Translations under genes and position numbers: made by a program
Assembly (NCBI GenBank): GCA_947347075.1
Contig: CANADC010000019.1
Coordinates: forward strand, 1-18,928
Reading direction: 5' to 3'
DNA length: 18,928 nt
Source: an uncultured Clostridia bacterium
GTDB taxonomy: Bacteria; Bacillota; Clostridia; Lachnospirales; Lachnospiraceae
The notes under the pieces: generated by a model
Database searches by the model: none
What the model saw: only the letters and a program-made list of their open reading frames with translations
Told to the model about the DNA's origin: nothing
Shown: positions 1-18,928 of the stretch, in pieces
How the letters are laid out: the number at the start of each line of letters is the position of its first letter
Numbering within the stretch: position 1 is the stretch's first letter

Positions 1-5
1 AGCAT

Positions 6-27
6 ATAGTCCTTGGAGAGGGACTAT
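6..27. promoter_or_regulatory. Perfect inverted repeat ATAGTCC-N8-GGACTAT directly upstream of the recombinase gene; candidate operator or recombinase binding site
   Basis: The palindrome is read directly in the sequence (6-12 pairs with 21-27). It lies where a -35 element would sit relative to TATAAT at 42-47. Serine recombinase genes commonly carry their res/att or autoregulatory site immediately 5' of the gene. Confidence 0.3.
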
Positions 28-41
28 AAACACTACTACTT

Positions 42-55
42 TATAATACGAGGAG
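42..55 (+). promoter_or_regulatory. Putative -10 (TATAAT 42-47) and RBS (GAGGAG 50-55) of the recombinase gene
   Basis: Consensus -10 hexamer and a Shine-Dalgarno 11 nt before the ATG at 67. No clean -35 is present, because the palindrome occupies that position. Confidence 0.3.
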
Positions 56-66
56 TGTAAAGAATA

Positions 67-1248
67 ATGAGTATATTTAGTAGAAATACAAAGGAAAGAC
101 AAGAATCTTTCAGTATGAGAAAGTTCTTTTTTGAGTGCAGATTTGATGATATCTTGAATACAAATAGGCTTTTAAGAGTTGCCAGATATGCCAGAGAATC
201 TACAAATCATCCAGATCAGTTGCAGGCGTTACATAATCAAGCGGAACGTTTAGATTCTTTGATCAAAGAGCATATTTATTTTACAATTGAAGAAAGGCAT
301 CGATATACAGAAAGGGGTATCTCAGGAAGAAGTATAGAAGATCGAGCAGCATTTCAGCTTATGTTGGAAGCAGCCAGACGAAGGGAGTTTGATTTAATTA
401 TTGTTCAAGATATTTGCAGATTTGCTAGGAATTTACGTGAATTATTAAATACAATTGAAGAGTTAAAAGAATATGATATTGGAGTTTTAATACTGGATGG
501 AAAGTATTGGACATTTAATATGGACGAAACAGATATTATTCGTTTGTCAGTTGATGGAGGATTGGCTCAGAGCGAGTCAATGAGGACGGCGAAAAGGGTT
601 AATAATGGTGTTCTTTCTTATAGAAAGAAAGGGCAATTAGTGGTATCAGGGTTATTTGGTTATATTTATGTAAAAGCTGTGGATAGGAAGAATAATACTT
701 TTCGGATTGATCCAGTTAATGGATTGACTGTTAAGACAATTTTTGATTTATATACCGATCCTGATTTAACGAAGCGTATGGGAACTCAAAAAATTGCAAA
801 TTATTTGATTGAACATAAGATGCTGACAGCAAGAGGAGATTTGGGTTGGAGTGCATCTAAGGTAAACCGAGTTCTTAGAAATGAAAAATATATGGGGTAT
901 CTGTTATATGGAAAGTTTAAAGTAGAAGATACCATGACAAAAAAGAAGATTGCAACCAAAATTAAACCAATCAGGGAGGATGTTTATGACAAAGAAGGAA
1001 ATTTGGTAGAACAGTGTAACTTAGTGAAAGGAAATTGGGAGTCAATTGTATCAGAGGAACAGTGGTGGCTTGCTTATCAGATCCGAAATGAAAAAGCAGT
1101 AGATTATATTTATTCAGTAAAAGGTTGTATGGTGAATGGTTTAAGAGAGTCTGTTGATATTATTGCGAATAAAAGTTTCTGTCAATGTGGATATTCGTTA
1201 AGCCCTCAGTATGTTCATACTGCAATATTGGAGGGCTATTACTGTTAA
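67..1248 (+). CDS. Large serine recombinase (resolvase/invertase catalytic domain plus recombinase domain), apparently 3'-truncated within the zinc-ribbon region. It has an unusual ~37-aa N-terminal extension.
   Basis: The catalytic-serine motif VARYARESTNHPDQ matches YxRVSTxxQ. DICRFARN matches the D-R-x-S-R-N region. The GISGRS...DIGVLILDG...VNNGVLSYRKKG block is typical of large serine recombinases. The product is 393 aa against a usual 450-550. It ends CQCGYSLSPQYVHTAILEGYYC, just as a CxxC zinc ribbon begins. The stop codon TAA is provided by the 36-bp repeat at 1243-1278. Confidence 0.85.
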   Translation: MSIFSRNTKERQESFSMRKFFFECRFDDILNTNRLLRVARYARESTNHPDQLQALHNQAERLDSLIKEHIYFTIEERHRYTERGISGRSIEDRAAFQLMLEAARRREFDLIIVQDICRFARNLRELLNTIEELKEYDIGVLILDGKYWTFNMDETDIIRLSVDGGLAQSESMRTAKRVNNGVLSYRKKGQLVVSGLFGYIYVKAVDRKNNTFRIDPVNGLTVKTIFDLYTDPDLTKRMGTQKIANYLIEHKMLTARGDLGWSASKVNRVLRNEKYMGYLLYGKFKVEDTMTKKKIATKIKPIREDVYDKEGNLVEQCNLVKGNWESIVSEEQWWLAYQIRNEKAVDYIYSVKGCMVNGLRESVDIIANKSFCQCGYSLSPQYVHTAILEGYYC

Positions 1249-1278
1249 GATTGCTGTAAAGTAAGAGAGAAAAAGAGG
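1243..1278. repeat. 36-bp direct repeat copy R1 (TGTTAAGATTGCTGTAAAGTAAGAGAGAAAAAGAGG) overlapping the last two codons and stop of the recombinase ORF
   Basis: 34 of 36 positions are identical to 2171-2206. Both copies begin TGT TAA and terminate the ORF they abut. Confidence 0.85.
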
Positions 1279-1305
1279 CTTGAAGAAATGATCAAGCCTT
1301 TTTTA
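1276..1305 (+). terminator. Rho-independent terminator after the recombinase gene
   Basis: Stem AGGCTTGA (1276-1283) pairs with TCAAGCCT (1292-1299) and is followed by a T6 run. Confidence 0.6.
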
Positions 1306-1373
1306 GTTTAGACGATCAGAATAAATTGCATTTTGGGTTATTTTTTGCTATAATTATATTAAAATCGTAGAGT

Positions 1374-1590
1374 TATTTAGTTTCTAAAAGGATATATAAA
1401 AAGTATTTGTTTTCATATAAGATTTTGTTGTTTTCTGTTGTAGACGCTACGATTATAAAGATAGTAATGTGTATATAAAATATGAAGGCTTATGTTTCAT
1501 GAGATAAATGGATATAGGAAAGTGAAACGTTACTTGTCTTATACTGGGAGATATTTATTACAATTTCGGTATATGGAAATGCGGAGGAAC
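1374..1590 (+). repeat. Leader repeat copy L1 (~217 bp; promoter plus upstream noncoding region of cassette 1), ~90% identical to 2223-2431
   Basis: Aligning the two regions by eye gives near-identity from TATTTAGTTT through AATTTCGGTATATGGAAAT. Each copy contains a -10-like TTATTACAAT or TTATTATAAT with an upstream TTGTCT or TTGCCT. Copy 1 has an extra ~90 bp (1591-1680) between the repeat and the RBS. Confidence 0.85.
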
Positions 1591-1685
1591 ATATTGTAAA
1601 TATTTTAATCTAAAGAGAAATAAGTTTTGAGATGATAAATTTAAGAATCATTGAAAAAAATTTGATAAGAAAGGGGGTTTATATA

Positions 1686-1925
1686 ATGGAAGAGCGATTG
1701 GATTGGAAACAAATAGTAGAAAAGTACCCGAACCAGTGGGTTGGTTTAACAGAAGTTGAGTATGAAGAAGATAATGATGCAACAATTAAAACTGCTATTG
1801 TGAAATATACAAATAAATCGAAAGATGAATTAACTTGGATGCAGTTTGAAACTTCTGGTGCATTGATAGGCATTTATACAACACCTGATAATGTATTTCA
1901 GTTAGGAGTACTGGGGGGTTTTTAA
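1686..1925 (+). CDS. Cassette gene A1: small (79 aa) protein of unknown function, translationally coupled to B1
   Basis: RBS AAGGGGG sits 8 nt before ATG 1686. The stop overlaps the B1 start (TAATG). It is ~50% identical to the 2451-2690 product, with shared EKYP-QWVGL, TIK/ESAIV-YT and YTTPD motifs. The supplied ORF starts at 1632, but the RBS supports 1686. Confidence 0.6.
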   Translation: MEERLDWKQIVEKYPNQWVGLTEVEYEEDNDATIKTAIVKYTNKSKDELTWMQFETSGALIGIYTTPDNVFQLGVLGGF

Positions 1926-2176
1926 TGAAACAGTTTACATTACATTTAGTTAAAGAAAAGTCAAGACCTATTGTAGAGCTAAAAAATTGGAATAATATTT
2001 ATGCATTGTTGGATACAGGGGCAATCTATCCTATTTGGACAGCAGATGAAAGGATTCTGATTCGATTTGGTGCAACATTGAAAGAGAAGGGTGTTTCGTT
2101 TGGAGGGTTTGGTGGTAAAACAAGTGGAAATAAAAAATCAACGATAGATTTATTCCTGAAGGGTTGTTCTTGTTAA
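1925..2176 (+). CDS. Cassette gene B1: retropepsin-like aspartic protease, 3'-truncated copy (83 aa)
   Basis: ALLDTGAIYPIW contains the hydrophobic-hydrophobic-D-T-G-A active-site signature of clan AA retropepsins. VSFGGFGGK resembles the Gly-rich flap (HIV PR has IGGIGGF). The homologous copy B2 continues ~70 aa further. B1 is cut short where repeat R2 supplies TGT TAA. Confidence 0.55.
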   Translation: MKQFTLHLVKEKSRPIVELKNWNNIYALLDTGAIYPIWTADERILIRFGATLKEKGVSFGGFGGKTSGNKKSTIDLFLKGCSC

Positions 2177-2206
2177 GATTGCTGTAAAATAAGAGAGAAA
2201 AAAAGG
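2171..2206. repeat. 36-bp direct repeat copy R2, overlapping the stop of B1
   Basis: TGTTAAGATTGCTGTAAAATAAGAGAGAAAAAAAGG matches 1243-1278 at 34 of 36 positions. Confidence 0.85.
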
Positions 2207-2222
2207 TTTGAAATTGCAAAGG

Positions 2223-2431
2223 TATTTAGTTTCCAATATATAAAAAGTATTTGTTTTCATATAAGATTTTGCTGTTTTCTGTTGTAGATGCTACGATTAT
2301 AAAGATAGTAATGTGTCTATAAAATATAAAGGCTTATGTTTCATTAGATGAATGGATATAGGAAAGTGAAATGTTACTTGCCTTATATTAGGAGATATTT
2401 ATTATAATTTCGGTATATGGAAATATAGAGG
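2223..2431 (+). repeat. Leader repeat copy L2 (promoter and leader of cassette 2)
   Basis: Near-identical to 1374-1590. It contains TTGCCT-N18/19-TATAAT and runs directly into RBS AAGGGAGGG. Confidence 0.85.
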
Positions 2432-2450
2432 AATAAAGGGAGGGTTTATA

Positions 2451-2690
2451 GTGTTAGAAGAAAGATTAACGTGGGAACAGATACAAGAAAAATATCCAGA
2501 TCAATGGGTAGGATTATTAGATGTAAAATATGAAGAAAATGATGGTATAACCATAGAATCAGCTATTGTAGAATATACGGGATTGTCGATGGATGCTTTA
2601 ACAAAGATGATGTTGCATGGGAAATGTGTAGCAAGATATACTACACCCGATCATGCATTTTCATTAGGAATGATAGAGGTGTTATCATGA
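2451..2690 (+). CDS. Cassette gene A2: paralogue of A1 (79 aa, GTG start)
   Basis: RBS AAGGGAGGG sits 8 nt upstream of GTG 2451. The product MLEERLTWEQIQEKYPDQWVGL aligns with A1 along its full length. The stop overlaps the B2 start (ATGA). Confidence 0.6.
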   Translation: MLEERLTWEQIQEKYPDQWVGLLDVKYEENDGITIESAIVEYTGLSMDALTKMMLHGKCVARYTTPDHAFSLGMIEVLS

Positions 2691-3146
2691 AACAGATAAC
2701 ATTAAATTTAGATAAAAAACAGCAAAGACCAATGGTATTATTACAATCGGGATTAACTGCTTTACTTGATACAGGTGCTTTTATGCCAGTATGGACAGGC
2801 GGAAAGGAATTGTTAGAAGAAGAATTTGGTGGAGAGTCACAAAATCGTAAGGTTTCATTTTCAGGGTTTGGTGGGAAATTATGGGGGGGATTTATATTCT
2901 GTAACATTGTCAGTTGGTGATTTGATATTTAATCATATGTCAATCATTGTAAGTAATAATTTGGGAATAACACCGTACCAGTTTATTATGAGTGCTACTA
3001 TGTTTGATCATTTAATTTATGAAGTTGATATGAAATGGCATAAACTTAATATAAAAATTCCAGATGATGAGAGTTTTGTTAGAAATTTAAGGTTAGTAGA
3101 TAAGAATGGAAAAATGTATATTTTATGTCATTCTGAACAAAAGTAG
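2687..3146 (+). pseudogene. Cassette gene B2: full-length retropepsin-like aspartic protease (~153 aa), interrupted by a +1 frameshift at the G7 run 2883-2889
   Basis: Frame 2687 reads MKQITL...ALLDTGAFMPVW...VSFSGFGGKLWGG, then stops. Frame 2826 continues DLYSVTLSVGDLIFNHMSIIVSNNLGITPYQF...ILCHSEQK to 3146. Removing one G from the G7 tract joins the two frames into one ORF. That ORF aligns with B1 as far as B1 extends (STIDLFL against SVGDLIF). Confidence 0.6.
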
Positions 3147-3169
3147 AATAGAAATGGAAAAACAAGTAT

Positions 3170-3214
3170 AGGTTATGAGCAAGTAGCAAAGCGGATTGCG
3201 AATATCCGATTTGA
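3170..3214. repeat. 45-bp direct repeat copy D1 (AGGTTATGAGCAAGTAGCAAAGCGGATTGCGAATATCCGATTTGA)
   Basis: 43 of 45 positions are identical to 5298-5342. It contains the small internal palindrome CGGAT-TGCGAAT-ATCCG. Confidence 0.8.
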
Positions 3215-3242
3215 TTTTGATAAATTGTGAATGTCTTCTTTT

Positions 3243-3272
3243 TTGATATACTAAAAAAAGAGGTAGTATGAT
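3243..3272 (+). promoter_or_regulatory. Sigma-A-type promoter for the transglutaminase-like gene
   Basis: TTGATA (3243-3248), an 18-nt spacer, then TATGAT (3267-3272). Confidence 0.45.
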
Positions 3273-3372
3273 ACAAAATGGATAGAAGATATTATTTAAA
3301 GATTGGCAAAAGGTGAACCATTACCAGAGAAAAATAAAGATTATTCTCGCAATGGCTTCTATGGAGGAAAAA

Positions 3373-3990
3373 ATGAATGTAGTTTTATATTCAAATAAAG
3401 TTGACGAATATTTAAAACAGGATAATGTGGTTGATTATGATAATGAAGATATTATAGAATTGGCTGATAAATTATTTAGGAAAGCAAGTAATGAACTTGA
3501 TTTCATTAAAATAACTTATGAATTTGTCAGAGATAATATTTTACATTCAGCAGATATAAATGAAGATGTCATTACATGTGCTGCTTCGGAAGTGCTAAAA
3601 GCCGGTCATGGAATTTGCTTTGCTAAATCTCACTTATTGGCAGCATTATTACGATGTAAATCTGTTCCGGCAGGTTTTTGTTATCAAAAATTAATTTTAG
3701 ATGATGAAAAAGCTCCTGTCTTAATTTATCATGGATTAAACGGCGTATATATAAAAGACTGTAAAAAATGGATAAGGCTTGATGCGAGAGGAAATAAAAT
3801 TGGTGTAAATGCACAGTTTTCAATAGAAAAGGAACAGCTTGCATTTCCCATTCGTTCTCAAATGGGAGAATCGGATAGTTTTATAGTATATCCTGATCCT
3901 GATATAAAGATATTAGAAAAATTAAGAGAAAGTAAGACGAGAACAGTACTTTGGGATAATCTGCCTACTGAACTTGGATATAACAAATAG
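3373..3990 (+). CDS. Transglutaminase-like superfamily cysteine protease or transglutaminase-like enzyme
   Basis: GHGICFAKSHLLAALLRCKSVPAGFCYQ matches the TGase-core G-x-C-x-x-F-A...LLR-x-x-x-I-P-A-R motif and includes the catalytic Cys. The downstream His (IYHG..VYI) and Asp (WIRLDARG) complete the Cys-His-Asp triad. RBS GGAGGA precedes ATG 3373. The supplied ORF begins at 3313, but 3373 has the RBS. Confidence 0.7.
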   Translation: MNVVLYSNKVDEYLKQDNVVDYDNEDIIELADKLFRKASNELDFIKITYEFVRDNILHSADINEDVITCAASEVLKAGHGICFAKSHLLAALLRCKSVPAGFCYQKLILDDEKAPVLIYHGLNGVYIKDCKKWIRLDARGNKIGVNAQFSIEKEQLAFPIRSQMGESDSFIVYPDPDIKILEKLRESKTRTVLWDNLPTELGYNK

Positions 3991-4416
3991 TATCTAATGC
4001 CAGTTTATTTAAACCAATATTGTCACAATCATAATGGAATAATAACATCGTATGAGAGCATATAGAAAACGAGTCTATATGTTCTATTTTTATGTAAAGG
4101 AATAGATTTATAAGCAAAGACAGTAGGCAGGACAAAGAAAAAGAATAGGATAGGTTACAATAAAAATGATAATTTTTTTAAGGTTATATAGTAAAAAAGG
4201 ATATATTAATAAAAAATATAATATTTTTTTATTAGAAATAGTTTTATATGAAAAATTGATTGGAAAGATTAGGGAAAGGGGATGATTCAATTATTTTTTA
4301 AGGGATTTAAAATAAAATTGTAATAAATATTTCCTTCTTTAGAAAATTGTGATACAATAACTCTATGGGAGGATTTTGAGATTGTTTTAGGATATGCGTA
4401 AGAAAGGAGAAGAATT

Positions 4417-5130
4417 ATGGAACAAATGAAAATTACACCAAAAGACAGCAGACTTCGTGCTCTGAGTATAGTGGTTTCTGAATATGAAATTGATTTTGAT
4501 CCAGAATTGCTAGAACCGGTAACGGCTCTGCTTCGTAAGATTTTAGGGGCAGAAAAGGAAGATGAAAAGTATGGGAAATATGCTTATCTGATTGAAACGG
4601 TAAGGGAATTTGACGGGGAGACTTTTTATCATTTAATCGGTGTGGGGTTACTTGCTGGGGTTACAGCGAAGATTATGGATTTGAGTGATACTGAGTTTGA
4701 GAAAATTGTAATAGCTGGTGTACTCCATGATATTGGAAAAGTGATGGTAGGAACTGATATTTTAAGAAAACCATGTGGCGTTTCCGAAAAAGAGATGATT
4801 CAGATTCGTAAGCATCCAATCTATGCATACCGACTTCTTTCTGAGGTTGAGAAGGACTCCGATATTTTATTTGGTGTGTTGATGCATCATGAACGGTTCT
4901 GCGGCGGGGGATATCCGCTGAATTATAATGGGGAGCAGATTCCGTTGTGTGCTCGTATATTAGCAGTTTGTGATACGTTTGATGCATTGACTTCCAGCCG
5001 TCCTTATCATACAAAGAGCAGTGTGCAGGATTCACTTTATTATATTGTGCGTTCGACTCGATATGATCCTTATGTCAGTTCGGCGTTTAAGACAGCTTTC
5101 CAAGGAGGAAATTGTGCTTGGTGGAAGTAA
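4417..5130 (+). CDS. HD-GYP domain phosphodiesterase (c-di-GMP or cyclic-dinucleotide hydrolase family)
   Basis: GVLHDIGK supplies the HD motif. MHHERFCGGGYP matches HHExxDGSGYP, the GYP motif. A conserved ILAVCDTFDALTSSRPY block is present. RBS AAAGGAGA precedes ATG 4417. Confidence 0.85.
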   Translation: MEQMKITPKDSRLRALSIVVSEYEIDFDPELLEPVTALLRKILGAEKEDEKYGKYAYLIETVREFDGETFYHLIGVGLLAGVTAKIMDLSDTEFEKIVIAGVLHDIGKVMVGTDILRKPCGVSEKEMIQIRKHPIYAYRLLSEVEKDSDILFGVLMHHERFCGGGYPLNYNGEQIPLCARILAVCDTFDALTSSRPYHTKSSVQDSLYYIVRSTRYDPYVSSAFKTAFQGGNCAWWK

Positions 5131-5169
5131 AAGAGGGAAAGAGGAAAAATAAAAAGAGATAAACAAAAG

Positions 5170-5205
5170 GTTCTGAAAGTAATTTATTTTCAGAACTTTT
5201 TATTT
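5170..5205 (+). terminator. Rho-independent terminator after the HD-GYP gene
   Basis: GTTCTGAAA (5170-5178) pairs with TTTCAGAAC (5188-5196), followed by TTTTTATTTT. Confidence 0.65.
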
Positions 5206-5227
5206 TGTTTGAATTCGATCTTGGTTT

Positions 5228-5302
5228 AACCTCATCAAGGAAGTCCCCCGCTTCTAAGCCGCCAAGGCGAAAGCGGTGGGTTGGGACTTCCTTGATGAGG
5301 TT
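5228..5302. other. 75-nt structured element: perfect 20-bp inverted repeat (AACCTCATCAAGGAAGTCCC / GGGACTTCCTTGATGAGGTT) enclosing a 35-nt loop with a nested CCGCTT...AAGCGG hairpin
   Basis: The two arms (5228-5247 and 5283-5302) are perfectly complementary. No T-run follows, so it is not a simple terminator. It abuts repeat D2. Confidence 0.6.
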
Positions 5303-5342
5303 ATGAGCAAGCAGCGAAGCGGATTGCGAATATCCGATTTGA
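5298..5342. repeat. 45-bp direct repeat copy D2
   Basis: AGGTTATGAGCAAGCAGCGAAGCGGATTGCGAATATCCGATTTGA differs from D1 (3170-3214) at 2 positions. Confidence 0.8.
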
Positions 5343-5605
5343 CATAGAGTTTAGTTTAAGGTTAGGTTTATGAAAGGGATTTTATAAGCGGGAAAAATGG
5401 GGGATATTCTTATGGGGATTTTAAAGAGAACCTGTATTTTTCTGTAGAAAAAGGGAGAAGAAAATCACAATTCGAACAAATGGTCGAAAAAATTATTAAA
5501 ATATCGTAAATTCACTGGAAAAAAAGAAAAGGTTGTGGTAGAGTAAGTTAGAAATGGCTTTCGGATAATAGAGAGGAATCAGAAAAAAGAAAGGAAGATG
5601 GAAAC

Positions 5606-7525
5606 GTGGGAGCGAAGGATACTTACAATGCACAGAATATAACCGTGTTGGAAGGGTTAGAAGCGGTAAGAAAACGACCGGGAATGTATATTGGGAGTGT
5701 ATCGGTAAAGGGATTAAATCATCTGATTTATGAGATTGTAGATAATGCAGTGGATGAACATTTGAACGGATATTGTGATTCGATCTGGGTGACATTGGAG
5801 AAAGACGGTTCTGCTACAATTAAGGACAATGGACGTGGGGTTCCTGTAGATATGCATCCGAAAGGGCTTCCAGCGGCACGAATTGTCTATACGACACTTC
5901 ATGCAGGGGGAAAATTTGGAGACGGGGCTTATAAGACCAGCGGAGGACTGCATGGAGTGGGGTCTTCTGTGGTAAATGCTCTGTCGGCTTATCTGGATGT
6001 ACAGGTTTTTAAGGATGGCGGAATTCACCATGACCGCTATGAAAGAGGAGTTCCAGTTGTAGAATTAGTGGACGGGCTGCTGCCGATTATCGGAAAGACC
6101 AGACAGACGGGAACAGTGGTTAATTTTTTGCCGGATGAGGAGATTTTTGATAAGATTTATTTTAAAGCGGATGCAGTGAAAAGCAGGCTGCATGAAACCG
6201 CTTATTTGAATCCAGAATTGACGATTTATTTTGAAAACAGACGTCCTGGAGAGGAAGAAAAGGCGGTGTTTCATGAAAAAGAGGGAATTCGGGGGTTTGT
6301 GCGTGCCTTAAATGATGGGAAAGAGACGATACATGATGTAATTGCTTTTCATGGGGAGTCGGAACAGATTGTGGTGGACGTAGCATTTCAGTATATCAAT
6401 GATTTTCAGGAAAATATTTTGGGGTTCTGCAATAATATTTATACACAAGAAGGGGGAACCCATCTAACCGGGTTTAAGACCAGCTTTACAACGGTAATTA
6501 ATAATTATGCACGGGAACTGGGAATTTTAAAGGAGAGAGATGCAAATTTTACCGGGGCAGATGTTCGGAACGGTATGACAGCAGTGGTCTCTATCAAACA
6601 TCCCGATCCACGGTTTGAAGGGCAGACAAAGACCAAGTTGGATAATCCAGATGCAACAAAGGCAGCTTCGCAGATTACCAGTGAAGAACTGCAGCTATTT
6701 TTTGATAAAAATCTAGAAATTTTAAAAAATGTAATTGGATGTGCCGAGAAATCGGCAAAGATTCGAAAAGCGGAAGAGAAGGCAAAGACCAATATGCTGG
6801 TAAAACCGAAGTTTTCATTTGATTCCAATGGGAAATTGGCAAATTGTGAAAGCCGGGATGCTTCCAAGTGTGAGATTTTTATTGTGGAAGGGGATTCAGC
6901 AGGCGGTTCGGCAAAGATGGCAAGAAACCGGCTTTATCAGGCAATTCTGCCGATTCGGGGAAAGATATTGAATGTAGAAAAGGCAACGATGGATAAAGTA
7001 CTTGCCAATGCTGAGATTCAAACTATGATATTGGCATTTGGCTGTGGGTTTTCTGAGGGATATGGAAATGATTTTGATATTTCGAAACTGCGTTATCATA
7101 AGATTATTATTATGGCAGATGCCGATGTGGATGGGGCACATATCAGTACCCTGCTTTTAACCCTGTTTTATCGGTTTATGCCGGAGTTAATCTATGAGGG
7201 ACATGTCTATCTTGCTATGCCGCCGCTTTATAAAGCAGTACCTCAAAGGGGACCGGAAGAGTATCTCTATGATGATAAGGCATTGGAGAAGTATCGAAAA
7301 AGTCATAAAAATTTTATTTTGCAGCGATATAAAGGGTTAGGAGAGATGGATGCGGCACAGCTTTGGGAGACTACTTTAAATCCAGAGACTCGAATGTTAC
7401 GGCGGGTAGAGATTGAGGACGGAAAGATGGCATCGGATGTAACTTCTATTTTAATGGGAAGTGATGTGCCGCTTCGAAGAGAATTTATCTACAGACATGC
7501 CAAAGAAGCGGAAATCGATGCATAA
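5606..7525 (+). CDS. parE: Type IIA DNA topoisomerase ATPase (B) subunit of the GyrB/ParE family; probably topoisomerase IV ParE, given the partner A subunit
   Basis: It aligns collinearly with Bacillus subtilis GyrB and ParE: VLEGLEAVRKRPGMYIGS, LHAGGKFG, GLHGVG, EGDSAGGSAK, PLRGKILNVEKA, MTDADVDGAHI and QRYKGLGEM. GTG start with RBS AAAGGAAG. 639 aa. Confidence 0.6.
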   Translation: MGAKDTYNAQNITVLEGLEAVRKRPGMYIGSVSVKGLNHLIYEIVDNAVDEHLNGYCDSIWVTLEKDGSATIKDNGRGVPVDMHPKGLPAARIVYTTLHAGGKFGDGAYKTSGGLHGVGSSVVNALSAYLDVQVFKDGGIHHDRYERGVPVVELVDGLLPIIGKTRQTGTVVNFLPDEEIFDKIYFKADAVKSRLHETAYLNPELTIYFENRRPGEEEKAVFHEKEGIRGFVRALNDGKETIHDVIAFHGESEQIVVDVAFQYINDFQENILGFCNNIYTQEGGTHLTGFKTSFTTVINNYARELGILKERDANFTGADVRNGMTAVVSIKHPDPRFEGQTKTKLDNPDATKAASQITSEELQLFFDKNLEILKNVIGCAEKSAKIRKAEEKAKTNMLVKPKFSFDSNGKLANCESRDASKCEIFIVEGDSAGGSAKMARNRLYQAILPIRGKILNVEKATMDKVLANAEIQTMILAFGCGFSEGYGNDFDISKLRYHKIIIMADADVDGAHISTLLLTLFYRFMPELIYEGHVYLAMPPLYKAVPQRGPEEYLYDDKALEKYRKSHKNFILQRYKGLGEMDAAQLWETTLNPETRMLRRVEIEDGKMASDVTSILMGSDVPLRREFIYRHAKEAEIDA

Positions 7526-7590
7526 AAAAGGACGAAATCCGAGGATAAAAGGATTGATAGGATAGAAACAAAATGGAGAGGGAATGTGTG

Positions 7591-9834
7591 ATGGCAGAAC
7601 AAATTATTAGCACAGAGTTTGCAGATGTAATGCAGAAAAGTTTTGTAGATTATGCAATGAGTGTAATTACAGCTCGTGCCGTGCCGGATGTGCGGGACGG
7701 GTTAAAGCCGGTGCAGCGCCGGGTTTTATATGCAATGCATGAGTTGGGATTAAACTTTGATAAGCCGCATCGAAAATCGGCAAGAATTGTTGGTGATACC
7801 ATGGGAAAATATCATCCCCATGGGGACAGCTCGATTTATGAGGCACTGGTTGTAATGGAGCAGGACTTTAAAAAGGGAATGGCTTTGGTGGACGGGCATG
7901 GAAATTTTGGATCGATTGAGGGAGATTCTGCAGCCGCTATGCGTTATACCGAGGCACGATTAAAAAAATTTACGCAGGAGGTCTATCTTAAGGATTTAGA
8001 TAAAAATGTAATTGATTTTCTGCCCAATTTCGATGAAACGGAAAAGGAACCAGAAGTGCTTCCAGTTCGGGTCCCCAATATCTTGGTAAACGGAGCGGAC
8101 GGAATTGCAGTTGGAATGGTGACTTCGATTCCGCCTCACAATTTAGGAGAAGTGATTTCTGCAGTAGAGGCATTTATAGAAAATGACGAAATTAGTACAG
8201 AAGAATTGATGGAGTATATAAAAGGACCGGATTTTCCGACCGGAGGGATTGTAATTAATCAAAAGGAGTTAGCAGAAATCTATGAGACTGGCAGCGGAAA
8301 GATTAAAGTTCGCGGGAAATTGGAGTTTGAGCCGGCAAAAAAGAAAAATGAACGGGATAAATTAGTAATTACAGAGATTCCTTATACTTTAATTGGAAGT
8401 AATTTAGGAAAACTTCTTGCCGATATTGCGGGATTGGTAGAAGCGAAAAAAACAACAGATATTGTGGATATTTTAAATCAGAGTTCCAAAGAGGGAATTC
8501 GGATTGTATTGGAATTAAAAAAGAATACCGATATAGAAAAACTTTCGAACCTGCTCTATAAAAAGACAAAATTAGAGGATACGTTTGGAGTAAATATGCT
8601 GACAATTGTAAATGGAAAGCCGGAAAAATTGGGGCTGCGTGAAATTCTTCGTCATCATTTGGATTTTCAGATTGAATTGGCTTCCAGAAAATATCAGTAT
8701 TTATTAAAAAAAGAGCTGGAAAAAAAGGAGATAAAAGAAGGGCTGATACGTGCCTATGATATTTTAGATTTGCTGATTGAGATTATACGGGGAAGCCGTT
8801 CGGTAAAAGAGGTTAAGAAATGCTTGGTGTATGGAGATACCAGTAAAATTCAGTTTAAAAAACAGGCTTCTGAAAAGGCGGCTGCAAAGTTAAATTTTAC
8901 GGAAGCACAGGCTTCTGCTATTTTAGAACTCCGGCTGCAAAAACTGGTGGGATTGGAGATTCAGGCACTGGAGAAAGAGTATAAAGAGATTGTAAAAAAT
9001 ATTGCACAGTATACGGATATTTTGGAGAATCATACTTCTATGCTGAGAGTAATTCGAAAAGATTTGGAAGTGATTCGAAAAGAGTTTTCATTGGAACGAA
9101 AGACAGCCATTTTAAATGCACAGGCAGCGGTTTACGAGGAAGCACCGATTGCCGAACAGGAGATTGTCTTTACGATGGATCGGTTTGGTTATGCGAAAAC
9201 CATGGATCTTTCGACTTATGAGAGAAATGCAGAGACGGTGGAACATGAGAATAAGTATGTCTTTCGCTGTATGAATACCGATAAGATTTGTATTTTTACC
9301 GATACGGGCAGTATGCATCAGATTAAGATGTTAGATATTCCTTTTGGAAAATTAAGAGATAAGGGACAGCCGATTGATAATTTGGGAAATTATTCTAGTG
9401 CAGGAGAGGCGATTGTTGGAATTTTTACATTTTCTTCTATTCGAGAGAGGAAACTTTTTTTTGCTACGAAAAGCGGAATGGTAAAATTGGTAAACGCTTC
9501 TGAATTTGATGTAAATCGAAAGACTATTTTGGCAACGAAATTAGAAGAGCAGGACAGTGTAGTTTGTGTTTGCCCGGTTTTAGAGGAGGATAGAGAAGTG
9601 CTGCTTTATTCTCATGGAGGGTATTTTTTACGGTTTGCTTTGGAAGAGGTGCCGGAAAAGAGAAAAAGTGCATTGGGAGTACATGGGATGAAGATGGCAG
9701 AAAAGGATTATTTGGAGTGGGTGTCGCTGTTAAAAGGCGGACAGGAGTTTTTTGATTTTCGAAGTAAGGGGATAGCAGTGGCAAGAGTAAAAGAGGCAAA
9801 GCGGGATGAAAAAGGAACGAAGCTGCGGATATAG
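7591..9834 (+). CDS. parC: Type IIA DNA topoisomerase A subunit of the GyrA/ParC family; no GyrA box, so probably topoisomerase IV ParC
   Basis: The N-terminal breakage-reunion domain aligns with GyrA and ParC: AMSVITARAVPDVRDGLKPVQRRVLYAM, GKYHPHGD, DGHGNFGS, AAAMRYTEARL. The QRRGGKG GyrA box is absent where it would sit, and the sequence there reads TYERNAETVEHENKYV. The product is ~747 aa with a short C-terminal domain. The start is placed at ATG 7591 (MAEQIIS), with RBS GGAGAGGG. The supplied ORF starts at 7573. Confidence 0.6.
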   Translation: MAEQIISTEFADVMQKSFVDYAMSVITARAVPDVRDGLKPVQRRVLYAMHELGLNFDKPHRKSARIVGDTMGKYHPHGDSSIYEALVVMEQDFKKGMALVDGHGNFGSIEGDSAAAMRYTEARLKKFTQEVYLKDLDKNVIDFLPNFDETEKEPEVLPVRVPNILVNGADGIAVGMVTSIPPHNLGEVISAVEAFIENDEISTEELMEYIKGPDFPTGGIVINQKELAEIYETGSGKIKVRGKLEFEPAKKKNERDKLVITEIPYTLIGSNLGKLLADIAGLVEAKKTTDIVDILNQSSKEGIRIVLELKKNTDIEKLSNLLYKKTKLEDTFGVNMLTIVNGKPEKLGLREILRHHLDFQIELASRKYQYLLKKELEKKEIKEGLIRAYDILDLLIEIIRGSRSVKEVKKCLVYGDTSKIQFKKQASEKAAAKLNFTEAQASAILELRLQKLVGLEIQALEKEYKEIVKNIAQYTDILENHTSMLRVIRKDLEVIRKEFSLERKTAILNAQAAVYEEAPIAEQEIVFTMDRFGYAKTMDLSTYERNAETVEHENKYVFRCMNTDKICIFTDTGSMHQIKMLDIPFGKLRDKGQPIDNLGNYSSAGEAIVGIFTFSSIRERKLFFATKSGMVKLVNASEFDVNRKTILATKLEEQDSVVCVCPVLEEDREVLLYSHGGYFLRFALEEVPEKRKSALGVHGMKMAEKDYLEWVSLLKGGQEFFDFRSKGIAVARVKEAKRDEKGTKLRI

Positions 9835-9910
9835 CGGAATGGGTTATGATAGTATTGTACTGTAGTGAAAAAGGAATAAAGAGGCAAATAGAGAGAAGAG
9901 GGTTAAGAAG

Positions 9911-10843
9911 ATGAAAAGGATATGGTTAGGAATTTTCTGCGGGCTTTTGATTTTGGGGCTGGCTGGATGCGGAAAGGAGTTAGAGAAAGCAAATAAAGGA
10001 GGGGTGGATTCGACAGAGAGAATAGAAGAGGGGTATCCTGTTACGGTACAGGGAGCAGGGGGAGAAGAGCTTGTTTTGGAGGCGGAACCTTTGCGGGTGG
10101 TTTCGGTAGGACCTAATATAACGGAATTGCTTTATTCGCTTGGAGTGCAGGAGAAGTTGGTGGGGCGGACGGATTATTGTGATTATCCGAAAGAGGTTCT
10201 TTCCGTGGATACAATTGGTACGCTTTATACACCAGATGTAGAGAAGATCATTAGTTTGGAGCCGGATTTGGTGATTGCTTCAACTCATTTTTTGGATGAG
10301 ACAAAGGAGAAGTTGGAAGCGGTCGGGATTTCGGTGCTGGTTTTGCATGAGGAGAATGAGTTAGAAGGGGTCTATCGTTTGATTGATACGCTGGGGGCGG
10401 TTTTTAATCAAAAGGGACGTGCTTTGGAAATTGTGGAGGATATGCAGAAGCGGATTGCTGCTGTGGAAGAAAAGGTAGCAGAAGTGGAGCCGGTTTCGGT
10501 TTATTATGTGGTTGGATATGGAGATGGCGGGGATTATACGGCGGGGGGAGATACGTTTATTCATGAAATTTTGACTGCAGCGGGTGGACGGAATGTGGCG
10601 GAAGAAGTGAGTGGGTGGAGTTATTCTTTGGAAAAGCTGCTGGAGGCGGATCCAGATGTGATTCTTGTTTCGGAGGCGGATTATGAGGGATTTGTTGAGA
10701 CGGAGCCTTATGCAGGGCTTCGGGCGGTGAAGGAAGGGAGGGTTTATACGATAGATGAAAATTTGTTGAATCGGCAGTGTGATCGAAATGCGGATGCGGT
10801 TGAGCAGATTGCTCGGATGCTTTATCCGGGGGTGTTTTCATGA
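9911..10843 (+). CDS. ABC-transporter substrate-binding lipoprotein of the BtuF/FecB class (cobalamin or iron-siderophore type)
   Basis: The lipoprotein signal peptide has an LAGC lipobox. LRVVSVGPNITELLYSLGV, VGRTDYCDYP and LEPDLVIAS match the Peripla_BP_2 fold. No permease or ATPase gene is adjacent in this window. Confidence 0.75.
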   Translation: MKRIWLGIFCGLLILGLAGCGKELEKANKGGVDSTERIEEGYPVTVQGAGGEELVLEAEPLRVVSVGPNITELLYSLGVQEKLVGRTDYCDYPKEVLSVDTIGTLYTPDVEKIISLEPDLVIASTHFLDETKEKLEAVGISVLVLHEENELEGVYRLIDTLGAVFNQKGRALEIVEDMQKRIAAVEEKVAEVEPVSVYYVVGYGDGGDYTAGGDTFIHEILTAAGGRNVAEEVSGWSYSLEKLLEADPDVILVSEADYEGFVETEPYAGLRAVKEGRVYTIDENLLNRQCDRNADAVEQIARMLYPGVFS

Positions 10844-10880
10844 TTTGCTTGGAGTAAAAAATAGAAGGGGACGCTGGAGT

Positions 10881-11127
10881 GGGGGAGTGATTCCGTTCTG
10901 TTGTTCCGCTCTCTGGAAAGGTAGAAGCTCTAAGACTTCTGAATTTCGGTGTATCCAGCCGGACGGATCGGGGTGCAATTCGCCCGTACAGCGGGCTAAA
11001 CACACCCCTTTTTTTGCCATTCGGGAATGGCAAAAAATCCTAGTGGATCGACAGAAGTCTAAGGGCTTCTAACTTTCCTCCGAAGTCACAGCAGAACGGA
11101 ATCGCTCCCCCGCTCCGGCTGTTTTTT
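10881..11127. repeat. Long imperfect inverted-repeat element (~231 bp plus T7) between the binding-protein gene and the next promoter; MITE-like or a large structured RNA
   Basis: GGGGGAGTGATTCCGTTCTGTTGT (10881-10904) pairs with ACAGCAGAACGGAATCGCTCCCCC (11088-11111). GGAAAGGTAGAAGCTCTAAGACTTCTG (10915-10941) pairs with CAGAAGTCTAAGGGCTTCTAACTTTCC (11052-11078). Together these give about 50 bp of two-segment complementarity enclosing ~110 nt that contain two terminator hairpins. A T7 run follows at 11121-11127. Confidence 0.55.
10970..11038. terminator. Bidirectional terminator pair
   Basis: GGGGTG...CACCCC (10970-11008) followed by T7 (11009-11015) terminates + strand transcription. GCCATTC-GGG-GAATGGC (11016-11032) is flanked by a T-run upstream and an A-run downstream, so it can also terminate - strand transcription. 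Confidence 0.6.
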
Positions 11128-11170
11128 TCTGTCGGTAGGTTGGATTTGCGGAATGGTTTGCAGTTTAATC

Positions 11171-11199
11171 TTGACAATTCTTCCATAATCATCTAGAAT
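11171..11199 (+). promoter_or_regulatory. Sigma-A promoter of the PLP-enzyme gene
   Basis: TTGACA (11171-11176), a 17-nt spacer, then TAGAAT (11194-11199). Confidence 0.5.
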
Positions 11200-11280
11200 A
11201 TAAAGAAGTTTTTTAAGAAAATGAAGGTTTTTAGATTTGGACTTGCAAAAAAGGGAGTATTGTATAAGGAGAGGAATGGA

Positions 11281-12570
11281 ATGAAAAAGGCGTATCAGGA
11301 TAGAGCGAGAGAAGAGCTGTTGGAACTGCAGGCTGAGTTGGAGCAGCAGTATAAAGAGGTAAAGAAGATGGGATTTCAGCTGGATATGTCTAGGGGGAAG
11401 CCTGGAATATCACAGCTTAATAGTATTATGGGGATGATGGATGTTTTGGACAGTCAGTCGGATTATCAGACGGAGGAAGGGTTTGACAGCAGAAATTATG
11501 GTGCGATGGACGGAATTTTAGAGGCGAAAAGGCTGATGGCGGATATTATGGGGACAACGCCGGAAAAGGTCGTGGTTTATGGAAATTCTAGTTTAAGTAT
11601 TATGTATGATTCGATTTCCCGCTGTTATACGCATGGGGTGACAAAGGACAGTGTTCCTTGGTGTAAGTTAGAGCGGATAAAGTGGCTTTGTCCGGCTCCG
11701 GGGTATGACAGGCATTTTGCGATAACAGAGCGGTTTGGAATAGAAATGATTGTGATTCCTATGAGGGAAGACGGACCGGATATGGATCAGATTGAACGGC
11801 TGGTGGCGGAGGATGAAAGTATAAAGGGCATTTGGTGTGTTCCGAAATATTCGAATCCGCAGGGAATTAGTTATTCGGATTCTGTGGTAAGAAGAATAGC
11901 AGCTTTAAAGCCAAAGGCAGCGGATTTTAGAATTTATTGGGATAATGCTTATGCGGTGCATGATCTGGATCCGAAACATCCGGTTAAAATTTTGGATATT
12001 CTTTCGGCATGTGAAGAGGCGGGAAATCCAGATTTGGTCTATGAGTTTGCTTCTACTTCTAAGATTAGTTTTTCGGGTGCGGGGATTGCAGCGATGGCGG
12101 CTTCGGAGAAGAATTTAAAGGAAATTCGGGAACAGTTGGGGATTATGACGATTGGATATGATAAGATAAATCAGCTGCGGCATGTGCGGTATTTTAAGAA
12201 TTTAGAGGGAGTCTGCAGACAGATGGAGGTACATGCAGAACTGATTCGCCCGAAATTTAATGCGGTGCTTGAAATTTTGGAAGAGGAATTGGGCGGACTG
12301 GAGATTGGAACGTGGACAAAGCCGCTGGGCGGATATTTTATTAGTTTTGAGGCAATGGAGGGGTGTGCACAGAAAATTGTGGCAAAGTGCAGAGAGGCTG
12401 GCGTGATCATGACAAAAGCCGGGGCAACCTATCCTTATGGAAATGATCCAAGGGATACCAATATTCGGATTGCTCCTACGTTTCCAACGCTGGAGGAGAT
12501 AACGGAGACAGCAAAATTATTTGCTTTATGTGTGAAATTGGTAAGTGTTGAAAAATTGTTGGAAAAGTAA
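11281..12570 (+). CDS. Fold-type-I PLP-dependent aminotransferase-like enzyme (class I/II fold)
   Basis: WDNAYAVHD matches the D-x-A-Y pyridine-N-binding motif. FASTSKISFSGAG carries the S-x-S-K Schiff-base lysine. 429 aa. RBS AAGGAGAGG precedes ATG 11281. The supplied ORF begins earlier, at 11221. Confidence 0.65.
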   Translation: MKKAYQDRAREELLELQAELEQQYKEVKKMGFQLDMSRGKPGISQLNSIMGMMDVLDSQSDYQTEEGFDSRNYGAMDGILEAKRLMADIMGTTPEKVVVYGNSSLSIMYDSISRCYTHGVTKDSVPWCKLERIKWLCPAPGYDRHFAITERFGIEMIVIPMREDGPDMDQIERLVAEDESIKGIWCVPKYSNPQGISYSDSVVRRIAALKPKAADFRIYWDNAYAVHDLDPKHPVKILDILSACEEAGNPDLVYEFASTSKISFSGAGIAAMAASEKNLKEIREQLGIMTIGYDKINQLRHVRYFKNLEGVCRQMEVHAELIRPKFNAVLEILEEELGGLEIGTWTKPLGGYFISFEAMEGCAQKIVAKCREAGVIMTKAGATYPYGNDPRDTNIRIAPTFPTLEEITETAKLFALCVKLVSVEKLLEK

Positions 12571-12583
12571 AGAGTTTTTTTAG

Positions 12584-12613
12584 ACCGTTTGTTTGATAAA
12601 AGCAGACGGTTTT
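12584..12613 (+). terminator. Weak terminator hairpin after the PLP-enzyme gene, overlapping the proC promoter
   Basis: ACCGTTTG (12584-12591) pairs with CAGACGGT (12603-12610), including one G-U pair, followed by TTTT. Confidence 0.35.
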
Positions 12614-12621
12614 GTTATAAT
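12593..12621 (+). promoter_or_regulatory. Sigma-A promoter of proC
   Basis: TTGATA (12593-12598), a 17-nt spacer, then TATAAT (12616-12621). Confidence 0.5.
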
Positions 12622-12668
12622 GGTTATAATTGGTGTAAAGGATCAAAAAGAAAGGAATCGGTGGACGG

Positions 12669-13479
12669 GATGAAGAAAATTGCATTGATTGGTATGGGAA
12701 ATATGGCTTCTGCTATGCTGAAGGGGATAGAGACTATGTTTAGTAAGGAGGAGATTATTTTTTCTAGAAAGGATGCAAAGAAGAGGGAACAGTTTTCGAA
12801 AGAGAATCATATAGAGGGAGCGGAGGATAATGTTTCTTGTGCAAAGGCGGCAAAGTATCTTATTTTGGCAGTAAAGCCGCAGTTTTTTCCAACTGTGTTA
12901 GAGGAGATAAAACCTGTAGTAAGGGAGGAACAGGTGGTGATATCGGTGGCTGCAGGAGTGGATCGGGAGATGATAAAAAGCGGACTTGGCGGGAAAGGGC
13001 GTGTGGTGCGTGCCATGCCGAATACACCGGCACTTTTGGGAGAGGGGATGACGGGGATTTGTTATCAGGAAGAGGAGTTTTCTTCGGAGGAGATACAGAC
13101 GATAGAGGCAATTTTTTCTTCTTTTGGGCGGGTAAAGAAGGTGGAAGAACATCTGATGAATACCGTGATTTGTGTGAGCGGGAGTGCTCCTGCTTATGTT
13201 TATTTGTTTATTGAAGCGTTGGCGGACAGTGGTGTGAAATATGGGCTTTCACGGGAAATGGCATATGAGATGGCGGCACAGACGGTATTGGGAGCGGCAA
13301 AAATGGTGCTGGAAACAAAGGAACATCCGGGGGTGTTAAAGGATCGGGTGTGCTCTCCGGGAGGAACGACCATTGCCGGAGTTGCCGCCTGTGAGGAGTA
13401 TGGACTTCGCAATGCGGTGTTGAAAGCGACAGATGCTTGTTATCAAAAGGCGGAACAGTTAGGAGGCAAAAAAAAATGA
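12669..13479 (+). CDS. proC: Pyrroline-5-carboxylate reductase
   Basis: IALIGMGNMASAM is the N-terminal NAD(P)-binding Gly motif. LAVKPQ, VVRAMPNTPALLGEG and CSPGGTTIAGV are ProC signatures. The start is taken at MKKIAL (ATG 12669). The supplied ORF starts at 12589. Confidence 0.85.
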
Positions 13480-14003
13480 AGCAGAAACGACTGAATCGGG
13501 AATTAATTTATCAGGGGAAAATTATTGGGGTGTATCAGGATACGATTGAATTGCCGGACGGAAATATAGTAAAGTATGATTTTATTAAGCACAATGGTGC
13601 AGCGGCTGTAGTTCCGGTGACACGGGAGGGAAAGATTTTAATGGTGCGGCAGGATCGCAATGCCGTTAATCGGGAGACTTTGGAGATTCCGGCAGGAAAG
13701 CGGGACGGGGAAGAAGATCCGATGGTGTGTGTGCGGCGGGAATTGGAGGAGGAGACAGGATATCAGTGCCAGAGACTGGAGCATTTGATTACATTGGACA
13801 GTTGGGTGGCGTTTTGTGACGAGCGGATTGATGTCTATGTAGCAATGGATTTGGTTCCCTCTAGACAGCATTTGGACGAAGATGAATTTATTGATGTGGA
13901 GGAGTGGGAGATCGAACAATTGGAAGAGATGATCTTTTCTGGAAAAATACGAGATGCGAAAACAATTGCCGGACTTATGTCTTATAAAGCGAAATATTTG
14001 TAA
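13476..14003 (+). CDS. nudF: Nudix hydrolase (ADP-ribose pyrophosphatase-like)
   Basis: The Nudix box GKRDGEEDPMVCVRRELEEETGY fits Gx5Ex7REUxEExGU. RBS AGGAGG precedes ATG 13476, which overlaps the proC stop (ATGA). A Nudix hydrolase, then spoIIM, then xerD is the gene order seen in Bacillus. Confidence 0.75.
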   Translation: MKQKRLNRELIYQGKIIGVYQDTIELPDGNIVKYDFIKHNGAAAVVPVTREGKILMVRQDRNAVNRETLEIPAGKRDGEEDPMVCVRRELEEETGYQCQRLEHLITLDSWVAFCDERIDVYVAMDLVPSRQHLDEDEFIDVEEWEIEQLEEMIFSGKIRDAKTIAGLMSYKAKYL

Positions 14004-14121
14004 AAAGATGGTATTGGAGCGGGCAGGGGTTGGTGATAGAAGAAAAAAAGATAGAAACGATAGGAATAGATGCGTACAAGCTGACATATAACCTTATAAA
14101 AGCAAAAAGAAGGTTTTAAGA

Positions 14122-14697
14122 ATGGAAGCAGTGGAAAAGAGAAGATCCATTACGGATTCGGTTGTGCAGGGAAGTGAGGGAGTTTGTGCAGTTTTATTTT
14201 TGGCAGGTATTTTAGCAGGAACATTGATTTTTAATTTTTATGGGGGACGCTATGCGGAACAGTTTTTAATTGCAATGAATTTGTCACAGATGGGATATCA
14301 GCAGGTGGAAATTTTTTATCCGCGGTTGATTTGGTATATTTTAGAGCGAAGAGGCAAGCGGTTTGCTGTCCTGTGGTTTGGAGAGATGACTCGCTTTCAG
14401 AAACAGATACGCTGCCTGTTTGCACTCTATTATGGACTTTCTGCTGGAATTTTGCAGTCGGCTTTTTGTCATCAAAAGGGAATCTTTGGAATTTTAGAAT
14501 TTTTGATTTTATTATTTCCGCATTACTTTTTTTATGGACTGGATTGGAAAGGGATACAGGGTTTTAGAAGGAAGGAAAGAAAGGGGAGGCTGGCGGTTCG
14601 GATTCTTTTTATTTTTTTGATTGGGGTTTTGGCAGAGGCATATTTTAATACAGCAATATTACAAAAGTATTATGAATTTGTTACTTTTGTCCGATAA
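14122..14697 (+). CDS. spoIIM: Stage II sporulation protein M (polytopic membrane protein)
   Basis: Multiple hydrophobic segments. FLAGILAGTLIFN compares with Bacillus subtilis FLMGVVFGAVIVN. The C-terminal LAEAYFNTAILQKYYEF compares with LFEAYISPHLMEFL. It is adjacent to xerD, as in other Firmicutes. Confidence 0.6.
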   Translation: MEAVEKRRSITDSVVQGSEGVCAVLFLAGILAGTLIFNFYGGRYAEQFLIAMNLSQMGYQQVEIFYPRLIWYILERRGKRFAVLWFGEMTRFQKQIRCLFALYYGLSAGILQSAFCHQKGIFGILEFLILLFPHYFFYGLDWKGIQGFRRKERKGRLAVRILFIFLIGVLAEAYFNTAILQKYYEFVTFVR

Positions 14698-14761
14698 TGA
14701 ATATAAGAAAAACGCTTGTAAGAAAATACCGCAAAAGGAAGGATAGGGCAGAGCAGGATAT

Positions 14762-15604
14762 ATGGAGAGGGAAATTGAGCAATTTTCTACATATCTATTA
14801 CAGGAAAGACATGCTTCTTCTAATACGGAAGCCTCTTATCGCAGGGATTTAAAGAAGTTAGAAAGTTATCTGAAGGAACAGGATATTGATAAAATAGAAG
14901 AAGTGACCGAGGTTTGGTTAAATTCTTATATACTTTACTTGGAAAGGGAACAGTGTGCCGCTTCTTCTATATCAAGAAATATTGCATCGATTAAGTCATT
15001 TTTTCAGTATTTGTGCCGAATTGAGGTACTTCGAAGAGATCCCTCTTGGGATCTGAAGGCACCAAAAGTAGAACGGAAGCTGCCTGAGATACTGACAATG
15101 GAGGAAGTAAACTGTCTGTTGGATCAGCCTTCTAGAGAACATTCGAAAGGGATTCGGGATCGGGCGATGCTCGAATTGTTATATGCGACTGGAATTCGGG
15201 TTTCGGAATTAATAGGACTGACGCTAGAAGATATCAATATGCAGTTAGGATTTTGTGTGCTGCGGCAGGGAGGAAGAGAGCGGATTGTATCTTTTCGGAA
15301 AAGAACCGCACAGGCTTTAGAGGAATATCAAAAAAAGGCTCGGGCGGAACTTTTAAAAGGAAAGGAATCACCATATTTTTTTGTAAATTGTTCGGGAAAT
15401 GCGATGAGCAGACAGGGATTTTGGAAGCTGATCAAGCAGTATGGAAACCAGGCAGGAATGAAAAAAGAAATTACTCCTTATACCCTGCGGCACTCTTTTG
15501 CGGCACATTTGCTGGAAAATGGGGCTGATATTCATGCTGTACAGCAGTTAATGGGACATTCGGATATACAGACAACACAGATGTATCGAAATGTTTGGGG
15601 ATAG
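14762..15604 (+). CDS. xerD: Tyrosine site-specific recombinase XerD (XerC/XerD family)
   Basis: The N-terminal SAM-like domain carries SSNTEASYRRDL. The catalytic domain carries ARDRAMLELLYATGIRVSEL, LRHSFAAHLLENGADIHAVQQLMGHSDIQTTQMY, the R...K...H-x-x-R...H and the nucleophilic Y. It ends only 5 residues after that Tyr, at 280 aa. Confidence 0.8.
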   Translation: MEREIEQFSTYLLQERHASSNTEASYRRDLKKLESYLKEQDIDKIEEVTEVWLNSYILYLEREQCAASSISRNIASIKSFFQYLCRIEVLRRDPSWDLKAPKVERKLPEILTMEEVNCLLDQPSREHSKGIRDRAMLELLYATGIRVSELIGLTLEDINMQLGFCVLRQGGRERIVSFRKRTAQALEEYQKKARAELLKGKESPYFFVNCSGNAMSRQGFWKLIKQYGNQAGMKKEITPYTLRHSFAAHLLENGADIHAVQQLMGHSDIQTTQMYRNVWG

Positions 15605-15612
15605 AGTTTTGC

Positions 15613-15642
15613 TTGCCGTAAGGAGGGAATGTGTGTTATAAT
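15613..15642 (+). promoter_or_regulatory. Promoter with extended -10 upstream of the large ORF
   Basis: TTGCCG (15613-15618), an 18-nt spacer, then TGT-TATAAT (15634-15642). RBS AGGTGG lies 9 nt before ATG 15714. Confidence 0.4.
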
Positions 15643-15713
15643 GTTTACATAATTGACAGACAGTACGAACGATATCATTTTATATCGGAAAATCGAAACA
15701 GGTGGTAGGGAAC

Positions 15714-18700
15714 ATGAGGACAAAGATCAGTAAACTGGCAAAAGGAATATTTGATAAAACAACTCCAGAACTCACAGTTTCCGTAGAGATAATTCAGATT
15801 CTGCTTCCAACCGGAGGAATGACATTGGGAAGTTTCTCCCTTGACAGTCAGAACGGAATTGATGCTCGTGGATTGCTTTATTCGGATAGTGCCTATCTGA
15901 TCTTAAAGGAGAGCAGCTTTATCGGAAAACATGCGGTAATTCATTATGAAGTGCAGGTAGAAGGAGTAAAACCGGGAAAACAGTTAAAGGGAGCGATTCA
16001 AATTGTCTCGGATGCAGGGGAGTTGGCACTTCCGTATGAGATAACCGTGGAAGAAAAGTATTTAGACAGCTCGATGGGAAAGATAAAAAACCTGTTTCAT
16101 TTTACGAATTTAGTAAAAAATCATTATGAAGAGGCACTGCATCTGTTTTTTTTAGCAGAGTTTTCCAGAGTGCTGTTATCGAATCTTCCTAGAGAACAGA
16201 CGATATATGAAGCATTATGTCATGGGATTTCTCCAAATACAGCGATGGAGGAATTCCTTGTTTGTGTCAATAAAAAAAGTCGTATTATGCTGCTGCTAGA
16301 ACAGGAAAGGCAGGAATATTTAGACTTTACAGAGACCATTGGAGATAGTTTTGTTATAAAAAAAGACACTTGGGGCTATATGGAGGTTGAGATCGAGGTA
16401 GATGGGGACTTTATCCGAATGGATCGCCGCCGGTTTACCACAGAAGAATTTGCCGGAAATAGTTTTGCCCTGTCTTATCAGATAGAAGAGAGCAGAGTAC
16501 ATGCCGGCTATAATTTTGGAAAGATTTATCTTGAGACGCCATATCAAAATTTGGAATATGAAATTTTGGTCTATCGTTATACAGAAAAGGAGAAGCATAC
16601 TTTGGAGCAGAAAAAGGGGCTCTTTCGGCTTTCCCAATTATACTTTGCTTTTCGGCTGCATAAGATTACAACGGATATCTGGTGCCGGGATTCTTTGGAG
16701 ACGATTACAAGAATGAAGCGGCTGCATTTAGAGGACAGCTTTATTCAGCTTTTGGAGGTTCAGGTATGGATCACGATGCGAAAGACCAAAGAGGCAGCGG
16801 GAAGATTGGCTGTACTTGCAGAGTGGATTGTTCCGAATCGGGAAGAAGAACCTTTTTTATACAGCTATTATTTATATGTCTATACTCTTTTAACAAGAGA
16901 TGCTCTATTTGCCAGAGATGCTGCTGCACAGGTAAAAGAGTTGTATGAGAAACATCCGAAAGATGACAGGATGCTCTGGGTAATCTTATATTTAGATGAA
17001 GAATGTGCCGTAAATAAAAGCCTTCGCTTGGCTCGAATTAAGGAACAATTTTTAATCGGCAGCAATAGTTCATTTTTATATTATGAAGCGTGTATGGTAA
17101 TGAATGAAATGCCGATACTTATCCGAGTATTGGATCTGTTTGAACTGCGTACAGCTTGGTGGGGAATTGTACATGGGATATTAAATGAAAGGGCTGCAGC
17201 ACAGATTGCAGAACAGGCATTGACAGAACAGCGGTATTATCCGCTGTTAATTCGGATTTTAAAAGAGATTTATCAAACGTATCAAAATCGAACGGCATTA
17301 GAAGCTTTGCTGTCGCAGTTAATTCGAAACTTTCGTATGGAACAGGAAAACTTTGCCTGGTTTCAGGAGGGAGTACAGCGGCAGATTACAATGACGGGAC
17401 TCTATGAAGCGTATATGAATACACTTCCTTATTATTTTTACGGGGAACTTCCTAAATCGATACAGCTTTATTTTATCTATGATCAGACATTGGATGAGGA
17501 ACGGAAGGAACTGCTCTACAGCAATATTATGATGTATGGATCGGAGAATCCGGCTATGCTGAGGAATTATCTGCCTGCGATAGAACAGTTTGCAGAAGAT
17601 CAGCTAAGAAAAGGGCATATCAGTAAGAGGCTTGCACGAATCTATCTGGGAGTGCTTTCTTCAGCAATGATTGATGAGACGGTGGCGGAAAAGCTGCCGG
17701 CAATACTTCTTACAAAGCGGTTGTGCTGCCAAAATCCCAAAGTATCCCATGTCATTATTCGGCATAAGGAGTTAGACTGTGAGTGGAAACTGCCGCTAGA
17801 GCAGGGGGAGGTCTATTTTCCTGTCTTTACTTCAGACTGTGCAGTGGTATTTGAAGATAGACAGGGAAGACGGTTTTGGGAGCATACCGAGTATCAGATT
17901 GAAGATTTGATAAAAGACAGAAAATTGATTCGGGAGTGTCAGCGGCTTTCGGAAGGGGATATCTGGGTATGGCTTTATCTGTGTGAACATGAGATGATCT
18001 ATTTGCCAGAGGAAAATGATAGAATGAAGCTGTTTAAACAGACGGCAGCTTTTTCTCTTTTAAAGAAATCCTATCGAAGTATGATAGTACAGCATATTTT
18101 GGACTATTATTTAGAACACTGCGAGGGAGAACAGTTAGAATCCTATTTGGATTCGATCTATAAGGAACAGTTAGAAGCAGGGGAGAGTATACAGGTGATA
18201 GAGCTGTTAATTGTTCGAACCATGTATGAAGATGCATGGGAAATGTTAGATAGCTGTAAAGTGGAGGGAATTTCGCCGAATCGGCTGCTGCGGCTTTGTA
18301 TTTATCAGATTGGGCAGCTGCAGATGACAGAAGATGAGATGCTGTTAAAGGCGTGTGCAAGTGTCTATCGAAAGGGAAAATATGAAGAAACCATTTTGGA
18401 ATATCTGGTACAGTATTATAATAATACAACCAAGGAGATGTGTCGTCTTTGGAAATCTGCAGTAGATTTTGAAATTGCAACGGCGGAATTAGAGGAACGG
18501 ATTTTGGTGCAGATTTTATTTACCGGGGCATTTGTTCCCGATATGGAAGAGATTTTTTCTTCTTATTATAGGGACGGCAGAAGCCAGATGGTAAAGGAGG
18601 CCTATCTTGCCTATCAGTCTTACCAGTATTTTGTACAGGATATGATAATTGATGAAAAGATTTTTCAATATTTGGCAAGAGAATACCAATTTCAAAAAAC

Positions 18701-18928
18701 ACTGCTGCCGATTAATCAGATGGCACTGCTTTCCTGGCTGGCAAAAAAAGAGAGAAATACCGAAGCAGAGAAAAAGATTGCAGAACAATTATTAGAAGTT
18801 CTTTCTTTAAACGGAAAATATTTTTCATTTTATCAAAGGCTTGCTGATCGGATTCTGCTGCCGTTTGCTCTGCGGGATAAGACGATATTGGAATATCGGA
18901 CAGAACCTGGCAGCAAGGTTTTTCTGCA
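15714..18928 (+). CDS. Large uncharacterised protein, more than 1071 aa in the window and continuing past the 3' end. It has an N-terminal ~120-aa beta-rich region followed by a long alpha-helical repeat-like body. It is not in the supplied ORF track.
   Basis: I translated this frame codon by codon from ATG 15714 to the window end and found no stop. The protein begins MRTKISKLAKGIFDKTTPELTVSVEII and reads at the window end as ...LRDKTILEYRTEPGSKVFL. No Walker A, HExxH, DTG, HD or other catalytic motif was recognised. The + strand ORFs 16501-16716 and 16682-16948 and the - strand ORFs 16320-16637, 16880-17065, 18034-18480, 18516-18788 and 18520-18702 lie inside it, out of frame or on the opposite strand. 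Confidence 0.75.
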   Translation, partial: MRTKISKLAKGIFDKTTPELTVSVEIIQILLPTGGMTLGSFSLDSQNGIDARGLLYSDSAYLILKESSFIGKHAVIHYEVQVEGVKPGKQLKGAIQIVSDAGELALPYEITVEEKYLDSSMGKIKNLFHFTNLVKNHYEEALHLFFLAEFSRVLLSNLPREQTIYEALCHGISPNTAMEEFLVCVNKKSRIMLLLEQERQEYLDFTETIGDSFVIKKDTWGYMEVEIEVDGDFIRMDRRRFTTEEFAGNSFALSYQIEESRVHAGYNFGKIYLETPYQNLEYEILVYRYTEKEKHTLEQKKGLFRLSQLYFAFRLHKITTDIWCRDSLETITRMKRLHLEDSFIQLLEVQVWITMRKTKEAAGRLAVLAEWIVPNREEEPFLYSYYLYVYTLLTRDALFARDAAAQVKELYEKHPKDDRMLWVILYLDEECAVNKSLRLARIKEQFLIGSNSSFLYYEACMVMNEMPILIRVLDLFELRTAWWGIVHGILNERAAAQIAEQALTEQRYYPLLIRILKEIYQTYQNRTALEALLSQLIRNFRMEQENFAWFQEGVQRQITMTGLYEAYMNTLPYYFYGELPKSIQLYFIYDQTLDEERKELLYSNIMMYGSENPAMLRNYLPAIEQFAEDQLRKGHISKRLARIYLGVLSSAMIDETVAEKLPAILLTKRLCCQNPKVSHVIIRHKELDCEWKLPLEQGEVYFPVFTSDCAVVFEDRQGRRFWEHTEYQIEDLIKDRKLIRECQRLSEGDIWVWLYLCEHEMIYLPEENDRMKLFKQTAAFSLLKKSYRSMIVQHILDYYLEHCEGEQLESYLDSIYKEQLEAGESIQVIELLIVRTMYEDAWEMLDSCKVEGISPNRLLRLCIYQIGQLQMTEDEMLLKACASVYRKGKYEETILEYLVQYYNNTTKEMCRLWKSAVDFEIATAELEERILVQILFTGAFVPDMEEIFSSYYRDGRSQMVKEAYLAYQSYQYFVQDMIIDEKIFQYLAREYQFQKTLLPINQMALLSWLAKKERNTEAEKKIAEQLLEVLSLNGKYFSFYQRLADRILLPFALRDKTILEYRTEPGSKVFL

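Follow-up and report, generated by a model that had tools for sequence, protein, structure and literature searches.

The Lachnospiraceae window analysed here (18,928 nucleotides of contig CANADC010000019.1) carries a mobile two-gene module in two tandem copies that are partly decayed, each consisting of a gene for a small partner protein, A, followed directly by a protease gene, B. By its predicted fold, its homology and the conservation of its catalytic motif, B appears to be a true retropepsin-like protease of clan AA, and its sequence points to a soluble cytosolic protein. The A-B pair may be a self-contained, horizontally mobile module of the toxin-antitoxin or abortive-infection type in which A neutralises B, a reading to which we give an even chance.

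Organisation of the window

The features that concern the module are listed below by position in the window.

67..1248, forward strand: remnant of a large serine recombinase gene, with Resolvase and Recombinase domains (Pfam and NCBIfam matches)
1249..1685, forward strand: leader 1, non-coding, 5′ of A1, with a promoter-like element and the A1 ribosome-binding site
1686..1925, forward strand: A1, intact 79-residue partner protein of the A family (HMM E = 1.3e-36; PADLOC PDC-M08A E = 1.9e-4)
1925..2130, forward strand: B1, 5′ fragment of the protease gene (codons 1-68), a pseudogene (B HMM match to positions 1-68 only; blastn junction at ~2130)
2130..2450, forward strand: second copy of the recombinase 3′-end remnant and leader, including the A2 ribosome-binding site (repeats D1, D4 and D8)
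2451..2690, forward strand: A2, intact 79-residue partner protein with a GTG start (PDC-M08A E = 7.7e-5)
2687..3146, forward strand: B2, predicted retropepsin-like aspartic protease gene with a +1 frameshift, 152 residues when repaired
2883..2889, forward strand: G7 homopolymer behind the B2 frameshift (G6 in the alignment with contig L017)
3192..3208, forward strand: terminator-like hairpin with a T-run after it, 3′ of B2

In the recombinase remnant the N-terminal 386 amino acids are fused directly to the last few codons of the gene and the C-terminal ~260 amino acids are gone; its alignment with a 655-residue recombinase from another locus (L053) is confined to residues 1-382. The similarity of the window to L017, a 99.25%-identical MAG contig, begins at 1224. 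Positions 1224-1589, which hold the recombinase 3′ end and leader, are repeated as 2130-2433, with leader positions 1392-1589 recurring as 2236-2433 at 93% identity, and the whole unit of recombinase 3′ end, leader, A and B is repeated in the window. The second copy of the recombinase 3′ end and leader is 97.6-98% identical to positions 6741-7124 of L001, which lie just 3′ of prfA. Conservation of the leader is seen in closely related strains or the same species only. A promoter scan placed a promoter-like TTGCCT-16-TATTAT at 2378-2405, inside the second leader copy, and an Rfam scan of 1-5600 gave spurious miRNA-like hairpins only, with the leader matching no known RNA. No defence gene adjoins the A-B pair within the window.

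The 79 codons of A1 start from an ATG after an AAGGGGG ribosome-binding site. A1 overlaps B1 by 1 nt (TAATG) and A2 overlaps B2 by 4 nt (ATGA), in agreement with the initial annotation, which had described a 79-residue partner overlapping the protease gene by 1-4 nt in both copies; this coupling turned out to be nearly universal across loci. The same annotation had placed a retropepsin motif about 30 residues from the N terminus of both B copies. This is indeed the case: B1, from its ATG at 1925, reads YALLDTGA with the aspartate as D30 (nt 2012-2014; DTGA at 2012-2023), and B2, from its ATG at 2687, reads TALLDTGA with D28 (nt 2768-2770; DTGA at 2768-2779). The Gly-rich flap reported some 35 residues further on is also present in both copies, as GGFGG in B1 (residues 61-65) and GFGG in B2 (residues 60-63, nt 2864-2875), but the B2 flap reads SGFGG, so the exact GGFGG string belongs to B1 only.

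The initial annotation expected a monomer of ~150 residues, and of the two B copies only B2 can be brought back to that length. The B1 reading frame spans 83 amino acids, to 2176, the last 15 codons being derived from the copy of the recombinase 3′ end and leader and not B-like, and B1 is hence a fragment of 68 codons; among its counterparts that of L017 is stopped at codon 3 and that of L003 retains 113 codons. B2 is frameshifted, and removing one G from the G7 run restores a 152-residue protein that is 100% identical to P0001, a protein found on eight other metagenome contigs. The run stems from W-G-D codons peculiar to the B2 allele; L017 has G6 at this homopolymer and the gene is intact. 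Programmed frameshifting at the run was considered and rejected, as the run is absent from homologues and is only G6 in the 99%-identical contig. Within the window neither B copy is whole, B1 being truncated and B2 frameshifted, and both A copies are intact. Provided that the frameshift at G7 is genuine, the strain has two dead protease copies and two surviving A genes.

B is predicted to be a retropepsin-like protease

Direct scans of A1, A2, B1 and repaired B2 against Pfam, NCBIfam and PHROGs gave nothing meaningful, with no match of B1 or B2 to Pfam at E ≤ 1, and phmmer with B2 as the single query returned chance matches only from the PDB sequences. Among 94 representative relatives of B, 61 matched Asp_protease_2 (best 5.2e-8), 32 gag-asp_proteas and 12 RVP, and the family profile matched the proteases of EIAV (2.6e-6), FIV (7.5e-5) and HIV-1 (3e-4). 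Although the B of the window has no direct Pfam match, its relatives and the family profile do match, so homology is established transitively; the profile search proposed in the initial annotation failed on repaired B2 itself and succeeded on these relatives. In an alignment of 111 full-length sequences (110 representatives and P0001) the catalytic motif is retained as D28 in 105, T29 in 105, G30 in 109 and A31 in 102, and DTGA is the best-conserved motif among the ~110 divergent relatives. The hosts of the family are uncultured Lachnospiraceae and Selenomonadaceae from gut and rumen, and metagenomes of both habitats contain it in very large numbers.

The AlphaFold2 model of B (pLDDT 89.2) shows the pepsin/retropepsin β-barrel fold that had been suggested as a structural check, with a retropepsin core (residues 1-114), a Gly-tipped flap hairpin (50-59/64-76, with GFGG at its tip) and a C-terminal β extension of ~35 residues. 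The second clan AA motif position is occupied by I-[L/M]-S-A-T-M-F (strand 99-102, helix 103-106), where a serine takes the place of the glycine in the hydrophobic-hydrophobic-Gly motif and a proline is found in 20 of the 111 sequences. With one DTGA per chain, B is presumably active as a homodimer. The sequence, read directly, showed neither a signal peptide nor a transmembrane segment. The initial annotation of B as a retropepsin-like protease is well supported by the conserved DTGA columns, the Asp_protease_2 matches and the match to the EIAV protease. It might be argued that DTGA and GFGG are coincidental and that B is a non-catalytic fold and no protease at all, given that B2 has no direct match in Pfam, NCBIfam or PHROGs and that a few relatives (P0178 and P0187) have lost the catalytic aspartate. 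However, the evidence from fold, profile and conservation all leads to clan AA, and no columns are better conserved than DTGA and GFGG in a family of at least 582 representative clusters at 50% identity, which takes them far beyond chance; this explanation is hardly credible and effectively refuted.

Pairing of A with B

Members of the A family, whose extent is from 76 to 1205 clusters, are acidic proteins of ~78 residues with a median pI of 4.5. The AlphaFold model of A2 (pLDDT 83) consists of a folded α/β domain (residues 1-65) and a C-terminal tail (66-79; pLDDT 46), the sequence of which is conserved (YTTPDxxFQ[L/M]G[M/A]VG...) though it is predicted to be disordered. A fold search with A gave no match and no recognisable DNA-binding fold, and in a member-by-member Pfam scan of the family no Pfam family recurred. 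The idea that A might be DUF5678-like was dropped, as no search supported it.

In essentially every locus A lies directly 5′ of B. There were 75 intact A+B pairs in 80 species-level loci, the ATGA overlap was found in 68 of 80 pairs with the remainder gapped by 15 nt or less, and the two proteins co-diverge (r = 0.82). The pairing of A to B is obligate. Natural A-B fusions were looked for and none was genuine: P0245, the only protein with both domains, is a deletion chimera, and the extra domain of P0178, in which the catalytic aspartate is lost, is DUF1902 (HicB-like) rather than A.

The obligate pairing and co-divergence would also suit a processing pair, in which A is a substrate or pro-protein and B a maturation protease that cuts its tail, for instance at F-Q or L-G, either releasing a peptide or activating A as a regulator or effector; the parallels here would be retroviral protease acting on Gag and CalpL on CalpT. 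The conserved, hydrophobic and flexible tail looks like retropepsin cleavage sites. In addition, four of the five amino-acid changes in the orphan A1 of L001 fall in the tail, a near-invariant glycine among them, which suggests that the tail matters only with B present. No secretion signal or export gene was seen for a peptide product, however, and given also the pattern of decay described below we consider a processing pair unlikely, if far from implausible.

Genomic contexts and mobility

The module is mobile, and its surroundings vary widely. Among ~70 loci prfA lies upstream of the pair in 14 and prmC in 11, large serine recombinases are beside it in seven, and AbiH directly precedes it in five to six. 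It is also found between VirB4 and NlpC/P60 in the type IV secretion operon of an ICE, next to GmrSD_N/DUF3846 in some relatives, and with chemotaxis (MCP) and addB genes as neighbours. A variant sits inside a MoxR/DUF5682/VWA operon, and this variant (P0078) is the most abundant, with 2609 blocks of the collection listing it. The module often forms tandem arrays; tandem pairs may be divergent, and a genome can have several copies. Searches for relatives of B by tblastn in the INPHARED phage and PLSDB plasmid sets and by a scan of IMG/VR found none, and across loci there is no conserved partner gene other than A.

The pair could instead be an accessory of ICEs or other integrative elements, processing transfer, recombinase or regulatory proteins (compare ImmA/ImmR of ICEBs1) and acting neither as toxin nor in defence. 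Such a role would account for the repeated unit of recombinase 3′ end, leader, A and B, for the serine recombinases near seven loci and for the position within the type IV secretion operon. Nevertheless, the pair is also found with no element genes nearby (L001 and L002 downstream of prfA, the MoxR-VWA operon, MCP, addB), and A shows no DNA-binding features and is the only conserved partner of B, so that we think this role quite improbable.

The number of loci with prfA or prmC upstream and the abundance of the MoxR-embedded variant might, on the other hand, indicate a housekeeping or operon-specific protease, tied to translation termination through prmC-prfA or to MoxR-VWA, with A as its adaptor or chaperone. 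This seems very unlikely in view of contexts that are mutually unrelated, a patchy distribution, tandem copies and frequent pseudogenes, which include both B copies of the window. The prfA-adjacent site also bears serine-recombinase remnants and therefore looks like an integration hotspot, though the 14 prfA-adjacent loci could reflect vertical inheritance. The embedding of the most abundant variant with MoxR-VWA could mean a dedicated cellular role there.

Asymmetric decay of the module

The two genes decay asymmetrically. In 13 modules A is intact with B dead or absent, and the reverse was seen at most once (one 5′-truncated B without A), in loci that were gathered with B as the query, which biases against seeing A without B. 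In the window A1 is in effect an orphan because B1 is dead; between A1 and the orphan copy in L001 dN/dS is ~0.2. If A depended on B for its activation it should decay with B, yet it is intact in these 13 modules and under purifying selection, and the near absence of intact B without A fits protection better than processing. An independent function of A would also be expected to give asymmetric decay.

Proposed mechanism

If A neutralises B, A would be translated first from the shared mRNA, with translational coupling to B, and would serve as the cognate neutraliser of the protease: its folded domain would dock on B, while the flexible conserved tail would lie beneath the flaps and fill the substrate cleft in the manner of a pseudo-substrate. 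Once A was lost or titrated, for which the loss of the mobile element, infection by a phage or the proteolysis of A might be triggers, free B might cleave cellular or invader proteins, with growth arrest or defence as the outcome. We infer the binding of A to B, the inhibition by the tail, the toxicity and the trigger. It may even be, although we lean somewhat against it, that the pair is the first example of a toxin-antitoxin or abortive-infection system with a retropepsin-type effector, a homodimer plugged by the tail of an acidic protein of new fold and released on element loss or phage attack, and that the family together with PDC-M08, a phage defence candidate discussed below, makes up a widespread lineage of free-standing retropepsins that bears on the origin of retroviral protease.

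Few retropepsin-like proteases are known from bacteria, they are poorly understood, and those characterised are membrane-bound or secreted. The B family would add to them a soluble cytosolic retropepsin that has an obligate partner with no fold match and whose pattern of occurrence in genomes is that of an addiction or defence module. Should A prove to be a proteinaceous active-site inhibitor, toxin and defence effectors would gain a new class with the pair, retropepsins a natural scaffold for protein inhibitors, and work on how enzymes like HIV protease are regulated a tractable model in bacteria.

Comparison with known systems

The predicted fold of B matches that of the retroviral and retroviral-like proteases (MEROPS clan AA; HIV-1, EIAV, FIV, Ddi1), with which it shares the block QRPxV...ALLDTGA, the GxGG flap tip and a single catalytic aspartate per chain; the strand-helix at ILSATMF is equivalent to IIGRNLL in HIV protease. 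Unlike the retroviral enzymes, B is free-standing, bacterial and predicted to be cytosolic, lies outside any polyprotein and has a dedicated partner gene, and it differs from them in the 35-residue C-terminal β extension, with its conserved R132, and in the serine that replaces the motif glycine. The characterised retropepsin-like proteases of bacteria, namely APRc/ApRick of Rickettsia, PA0462 of Pseudomonas and its relatives and Lpg0085/DUF785 of Legionella, are described as membrane-anchored, periplasmic or secreted (PMC4140852, PMC11957051). B, in contrast to these, has no signal peptide or transmembrane segment. To our knowledge none of them has been reported with an obligate small upstream partner.

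Proteases with a cognate inhibitor are found in yeast proteinase A with IA3 and in staphopain with staphostatin, which are not mobile modules. Neither IA3 nor staphostatin is related to A in sequence or fold, and the likeness is one of mechanism by analogy, in which inhibition by A is what we infer. The organisation of the pair is that of type II toxin-antitoxin systems: the two genes are small, co-transcribed, co-directional and overlapping with the putative neutraliser first, they are mobile and occur in many contexts and copy numbers, tandem arrays and orphan 'antitoxins' occur, and decay of the toxin is tolerated but loss of the antitoxin is not. Unlike typical autoregulating type II antitoxins, A is acidic and has no Pfam domain, recognisable DNA-binding domain or fold match. 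Literature searches on retropepsins in toxin-antitoxin systems or anti-phage defence returned no linking paper, the one paper with both 'retropepsin' and 'antitoxin' naming them in separate, unrelated entries of a CRISPR-associated protein table, and no aspartic protease was found in the literature among known toxin families.

One described system comes close, PDC-M08, a phage defence candidate of putative activity in PADLOC and a 'guilt-by-embedding' cassette (CAS_00054, FAM_03167>>FAM_00414), so defined for its location within BREX, DISARM or type I RM systems in RefSeq (Payne et al., bioRxiv 10.1101/2024.01.29.577857). For PDC-M08 the supplementary tables of that paper give family numbers only, with no domain annotation, no protease nature is described in the text available, and a literature search for PDC-M08 gave nothing relevant. 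The view in the initial annotation that no such system had been described agrees with the literature searched on retropepsins, but has to be tempered for PDC-M08, which matches A clearly and B weakly. All 39 A members tested matched the PDC-M08A HMM (best 9.2e-9), the match spanning only about the N-terminal 50 residues. On the protease side 9 of the 94 B representatives matched PDLC04405 collinearly (best 2.8e-5) and three matched other M08B models; the B of the window and its 45 close relatives had no match to PDC-M08B at E ≤ 1. One PDC-M08B-matching representative, P0148, likewise has an A gene upstream. The A-B family differs from PDC-M08 in its surroundings, which are other than BREX, DISARM or type I RM. 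Both are two-gene cassettes with the same order and size of components, a small first protein (86-position HMM) and a second of ~127 HMM positions, and the profile matches suggest that A and B are remote homologues of the PDC-M08 components, clearly for A and weakly, via distant relatives, for B. If A is indeed an active-site inhibitor, the unannotated PDC-M08 would gain a domain-level reading as a retropepsin-like protease and its partner.

Organisation of the two A-B units

Two tandem units are present in the window, each consisting of a leader, a gene for the small acidic partner protein A and a gene for the retropepsin-like protein B.

Features of the A-B region
67-1248, + strand: serine recombinase remnant, N-terminal 386 aa joined to the last few codons
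1686-1925, + strand: A1, 79 aa
start 1925, + strand: B1, overlapping A1 in TAATG
2451-2690, + strand: A2, GTG start, 79 aa
2687-3146, + strand: B2, overlapping A2 in ATGA

The leaders (1392-1589 and 2236-2433) are 93% identical, and the overlap of A and B by 1-4 nt, described for both copies in the initial annotation, was borne out. An active-site motif and a Gly-rich flap had also been ascribed to both B copies. The motif is found in both, as YALLDTGA (D30) in B1 and TALLDTGA (D28) in B2; the flap reads GGFGG only in B1, the equivalent in B2 being SGFGG. The expected size of about 150 aa likewise applies to B2 once repaired, but not to B1, which is a 5′ fragment. Its B-like sequence stops at about 2130, after codon 68, and the remainder of the 83-aa reading frame is a second copy of sequence 3′ of the upstream recombinase gene (1224-1284 resembles 2130-2212), so that a second recombinase 3′-end remnant (2130-2176) is fused to the truncated B1. 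B2 is broken by a +1 frameshift at a run of seven G (2883-2889); removal of one G gives a 152-aa protein 100% identical to P0001, a homologue that is intact on eight other contigs. L017, a contig of the mouse-gut Lachnospiraceae MAG MGBC128194 with 99.25% identity to window 1224-11002, has six G at this position, as do those eight contigs, and its B1 remnant has an additional stop at codon 3. As read, both B genes of the window are disrupted and both A genes intact. Either the B2 frameshift could be a homopolymer sequencing error, or neither protease copy survives in this strain although the two A genes do.

The window recombinase ORF lacks the C-terminal ~260 aa. At its position L017 (6467-6880) retains part of a large serine recombinase gene, coding for ~150 aa of the C-terminus, and in L053 a complete 655-aa recombinase (1212-3179) lies immediately upstream of an A/B array. 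The order in the close relatives L001 and L002 is prfA, leader, A1′, A2, B2, and in L003 it is A1, a 113-aa B1, A2, B2. From these arrangements and the recombinase remnants, the repeated unit is recombinase 3′ end, leader, A and B. This suggests that the region downstream of prfA is a hotspot of integration with decayed integrative elements, where deletions would have reshaped the unit while sparing A.

B2 is followed (3313-5130) by genes for a 225-aa protein with a transglutaminase core and a 237-aa HD_5 phosphohydrolase (4417-5130). Both are kept in the same-species contigs L001-L003, but they do not recur as A-B neighbours in the loci of other species and so are probably unrelated chromosomal genes. 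A 20-21-nt motif, GGAGATATTTATTA(C/T)AATTT (1547-1566, 2390-2410, 4315-4335), overlaps the promoter-like region 5′ of both A1 and A2, with an inverted copy, 90-95% complementary, upstream of the HD_5 gene; these genes may have an operator or promoter element in common. A short intergenic repeat was also seen (window 3170-3214 and 5218-5343; L001 3160-3283). It includes a 45-nt segment that is 96% identical between the two window sites and adjoins an inverted repeat with perfect 21-bp arms (5227-5247 and 5283-5303). A related strain has the intergenic repeat as well, 5′ of rpmE. By its appearance it is a REP/MITE-like element or one associated with a terminator; Rfam returned only a generic hairpin.

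Assignment of B as a retropepsin-like protease

Scanned directly against Pfam, NCBIfam, PHROGs, PADLOC and PDB sequences, repaired B2 gave no match; the aspartic-protease similarity anticipated for it emerged instead at the level of the family. At a cut-off of E≤1e-3 an exhaustive HMMER search gave 582 representative clusters (50% identity level), 280 of which also pass E≤1e-10. Among 94 diverse representatives, 61 match Pfam Asp_protease_2 (best 5.2e-8), 32 gag-asp_proteas and 12 RVP. Searched against the PDB, a profile of these 94 finds the proteases of EIAV (2.6e-6), FIV (7.5e-5) and HIV-1 (3e-4) in alignments that cover the active site and flap, while a narrower 45-sequence profile ranks HIV-1 protease first through QRPxV...ALLDTGA. 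The most conserved columns among 111 full-length sequences (110 representatives and P0001) are P15, D28 (105/111), T29 (105/111), G30 (109/111) and A31 (102/111).

An AlphaFold2 model based on an alignment of 45 homologues (mean pLDDT 89.2, pTM 0.83) shows retropepsin-type elements rather than a non-pepsin fold. GFGG (residues 60-63) is at the tip of a β-hairpin (50-59/64-76), as in a retropepsin flap; ILSATMF (100-106) forms a strand and then a helix, the counterpart of IIGRNLL in HIV protease; and three additional strands span residues 119-149. Predicted fold, profile matches and DTGA conservation thus agree with the initial assignment of B as a retropepsin-like aspartic protease. The family evidence is decisive, and effectively excludes that B is not a protease. 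As no signal peptide or transmembrane segment is found in its sequence, B is predicted to be a soluble cytosolic enzyme. With one catalytic Asp per chain it would act as a homodimer, by analogy with all retropepsins.

One 249-aa relative, P0178 (L098 621-1370), combines a DUF1902 (HicB-like antitoxin) domain with a B-like domain in which the catalytic Asp is replaced by Ala. In this protein, known from one short contig, an antitoxin-like protein may have co-opted a protease domain that had become inactive.

The partner protein and its coupling to B

The A family comprises 76 clusters when searched with a single sequence and 1205 when searched with a profile; no Pfam family was found for the window copies or the members scanned. 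The model (pLDDT 83) has a β-α-β-β-α-β domain (residues 1-65) and a tail that is disordered (pLDDT ~46), though conserved in sequence as (Y/H)T(T/N)P(D/E)xx(F/L)Q(L/M)G(M/A)VG(V/Y)(F/H)G. The median pI of 4.5 argues against a DNA-binding autorepressor. Three proteins of 147-155 aa (P0272, P0273 and P0274) are tandem fusions of two A domains, an architecture that would suit binding of a two-fold symmetric protease dimer.

In a set of 80 genome loci, one per species, drawn from Selenomonadaceae and from Lachnospiraceae and their relatives, we counted 75 intact A-B pairs, eight A genes with a truncated or frameshifted B and five orphan A genes. The genes overlap by 4 nt (ATGA) at 68 of the 80 scored junctions and otherwise lie within 15 nt, which upholds the coupling noted originally, and the identities of A and B covary (r=0.82). 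The sole nearly full-length B without A, in L060, has had its 5′ end, including the native start, replaced. Since B was the bait for collecting loci, the scarcity of B without A is robust and the orphan-A count is too low. The A-B pair is an obligate, mobile unit.

Genomic contexts and possible function

The contexts of the pair are mutually unrelated. It lies downstream of DUF1385-prmC-prfA at 14 loci, adjoins large serine recombinases at seven, immediately follows AbiH at five or six, and is also found after GmrSD_N and DUF3846. In L009-L011 (9765-10453 in L009) it separates the genes of a VirB4-like ATPase and an NlpC/P60 hydrolase; the operon around it, part of a conjugative element (relaxase/T4SS), also encodes DUF3801, a coupling protein, TrbL and PrgI. 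Elsewhere (L012-L016 8898-14361; GTDB loci L020, L024 and L035) a conserved operon of eight genes contains it, with a MoxR-type AAA ATPase gene on one side and DUF5682 and VWA_CoxE genes on the other. This is the commonest A/B variant, and its A protein, P0078, occurs in 2609 collection blocks. Either a putative conflict system has the pair embedded in it, or the two are linked in function. Divergent tandem pairs (63-84% identity) and multiple copies per genome recur. Searches of the phage, plasmid and viral-contig collections INPHARED, PLSDB and IMG/VR gave no A-B copy. Contexts this varied make a role specific to mobile elements improbable and a housekeeping role more improbable still.

The best-supported reading, to which we give about an even chance, is that A-B is a toxin-antitoxin-like or defence module, in which B would be the effector protease and the co-translated A would neutralise it, its tail probably lying in the B cleft as a pseudo-substrate. 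The main alternative, that A is a substrate or pro-protein of B, seems rather unlikely. Against it, and in favour of a neutraliser, stand the asymmetric decay, with A intact and B dead, and purifying selection on orphan A1 (dN/dS ~0.2 between the window and L001, from small numbers). Four of the five amino-acid changes in this comparison, again small numbers, fall in the tail, which is compatible with A as substrate and as neutraliser alike.

Comparison with known systems

The initial annotation knew of no described system of this kind. Our literature search found no paper tying retropepsins to toxin-antitoxin or anti-phage systems, the sole link reported in a defence context being a ~100-aa protein beside Sulfolobales type III CRISPR loci (PMC3973734). 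A probable relative of the pair is already catalogued in PADLOC, as the phage-defence candidate PDC-M08. All 39 A members tested match PDC-M08A (best 9.2e-9; window copies 7.7e-5 and 1.9e-4). PDC-M08B is not matched by window B or its close relatives, but is by nine of 94 wider B representatives (best 2.8e-5), collinearly over the 127-position model; one of these, P0148, has its start overlapped by an A gene. Two B-family representatives match PDC-M52B (best 4.9e-5), so a second PADLOC defence candidate, PDC-M52, may also contain a retropepsin-like component. Payne et al. (bioRxiv 10.1101/2024.01.29.577857) put forward 145 phage defence candidates, PDC-M08 among them, on the strength of their location within BREX, DISARM or type I RM loci; the supplement lists PDC-M08 only as the cassette FAM_03167>>FAM_00414. 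A-B is probably a divergent branch of this catalogued candidate, recognised here as a retropepsin and its partner.

Follow-up and report, generated by a model that had tools for sequence, protein, structure and literature searches.

What is the long, perfect hairpin in this stretch of DNA from an uncultured Lachnospiraceae bacterium, and does it mark the edge of a gene module? A first-pass annotation of the window – the whole 18,928-nt stretch analysed here – had singled out a 75-nt element at 5228-5302, placed it at the right edge of a module and offered five candidate roles for it: an integron-attC-like or an IS200/IS605-like recombination hairpin, a REP-like element, an RNase III processing site or a small structured RNA. 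The best overall explanation, in which we have good confidence, is that the hairpin belongs to one copy, 119 nt long (5225-5343), of a non-coding, highly structured repeat family that is dispersed in Lachnospiraceae.

The hairpin itself is confirmed: everything that had been described is present, and far beyond chance. As judged both by reading the sequence and by a repeat search of the window, the arms 5227-5247 (TAACCTCATCAAGGAAGTCCC) and 5283-5303 pair along all of their 21 nt (100% complementarity) and enclose 35 nt, making the perfect 20-bp stem of the annotation one pair longer than claimed. Such complementarity had been called rare by chance, and so it is: the 20-mer of the stem has no other occurrence in the window at up to 3 mismatches (0 expected by chance), and 5228-5302, when folded as RNA, attains a minimum free energy of -49.1 kcal/mol as compared to -22.5 ± 3.0 kcal/mol for 200 dinucleotide shuffles, none of which was as good (z = -8.9; 0/200). 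With DNA folding parameters, the 119-nt copy yields z = -8.0. The second stem in the loop is found where it had been described, CCGCTT at 5248-5253 pairing with AAGCGG at 5271-5276, and inside it GCC (5258-5260) pairs further with GGC (5266-5268). The location also holds, with a terminator-like hairpin upstream and the direct repeat D2 downstream, as does the overlap with D2: the last 5-6 bases of the stem lie inside a 45-nt direct repeat. In one strain, an A>G change at 5237 converts a pair within the 21-bp stem to a G.T wobble.

What does not hold is that the 75 nt form an element on their own: they are really the 5′ two-thirds of the repeat copy at 5225-5343 (Table 1). A profile HMM made from an alignment of 35 family members matches 5227-5342 over its positions 1-160 (E = 1.5e-27). 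The parent of the family is 165 nt long and consists of TTTAACC, a closing stem (P1, 9 bp), three hairpins (H1-H3) that complete a four-way junction, the P1′ arm, a tagged core hairpin and a TTGAC end; the 165-nt master sequence folds as this four-way junction (-85.6 kcal/mol, z = -8.7). The window copy is identical to the master apart from the 46-nt deletion of H2 and H3 and one core base, and full copies carry TTTCCGTGGGAGTGCAGACTCCCACGGAAAAGCTGCGATAGCAGCT (H2 and H3, 46 nt) at the position equivalent to 5294/5295. The window copy derives from the 165-nt parent by an internal deletion that removed H2 and H3 (46 nt) precisely. The 21-bp helix is long and perfect because P1 (9 bp) abuts the H1 stem (12 bp) once H2 and H3 are gone. 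Full copies in which the same H1 is accompanied by H2 and H3 were found at five loci (L011, L021, L037, L040 and L059) and on 31 metagenome contigs, and the short form is known from at least 5 contexts with differing flanks (the window, L013, L025, L095 and L120). By its HMM match and by both of its ends, TTTAACC and ...ATATCCG(N)TTGAC, the window copy belongs to the family; without H2 and H3 it does not have all four stems, and is assigned to a short-form subfamily.

Table 1. Coordinates of the two repeat copies in the window, of their parts and of the neighbouring terminator-like hairpin.
Feature	Position	Strand	Basis or remark
Whole repeat copy, short form, 119 nt: TTTAACC...CCGATTTGAC	5225-5343	+	profile HMM
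P1 5′ arm TAACCTCAT, closing stem of the parent's four-way junction	5227-5235	+	pairs with 5295-5303
H1 5′ arm CAAGGAAGTCCC	5236-5247	+	pairs with 5283-5294
H1 apical part: inner stem CCGCTT/AAGCGG, innermost GCC/GGC, conserved 3′ bulge TGGGTT	5248-5282	+	fold
H1 3′ arm GGGACTTCCTTG	5283-5294	+	deletion junction between 5294 and 5295
P1 3′ arm ATGAGGTTA	5295-5303	+	pairs with 5227-5235
Invariant 3′ core (D2 of the first-pass annotation): TGAGCAA-GCAG-CG-(AAGCGGAT TGCGAAT ATCCGATT)-TGAC	5304-5343	+	near-invariance across variants
Core sequence: GTAGCGAAGCGGATTGCGAATATCCGCTTGAC			
Core tag	5311-5314	+	
Core hairpin	5317-5339	+	
Second copy, 5′-truncated: last 6 nt of P1′ plus core (D1 of the first-pass annotation)	3170-3215	+	profile HMM
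GTAG tag of the second copy	3183-3186	+	
Hairpin of the second copy	from 3189	+	
Terminator-like hairpin (5165-5201) and T-run of the upstream HD-GYP gene, outside the repeat	5165-5211	+	terminator scan

The second copy was detected by the same HMM, which matched profile positions 116-159 (E = 1e-13). The 45-nt direct repeat (3170-3214 as compared to 5298-5342, 96% identical) is explained by the same token: each of D1 and D2 is the core of its own repeat copy.

The core is the most constant part of the family. In the parent it reads G(T/C)AG-CG-AAGCGGAT/TGCGAAT/ATCCGCTT-GAC-3′ and is almost invariant, that is, a G(T/C)AG tag, the unpaired dinucleotide CG, an 8-bp stem and a 3-nt tail. It is nearly invariant, loop included, in 74 distinct variants, from copies that were gathered through an exact 20-mer match to the core; the counts for the four positions of the tag are G 71, T 62 or C 11, A 72 and G 71. 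Besides the 8-bp hairpin, the core can adopt an alternative fold with tandem G.A pairs (UAU-GA-GCAA...UUGC-GA-AUA) that resembles a part of the Clostridiales-1 RNA. The boundaries of the element are sharp, at TTT|AACC on the 5′ side and TTGAC| on the 3′ side, where the family pattern is ...ATATCCG(N)TTGAC and the sequence becomes random immediately beyond. TTT precedes AACC in 83-90% of the copies and is attributable to the target or to the element alike. TTTAACC and TTGAC at the two ends do not form an inverted repeat, and no duplication was seen among the flanks of 30 distinct sites; a classical MITE derived from a DDE transposase was rejected, as the element has neither terminal inverted repeats nor target-site duplications. 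The breakpoints of 5′-truncated copies show no peak at the GYAG tag, and the commonest short form in the breakpoint survey fuses CAAGCAAG of H1 to GAGCAAG of the core.

The fold is strongly supported by covariation: compensatory changes maintain the helices. In the family alignment 96.9% of cells are paired, as compared to 34-44% when the 3′ partners are slid, and compensatory double changes are present in 26 of the 58 pairs, a level reached by 0/500 shuffles. Across subfamilies they affect 5/9 pairs of P1, 4/12 pairs of the H1 stem, where AAGTCCC/GGGACTT is nearly invariant, and 6/11 pairs of the H1 inner stem. G.T cells outnumber A.C cells (52 vs 18), copies between co-directional genes are in the gene orientation 45 times and in the opposite one 10 times, and the G-rich strand holds 100 of the 128 copies. 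We infer that the fold is important in one of the strands, be it in RNA or in single-stranded DNA. For separating transcription from replication by local GC skew there were only 3 informative loci, and the orientation bias fits a cause at the RNA level or at the replication strand.

This evidence raises the question of whether the repeat functions first of all as a structured RNA, be it a small RNA akin to Clostridiales-1 or a cis-acting mRNA element; we regard this as possible but rather unlikely. The stems would then stabilise or process co-transcribed mRNAs, for example with the 21-bp helix as an RNase III substrate (a perfect helix of 21 bp is long enough for this enzyme), and the purine-rich invariant core would bind a protein; a mobile origin would be compatible with such a role. 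The strong covariation of every helix, the excess of G.U over A.C pairs, the co-orientation of copies with flanking genes and the core sequence that is unvarying even in its loop all favour it, as does the submotif that the tandem-G.A fold of the core shares with Rfam Clostridiales-1 (24.7 bits, E = 0.0019, at the locus L001). However, G.T pairs and GNA-type loops suit hairpins in single-stranded DNA equally well. We found no promoter or terminator within the element, core-only copies are preceded by unrelated sequences, and the window copy lies behind a terminator, and would therefore be transcribed through read-through only. Finally, 27 identical, sharp-ended copies need a copying mechanism whichever function they have.

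The annotation had proposed a search for additional copies, and these are plentiful. The 20-mer of the core matched at least 120 genome loci, nearly all of Lachnospiraceae and many at contig ends, and the profile HMM gave 192 matches in 905 kb of collected loci. The 42 window-type copies found have 27 distinct left and 29 distinct right flanks, and 27 of the 42 share one identical 165-nt sequence. The carriers, from human and mouse gut, include Blautia, Fusicatenibacter, Mediterraneibacter and Lacrimispora. Blautia wexlerae, B. schinkii, Fusicatenibacter saccharivorans and Clostridium sp. Marseille-P2415 are examples of species and strains that carry it. In the source species, Logan contigs start within the core at 5316 and another contig stops at 5279. 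The copies are intergenic, with 131/141 cores outside ORFs of at least 150 aa, and are not directed to terminators: strongly folding 45 nt directly upstream were present in only 17% of them. The plasmid collection held no relevant matches. Matches in the phage collection are to unannotated faecal contigs whose phage nature is unconfirmed. The family is a dispersed repeat with near-identical, sharp-ended copies at many unrelated intergenic sites. Occurrence in many copies at unrelated intergenic sites is what the first-pass annotation itself had named as speaking against its reading; the hairpin is no signal peculiar to this locus.

Could the repeat be an attC-like site of recombination or attachment, placed at the edges of mobile gene cassettes and acting as a folded single strand together with a site-specific recombinase? 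We consider this very unlikely. Two copies do enclose an accessory-looking two-gene module in the window (transglutaminase-like and HD-GYP genes), two more enclose a DNA methylase gene and a gene of no assigned function at the locus L013, and the P1 ends TTTAAC...GTTA loosely resemble the R''/R' boxes of the attC consensus. However, with roughly one copy every 5-20 kb, any gene pair can be expected to lie between two copies, and copies also adjoin and flank ordinary housekeeping genes (gyrB/parE-like, GerA, SpoU methylase). The direct repeats are not cassette boundaries in the window because the two-gene module between them is present and invariant in all strains examined; strain variability begins upstream of ~2650, and the variable region 1-2650 has no copy at its edge. 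In another strain (contig L202), a strain-specific segment of 1979 nt (DUF488, DUF488, DuOB) stops ≤3 nt from the 5′ end of a copy, but the left junction of this segment is without a copy. The end of this segment at a copy is a caveat in favour of the first-pass annotation. A pure passenger view does not predict that this segment should end within 3 nt of a copy.

The recombinase and the sequences themselves also argue against an attC-like site. An integron integrase is absent: the one tyrosine recombinase of the window (14762-15604) scores 323 bits as XerD as compared to 132 bits as integron integrase (cut-off 265), and it is located 9.4 kb away, with housekeeping genes in between. Structure is conserved and sequence variable in attC sites, whereas copies of the repeat are near-identical in sequence (27 identical over 165 nt), and the 21-bp stem is perfect, without extrahelical bases. 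Like attC sites, the repeat is a palindrome, perfect or imperfect, on the 3′ side of genes and with the potential to fold as a single strand; it differs from attC in the lack of IntI, in the identity of its sequences, in having no extrahelical bases and in a genome-wide dispersal as opposed to attC arrays. Membership of the attC class, which would entail IntI and attI nearby and a cassette array, was rejected on the housekeeping neighbours and the presence of a XerD-like protein only, and with it the integron-attC-like role first suggested.

The role of an IS200/IS605-like hairpin fares no better. That the hairpin is the LE or RE end of an insertion sequence of this family at the window locus is barely credible: while a hairpin without terminal inverted repeats or target-site duplications and with a strand bias is a set of IS200/IS605-like traits, no Y1_Tnp or TnpB-like gene is present among the window ORFs, no locus has a gene between the repeat ends, and the element is complete within 119-165 nt. 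The absent transposase genes already contradict an IS200/IS605 end at this locus. More generally, we found no autonomous version of the repeat, in which the two ends of the element would enclose a gene; what look like long cases are copies that have decayed or carry SNPs.

A purely local role, as a second terminator of the HD-GYP gene or as an attenuator or promoter element of the parE/gyrB-like operon, is highly improbable. The element does separate two transcription units, and TTGACA (5338-5343) stands at its 3′ end. However, no T-run follows the stem, and an intrinsic terminator was rejected since the sequence there is ATGAGCAAGC; the sole report of the terminator scan was the upstream hairpin at 5165-5201. 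Donation of a promoter by the terminal TTGAC was rejected as well: a -10 box 16-18 nt beyond it is present in 1/112 family copies and none in the window. Furthermore, the same sequence stands beside unrelated genes at dozens of sites. Lying behind the terminator and ahead of the likely parE/gyrB-like promoter, the window copy is most probably a passenger without a cassette-boundary function.

How, then, would a dispersed repeat of this kind spread? The family probably is, or was until recently, mobile but non-autonomous, with each element copied as a whole. Mobility is deduced from the identity of the copies, because we found no empty/filled site pair for a clean single-element insertion. The mechanism that we prefer, as a conjecture, would be hairpin-dependent mobilisation of a single strand in trans, similar to that of REP/RAYT or of IS200/IS605-derived elements, with the GYAG-tagged core hairpin possibly serving as the recognition site. 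We identified no mobilising enzyme for the family. A local phmmer search with an IS608 TnpA query yielded one true, Pfam-confirmed Y1_Tnp (L157/P0001), the only one found near a copy, at a distance of 1.8 kb, and a lead at most: H-T-Y replaces the HUH motif in this protein, its gene has one fixed context with a different repeat on the flanks, and in the genome fragments examined it is single-copy in the carrier species. Two Y1 homologues with the canonical HUH have no repeat copies nearby, and the core is absent from the flanks of three Y1_Tnp genes.

A broader joint reading, which we put forward as improbable, is that the family, Clostridiales-1 and the third repeat beside the Y1 gene form a new Lachnospiraceae superfamily of single-strand-mobilised elements. 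Here a domesticated HUH/Y1 enzyme would recognise the shared tandem-G.A hairpin (AU-GA-GC...GC-GA-AU, GYAG-tagged in the present family), the whole would be a Firmicute counterpart of REP/RAYT that carries a four-way junction as cargo, and copies could also be joints at which gene segments enter, as possibly in the L202 strain.

For the window, identification of the dispersed repeat family removes a false lead: the hairpin and the direct repeats belong to a common repeat and are not cassette boundaries. Major Lachnospiraceae of the human and mouse gut carry the repeat in abundance. It breaks short-read assemblies, and its covariation signal, with 26 compensatory pairs, is among the clearest possible. 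Knowing how it spreads, and whether it acts as RNA or single-stranded DNA, would explain a visible share of the intergenic DNA of these bacteria and improve the assembly and annotation of MAGs.

To our reading of the literature, searched for the core sequence and for Lachnospiraceae repeats, the repeat has no published name or account, and the family is absent from Rfam 15. No Rfam family matches the window at the gathering threshold, and Clostridiales-1 gives no match to it at E ≤ 10. Below the threshold, Clostridiales-1 is the sole match of note, and this on relatives. Clostridiales-1 (RF01699, PMC2864571) is nevertheless similar in several respects: both occur in gut Clostridiales/Lachnospiraceae, are ~165-170 nt long, form covarying multi-stem junctions and have many copies per genome (the RF01699 seed holds >10 copies from NZ_ABOU02), and they have the submotif AU-GA-GCA...UGC-GA-AU in common. 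However, the GA-motif hairpin is an arm inside the junction in Clostridiales-1 and a 3′ appendix outside P1 in the repeat, and the other stems are unrelated in sequence. Membership was rejected on the scores of full relatives, 24.7 and 20.8 bits as compared to the gathering threshold of 48, and eight more full-copy loci gave no Clostridiales-1 match at E ≤ 0.5. We found no described function for Clostridiales-1 in the literature.

Of the five roles listed by the first-pass annotation only the REP-like one survives, partly supported and in a broad sense: the repeat is a dispersed, structured, intergenic repeat, but does not have the strict REP format, being 165 nt long and without inverted dimers. 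The GTAG-1 and GTAG-2 REPs consist of a tag, an unpaired dinucleotide and a 6-9 bp stem, beyond which stands a conserved 3-nt motif (PMC3733652). The repeat matches this core format and, like GTAG REPs, is extragenic, multicopy and gene-oriented, with common G.T pairs (PMC3733652); it has, as they do, a terminal GYAG tag beside a 6-9 bp stem-loop, extragenic and at high copy. REPs, in contrast, are 20-40 nt long and usually inverted dimers, while the repeat is 165 or 119 nt long, with a single core and a 120-nt junction in fixed relative orientation. We found no RAYT flanked by repeat cores in the genome fragments, and the GTAG-REP survey mentions Firmicutes 0 times (PMC3733652).

Finally, the BOX element of Streptococcus pneumoniae is likewise modular, highly structured and intergenic in a Gram-positive host, with internal modules that vary in number from copy to copy (PMC3049150). 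As for the repeat, no mobilising enzyme was identified for BOX, which is judged parasitic but able to affect co-transcribed genes (PMC3049150). BOX differs in its unrelated sequence and host, and in the repetition of boxB where the repeat shows deletion of hairpin modules and 5′ truncation. The Lachnospiraceae repeat is an interspersed element of a familiar kind, and the surprise that it holds for a specialist is moderate.

The long stem that the first-pass annotation placed at 5228-5302 is real: 5227-5247 (TAACCTCATCAAGGAAGTCCC) and 5283-5303, separated by 35 nt, are 100% complementary over 21 nt, against the 20 bp claimed. Such complementarity was said to be rare by chance, and the arm has no second site in the window with up to 3 mismatches allowed (chance expectation 0). 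The 75-mer folds as RNA at -49.1 kcal/mol, as compared to -22.5 ± 3.0 kcal/mol for shuffled sequences (z = -8.9; 0 of 200 as good), and its loop holds the second stem, CCGCTT...AAGCGG, with a GCC/GGC stem inside it. A terminator-like hairpin lies on one side, and the last bases of the stem overlap the direct repeat D2; as a description, the earlier account was correct in every point.

The hairpin comes from an interspersed repeat, abundant in Lachnospiraceae and strongly structured, of which the window holds a copy with an internal deletion. A BLAST search of 5140-5420 against a phage collection returned unverified human-faecal contigs, matched mainly over 5299-5339, that is, over the direct repeat rather than the hairpin, and these contigs carry a longer modular element 5' of the conserved stretch. 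Its anatomy was derived by sorting 141 copies of the core (the tagged 3' part) from the matches listed: the full element, 161-165 nt long, runs TTTAACC, P1 5' arm, hairpins H1, H2 and H3, P1 3' arm (P1'), TGAGCAAG, G(T/C)AG, CG, AAGCGGAT-TGCGAAT-ATCCGCTT, GAC. H1 comprises two nested stems with a conserved TGGGTK bulge, and the H3 loop is of the GNA type. Many copies are deletion derivatives (most commonly a 50-nt form in which the 5' end is fused to the core) or truncations, and 5'-only and 3'-only remnants also occur. At five loci (L011, L021, L037, L040 and L059) the window-type H1 is accompanied by H2 (TTTCCGTGGGAG/CTCCCACGGAAA) and H3 (AGCTGC GATA GCAGCT); the window copy lacks exactly the 46 nt of these two hairpins. 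Because they are missing, the 9-bp P1 is continuous with the 12-bp H1 stem, and it is this direct run of P1 into H1 that was seen as a 'perfect 20-bp stem'.

A 35-member profile detects 5227-5342 (E = 1.5e-27) and, over the core only, 3169-3214 (E = 1e-13), with no further copy in the window. The direct repeats of the first-pass annotation are the cores of two copies: D2 is the 3' core of the very copy that holds the hairpin, and D1 a separate, 5'-truncated copy. Stem and direct repeat overlap because D1 retains the last six bases of P1' and D2 belongs to the hairpin's own copy.

Features of the window and of compared loci (window coordinates unless a locus is named)
Feature	Position	Strand	Remarks
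Large serine recombinase	67-1248
Tandem paralogous small-ORF modules	1229-3170		~800 bp each; repeats D1-D3, D5 of repeat listing
Direct repeat, 45 nt	3170-3214 and 5298-5342		96% identity; second overlaps final bases of hairpin stem
Transglutaminase-like protein	3313-3990
HD-GYP protein	4417-5130
Terminator-like hairpin + T-run	5165-5201		hairpin scan
Nested stem in hairpin loop	5248-5253 / 5271-5276		CCGCTT / AAGCGG; sequence
gyrB/parE-like + gyrA/parC-like pair	5606-9834
Periplasmic binding protein, aspartate aminotransferase, ProC, NUDIX protein
XerD-like recombinase	14762-15604
Strain-specific segment	L202 7302-9282 vs window 14028-14043		two DUF488, DuOB, 101-aa ORF
Diverged short-form copy	L202 9166-9281	minus	right edge of 1979-nt segment
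Third repeat (GGAAGACGTCGGCACTTA...ACGTCTGGAACGGAGCGAAAGCG)	L176 2460-2960, 5490-5640; L157 3330-3530

The first-pass annotation had set a boundary role against that of a generic repeat scattered in many copies, and many copies is what we found. In a scan that took one genome from each species, the core 20-mer AAGCGGATTGCGAATATCCG matches at least 120 loci; among the matches listed, nearly all are in Lachnospiraceae (carriers: Blautia, 'Ruminococcus' spp., Mediterraneibacter, Lacrimispora, Fusicatenibacter, Eubacterium sp. MSJ-13 and mouse-gut MGBC MAGs), with many loci per single genome and many at contig ends. A metagenome scan with a window-type H1 query (53 nt, two free positions) yielded 31 contigs. 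Metagenome and genome loci combined give 42 window-type copies in 27 distinct left and 29 distinct right flanks, 27 of these copies sharing an identical 165-nt sequence. Both ends are sharply defined: before AACC, conservation extends to T at -1 to -3 and gives way to random sequence farther out, and after TTGAC the composition is random at once; neither target duplications nor inverted termini were found at copy ends and flanks. The short form recurs with an identical deletion junction in five contexts (window, L013, L025, L095 and L120) and was therefore copied as such.

Two sets of loci (L151 vs L155/L169/L011; L156 vs L158/L161/L021 and L150) have a common left flank and differing right flanks, and among them one right flank is paired with two left flanks, which would indicate either inter-copy recombination or chimeric assembly across the identical 165-nt repeat. 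Separately, a giant G+C-rich hairpin at 10868-11123 (~255 nt, arms ~75 nt; RNA MFE -151 kcal/mol, z = -14), in the spacer between the periplasmic-binding-protein and aminotransferase genes, is 87% identical over 189 nt to L037 6586-6772, there ~30 nt upstream of a 165-nt repeat copy; it looks like a second dispersed, MITE-like element of the same genomes.

We tested the structure (P1, H1, inner stems, H2, H3, core hairpin) on an alignment of 35 distinct elements. Paired cells amount to 96.9%, as compared to 34-44% with partners slid by 1-3 columns; compensatory double changes occur at 26 of the 58 pairs, and none of 500 shuffles matches any of these measures. P1 varies as GAAT/ATTC, AAAT/ATTT, TCAT/ATGA, GAGT/ACTC and TTAT/ATAA, and is wholly replaced in one lineage (TGAACGCAG/CTGCGTTCA). 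The structure is thus under selection; the 165-nt master sequence folds as a four-way junction (-85.6 kcal/mol, z = -8.7). The core is invariant, loop included, which points to sequence-specific recognition; given this invariance, its fold may be either the 8-bp hairpin or a longer one that includes tandem G.A pairs.

From the matches listed, 131 of 141 cores are found outside ORFs of 150 aa or longer, and between co-directional genes the repeat follows gene orientation in 45 cases and opposes it in 10. The G-rich strand carries 100 of 128 copies, and G.T cells (52, in 21 columns) exceed A.C cells (18, in 16 columns). Co-orientation, strand bias and G.T excess together argue that a single strand of the repeat matters. 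Since gene direction and replication direction agree at all but three loci, this constraint may act either at the RNA level or on the lagging-strand template (ssDNA).

Several readings of the window copy can be set aside. For a promoter, a correctly spaced -10 box accompanies the terminal TTGAC in one copy out of 112, and not in the window copy; for a terminator, the stem has no T-run after it. The suggested likeness to integron attC sites fails, the recombinase being XerD-like rather than IntI, the copies sequence-identical and the stem free of extrahelical bases; against an IS200/IS605 end, also suggested, the window lacks genes for Y1 and TnpB, and in no copy do the two ends enclose a gene. 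Nor is the hairpin likely to mark a module edge or cassette boundary: the transglutaminase gene, the HD-GYP gene and both copies are present in all strains read, and strain differences are limited to the region upstream of ~2650, ~520 nt from the nearest copy. That region (1-2650, prfA to the transglutaminase-like gene; compared with L129-L132 and L135) has a serine recombinase gene that is intact, split or missing, and small-ORF modules that differ in number, depending on the strain.

The copy at 5225-5343 is most likely a passenger. It is fixed at its site in the source species: six longer contigs from other samples keep the spacer of 475 nt and differ in it by 2-4 substitutions; one substitution converts a stem A-T pair into G.T. 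Position 5304 is T in the window, the family consensus (GGTTATGAGC), and G in 5 of 6 other strains (GGTTAGGAGC). As a multicopy repeat it breaks assemblies, hence 8 of 9 short contigs with the gyrB-like gene start at 5316, inside the core, and one longer contig of the species stops at 5279, within the hairpin. One observation does not fit the passenger view: in L202 (180 kb, from a different strain of the species), the interval from the NUDIX gene to the following ORF holds a segment of 1979 nt, with two DUF488 genes and one DuOB gene, that the window and at least 15 further contigs lack, and the 5' end of the repeat copy at its edge lies at most 3 nt from where homology with the window resumes; no copy is found at the left junction or the empty site. 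Elsewhere, a copy pair brackets a DNA methylase and an unknown gene (L013), and other pairs bracket ordinary genes (GNAT acetyltransferases, sigma factor, SpoU methylase, GerA); at a density of roughly one copy per 5-20 kb, such bracketing may be chance.

A candidate for the mobilising enzyme came from a search of all ORFs in the compared loci with an approximate IS608 TnpA sequence, which gave one true Y1 transposase (P0001; L157 2864-3265; Pfam Y1_Tnp, 114.7 bits), with a 165-nt copy 1.8 kb from its gene on the same contig. The identical protein sequence is recorded for 225 contigs, of which the 21 that were read all share one conserved context (UvrD, VanZ/RDD, Y1_Tnp, PNPOx, BNR), a fixity that would be RAYT-like. 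Several points count against this candidate. P0001 has H-T-Y in place of the H-U-H of relatives; its closest relatives (at least 92% identical) have H-T/V-Y, and this motif together with the single context suggests a domesticated or inactive copy of an IS200/IS605-type Y1 transposase. The repeat that flanks its gene is another one, GGAAGACGTCGGCAC...ACGTCTGGAACGGAGCGAAAGCG, with AAU-GA-GCA...GC-GA-AUU in the inner hairpin. At L176 this third repeat occurs three times around a Y1 transposase gene, with two inverted copies upstream and one copy downstream; the inner-hairpin motif, present in two of the three, is also that of the 165-nt core and of the Rfam family Clostridiales-1. Two P0001 homologues with canonical HUH also sit in fixed contexts, with no copies of the 165-nt repeat near them, and truncated copies show no preferred breakpoint at the GYAG tag. 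By analogy, the repeat might spread by a single-strand HUH mechanism; we prefer this route as a candidate only, and consider it more probably wrong than right. Upstream of another Y1_Tnp protein in a single context (P0074; L184-L193, ~300-2400), spacer content differs by sample (an RVT_1 reverse transcriptase, an IS110-family transposase or two tyrosine recombinase genes), and this spacer looks like a hot spot for insertions.

Judged against Rfam 15 and the searchable literature, both of which lack it, the 165-nt repeat is a new family, though its kind is familiar; a literature search found no paper with the core sequence. The window contains zero Rfam families at gathering thresholds, and its sub-threshold search gave no match. 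On full copies, Clostridiales-1 is the sole family with a meaningful sub-threshold match (L001: 24.7 bits, gathering threshold 48, E = 0.0019 in a 351-nt search; L003: 20.8 bits), with none at E <= 0.5 in eight further loci. In its seed alignment, single genomes contribute many copies, and the submotif reads AUAU-GA-GCAU...AUGC-GA-AUAU, as compared to UAU-GA-GCAA...UUGC-GA-AUA in our core. While the two are alike in kind, host, size and this one submotif, they differ in architecture and remaining sequence, and with both scores below threshold we reject membership. The core also fits the format of GTAG-tagged REPs (tag, unpaired dinucleotide, 6-9 bp stem, 3-nt tail), the tag being GYAG (PMC3733652). 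That survey names no Firmicutes, and REPs are 20-40 nt long, mostly inverted dimers, and tied to RAYT genes that they flank (PMC3733652), none of which is seen here; the REP-like label proposed earlier therefore holds for a dispersed, structured repeat with this core format, and not for size or dimers. In behaviour, the nearest analogue is the pneumococcal BOX element, described as modular, structured, of unexplained mobilisation and judged parasitic (PMC3049150).

Follow-up and report, generated by a model that had tools for sequence, protein, structure and literature searches.

A high-copy folded repeat related to the TwoAYGGAY RNA motif in a mouse-gut Lachnospiraceae species

We analyzed a stretch of 18,928 nucleotides (the window; GCA_947347075.1, CANADC010000019.1:1-18928) from an uncultured mouse-gut Lachnospiraceae and found that a long inverted repeat between two of its genes is a solo, long-type copy of a lineage-specific interspersed repeat, present in at least 150 copies in one Lachnospiraceae species. 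Judged from sequence and predicted structure, the core of the repeat is a variant of the TwoAYGGAY RNA (RF01731) on the minus strand of the window. We consider it reasonably probable that the repeat family is non-autonomous, that a factor encoded elsewhere spreads it as a folded unit, and that the copy in the window is a neutral or mildly useful insertion.

The element lies between the stop codon of a substrate-binding protein (SBP) gene (10843) and the promoter of an aspartate aminotransferase gene (11171), and its neighbouring genes are all on the plus strand (Table 1). The SBP protein is identical in GCA_910585255.1, GCA_948762045.1 and several ENA assemblies. The initial annotation of this DNA had described a 231-bp inverted repeat with nested reverse-complementary arms, two strong inner hairpins and a T7 run behind the whole element. 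We recovered the nested arms as the inverted repeats I1 (10873-10904/11088-11119, 32 nt, 88% complementary) and I2 (10915-10941/11052-11078, 27 nt, 89% complementary), and likewise the T7 run (11122-11128) and both inner hairpins. The first hairpin, H2 (10970-11008), is two-tiered and reads GGGGTG-CAATTC-GCCCG-TACAG-CGGGC-TAAACA-CACCCC; the second, H3, has 13 perfect pairs between arms at 11010-11022 and 11025-11037. The length was underestimated, as the minimum free energy (MFE) fold is a nearly continuous paired rod of 271 nt (10861-11131) and the inserted DNA measures about 308-313 nt. Folding of 10860-11135 gave -160.2 kcal/mol on the plus strand (shuffles, -88.2 +/- 5.7; z = -12.6) and -135.7 kcal/mol on the minus strand (z = -10.9). 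Within the window, the only matches to an arm sequence were the arm itself and, as reverse complement, the opposite arm, with 0.00-0.01 matches expected by chance. In the second stem, 25 pairs are accompanied by two A.A mismatches that are conserved (U.U when read on the minus strand), and the internal-loop sequence at 10905-10914, which is only partially paired, is near-invariant across 37-110 paralogs. The small hairpin H4 is missing from the family consensus structure derived from the paralog alignment. On its right-hand side, the ancestral intergenic region is delimited by the promoter-like site TTGACA-17-TAGAAT.

Table 1. Features of the element and its surroundings (positions in the window)
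Feature	Position	Strand	Remarks
parE-like gene	5606-7525	+	
parC-like gene	7573-9834	+	
Peripla_BP_2 substrate-binding protein (SBP) gene	9911-10843	+	stop codon at 10843
DNA extra relative to the orthologous site of sister species	10844-11161		insertion of about 308 nt (10849-11156) plus two TTTGC pentamers
TTTGC, left flank	10844-10848	+	candidate 5-bp duplication or target; direct reading
A6 run	10856-10861		precedes the rod
Outer stem, 5' arm	10861-10904	+	starts GGGGACGCTGGAGTG, 'long' class; from I1 and MFE fold
Conserved internal loop TCCGCTCTCT	10905-10914	+	opposite strand 11079-11087 (TCCGAAGTC)
Match to RF01731 (TwoAYGGAY RNA)	10910-11084	-	full model, positions 1-168
Second stem, 5' arm (P1 of TwoAYGGAY)	10915-10941	+	partner 11052-11078
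Hairpin H2 and T7	10970-11015	+	H2 10970-11008, T7 11009-11015
Hairpin H3 (TTTTTTGCCATTC GG GAATGGCAAAAAA)	11010-11037		13-nt perfect inverted repeat I5
Small hairpin H4 (ATCC TAGT GGAT)	11037-11048		MFE fold only
Outer stem, 3' arm	11088-11131	+	ends ...CTCCGGCTG then T7
T7 run after the rod	11122-11128	+	direct reading
TTTGC, right flank	11157-11161	+	candidate duplication; direct reading
Promoter-like site TTGACA-17-TAGAAT of the aminotransferase gene	11171-11199	+	11 of 12 consensus matches; outside the element
Aspartate aminotransferase gene	11221 or 11282 to 12570	+	
proC, NUDIX gene, xerD-like recombinase gene	after the aminotransferase gene	+	

The copy count that the initial annotation had proposed as a check came to more than 150. 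A search for the central motif GCAATTCGCC-N9-GGCTAAACAC, run on a single genome of each species, found it in at least 120 stretches of eight kb; among the matches listed, all came from the metagenome-assembled genome (MAG) MGBC128194. The listed stretches, 754 kb of this MAG, held at least 152 exact core motifs, and a profile search built from aligned copies detected at least 181 non-overlapping matches in the same 754 kb, at least 110-123 of them full length. Among viral contigs there were 0 matches to the core motif, and for three other patterns either none or only short ones attributable to chance; plasmid and phage collections showed no similarity. A metagenome collection yielded nine stretches, eight from the same species and one a chance match in coding DNA. 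The element was present in 10 of 10 public assemblies of the SBP-aminotransferase locus, and four of these 10 contigs end inside the window copy; the repeat interrupts short-read assemblies of its source species. Contig L010 continues past the break, and its centre differs: each stem there is altered by compensation. Crude open reading frames (ORFs) of at least 90 codons overlapped 20 of 110 full-length copies by more than 60 nt; these are putative calls, several of them inside rods. A coding reading of the apex (GTG CAA TTC GCC...TAA) was rejected, as its variants compensate base pairs and alter the peptide.

Comparison with sister species identified the element as an insertion. In L142 (SBP 79% identical) and L144-146 (75%) the gene order parC-SBP-aminotransferase-proC-NUDIX is kept, and there is no element at the SBP-aminotransferase site of L142 and L144, where 64 and 135 nt separate the two genes. 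A three-way alignment placed the extra 308-313 nt of the window between the SBP stop codon and the sequence T(T/A)TGCA(G/A)TTTAAT...TTGACA, with bounds at 10844/49 and 11156/61 and the inserted DNA at 10849-11156. On the far side the aminotransferase promoter is conserved in the sister species, where it follows the SBP stop codon almost at once, and there is no hairpin at their empty site. Hence the suggestion that a MITE-like nonautonomous element had inserted at a terminator is upheld for the multi-copy insertion and fails for the terminator at the site. Two further syntenic comparisons, one downstream of the PEPCK gene and the other in the comEC-topB interval, also showed relatives without the element. 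The family profile found no member in 22 kb of a relative with 91% TopB identity, where the MAG counterpart has five, and none in the closest relative (TopB 94%, same sample as L142), of which about 28 kb were covered and in which the composites behind PEPCK and in the comEC-topB interval are both missing. The initial annotation would have abandoned its reading for a single-copy sequence without conservation in related genomes; there are at least 150 paralogs, and the element is absent from the related genomes examined. The composite between the PEPCK gene and the next gene measures about 1 kb and consists of a long copy, a tandem array of 5.2 units of 64 nt and a short copy; outside it, the conserved native terminator and the conserved next promoter are both retained.

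The junctions of these insertions gave a lead to the mode of insertion. The window copy is flanked by TTTGC on both sides, where the empty site in L142 reads TATGC, and TTTG occurs at both junctions of the PEPCK composite, the second filled/empty pair. TTTG(C) is therefore a candidate duplication, as yet unproven and of use only as a lead; a family-wide search over 90 copies with approximate ends found no excess of flanking direct repeats or target-site duplications. The inverted repeats are sub-terminal and not the terminal inverted repeats of a MITE, with 19-24 nt of non-complementary inserted DNA outside them on the left and about 29 nt on the right, as measured against the empty site. An all-against-all comparison of 587 ORFs in the 754 kb of this fragmentary MAG found no ORF family with more than two members, no transposase and no related autonomous element in this DNA. 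The longest ORF between a wider pair of copies (L041) is truncated and of esterase type, with HGGGF and GDSAGG motifs read by eye, and looks like a host gene rather than a transposase. We count the lack of a transposase or multi-copy ORF in 754 kb, the lack of a family-wide duplication and the sub-terminal repeats against a mobile repeat.

MITEs and interspersed palindromic repeats such as Correia/NEMIS, ERIC/IRU, RUP, BOX, bcr1 and REP/REPIN are small, non-coding, high-copy and intergenic, and stem-loop repeat families form a described general class. Such bacterial families occur in both orientations, form long hairpins when co-transcribed, expand in single lineages, leave empty sites in relatives and break assemblies. 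REP/REPIN elements consist of palindromic units of 20-40 nt in inverted doublets, which flank a RAYT (Y1 transposase) gene. The element described here resembles these families in being small (units of about 245-310 nt), free of a conserved ORF, high-copy, intergenic, present in both orientations and absent from empty sites in relatives. It differs from them in its sub-terminal inverted repeats, the lack of a clear target-site duplication and the lack of a related autonomous IS or RAYT gene in the DNA searched. Moreover, its unit is larger (about 250-310 bp) with a conserved multi-hairpin apex, and it comes in two length classes and in strictly tail-to-tail pairs. For REP/REPIN-RAYT in particular, the units of about 250 nt do not fit, and among the genes inspected there was no candidate for the flanked gene. 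Retron ncRNA, IS200/IS605 ends, Tn3-type inverted repeats and integron attC sites were dropped after an informal look, as none of the associated genes or end structures was seen.

The pairing of the rod is conserved across the family. We aligned 37 paralogous copies and scored 73 pairs in seven helices, with column shuffles and slid structures as controls. Standard pairs filled 97.7% of the cells, compared with 85.0% in the shuffles and 41-51% (about 44%) in structures slid by 1-3 columns, and 40 of the 73 pairs had changed on both sides, in 339 cells as against 88.9 in the shuffles. The covariance check proposed with the initial annotation came out in favour of conserved pairing among paralogs. 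All seven helices were 96-100% paired. The variable segment of the outer stem (helices 1-2), when its arms are set side by side, differs between paralogs and is complementary within each copy, and columns 38-43 of this stem use all four Watson-Crick pairs with almost no breaks. Helix 3, the second stem, was 97.2% paired with nine pairs changed on both sides. Helices 5 and 6, which form H2, were 99-100% paired and include the compensatory variants GGGGTG/CACCCC to GGCACG/CGTGCC and GCCCG/CGGGC to GCCTC/GAGGC, while in helix 7 (H3), which was 99.5% paired, five pairs were compensated and several alternative stems occurred.

Inverted repeats in DNA cannot by themselves tell pairing in RNA from pairing in single-stranded DNA or correction of one arm by the other. 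Every copy retains both A.A mismatches as well as the asymmetric internal loops, which argues against a simple homogenisation of the arms. Loops differed strongly from copy to copy, yet broken pairs made up only 2.3% of the cells. Such a pattern suggests that each copy is under purifying selection and has a host-level function rather than being passive junk, and we count it against reading the family as a passive mobile repeat. The alternative folds at which the initial annotation had hinted, from a non-nested 8-bp complementarity, found no support in covariation. The second 8-mer, given as starting at 11113, lies at 11114-11121, and the helix could form in 88% of the cells of the 37 paralogs, which is the shuffle level, with one compensated cell. 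At the competing positions, the bases at the 3' end covary instead with the 5' end of the rod (columns 16/266 and 17/265).

The family has a common layout, in which every copy conserves the inner hairpins. The unit is a folded rod of about 245-270 nt with short tails, or about 250-310 bp for the palindromic repeat overall, and GGACGCCAGAG is the sequence of the element ends. Read 5' to 3' in the plus orientation of the window, GGACGCYRGAG is followed by the variable stem segment, by the conserved loop GCTGTTCCGCTCTCC, by the 25-bp stem with the two conserved A.A mismatches, by about 12 unpaired nt of highly variable sequence and by ATCCARCCGGACGGAYC. Then come H2, a T run, H3, an A run and TCCTAGTGGATCGA, after which the arms return with the conserved loop CCTCCGAAGTCAC and end in CTCTGGCTG and a T-rich tail. 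Long copies, such as the one in the window, measure 257-272 nt (61 of 110 copies); their outer stem is longer by about 10 base pairs, their 5' flank is G-rich and their tail reads CCTGCCGGTAGATTTATGGTTGATTCAT...; in the short copies, which measure 244-256 nt (49 of 110), the 5' flank is ...TTTCCAAAGA and the tail is GTATTGTTCCACAATTTACGTTT. The tandem array of 5.2 units of 64 nt was seen in L013, and 15-17-mers were repeated upstream of long-type copies.

This arrangement bears on a second explanation, which is compatible with the proposed mobile origin and which we regard as possible, although clearly less likely than the first: the repeats would be domesticated punctuation, kept by the host as insulators or terminators between operons or as RNA-stability or RNase III sites. 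In the layout that this explanation envisages, and to which we give the same limited credence, long copies would stand just behind operon ends and short copies ahead of the promoter that follows, so placed that the two face each other and block transcription in both directions. Several findings fit. All 40 of 40 neighbouring pairs of copies at most 1.5 kb apart were convergent, their 3' tails facing each other, and 18 of the 22 classifiable pairs combined a long and a short copy. Over longer ranges the order was element(-), genes or operon, element(+). Going by crude ORF calls, 36 of 58 long copies followed a co-directional gene, at a median of 51 nt past its stop, and 32 of 44 short copies faced the start of a gene on the opposite strand at a median of 176 nt. 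Every unit carries H2 and U7 in its own plus orientation, and the low fraction of broken pairs beside highly variable loops, like the native terminator and next promoter retained outside the PEPCK composite, would be expected of elements that the host keeps. However, the orientation is a tendency that 38% of the long and 27% of the short copies break, and the gene calls behind these counts are crude. The sister species function without elements at the same sites, and convergent pairing could equally arise from a composite mobile unit or from a preference for certain insertion sites.

The structured noncoding RNA offered as one option by the initial annotation found its counterpart in a catalogued motif. 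A scan of 201 nt matched RF01731 at 10910-11084 on the minus strand with 56.7 bits (E 3.4e-9; gathering score 43) and complete coverage of the model (positions 1-168). Scans of the whole window at the gathering threshold and of 501 nt at E<=10 reported nothing, because the speed filters, which are laxer in the 201-nt scan, missed the match. In a 64-kb Rfam scan that covered 16 copies, at least 12 of the 16 had no reported match. Paralogs scored 68.1 (L016), 77.2 and 70.3 (L035) and 55.5 bits (L059), always on the same relative strand. TwoAYGGAY occurs in Clostridiales and in gut samples, is of unknown function and has been in Rfam since 2010. It was named after two terminal loops with AYGGAY, and its closing stem P1 was described as '24 bp with only 2 mismatching pairs' (Weinberg et al. 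2010, Genome Biol 11:R31). The same study rated it 'probably RNA, not cis-regulatory' and flagged it 'COV nc loc', not 'rep' or 'tson', so that it was not marked as repetitive or transposon-associated (Weinberg et al. 2010).

The present family shares with TwoAYGGAY the long closing stem of about 24-25 bp with two mismatches (here 25 covarying pairs around the two hairpins, both mismatches conserved), the joining of the two hairpins by AG and the junction CG..U.CGUC that follows them. Several copies per genome are also found in the published seed, which contains at least five from one Psychromonas genome. In contrast, 0 of 111 copies carry AYGGAY on the model strand, where the terminal loops read for example UUCUCGAA or CUUCUGA and CUGUA or CUGCA; 88 of the 111 copies have a single ACGGAY on the other strand, within a junction and not in a loop. 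The family differs further in a first hairpin extended by flanking U and A runs, in what lies outside the model (an additional outer stem, about 45 bp long, and tails specific to each class), and in its far higher copy number (more than 150 in one genome). With the AYGGAY loops missing in all 111 copies, we treat the family, on sequence grounds, as a loop-less variant of TwoAYGGAY and not as a plain member.

The match raises a third explanation, in which each copy would be a gene for a TwoAYGGAY-type trans-acting small RNA (sRNA) transcribed from the minus strand, for example one that titrates CsrA or another RNA-binding protein. We think this rather improbable. In its favour are the score above the gathering threshold, the strong covariation, the published 'not cis-regulatory' rating and the strand preference of the fold. 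The minus strand, which is the Rfam strand, folds better in 88 of 110 copies because the H2 'internal loop' closes there: CAATTC/TAAACA of the plus strand becomes U.G, G.U, U.U, U-A, U-A and A.G, so that two G.U and two A-U pairs close the '6x6 loop' into a nearly continuous 17-bp helix. The two G.U pairs are found in every copy and correspond to A.C on the plus strand. This points to the minus strand as the one for which the fold is built, whatever its orientation to genes. However, G.T pairs are tolerated in DNA hairpins, and a strand preference that fits RNA and single-stranded DNA alike is no proof of RNA. The better-folding strand also correlates with the direction of the neighbouring gene (p = 3e-8 overall, and within both classes), a correlation that mutational skew can explain, as the genome has an extreme GC skew (+0.35 across the window, +0.45 for third codon positions). 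Asymmetry of G.U wobbles was dropped as evidence of selection at the RNA level, given this skew and a bias in wobble counts of only about 2-fold; on the plus strand, five G.U pairs and no A.C were counted for the copy in the window. A role in CsrA binding was proposed for the GGA loops of TwoAYGGAY (Gardner & Eldai 2015), and with these loops absent from the model strand in all 111 copies the idea does not transfer. There was no promoter-like site at a fixed distance from the copies, on either side or strand, and more than 150 copies in strictly convergent pairs with empty orthologous sites behave as repeats, not as sRNA genes.

The features that had suggested a terminator are best read as parts of the repeat. 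On the plus strand, H2 followed by U7 (11009-11015) resembles an intrinsic terminator in being a G+C-rich hairpin before a U run, as does the whole rod with the second U7; in this copy the A6 before the rod completes the A-run/hairpin/U-run layout of a two-way terminator. Unlike intrinsic terminators, H2 has a large internal loop on the plus strand, and a simple consensus scan called neither H2, nor any other of the hairpins, nor the rod. H3, whose U run lies 5' and A run 3' on both strands, has the reverse of the polarity that a bidirectional terminator needs, and the U7 between the two hairpins belongs to H2. An element wrapped around a bidirectional terminator, as the initial annotation had it, is not supported, given this polarity, the empty sites without a hairpin and the presence of the hairpins in every copy, which makes them repeat parts rather than locally evolved signals. 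A long terminator or attenuator that evolved in place for the SBP or aminotransferase genes is suggested by the position between two co-directional genes, the hairpin with U7 and the second U7 behind the rod, and it is practically ruled out by the same sequence standing more than 150 times beside unrelated genes and by sister species whose intergenic region is entirely without the element.

We therefore return to a non-autonomous repeat that spreads by a factor encoded elsewhere. Such a factor would recognise the folded single strand, DNA or RNA, and spread the unit, and recognition of the folded strand would explain why the rod and its internal loops are kept while the helix sequences drift. 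At its present site, transcription from parE-parC-SBP would meet H2 and U7 and may end near 11015, and read-through transcription would then meet the whole rod and its U7, ending near 11128. The insertion is thus predicted to act as a portable terminator or insulator ahead of the aminotransferase promoter, and the transcribed rod would form a long double-stranded RNA that RNase III could cut. Two points probably weigh against the terminator role, namely that the scan did not call H2 and that the Rfam orientation is antisense to the flanking genes.

A bolder idea, which we put forward only as a speculation that is probably wrong, is that TwoAYGGAY-type rods are not ordinary sRNA genes but structure-dependent mobile elements, which move through folded single-stranded DNA or RNA and in this lineage have been recruited as paired, inward-facing punctuation of operons. 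Were this doubtful idea to hold, neither terminal inverted repeats nor a clear target duplication nor a nearby transposase would be needed. It is also conceivable, and on balance unlikely, that the degenerate tandem copies of the terminus (the L013 array and the 15-17-mers) are footprints of the copying mechanism.

What is new here is a TwoAYGGAY-like rod that behaves as a massively amplified, insertion-polymorphic and pair-forming repeat. Such a repeat can be missed by the default filters of Rfam and will usually go unannotated. The CsrA sponge, the one specific idea about TwoAYGGAY, rests on GGA loops, and its relative in this genome is loop-less. The question therefore shifts from which protein an sRNA binds to what copies the rod, and to what a 120-bp double-stranded hairpin of RNA or DNA does between operons.

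The core of the element in the window gave a TwoAYGGAY (RF01731) match of 56.7 bits, above the threshold, when an Rfam scan was confined to 201 nt (10895-11095). The same match was lost to the speed filters of Rfam when either the whole window or a 501-nt stretch was scanned, and at least 12 of 16 paralogs were likewise without a reported match in a scan of 64 kb. Scanning of paralog loci also returned a lysine riboswitch (L068, 471-646, minus strand, 111 bits) and a tRNA (L074, 6196-6278, minus strand), which are ordinary matches of a routine kind.

We compared the locus of the element (window 10844-11161) across ten public assemblies, and in four of these (L006, L008, L009 and L010) the contig ends inside the element. 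The sequence of L010 runs on into a paralogous centre in which every stem is compensated; the cause is either recombination or a switch made during assembly.

Element termini are also present as tandem reiterations, both in L013, a stretch of MAG MGBC128194, and in the 5' flanks of several long-type copies. The 64-nt unit of the array in L013, which lies in the spacer of a composite of convergent long and short copies, repeats the tail of short-type copies together with the beginning of their rod. Upstream of long-type copies in L016, L046, L058, L067 and L126, the 15-17-mer of the 5' terminus recurs in degenerate tandem form. Elements are often followed, immediately on their 3' side, by a second interspersed repeat with the sequence TTAACCT(C)ATCAAGGAAGTCCCCCGCTTCTAAGCCGCTAAGGCGAAAGCGGTGGG...GGGACTTCCTTG; this repeat is ∼166 nt long, its copies are ∼98.8% identical to each other, and that in L016 had no Rfam match at the gathering threshold.

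Coordinates of repeats and of the compared interval (L-numbers, compared sequences)
Feature	Location	Detail
Tandem array in composite spacer	L013 6817-7151	64-nt unit, 5.2 copies, 90% matches
Direct repeat	window 1392-1589/2236-2433	93%
Direct repeat	window 1689-1810/2457-2578	70%
Direct repeats	window 1875-1938/2637-2700 and 1229-1284/2157-2212	
comEC-topB interval, MAG contig 42	L077 7092-8000 + L013 1-124	compared with L147 8775-9980, L153 7340-7440
Second interspersed repeat	L016 6805-6970; L059 1239-1403; L137 3005-3170	
Second interspersed repeat, further copies	L023, L061, L070, L074, L106, L114	adjoining elements

Elsewhere in the window, a small-ORF cassette is tandemly duplicated (1229-2700) with a period of ∼0.8-0.9 kb, seen as the four pairs of direct repeats in the table. 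Upstream of this duplication lies a 393-aa ORF (67-1248), whose counterpart at the start of the compared sequence L001 has a Recombinase domain (PF07508). Strand skew is extreme: (G-C)/(G+C) is +0.35 on the plus strand of the window, which has 4987 G and 2416 C, and for the third positions of codons in the called ORFs of L011-L130 the value is +0.45.

Comparison of the MAG with two relatives revealed that the comEC-topB interval differs among the three lineages. It comprises only 50 nt in the closest relative and contains a 101-aa ORF and an acetyltransferase gene in one relative, whereas in the MAG it is occupied by a composite of two elements; here the comEC ORF stops earlier, and a remnant of its old 3' end is kept beyond the composite.

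What the first reader, a model, noticed from the sequence alone, without database searches (positions are those of the whole stretch)
15714..18928. More than 1071-codon open reading frame missing from the ORF track, encoding a giant helical protein downstream of xerD
The + strand frame from ATG 15714 has no stop before the window end. It has a plausible promoter and RBS. It probably escaped the track because its stop lies beyond the window. The product has no recognisable enzymatic motif. It has an N-terminal beta-rich ~120 aa and then many amphipathic helical segments, which suggests a TPR-like or HEAT-like scaffold. Large uncharacterised proteins like this are often unannotated families.
Basis: seen in the sequence. 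Interest (0 to 1): 0.7.

Follow-up and report, generated by a model that had tools for sequence, protein, structure and literature searches.

The report
Catalogued giant scaffold protein (DUF5717), truncated
The long open frame is a real gene cut off by the window end; it encodes a 1183-residue, non-enzymatic scaffold protein of the already catalogued but functionally unstudied DUF5717 family of gut Lachnospiraceae, and its conserved partners are three downstream functions (a degenerate Hsp70-like protein, a TPR domain and a membrane-anchored coiled-coil protein), not xerD.

Summary
The frame from ATG 15714 to base 18928 has 1071 codons and no stop (chance about 1e-38). It is a single gene under strong purifying selection (dN/dS 0.08-0.12). 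A 99.7% identical contig shows it ends after 1183 codons, about 337 nt past the window end.

It is not an unannotated family. It matches Pfam DUF5717_N (E 5e-266) and DUF5717 (E 5e-63), and NCBI already names a protein of the same 90%-identity cluster "DUF5717 family protein". About 3600 cluster representatives exist. The 150 best are 1137-1272 aa, and every named source is Lachnospiraceae.

The AlphaFold model (pLDDT 87) shows two ASH/MSP/PapD-like beta-sandwiches, two TPR-like alpha-solenoids separated by a small beta domain, and a C-terminal beta domain. There are no TM helices, no enzyme-family or PDB sequence hits, and no global fold match.

The xerD/spoIIM neighbourhood is not conserved. 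What is conserved in seven further, distantly related loci is the downstream order: DUF5717, then DUF5716 (fold closest to atypical Hsp70s Ssz1/Sse1), then a TPR protein (fused here), then a ~395-aa two-TM coiled-coil protein (missing in one locus).

My best reading is a membrane-tethered scaffold/Hsp70-like complex. This is inferred and its cellular role is unknown. I found no literature on it. Interest is moderate to low.

The parts
15613..15642 (+). Promoter-like site: TTGCCG, 18 nt, then TGtTATAAT (extended -10).
   Evidence: (L004 9900-9929, offset +5713) and the sequence. This is a consensus match only. The region as a whole has no more such sites than shuffles (29 found against 25 +/- 5).
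15700..15705 (+). Shine-Dalgarno-like AGGTGG, 8 nt upstream of the ATG.
   Evidence: Read directly from the sequence.
15714..18928 (+). Partial CDS: codons 1-1071 of a 1183-codon DUF5717 family gene. The last 112 codons and the stop lie beyond the window.
   Evidence: Pfam DUF5717_N covers residues 1-869 (885 bits). DUF5717 covers residues 874-1071 and profile positions 1-198 of 306.
15771..16085 (+). Beta-sandwich 1 (residues 20-124), an ASH/MSP/PapD-like Ig fold.
16092..16265 (+). Five-helix linker (residues 127-184). It is the most conserved stretch of the family, with motifs NLFHFTNLV and EEFLxxxNKK.
   Evidence: F130, F150, F181, K187 and K188 are invariant.
16290..16577 (+). Beta-sandwich 2 (residues 193-288), forming a tandem with beta-sandwich 1.
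   Evidence: Foldseek hits to tandem-ASH ciliary proteins and to 2qsv span about 285-340 alignment columns.
16593..17708 (+). Alpha-solenoid 1 (residues 294-665, about 20 helices), TPR-like.
17712..17906 (+). Small beta domain 3 (residues 667-731) between the two solenoids.
17925..18842 (+). Alpha-solenoid 2 (residues 738-1043). It covers the end of Pfam DUF5717_N and the start of DUF5717.
   Evidence: Foldseek long-solenoid hits to Ski3, Naa15, Ctr9 and IFT-A.
18879..18928 (+). Start of beta domain 4 (residues 1056-1131 in the full protein), cut off by the window end. Two C-terminal helices (residues 1143-1179) also lie outside the window.

Best explanation
The frame is the first 1071 of 1183 codons of a DUF5717 family gene of an uncultured mouse- or human-gut Lachnospiraceae bacterium. 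The product is a soluble, cytoplasmic protein with no recognisable catalytic domain. Its order of parts is:
- a conserved amphipathic N-terminal helix;
- two ASH/MSP/PapD-like Ig domains joined by a highly conserved helical linker;
- a TPR-like superhelix;
- a small beta domain;
- a second TPR-like superhelix;
- a C-terminal beta domain and two helices.

It is the first gene of a conserved module. The second function is DUF5716, a strongly diverged Hsp70-like protein with an ASKHA nucleotide-binding-domain fold followed by a beta-sandwich. The third is a TPR domain, fused to DUF5716 in this lineage and a separate gene elsewhere. The fourth is a ~395-aa protein with long coiled coils on both sides of a two-helix membrane hairpin.

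Inferred mechanism: DUF5717 acts as a docking platform. Its Ig and TPR surfaces bind peptides or proteins. It assembles with the Hsp70-like/TPR protein, and the hairpin protein holds the complex at the inner face of the membrane. The Hsp70-like subunit would then either clamp a segment of a partner or client, or act as a nucleotide-dependent switch.

What is shown: family membership, architecture, absence of enzyme signatures, gene order and its conservation, the fusion/split of the TPR part, and purifying selection.

What is inferred: physical association, membrane tethering, and any chaperone-like or assembly role. The cellular process served is unknown.
For: Family and completeness:
- Pfam hits E 5e-266 and 5e-63.
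- A full-length 1183-aa twin, P0001, differs at 2 of 1071 residues.
- There are 3602, 2599 and 1354 representatives at E<=1e-3, 1e-10 and 1e-30; the 150 best are of uniform length.
- dN/dS is 0.08-0.12.

Architecture:
- AF2 model has mean pLDDT 87.1.
- Foldseek finds no global match, with TMq <=0.17.
- No hydrophobic segment passes the TM threshold.
- There are no PDB sequence, NCBIfam or PADLOC hits.

Module:
- The same gene order with short gaps (3-98 nt) occurs in the window's lineage (L002-L007) and in seven distant loci (L008-L014, 28-41% identity). Their flanks otherwise differ.
- The separate TPR gene is homologous to residues ~440-700 of the fused 713-aa protein, a gene-fusion link.

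- The TPR part hits Hop TPR1, Sti1, Cns1 and Sec72 among many other TPRs.
- Distant members keep an Hsp70-like first motif, for example VGIDFGNEYSQVSY.
- D10 and D177 are kept in at least 90% of sequences, and E155 and G248 are invariant.

Membrane protein:
- Two hydrophobic helices lie at 184-241 with basic flanks on both sides.
- It is conserved at 27-45% identity in six of the seven distant loci.
Against: - No experiment, co-fold or co-purification supports a physical complex. Gene order alone does not prove interaction.
- The fourth gene is missing at L010.
- The Hsp70 link is at fold level only. Pfam HSP70 is not hit at E<=1, and hhalign against DnaK gives 6.8% probability.
- The glycine-rich phosphate loops are lost in this lineage (DVLFFDFTEEHF), so ATP binding is doubtful.
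- The AF2 pTM is 0.58, so the relative placement of the domains is uncertain.
- The library of predicted structures (afdb50) could not be searched.
Confidence: 0.55

Rival explanations
1. The partner is a cytoskeletal element rather than a chaperone-like one. On this reading the ASKHA-fold DUF5716 protein polymerises or acts like FtsA, PilM or MamK. DUF5717 and the TPR domain would be its adaptors, and the hairpin coiled-coil protein its membrane anchor. The module would then be a lineage-specific cell-shape, division or envelope-assembly system.
For: - The canonical Hsp70 glycine loops are lost.
- The hairpin protein has a conserved basic N-terminal peptide, MGFWKKLFKRK. From established knowledge, this recalls the N-terminal tails of PilN and FtsN that bind PilM and FtsA.
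- The module sits in housekeeping chromosomal contexts.
Against: - The best fold matches are Hsp70-family proteins (Ssz1, Sse1, Ssb1), not actins.
- A beta-sandwich follows the nucleotide-binding-like domain, as in Hsp70 and Hsp110. Sse1 aligns over 332 residues.
- By eye, sequence motifs line up with DnaK in register.
Confidence: 0.2
2. It is a chromosome-dimer-resolution or sporulation accessory, functionally linked to the upstream xerD and spoIIM-like genes. This is the neighbourhood the first reader stressed.
For: - The gene lies 109 nt downstream of a XerD-like tyrosine recombinase and a small membrane protein, on the same strand.
- The same order is kept in the 77-78% identical relative L002.
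Against: - In all seven distant loci the upstream genes differ: aminotransferase; peptidoglycan-binding protein; rarA (immediately upstream in two loci, two genes away in a third); phosphodiesterase; ribulose-phosphate epimerase.
- The gene has its own promoter-like site.
- The 'spoIIM' call is below threshold: 15.2 bits against a cut-off of 26.9.
- Homologues occur in Butyrivibrio. From general knowledge, Butyrivibrio is not known as a spore former.
Confidence: 0.04
3. It is an anti-phage defence or conflict system, or cargo of a mobile element. The reasoning would be: a large protein with a repeat-sensor look, next to an ASKHA NTPase-like protein and a membrane effector.
For: - TPR sensor, NTPase and membrane protein together is a common layout of conflict systems (general knowledge).
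- A serine recombinase lies at the left end of the window.
- Recombinase and IS21 genes lie 8-10 kb downstream in L004.
- Four GenBank 'Bacteriophage sp.' records carry homologues.
Against: - None of the three proteins has a meaningful PADLOC match. Only the hairpin protein gives two weak, coiled-coil-like hits, E 0.01-0.02.
- There is no plasmid match.
- The one 'phage' record I inspected (H2, MT835486.1) is unverified and unannotated. It carries rarA, valS and a glycosyltransferase around the module, so it is a bacterial chromosome fragment. The other three were not inspected.
- The family has very uniform length and architecture, flanks are housekeeping genes, and purifying selection is strong. 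This is unlike patchy, fast-evolving defence islands.
Confidence: 0.06
4. It is an artefact: a pseudogene, two genes fused by a sequencing error, or a chance open frame.
For: None found. Pfam does split the family into two models, N and C.
Against: - The chance of such an open frame is about 1e-38.
- Independent assemblies encode an identical 1183-aa protein; the window and L001 differ from it at only 2-3 residues.
- All 72 aligned homologues and the 150 best representatives are full length and carry both Pfam parts in one chain.
- dN/dS is about 0.1.
Confidence: 0.01

Closest known systems
Pfam DUF5717_N (PF18984) plus DUF5717 (PF18983), annotated by NCBI as 'DUF5717 family protein'
   Same: The match covers the full length of both models. 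Length (~1180-1200 aa), domain order and Lachnospiraceae origin are the same. A same-cluster protein is already in NCBI nr under this name.
   Different: Nothing differs; it is a member. The family has no assigned function. I found no paper mentioning it in the searchable library.
Eukaryotic ASH-domain plus TPR/alpha-solenoid scaffold proteins (Hydin, FAP81, CFAP65/74/47, CEP192/Spd-2, TRAPPC8/9/10; Ctr9, Ski3, Naa15, APC5)
   Different: There is no global structural match (TMq <=0.17). Sequence identity is 4-15%. The domain order differs, the host is bacterial and the partners are unrelated. This is most likely convergent reuse of common folds, not homology of the whole protein.
Atypical Hsp70s (Ssz1 of the ribosome-associated complex; Sse1/Hsp110) and TPR co-chaperones of Hsp70/Hsp90 (Hop/Sti1, Cns1, Sec72). 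These compare with the downstream partner DUF5716, not with DUF5717 itself.
   Same: The partner has an ASKHA nucleotide-binding-domain fold followed by a beta-sandwich, then a TPR domain. Like Ssz1, its catalytic loops are degenerate.
PilM-PilN and FtsA-FtsN type pairs (a cytoplasmic ASKHA protein docked on the N-terminal tail of a coiled-coil membrane protein)
   Same: An ASKHA-fold protein is encoded next to a membrane-anchored coiled-coil protein that has a conserved short basic N-terminus.
   Different: The membrane protein here is a two-TM hairpin with both long domains in the cytoplasm, not a bitopic protein with an outside domain. No pilus or divisome genes are nearby. This is an analogy recalled from general knowledge, not a tested relationship.

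Membership tests
DUF5717 (Pfam PF18984 + PF18983) | Score above the gathering threshold for DUF5717_N. | tested here: met
   885.3 bits against a cut-off of 25. Residues 1-869 cover profile positions 1-872 of 875.
DUF5717 (Pfam PF18984 + PF18983) | Score above the gathering threshold for the C-terminal DUF5717 model, in the same polypeptide. | tested here: met
   213.5 bits against a cut-off of 25. Profile positions 1-198 of 306 are covered and the rest is cut off by the window end. The full-length twin P0001 carries both models.
DUF5717 (Pfam PF18984 + PF18983) | Length of about 1180-1200 aa as a single chain. | tested here: met
   1183 aa in P0001 and L001. The 150 best representatives are 1137-1272 aa.
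TPR / alpha-solenoid repeat scaffold | Stacked helix-turn-helix repeats forming a superhelix, judged at fold level. | tested here: met
TPR / alpha-solenoid repeat scaffold | The 34-residue TPR sequence motif, recognisable by Pfam TPR models. | tested here: not met
   No TPR, HEAT or other repeat family matches DUF5717 at E<=1. It is therefore 'TPR-like fold', not a sequence-defined TPR protein.
ASH / MSP / PapD-like Ig domain | Seven- to eight-stranded beta-sandwich superimposable on MSP or ASH domains. | tested here: met
ASH / MSP / PapD-like Ig domain | Ligand-binding features such as the FFAT-motif groove of VAP or donor-strand complementation of PapD. | not tested
   No residue-level structural alignment was available from the tools.
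Hsp70 family (for the downstream partner DUF5716) | Actin-like/ASKHA nucleotide-binding-domain fold. | tested here: met
Hsp70 family (for the downstream partner DUF5716) | Substrate-binding beta-sandwich following the nucleotide-binding domain. | tested here: inconclusive
   The model has a beta-sandwich at residues 299-418. Sse1 aligns over 332 residues, more than a nucleotide-binding domain alone. The aligned ranges were not printed.
Hsp70 family (for the downstream partner DUF5716) | Sequence match to the Pfam HSP70 model or to DnaK. | tested here: not met
   No HSP70 hit at E<=1. hhalign probability is 6.8%, covering only residues 6-84.
Hsp70 family (for the downstream partner DUF5716) | Intact phosphate-binding loops (DxGTT and DxGGGT) and ATPase activity. 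| tested here: not met
   The window lineage has GYDIQKDK and DVLFFDFTEEHF in their place. Distant members keep GIDFGNE. Activity itself cannot be tested with these tools.
Known anti-phage defence systems (PADLOC) | Match of any module protein to a defence-system model. | tested here: not met
   DUF5717 and DUF5716 have no hits. The hairpin protein has only weak, coiled-coil-type hits, E 0.01-0.02.
spoIIM-xerD-linked (sporulation or segregation) operon | Conserved adjacency to xerD/spoIIM across the family. | tested here: not met
   The adjacency occurs only in the window's own lineage. It is absent from L008-L014.

The most novel reading that the evidence does not exclude
DUF5717, the degenerate Hsp70-like DUF5716, its TPR domain and the hairpin coiled-coil protein would together form a previously undescribed, Lachnospiraceae-wide, membrane-tethered machine. 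It would be either a specialised Hsp70-derived assembly or quality-control platform, or a lineage-specific cytoskeletal or envelope organiser. It would be built on a giant scaffold of ASH/MSP and TPR modules, a combination otherwise known from eukaryotic ciliary, centrosomal and trafficking scaffolds.
Probability: 0.35. Interest if true: 0.6.

Novelty: already known. Interest (0 to 1): 0.33.

Why it matters
As a sequence this is ordinary. The family is in Pfam, and public annotation already labels this protein.

Its value is as a pointer. DUF5717 is a very large, strongly conserved protein of uniform architecture. It appears restricted to Lachnospiraceae, a dominant and health-relevant family of gut bacteria. 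I found no published function for it.

The analysis gives it a concrete, testable context:
- It is a non-enzymatic ASH/TPR scaffold.
- It is always encoded with a highly diverged Hsp70-like protein and a TPR domain.
- It is usually also encoded with a membrane hairpin coiled-coil protein.

If these form a complex, it would be a new use of the Hsp70 fold in bacteria. It could also be a lineage marker with a role in cell organisation. It does not open or close a long-standing question.

Tried and rejected
Searches that found nothing useful:
- Sequence searches for a known function. NCBIfam gave none. PDB gave none by single sequence or by a 72-sequence profile. PADLOC gave none.
- Literature. 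'DUF5717' gave 0 papers, 'DUF5716' gave one irrelevant paper, and the Pfam accessions gave 0. Two keyword searches for Hsp70-like/TPR operons in Clostridia or Lachnospiraceae found nothing relevant.
- Rfam and tRNA scans of the window found nothing.
- The hairpin protein gave only coiled-coil noise in a PDB profile search, with no Pfam or NCBIfam family.

- The afdb50 fold library was not on the machine. Whole-protein matches among predicted structures therefore could not be checked.

Ideas rejected:
- A link to xerD/spoIIM, because synteny is not conserved.
- Phage origin. Of four 'Bacteriophage sp.' hits, the one inspected is a bacterial chromosome fragment.
- Plasmid carriage, because there was no hit.
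- A fusion artefact or pseudogene.
Full report
**Observation**

Translating window 15714-18928 on the + strand gives 1071 codons without a stop. With the window's base composition (39% G+C), a random frame would stay open that long with probability about 1e-38. GC by codon position is 0.50/0.31/0.40, which is coding-like.

The ORF lister omits any ORF that runs off the end of the source (and its tool description). This explains why the frame was 'missing from the ORF track'.

AGGTGG sits 8 nt upstream of the ATG. A TTGCCG-18-TGtTATAAT site lies at 15613-15642. The promoter scan as a whole was not enriched over shuffled sequence, so this site is only plausible.

Homologues align from residue 1 with a conserved MxxKIxKLAxGIF, which supports ATG 15714 as the start.

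**Completeness and reality of the gene**

- A public protein, P0001, is 1183 aa long and differs from the window's product at 2 of 1071 positions.
- Contig L001 comes from an uncultured Lachnospiraceae MAG of the mouse gut catalogue. It is 99.67% identical to the window over 4251 nt, and there the frame ends after 1183 codons.
- The window therefore lacks the last 112 codons. The stop would lie 337 nt past the window end.
- dN/dS against relatives of 77-78% identity is 0.083 and 0.117.
- All 72 aligned homologues are full length.
- A profile search of 1.84 billion representatives found 3602 members at E<=1e-3 and 1354 at E<=1e-30. The 150 best are 1137-1272 aa, and nearly all match in one stretch along the profile.

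**What it is**

Pfam assigns residues 1-869 to DUF5717_N (E 5e-266) and residues 874-1071 to the first two thirds of DUF5717 (E 5e-63). NCBI nr already names a protein of the same 90%-identity cluster 'DUF5717 family protein [Lachnospiraceae bacterium]'. So this is a catalogued family, not an unannotated one.

Every named source I saw is Lachnospiraceae, including Butyrivibrio and Anaerosacchariphilus.

No function is attached to it:
- NCBIfam, PADLOC and PDB sequence searches are empty.
- The searchable literature holds no paper naming DUF5717 or its accessions.

**Structure**

An AlphaFold2 model built on the 72-sequence alignment has mean pLDDT 87.1 and pTM 0.58. Its parts are:

| Residues | Element |
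|---|---|
| 2-9 | N-terminal helix |
| 20-124 | Beta-sandwich 1 |
| 127-184 | Five-helix linker |
| 193-288 | Beta-sandwich 2 |
| 294-665 | Alpha-solenoid 1 |
| 667-731 | Small beta domain 3 |
| 738-1043 | Alpha-solenoid 2 |
| 1056-1131 | Beta domain 4 |
| 1143-1179 | Two C-terminal helices |

- The solenoids match TPR-type scaffolds: Ctr9 12.4, APC5 11.7, and MalT, PlcR and Rap 10.4.

Foldseek agrees. Local hits are to tandem-ASH ciliary proteins and to Ski3, Naa15, Ctr9 and IFT-A, with TM-score normalised to the query never above 0.17.

No segment reaches a transmembrane-like hydrophobicity. Conservation is spread evenly over all domains. It peaks in the linker (NLFHFTNLV; EEFLxxxNKK). The invariant residues are mostly aromatic or glycine, which suggests structural rather than catalytic roles.

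**Neighbourhood**

Upstream in the window are:
- a XerD-like tyrosine recombinase (14762-15604; 323 bits against the TIGR02225 cut-off of 329.6, and above the generic tyrosine-recombinase cut-off);
- a 191-aa membrane protein that only weakly resembles SpoIIM (E 0.022, below threshold).

This arrangement is kept in the close relative L002. In seven distant loci (28-41% identity) the upstream genes are all different.

What is conserved lies downstream, outside the window.
- In the 48-kb contig L004, DUF5717 is followed after 10 nt by a 713-aa DUF5716_C protein. After a further 7 nt comes a 396-aa protein with no family, and then nadE.
- In L008, L009, L011, L012, L013 and L014 the order is DUF5717, DUF5716_C (354-444 aa), a 256-283-aa TPR protein, then a 379-406-aa protein.
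- L010 has the first three only.
- The separate TPR gene is homologous to residues ~440-700 of the fused 713-aa protein. This is a gene fusion/fission link between those two functions.

**The partners**

*DUF5716.* The model has pLDDT 86.7 and pTM 0.72. It shows an alpha/beta domain (1-297), a beta-sandwich (299-418) and a TPR domain (464-710).

- ParM is close behind at 13.3.
- The TPR part matches many TPRs, among them the Hsp70/Hsp90 co-chaperone type (Hop TPR1, Sti1, Cns1, Sec72).

By eye the conserved motifs line up with DnaK:
- IPCLIAQTEEGWVIGKEA with TPSIIAYTQDGETLVGQPA
- SEQESAVCYAL with NEPTAAALAYG
- DVLFFDFTEEHF with IAVYDLGGGTFD
- VYLIGEGF with VILVGGQTR

Distant members keep GIDFGNEYSQVSY at the first motif.

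At sequence level the link is not demonstrable, however. There is no Pfam HSP70 hit and hhalign probability is 6.8%. The glycine loops are lost in this lineage. I therefore call it 'Hsp70-like fold, degenerate', not a member of Hsp70.

*The last protein.* It has two adjacent hydrophobic helices (184-241) with basic flanks on both sides and an acidic six-residue loop. By the positive-inside rule, both long coiled-coil regions face the cytoplasm. It also has a conserved basic N-terminus, MGFWKKLFKRK. Its 60 retrieved homologues carry no Pfam family, and the few that carry a source name are 'hypothetical protein' of Lachnospiraceae.

**Mechanism (inferred)**

The most economical reading is that DUF5717 is a docking scaffold. 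It would assemble with the Hsp70-like/TPR protein and be held at the inner face of the membrane by the hairpin protein.

The supporting facts are conserved order, short intergenic gaps, the fusion event, complementary 'adaptor-type' folds and the lack of any catalytic signature. Physical association, the role of nucleotide and the cellular process remain unknown.

I give about 0.55 to this general statement. The identity of the gene itself is near certain.

The main rival (0.2) is that the ASKHA partner is actin-like, which would make the module cytoskeletal. A xerD/sporulation link, a defence system and an artefact are each unlikely for the reasons given under the rivals.

**Comparison and novelty**

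- Membership in DUF5717 is met on every criterion.
- Resemblance to eukaryotic ASH+TPR scaffolds is limited to shared, common folds without global similarity.
- Resemblance of the partner to atypical Hsp70s is at fold level only.
- The gene and family are already catalogued, so the finding as stated (a giant unannotated family) is not new.
- The operon-level picture is, as far as my searches show, undescribed. It gives a testable hypothesis for an abundant gut-bacterial family.
- Interest: 0.33.

Noticed in passing
It has no NCBIfam hit. It has about three hydrophobic segments. The label is unproven.
   Followed up: partly
window 14762-15604 (+): The XerD-like tyrosine recombinase (280 aa) scores 323.1 bits against the TIGR02225 XerD cut-off of 329.6, just below the equivalog threshold. 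It does pass the generic tyrosine-recombinase model NF001399.
   Followed up: partly
window 5606-7525 and 7573-9834 (+): This is a type IIA topoisomerase B/A subunit pair. Both subunits score below the equivalog cut-offs for gyrB/gyrA and for parE/parC. The A subunit (753 aa) shows only one GyrA C-terminal blade in Pfam. It is probably the topoisomerase IV pair or a second gyrase-like pair.
   Followed up: no
window 67-3146: A large serine recombinase (393 aa, Resolvase plus Recombinase domains, CcrA/XisF-like) sits at the left end. About 2 kb holding only short ORFs of 83-106 aa follows it. One of these has a weak CBM9-like hit. This may be the edge or a remnant of an integrated element.
   Followed up: no
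L004 13563-15704 versus L008 13586-15742, L009, L010-L014: The DUF5716 Hsp70-like protein and the TPR protein are one 713-aa polypeptide in the window's lineage. They are two adjacent genes in all seven distant loci. In L008 a single tblastn alignment runs through both genes in the same frame.
   Followed up: yes
L014 (MT835486.1, 1-17871): A GenBank 'UNVERIFIED: Bacteriophage sp.' record from human faeces carries the whole module. Around it are a polysaccharide deacetylase, rarA/mgsA, a valS gene split into two ORFs, and a glycosyltransferase. It looks like a bacterial chromosome fragment mislabelled as phage. Three further such records (MT835988, MT837190, MT835719) also hit.
   Followed up: partly
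L010 4026-5345, L012 6676-8004, L014 1711-3051; valS at L010 18808-, L011 15225-17876, L014 12287-14920: In several distant loci rarA (MgsA AAA+) lies just upstream of the module. It is immediately upstream in L010 and L012 (overlapping by 4 nt in L012) and two genes upstream in L014. valS lies downstream. This suggests an older rarA-module-valS synteny from which the window's lineage has departed.
   Followed up: partly
L004 15712-16902 and orthologues: The hairpin membrane protein has a conserved, very basic N-terminus (MGFWKKLFKRK, MKFWKRIFKK, MGLFGWLKKRK and similar). DUF5717 has a conserved amphipathic N-terminal helix (KISKLAKGIF). Both look like docking peptides or membrane-binding helices.
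   Followed up: no
window 12589-13479 and 13437-14003 (+): The longest ORFs of proC (P5C reductase) and the NUDIX hydrolase overlap by 43 nt. Public gene calls use later starts (269 aa and 175 aa), so the true starts are probably internal.
   Followed up: no
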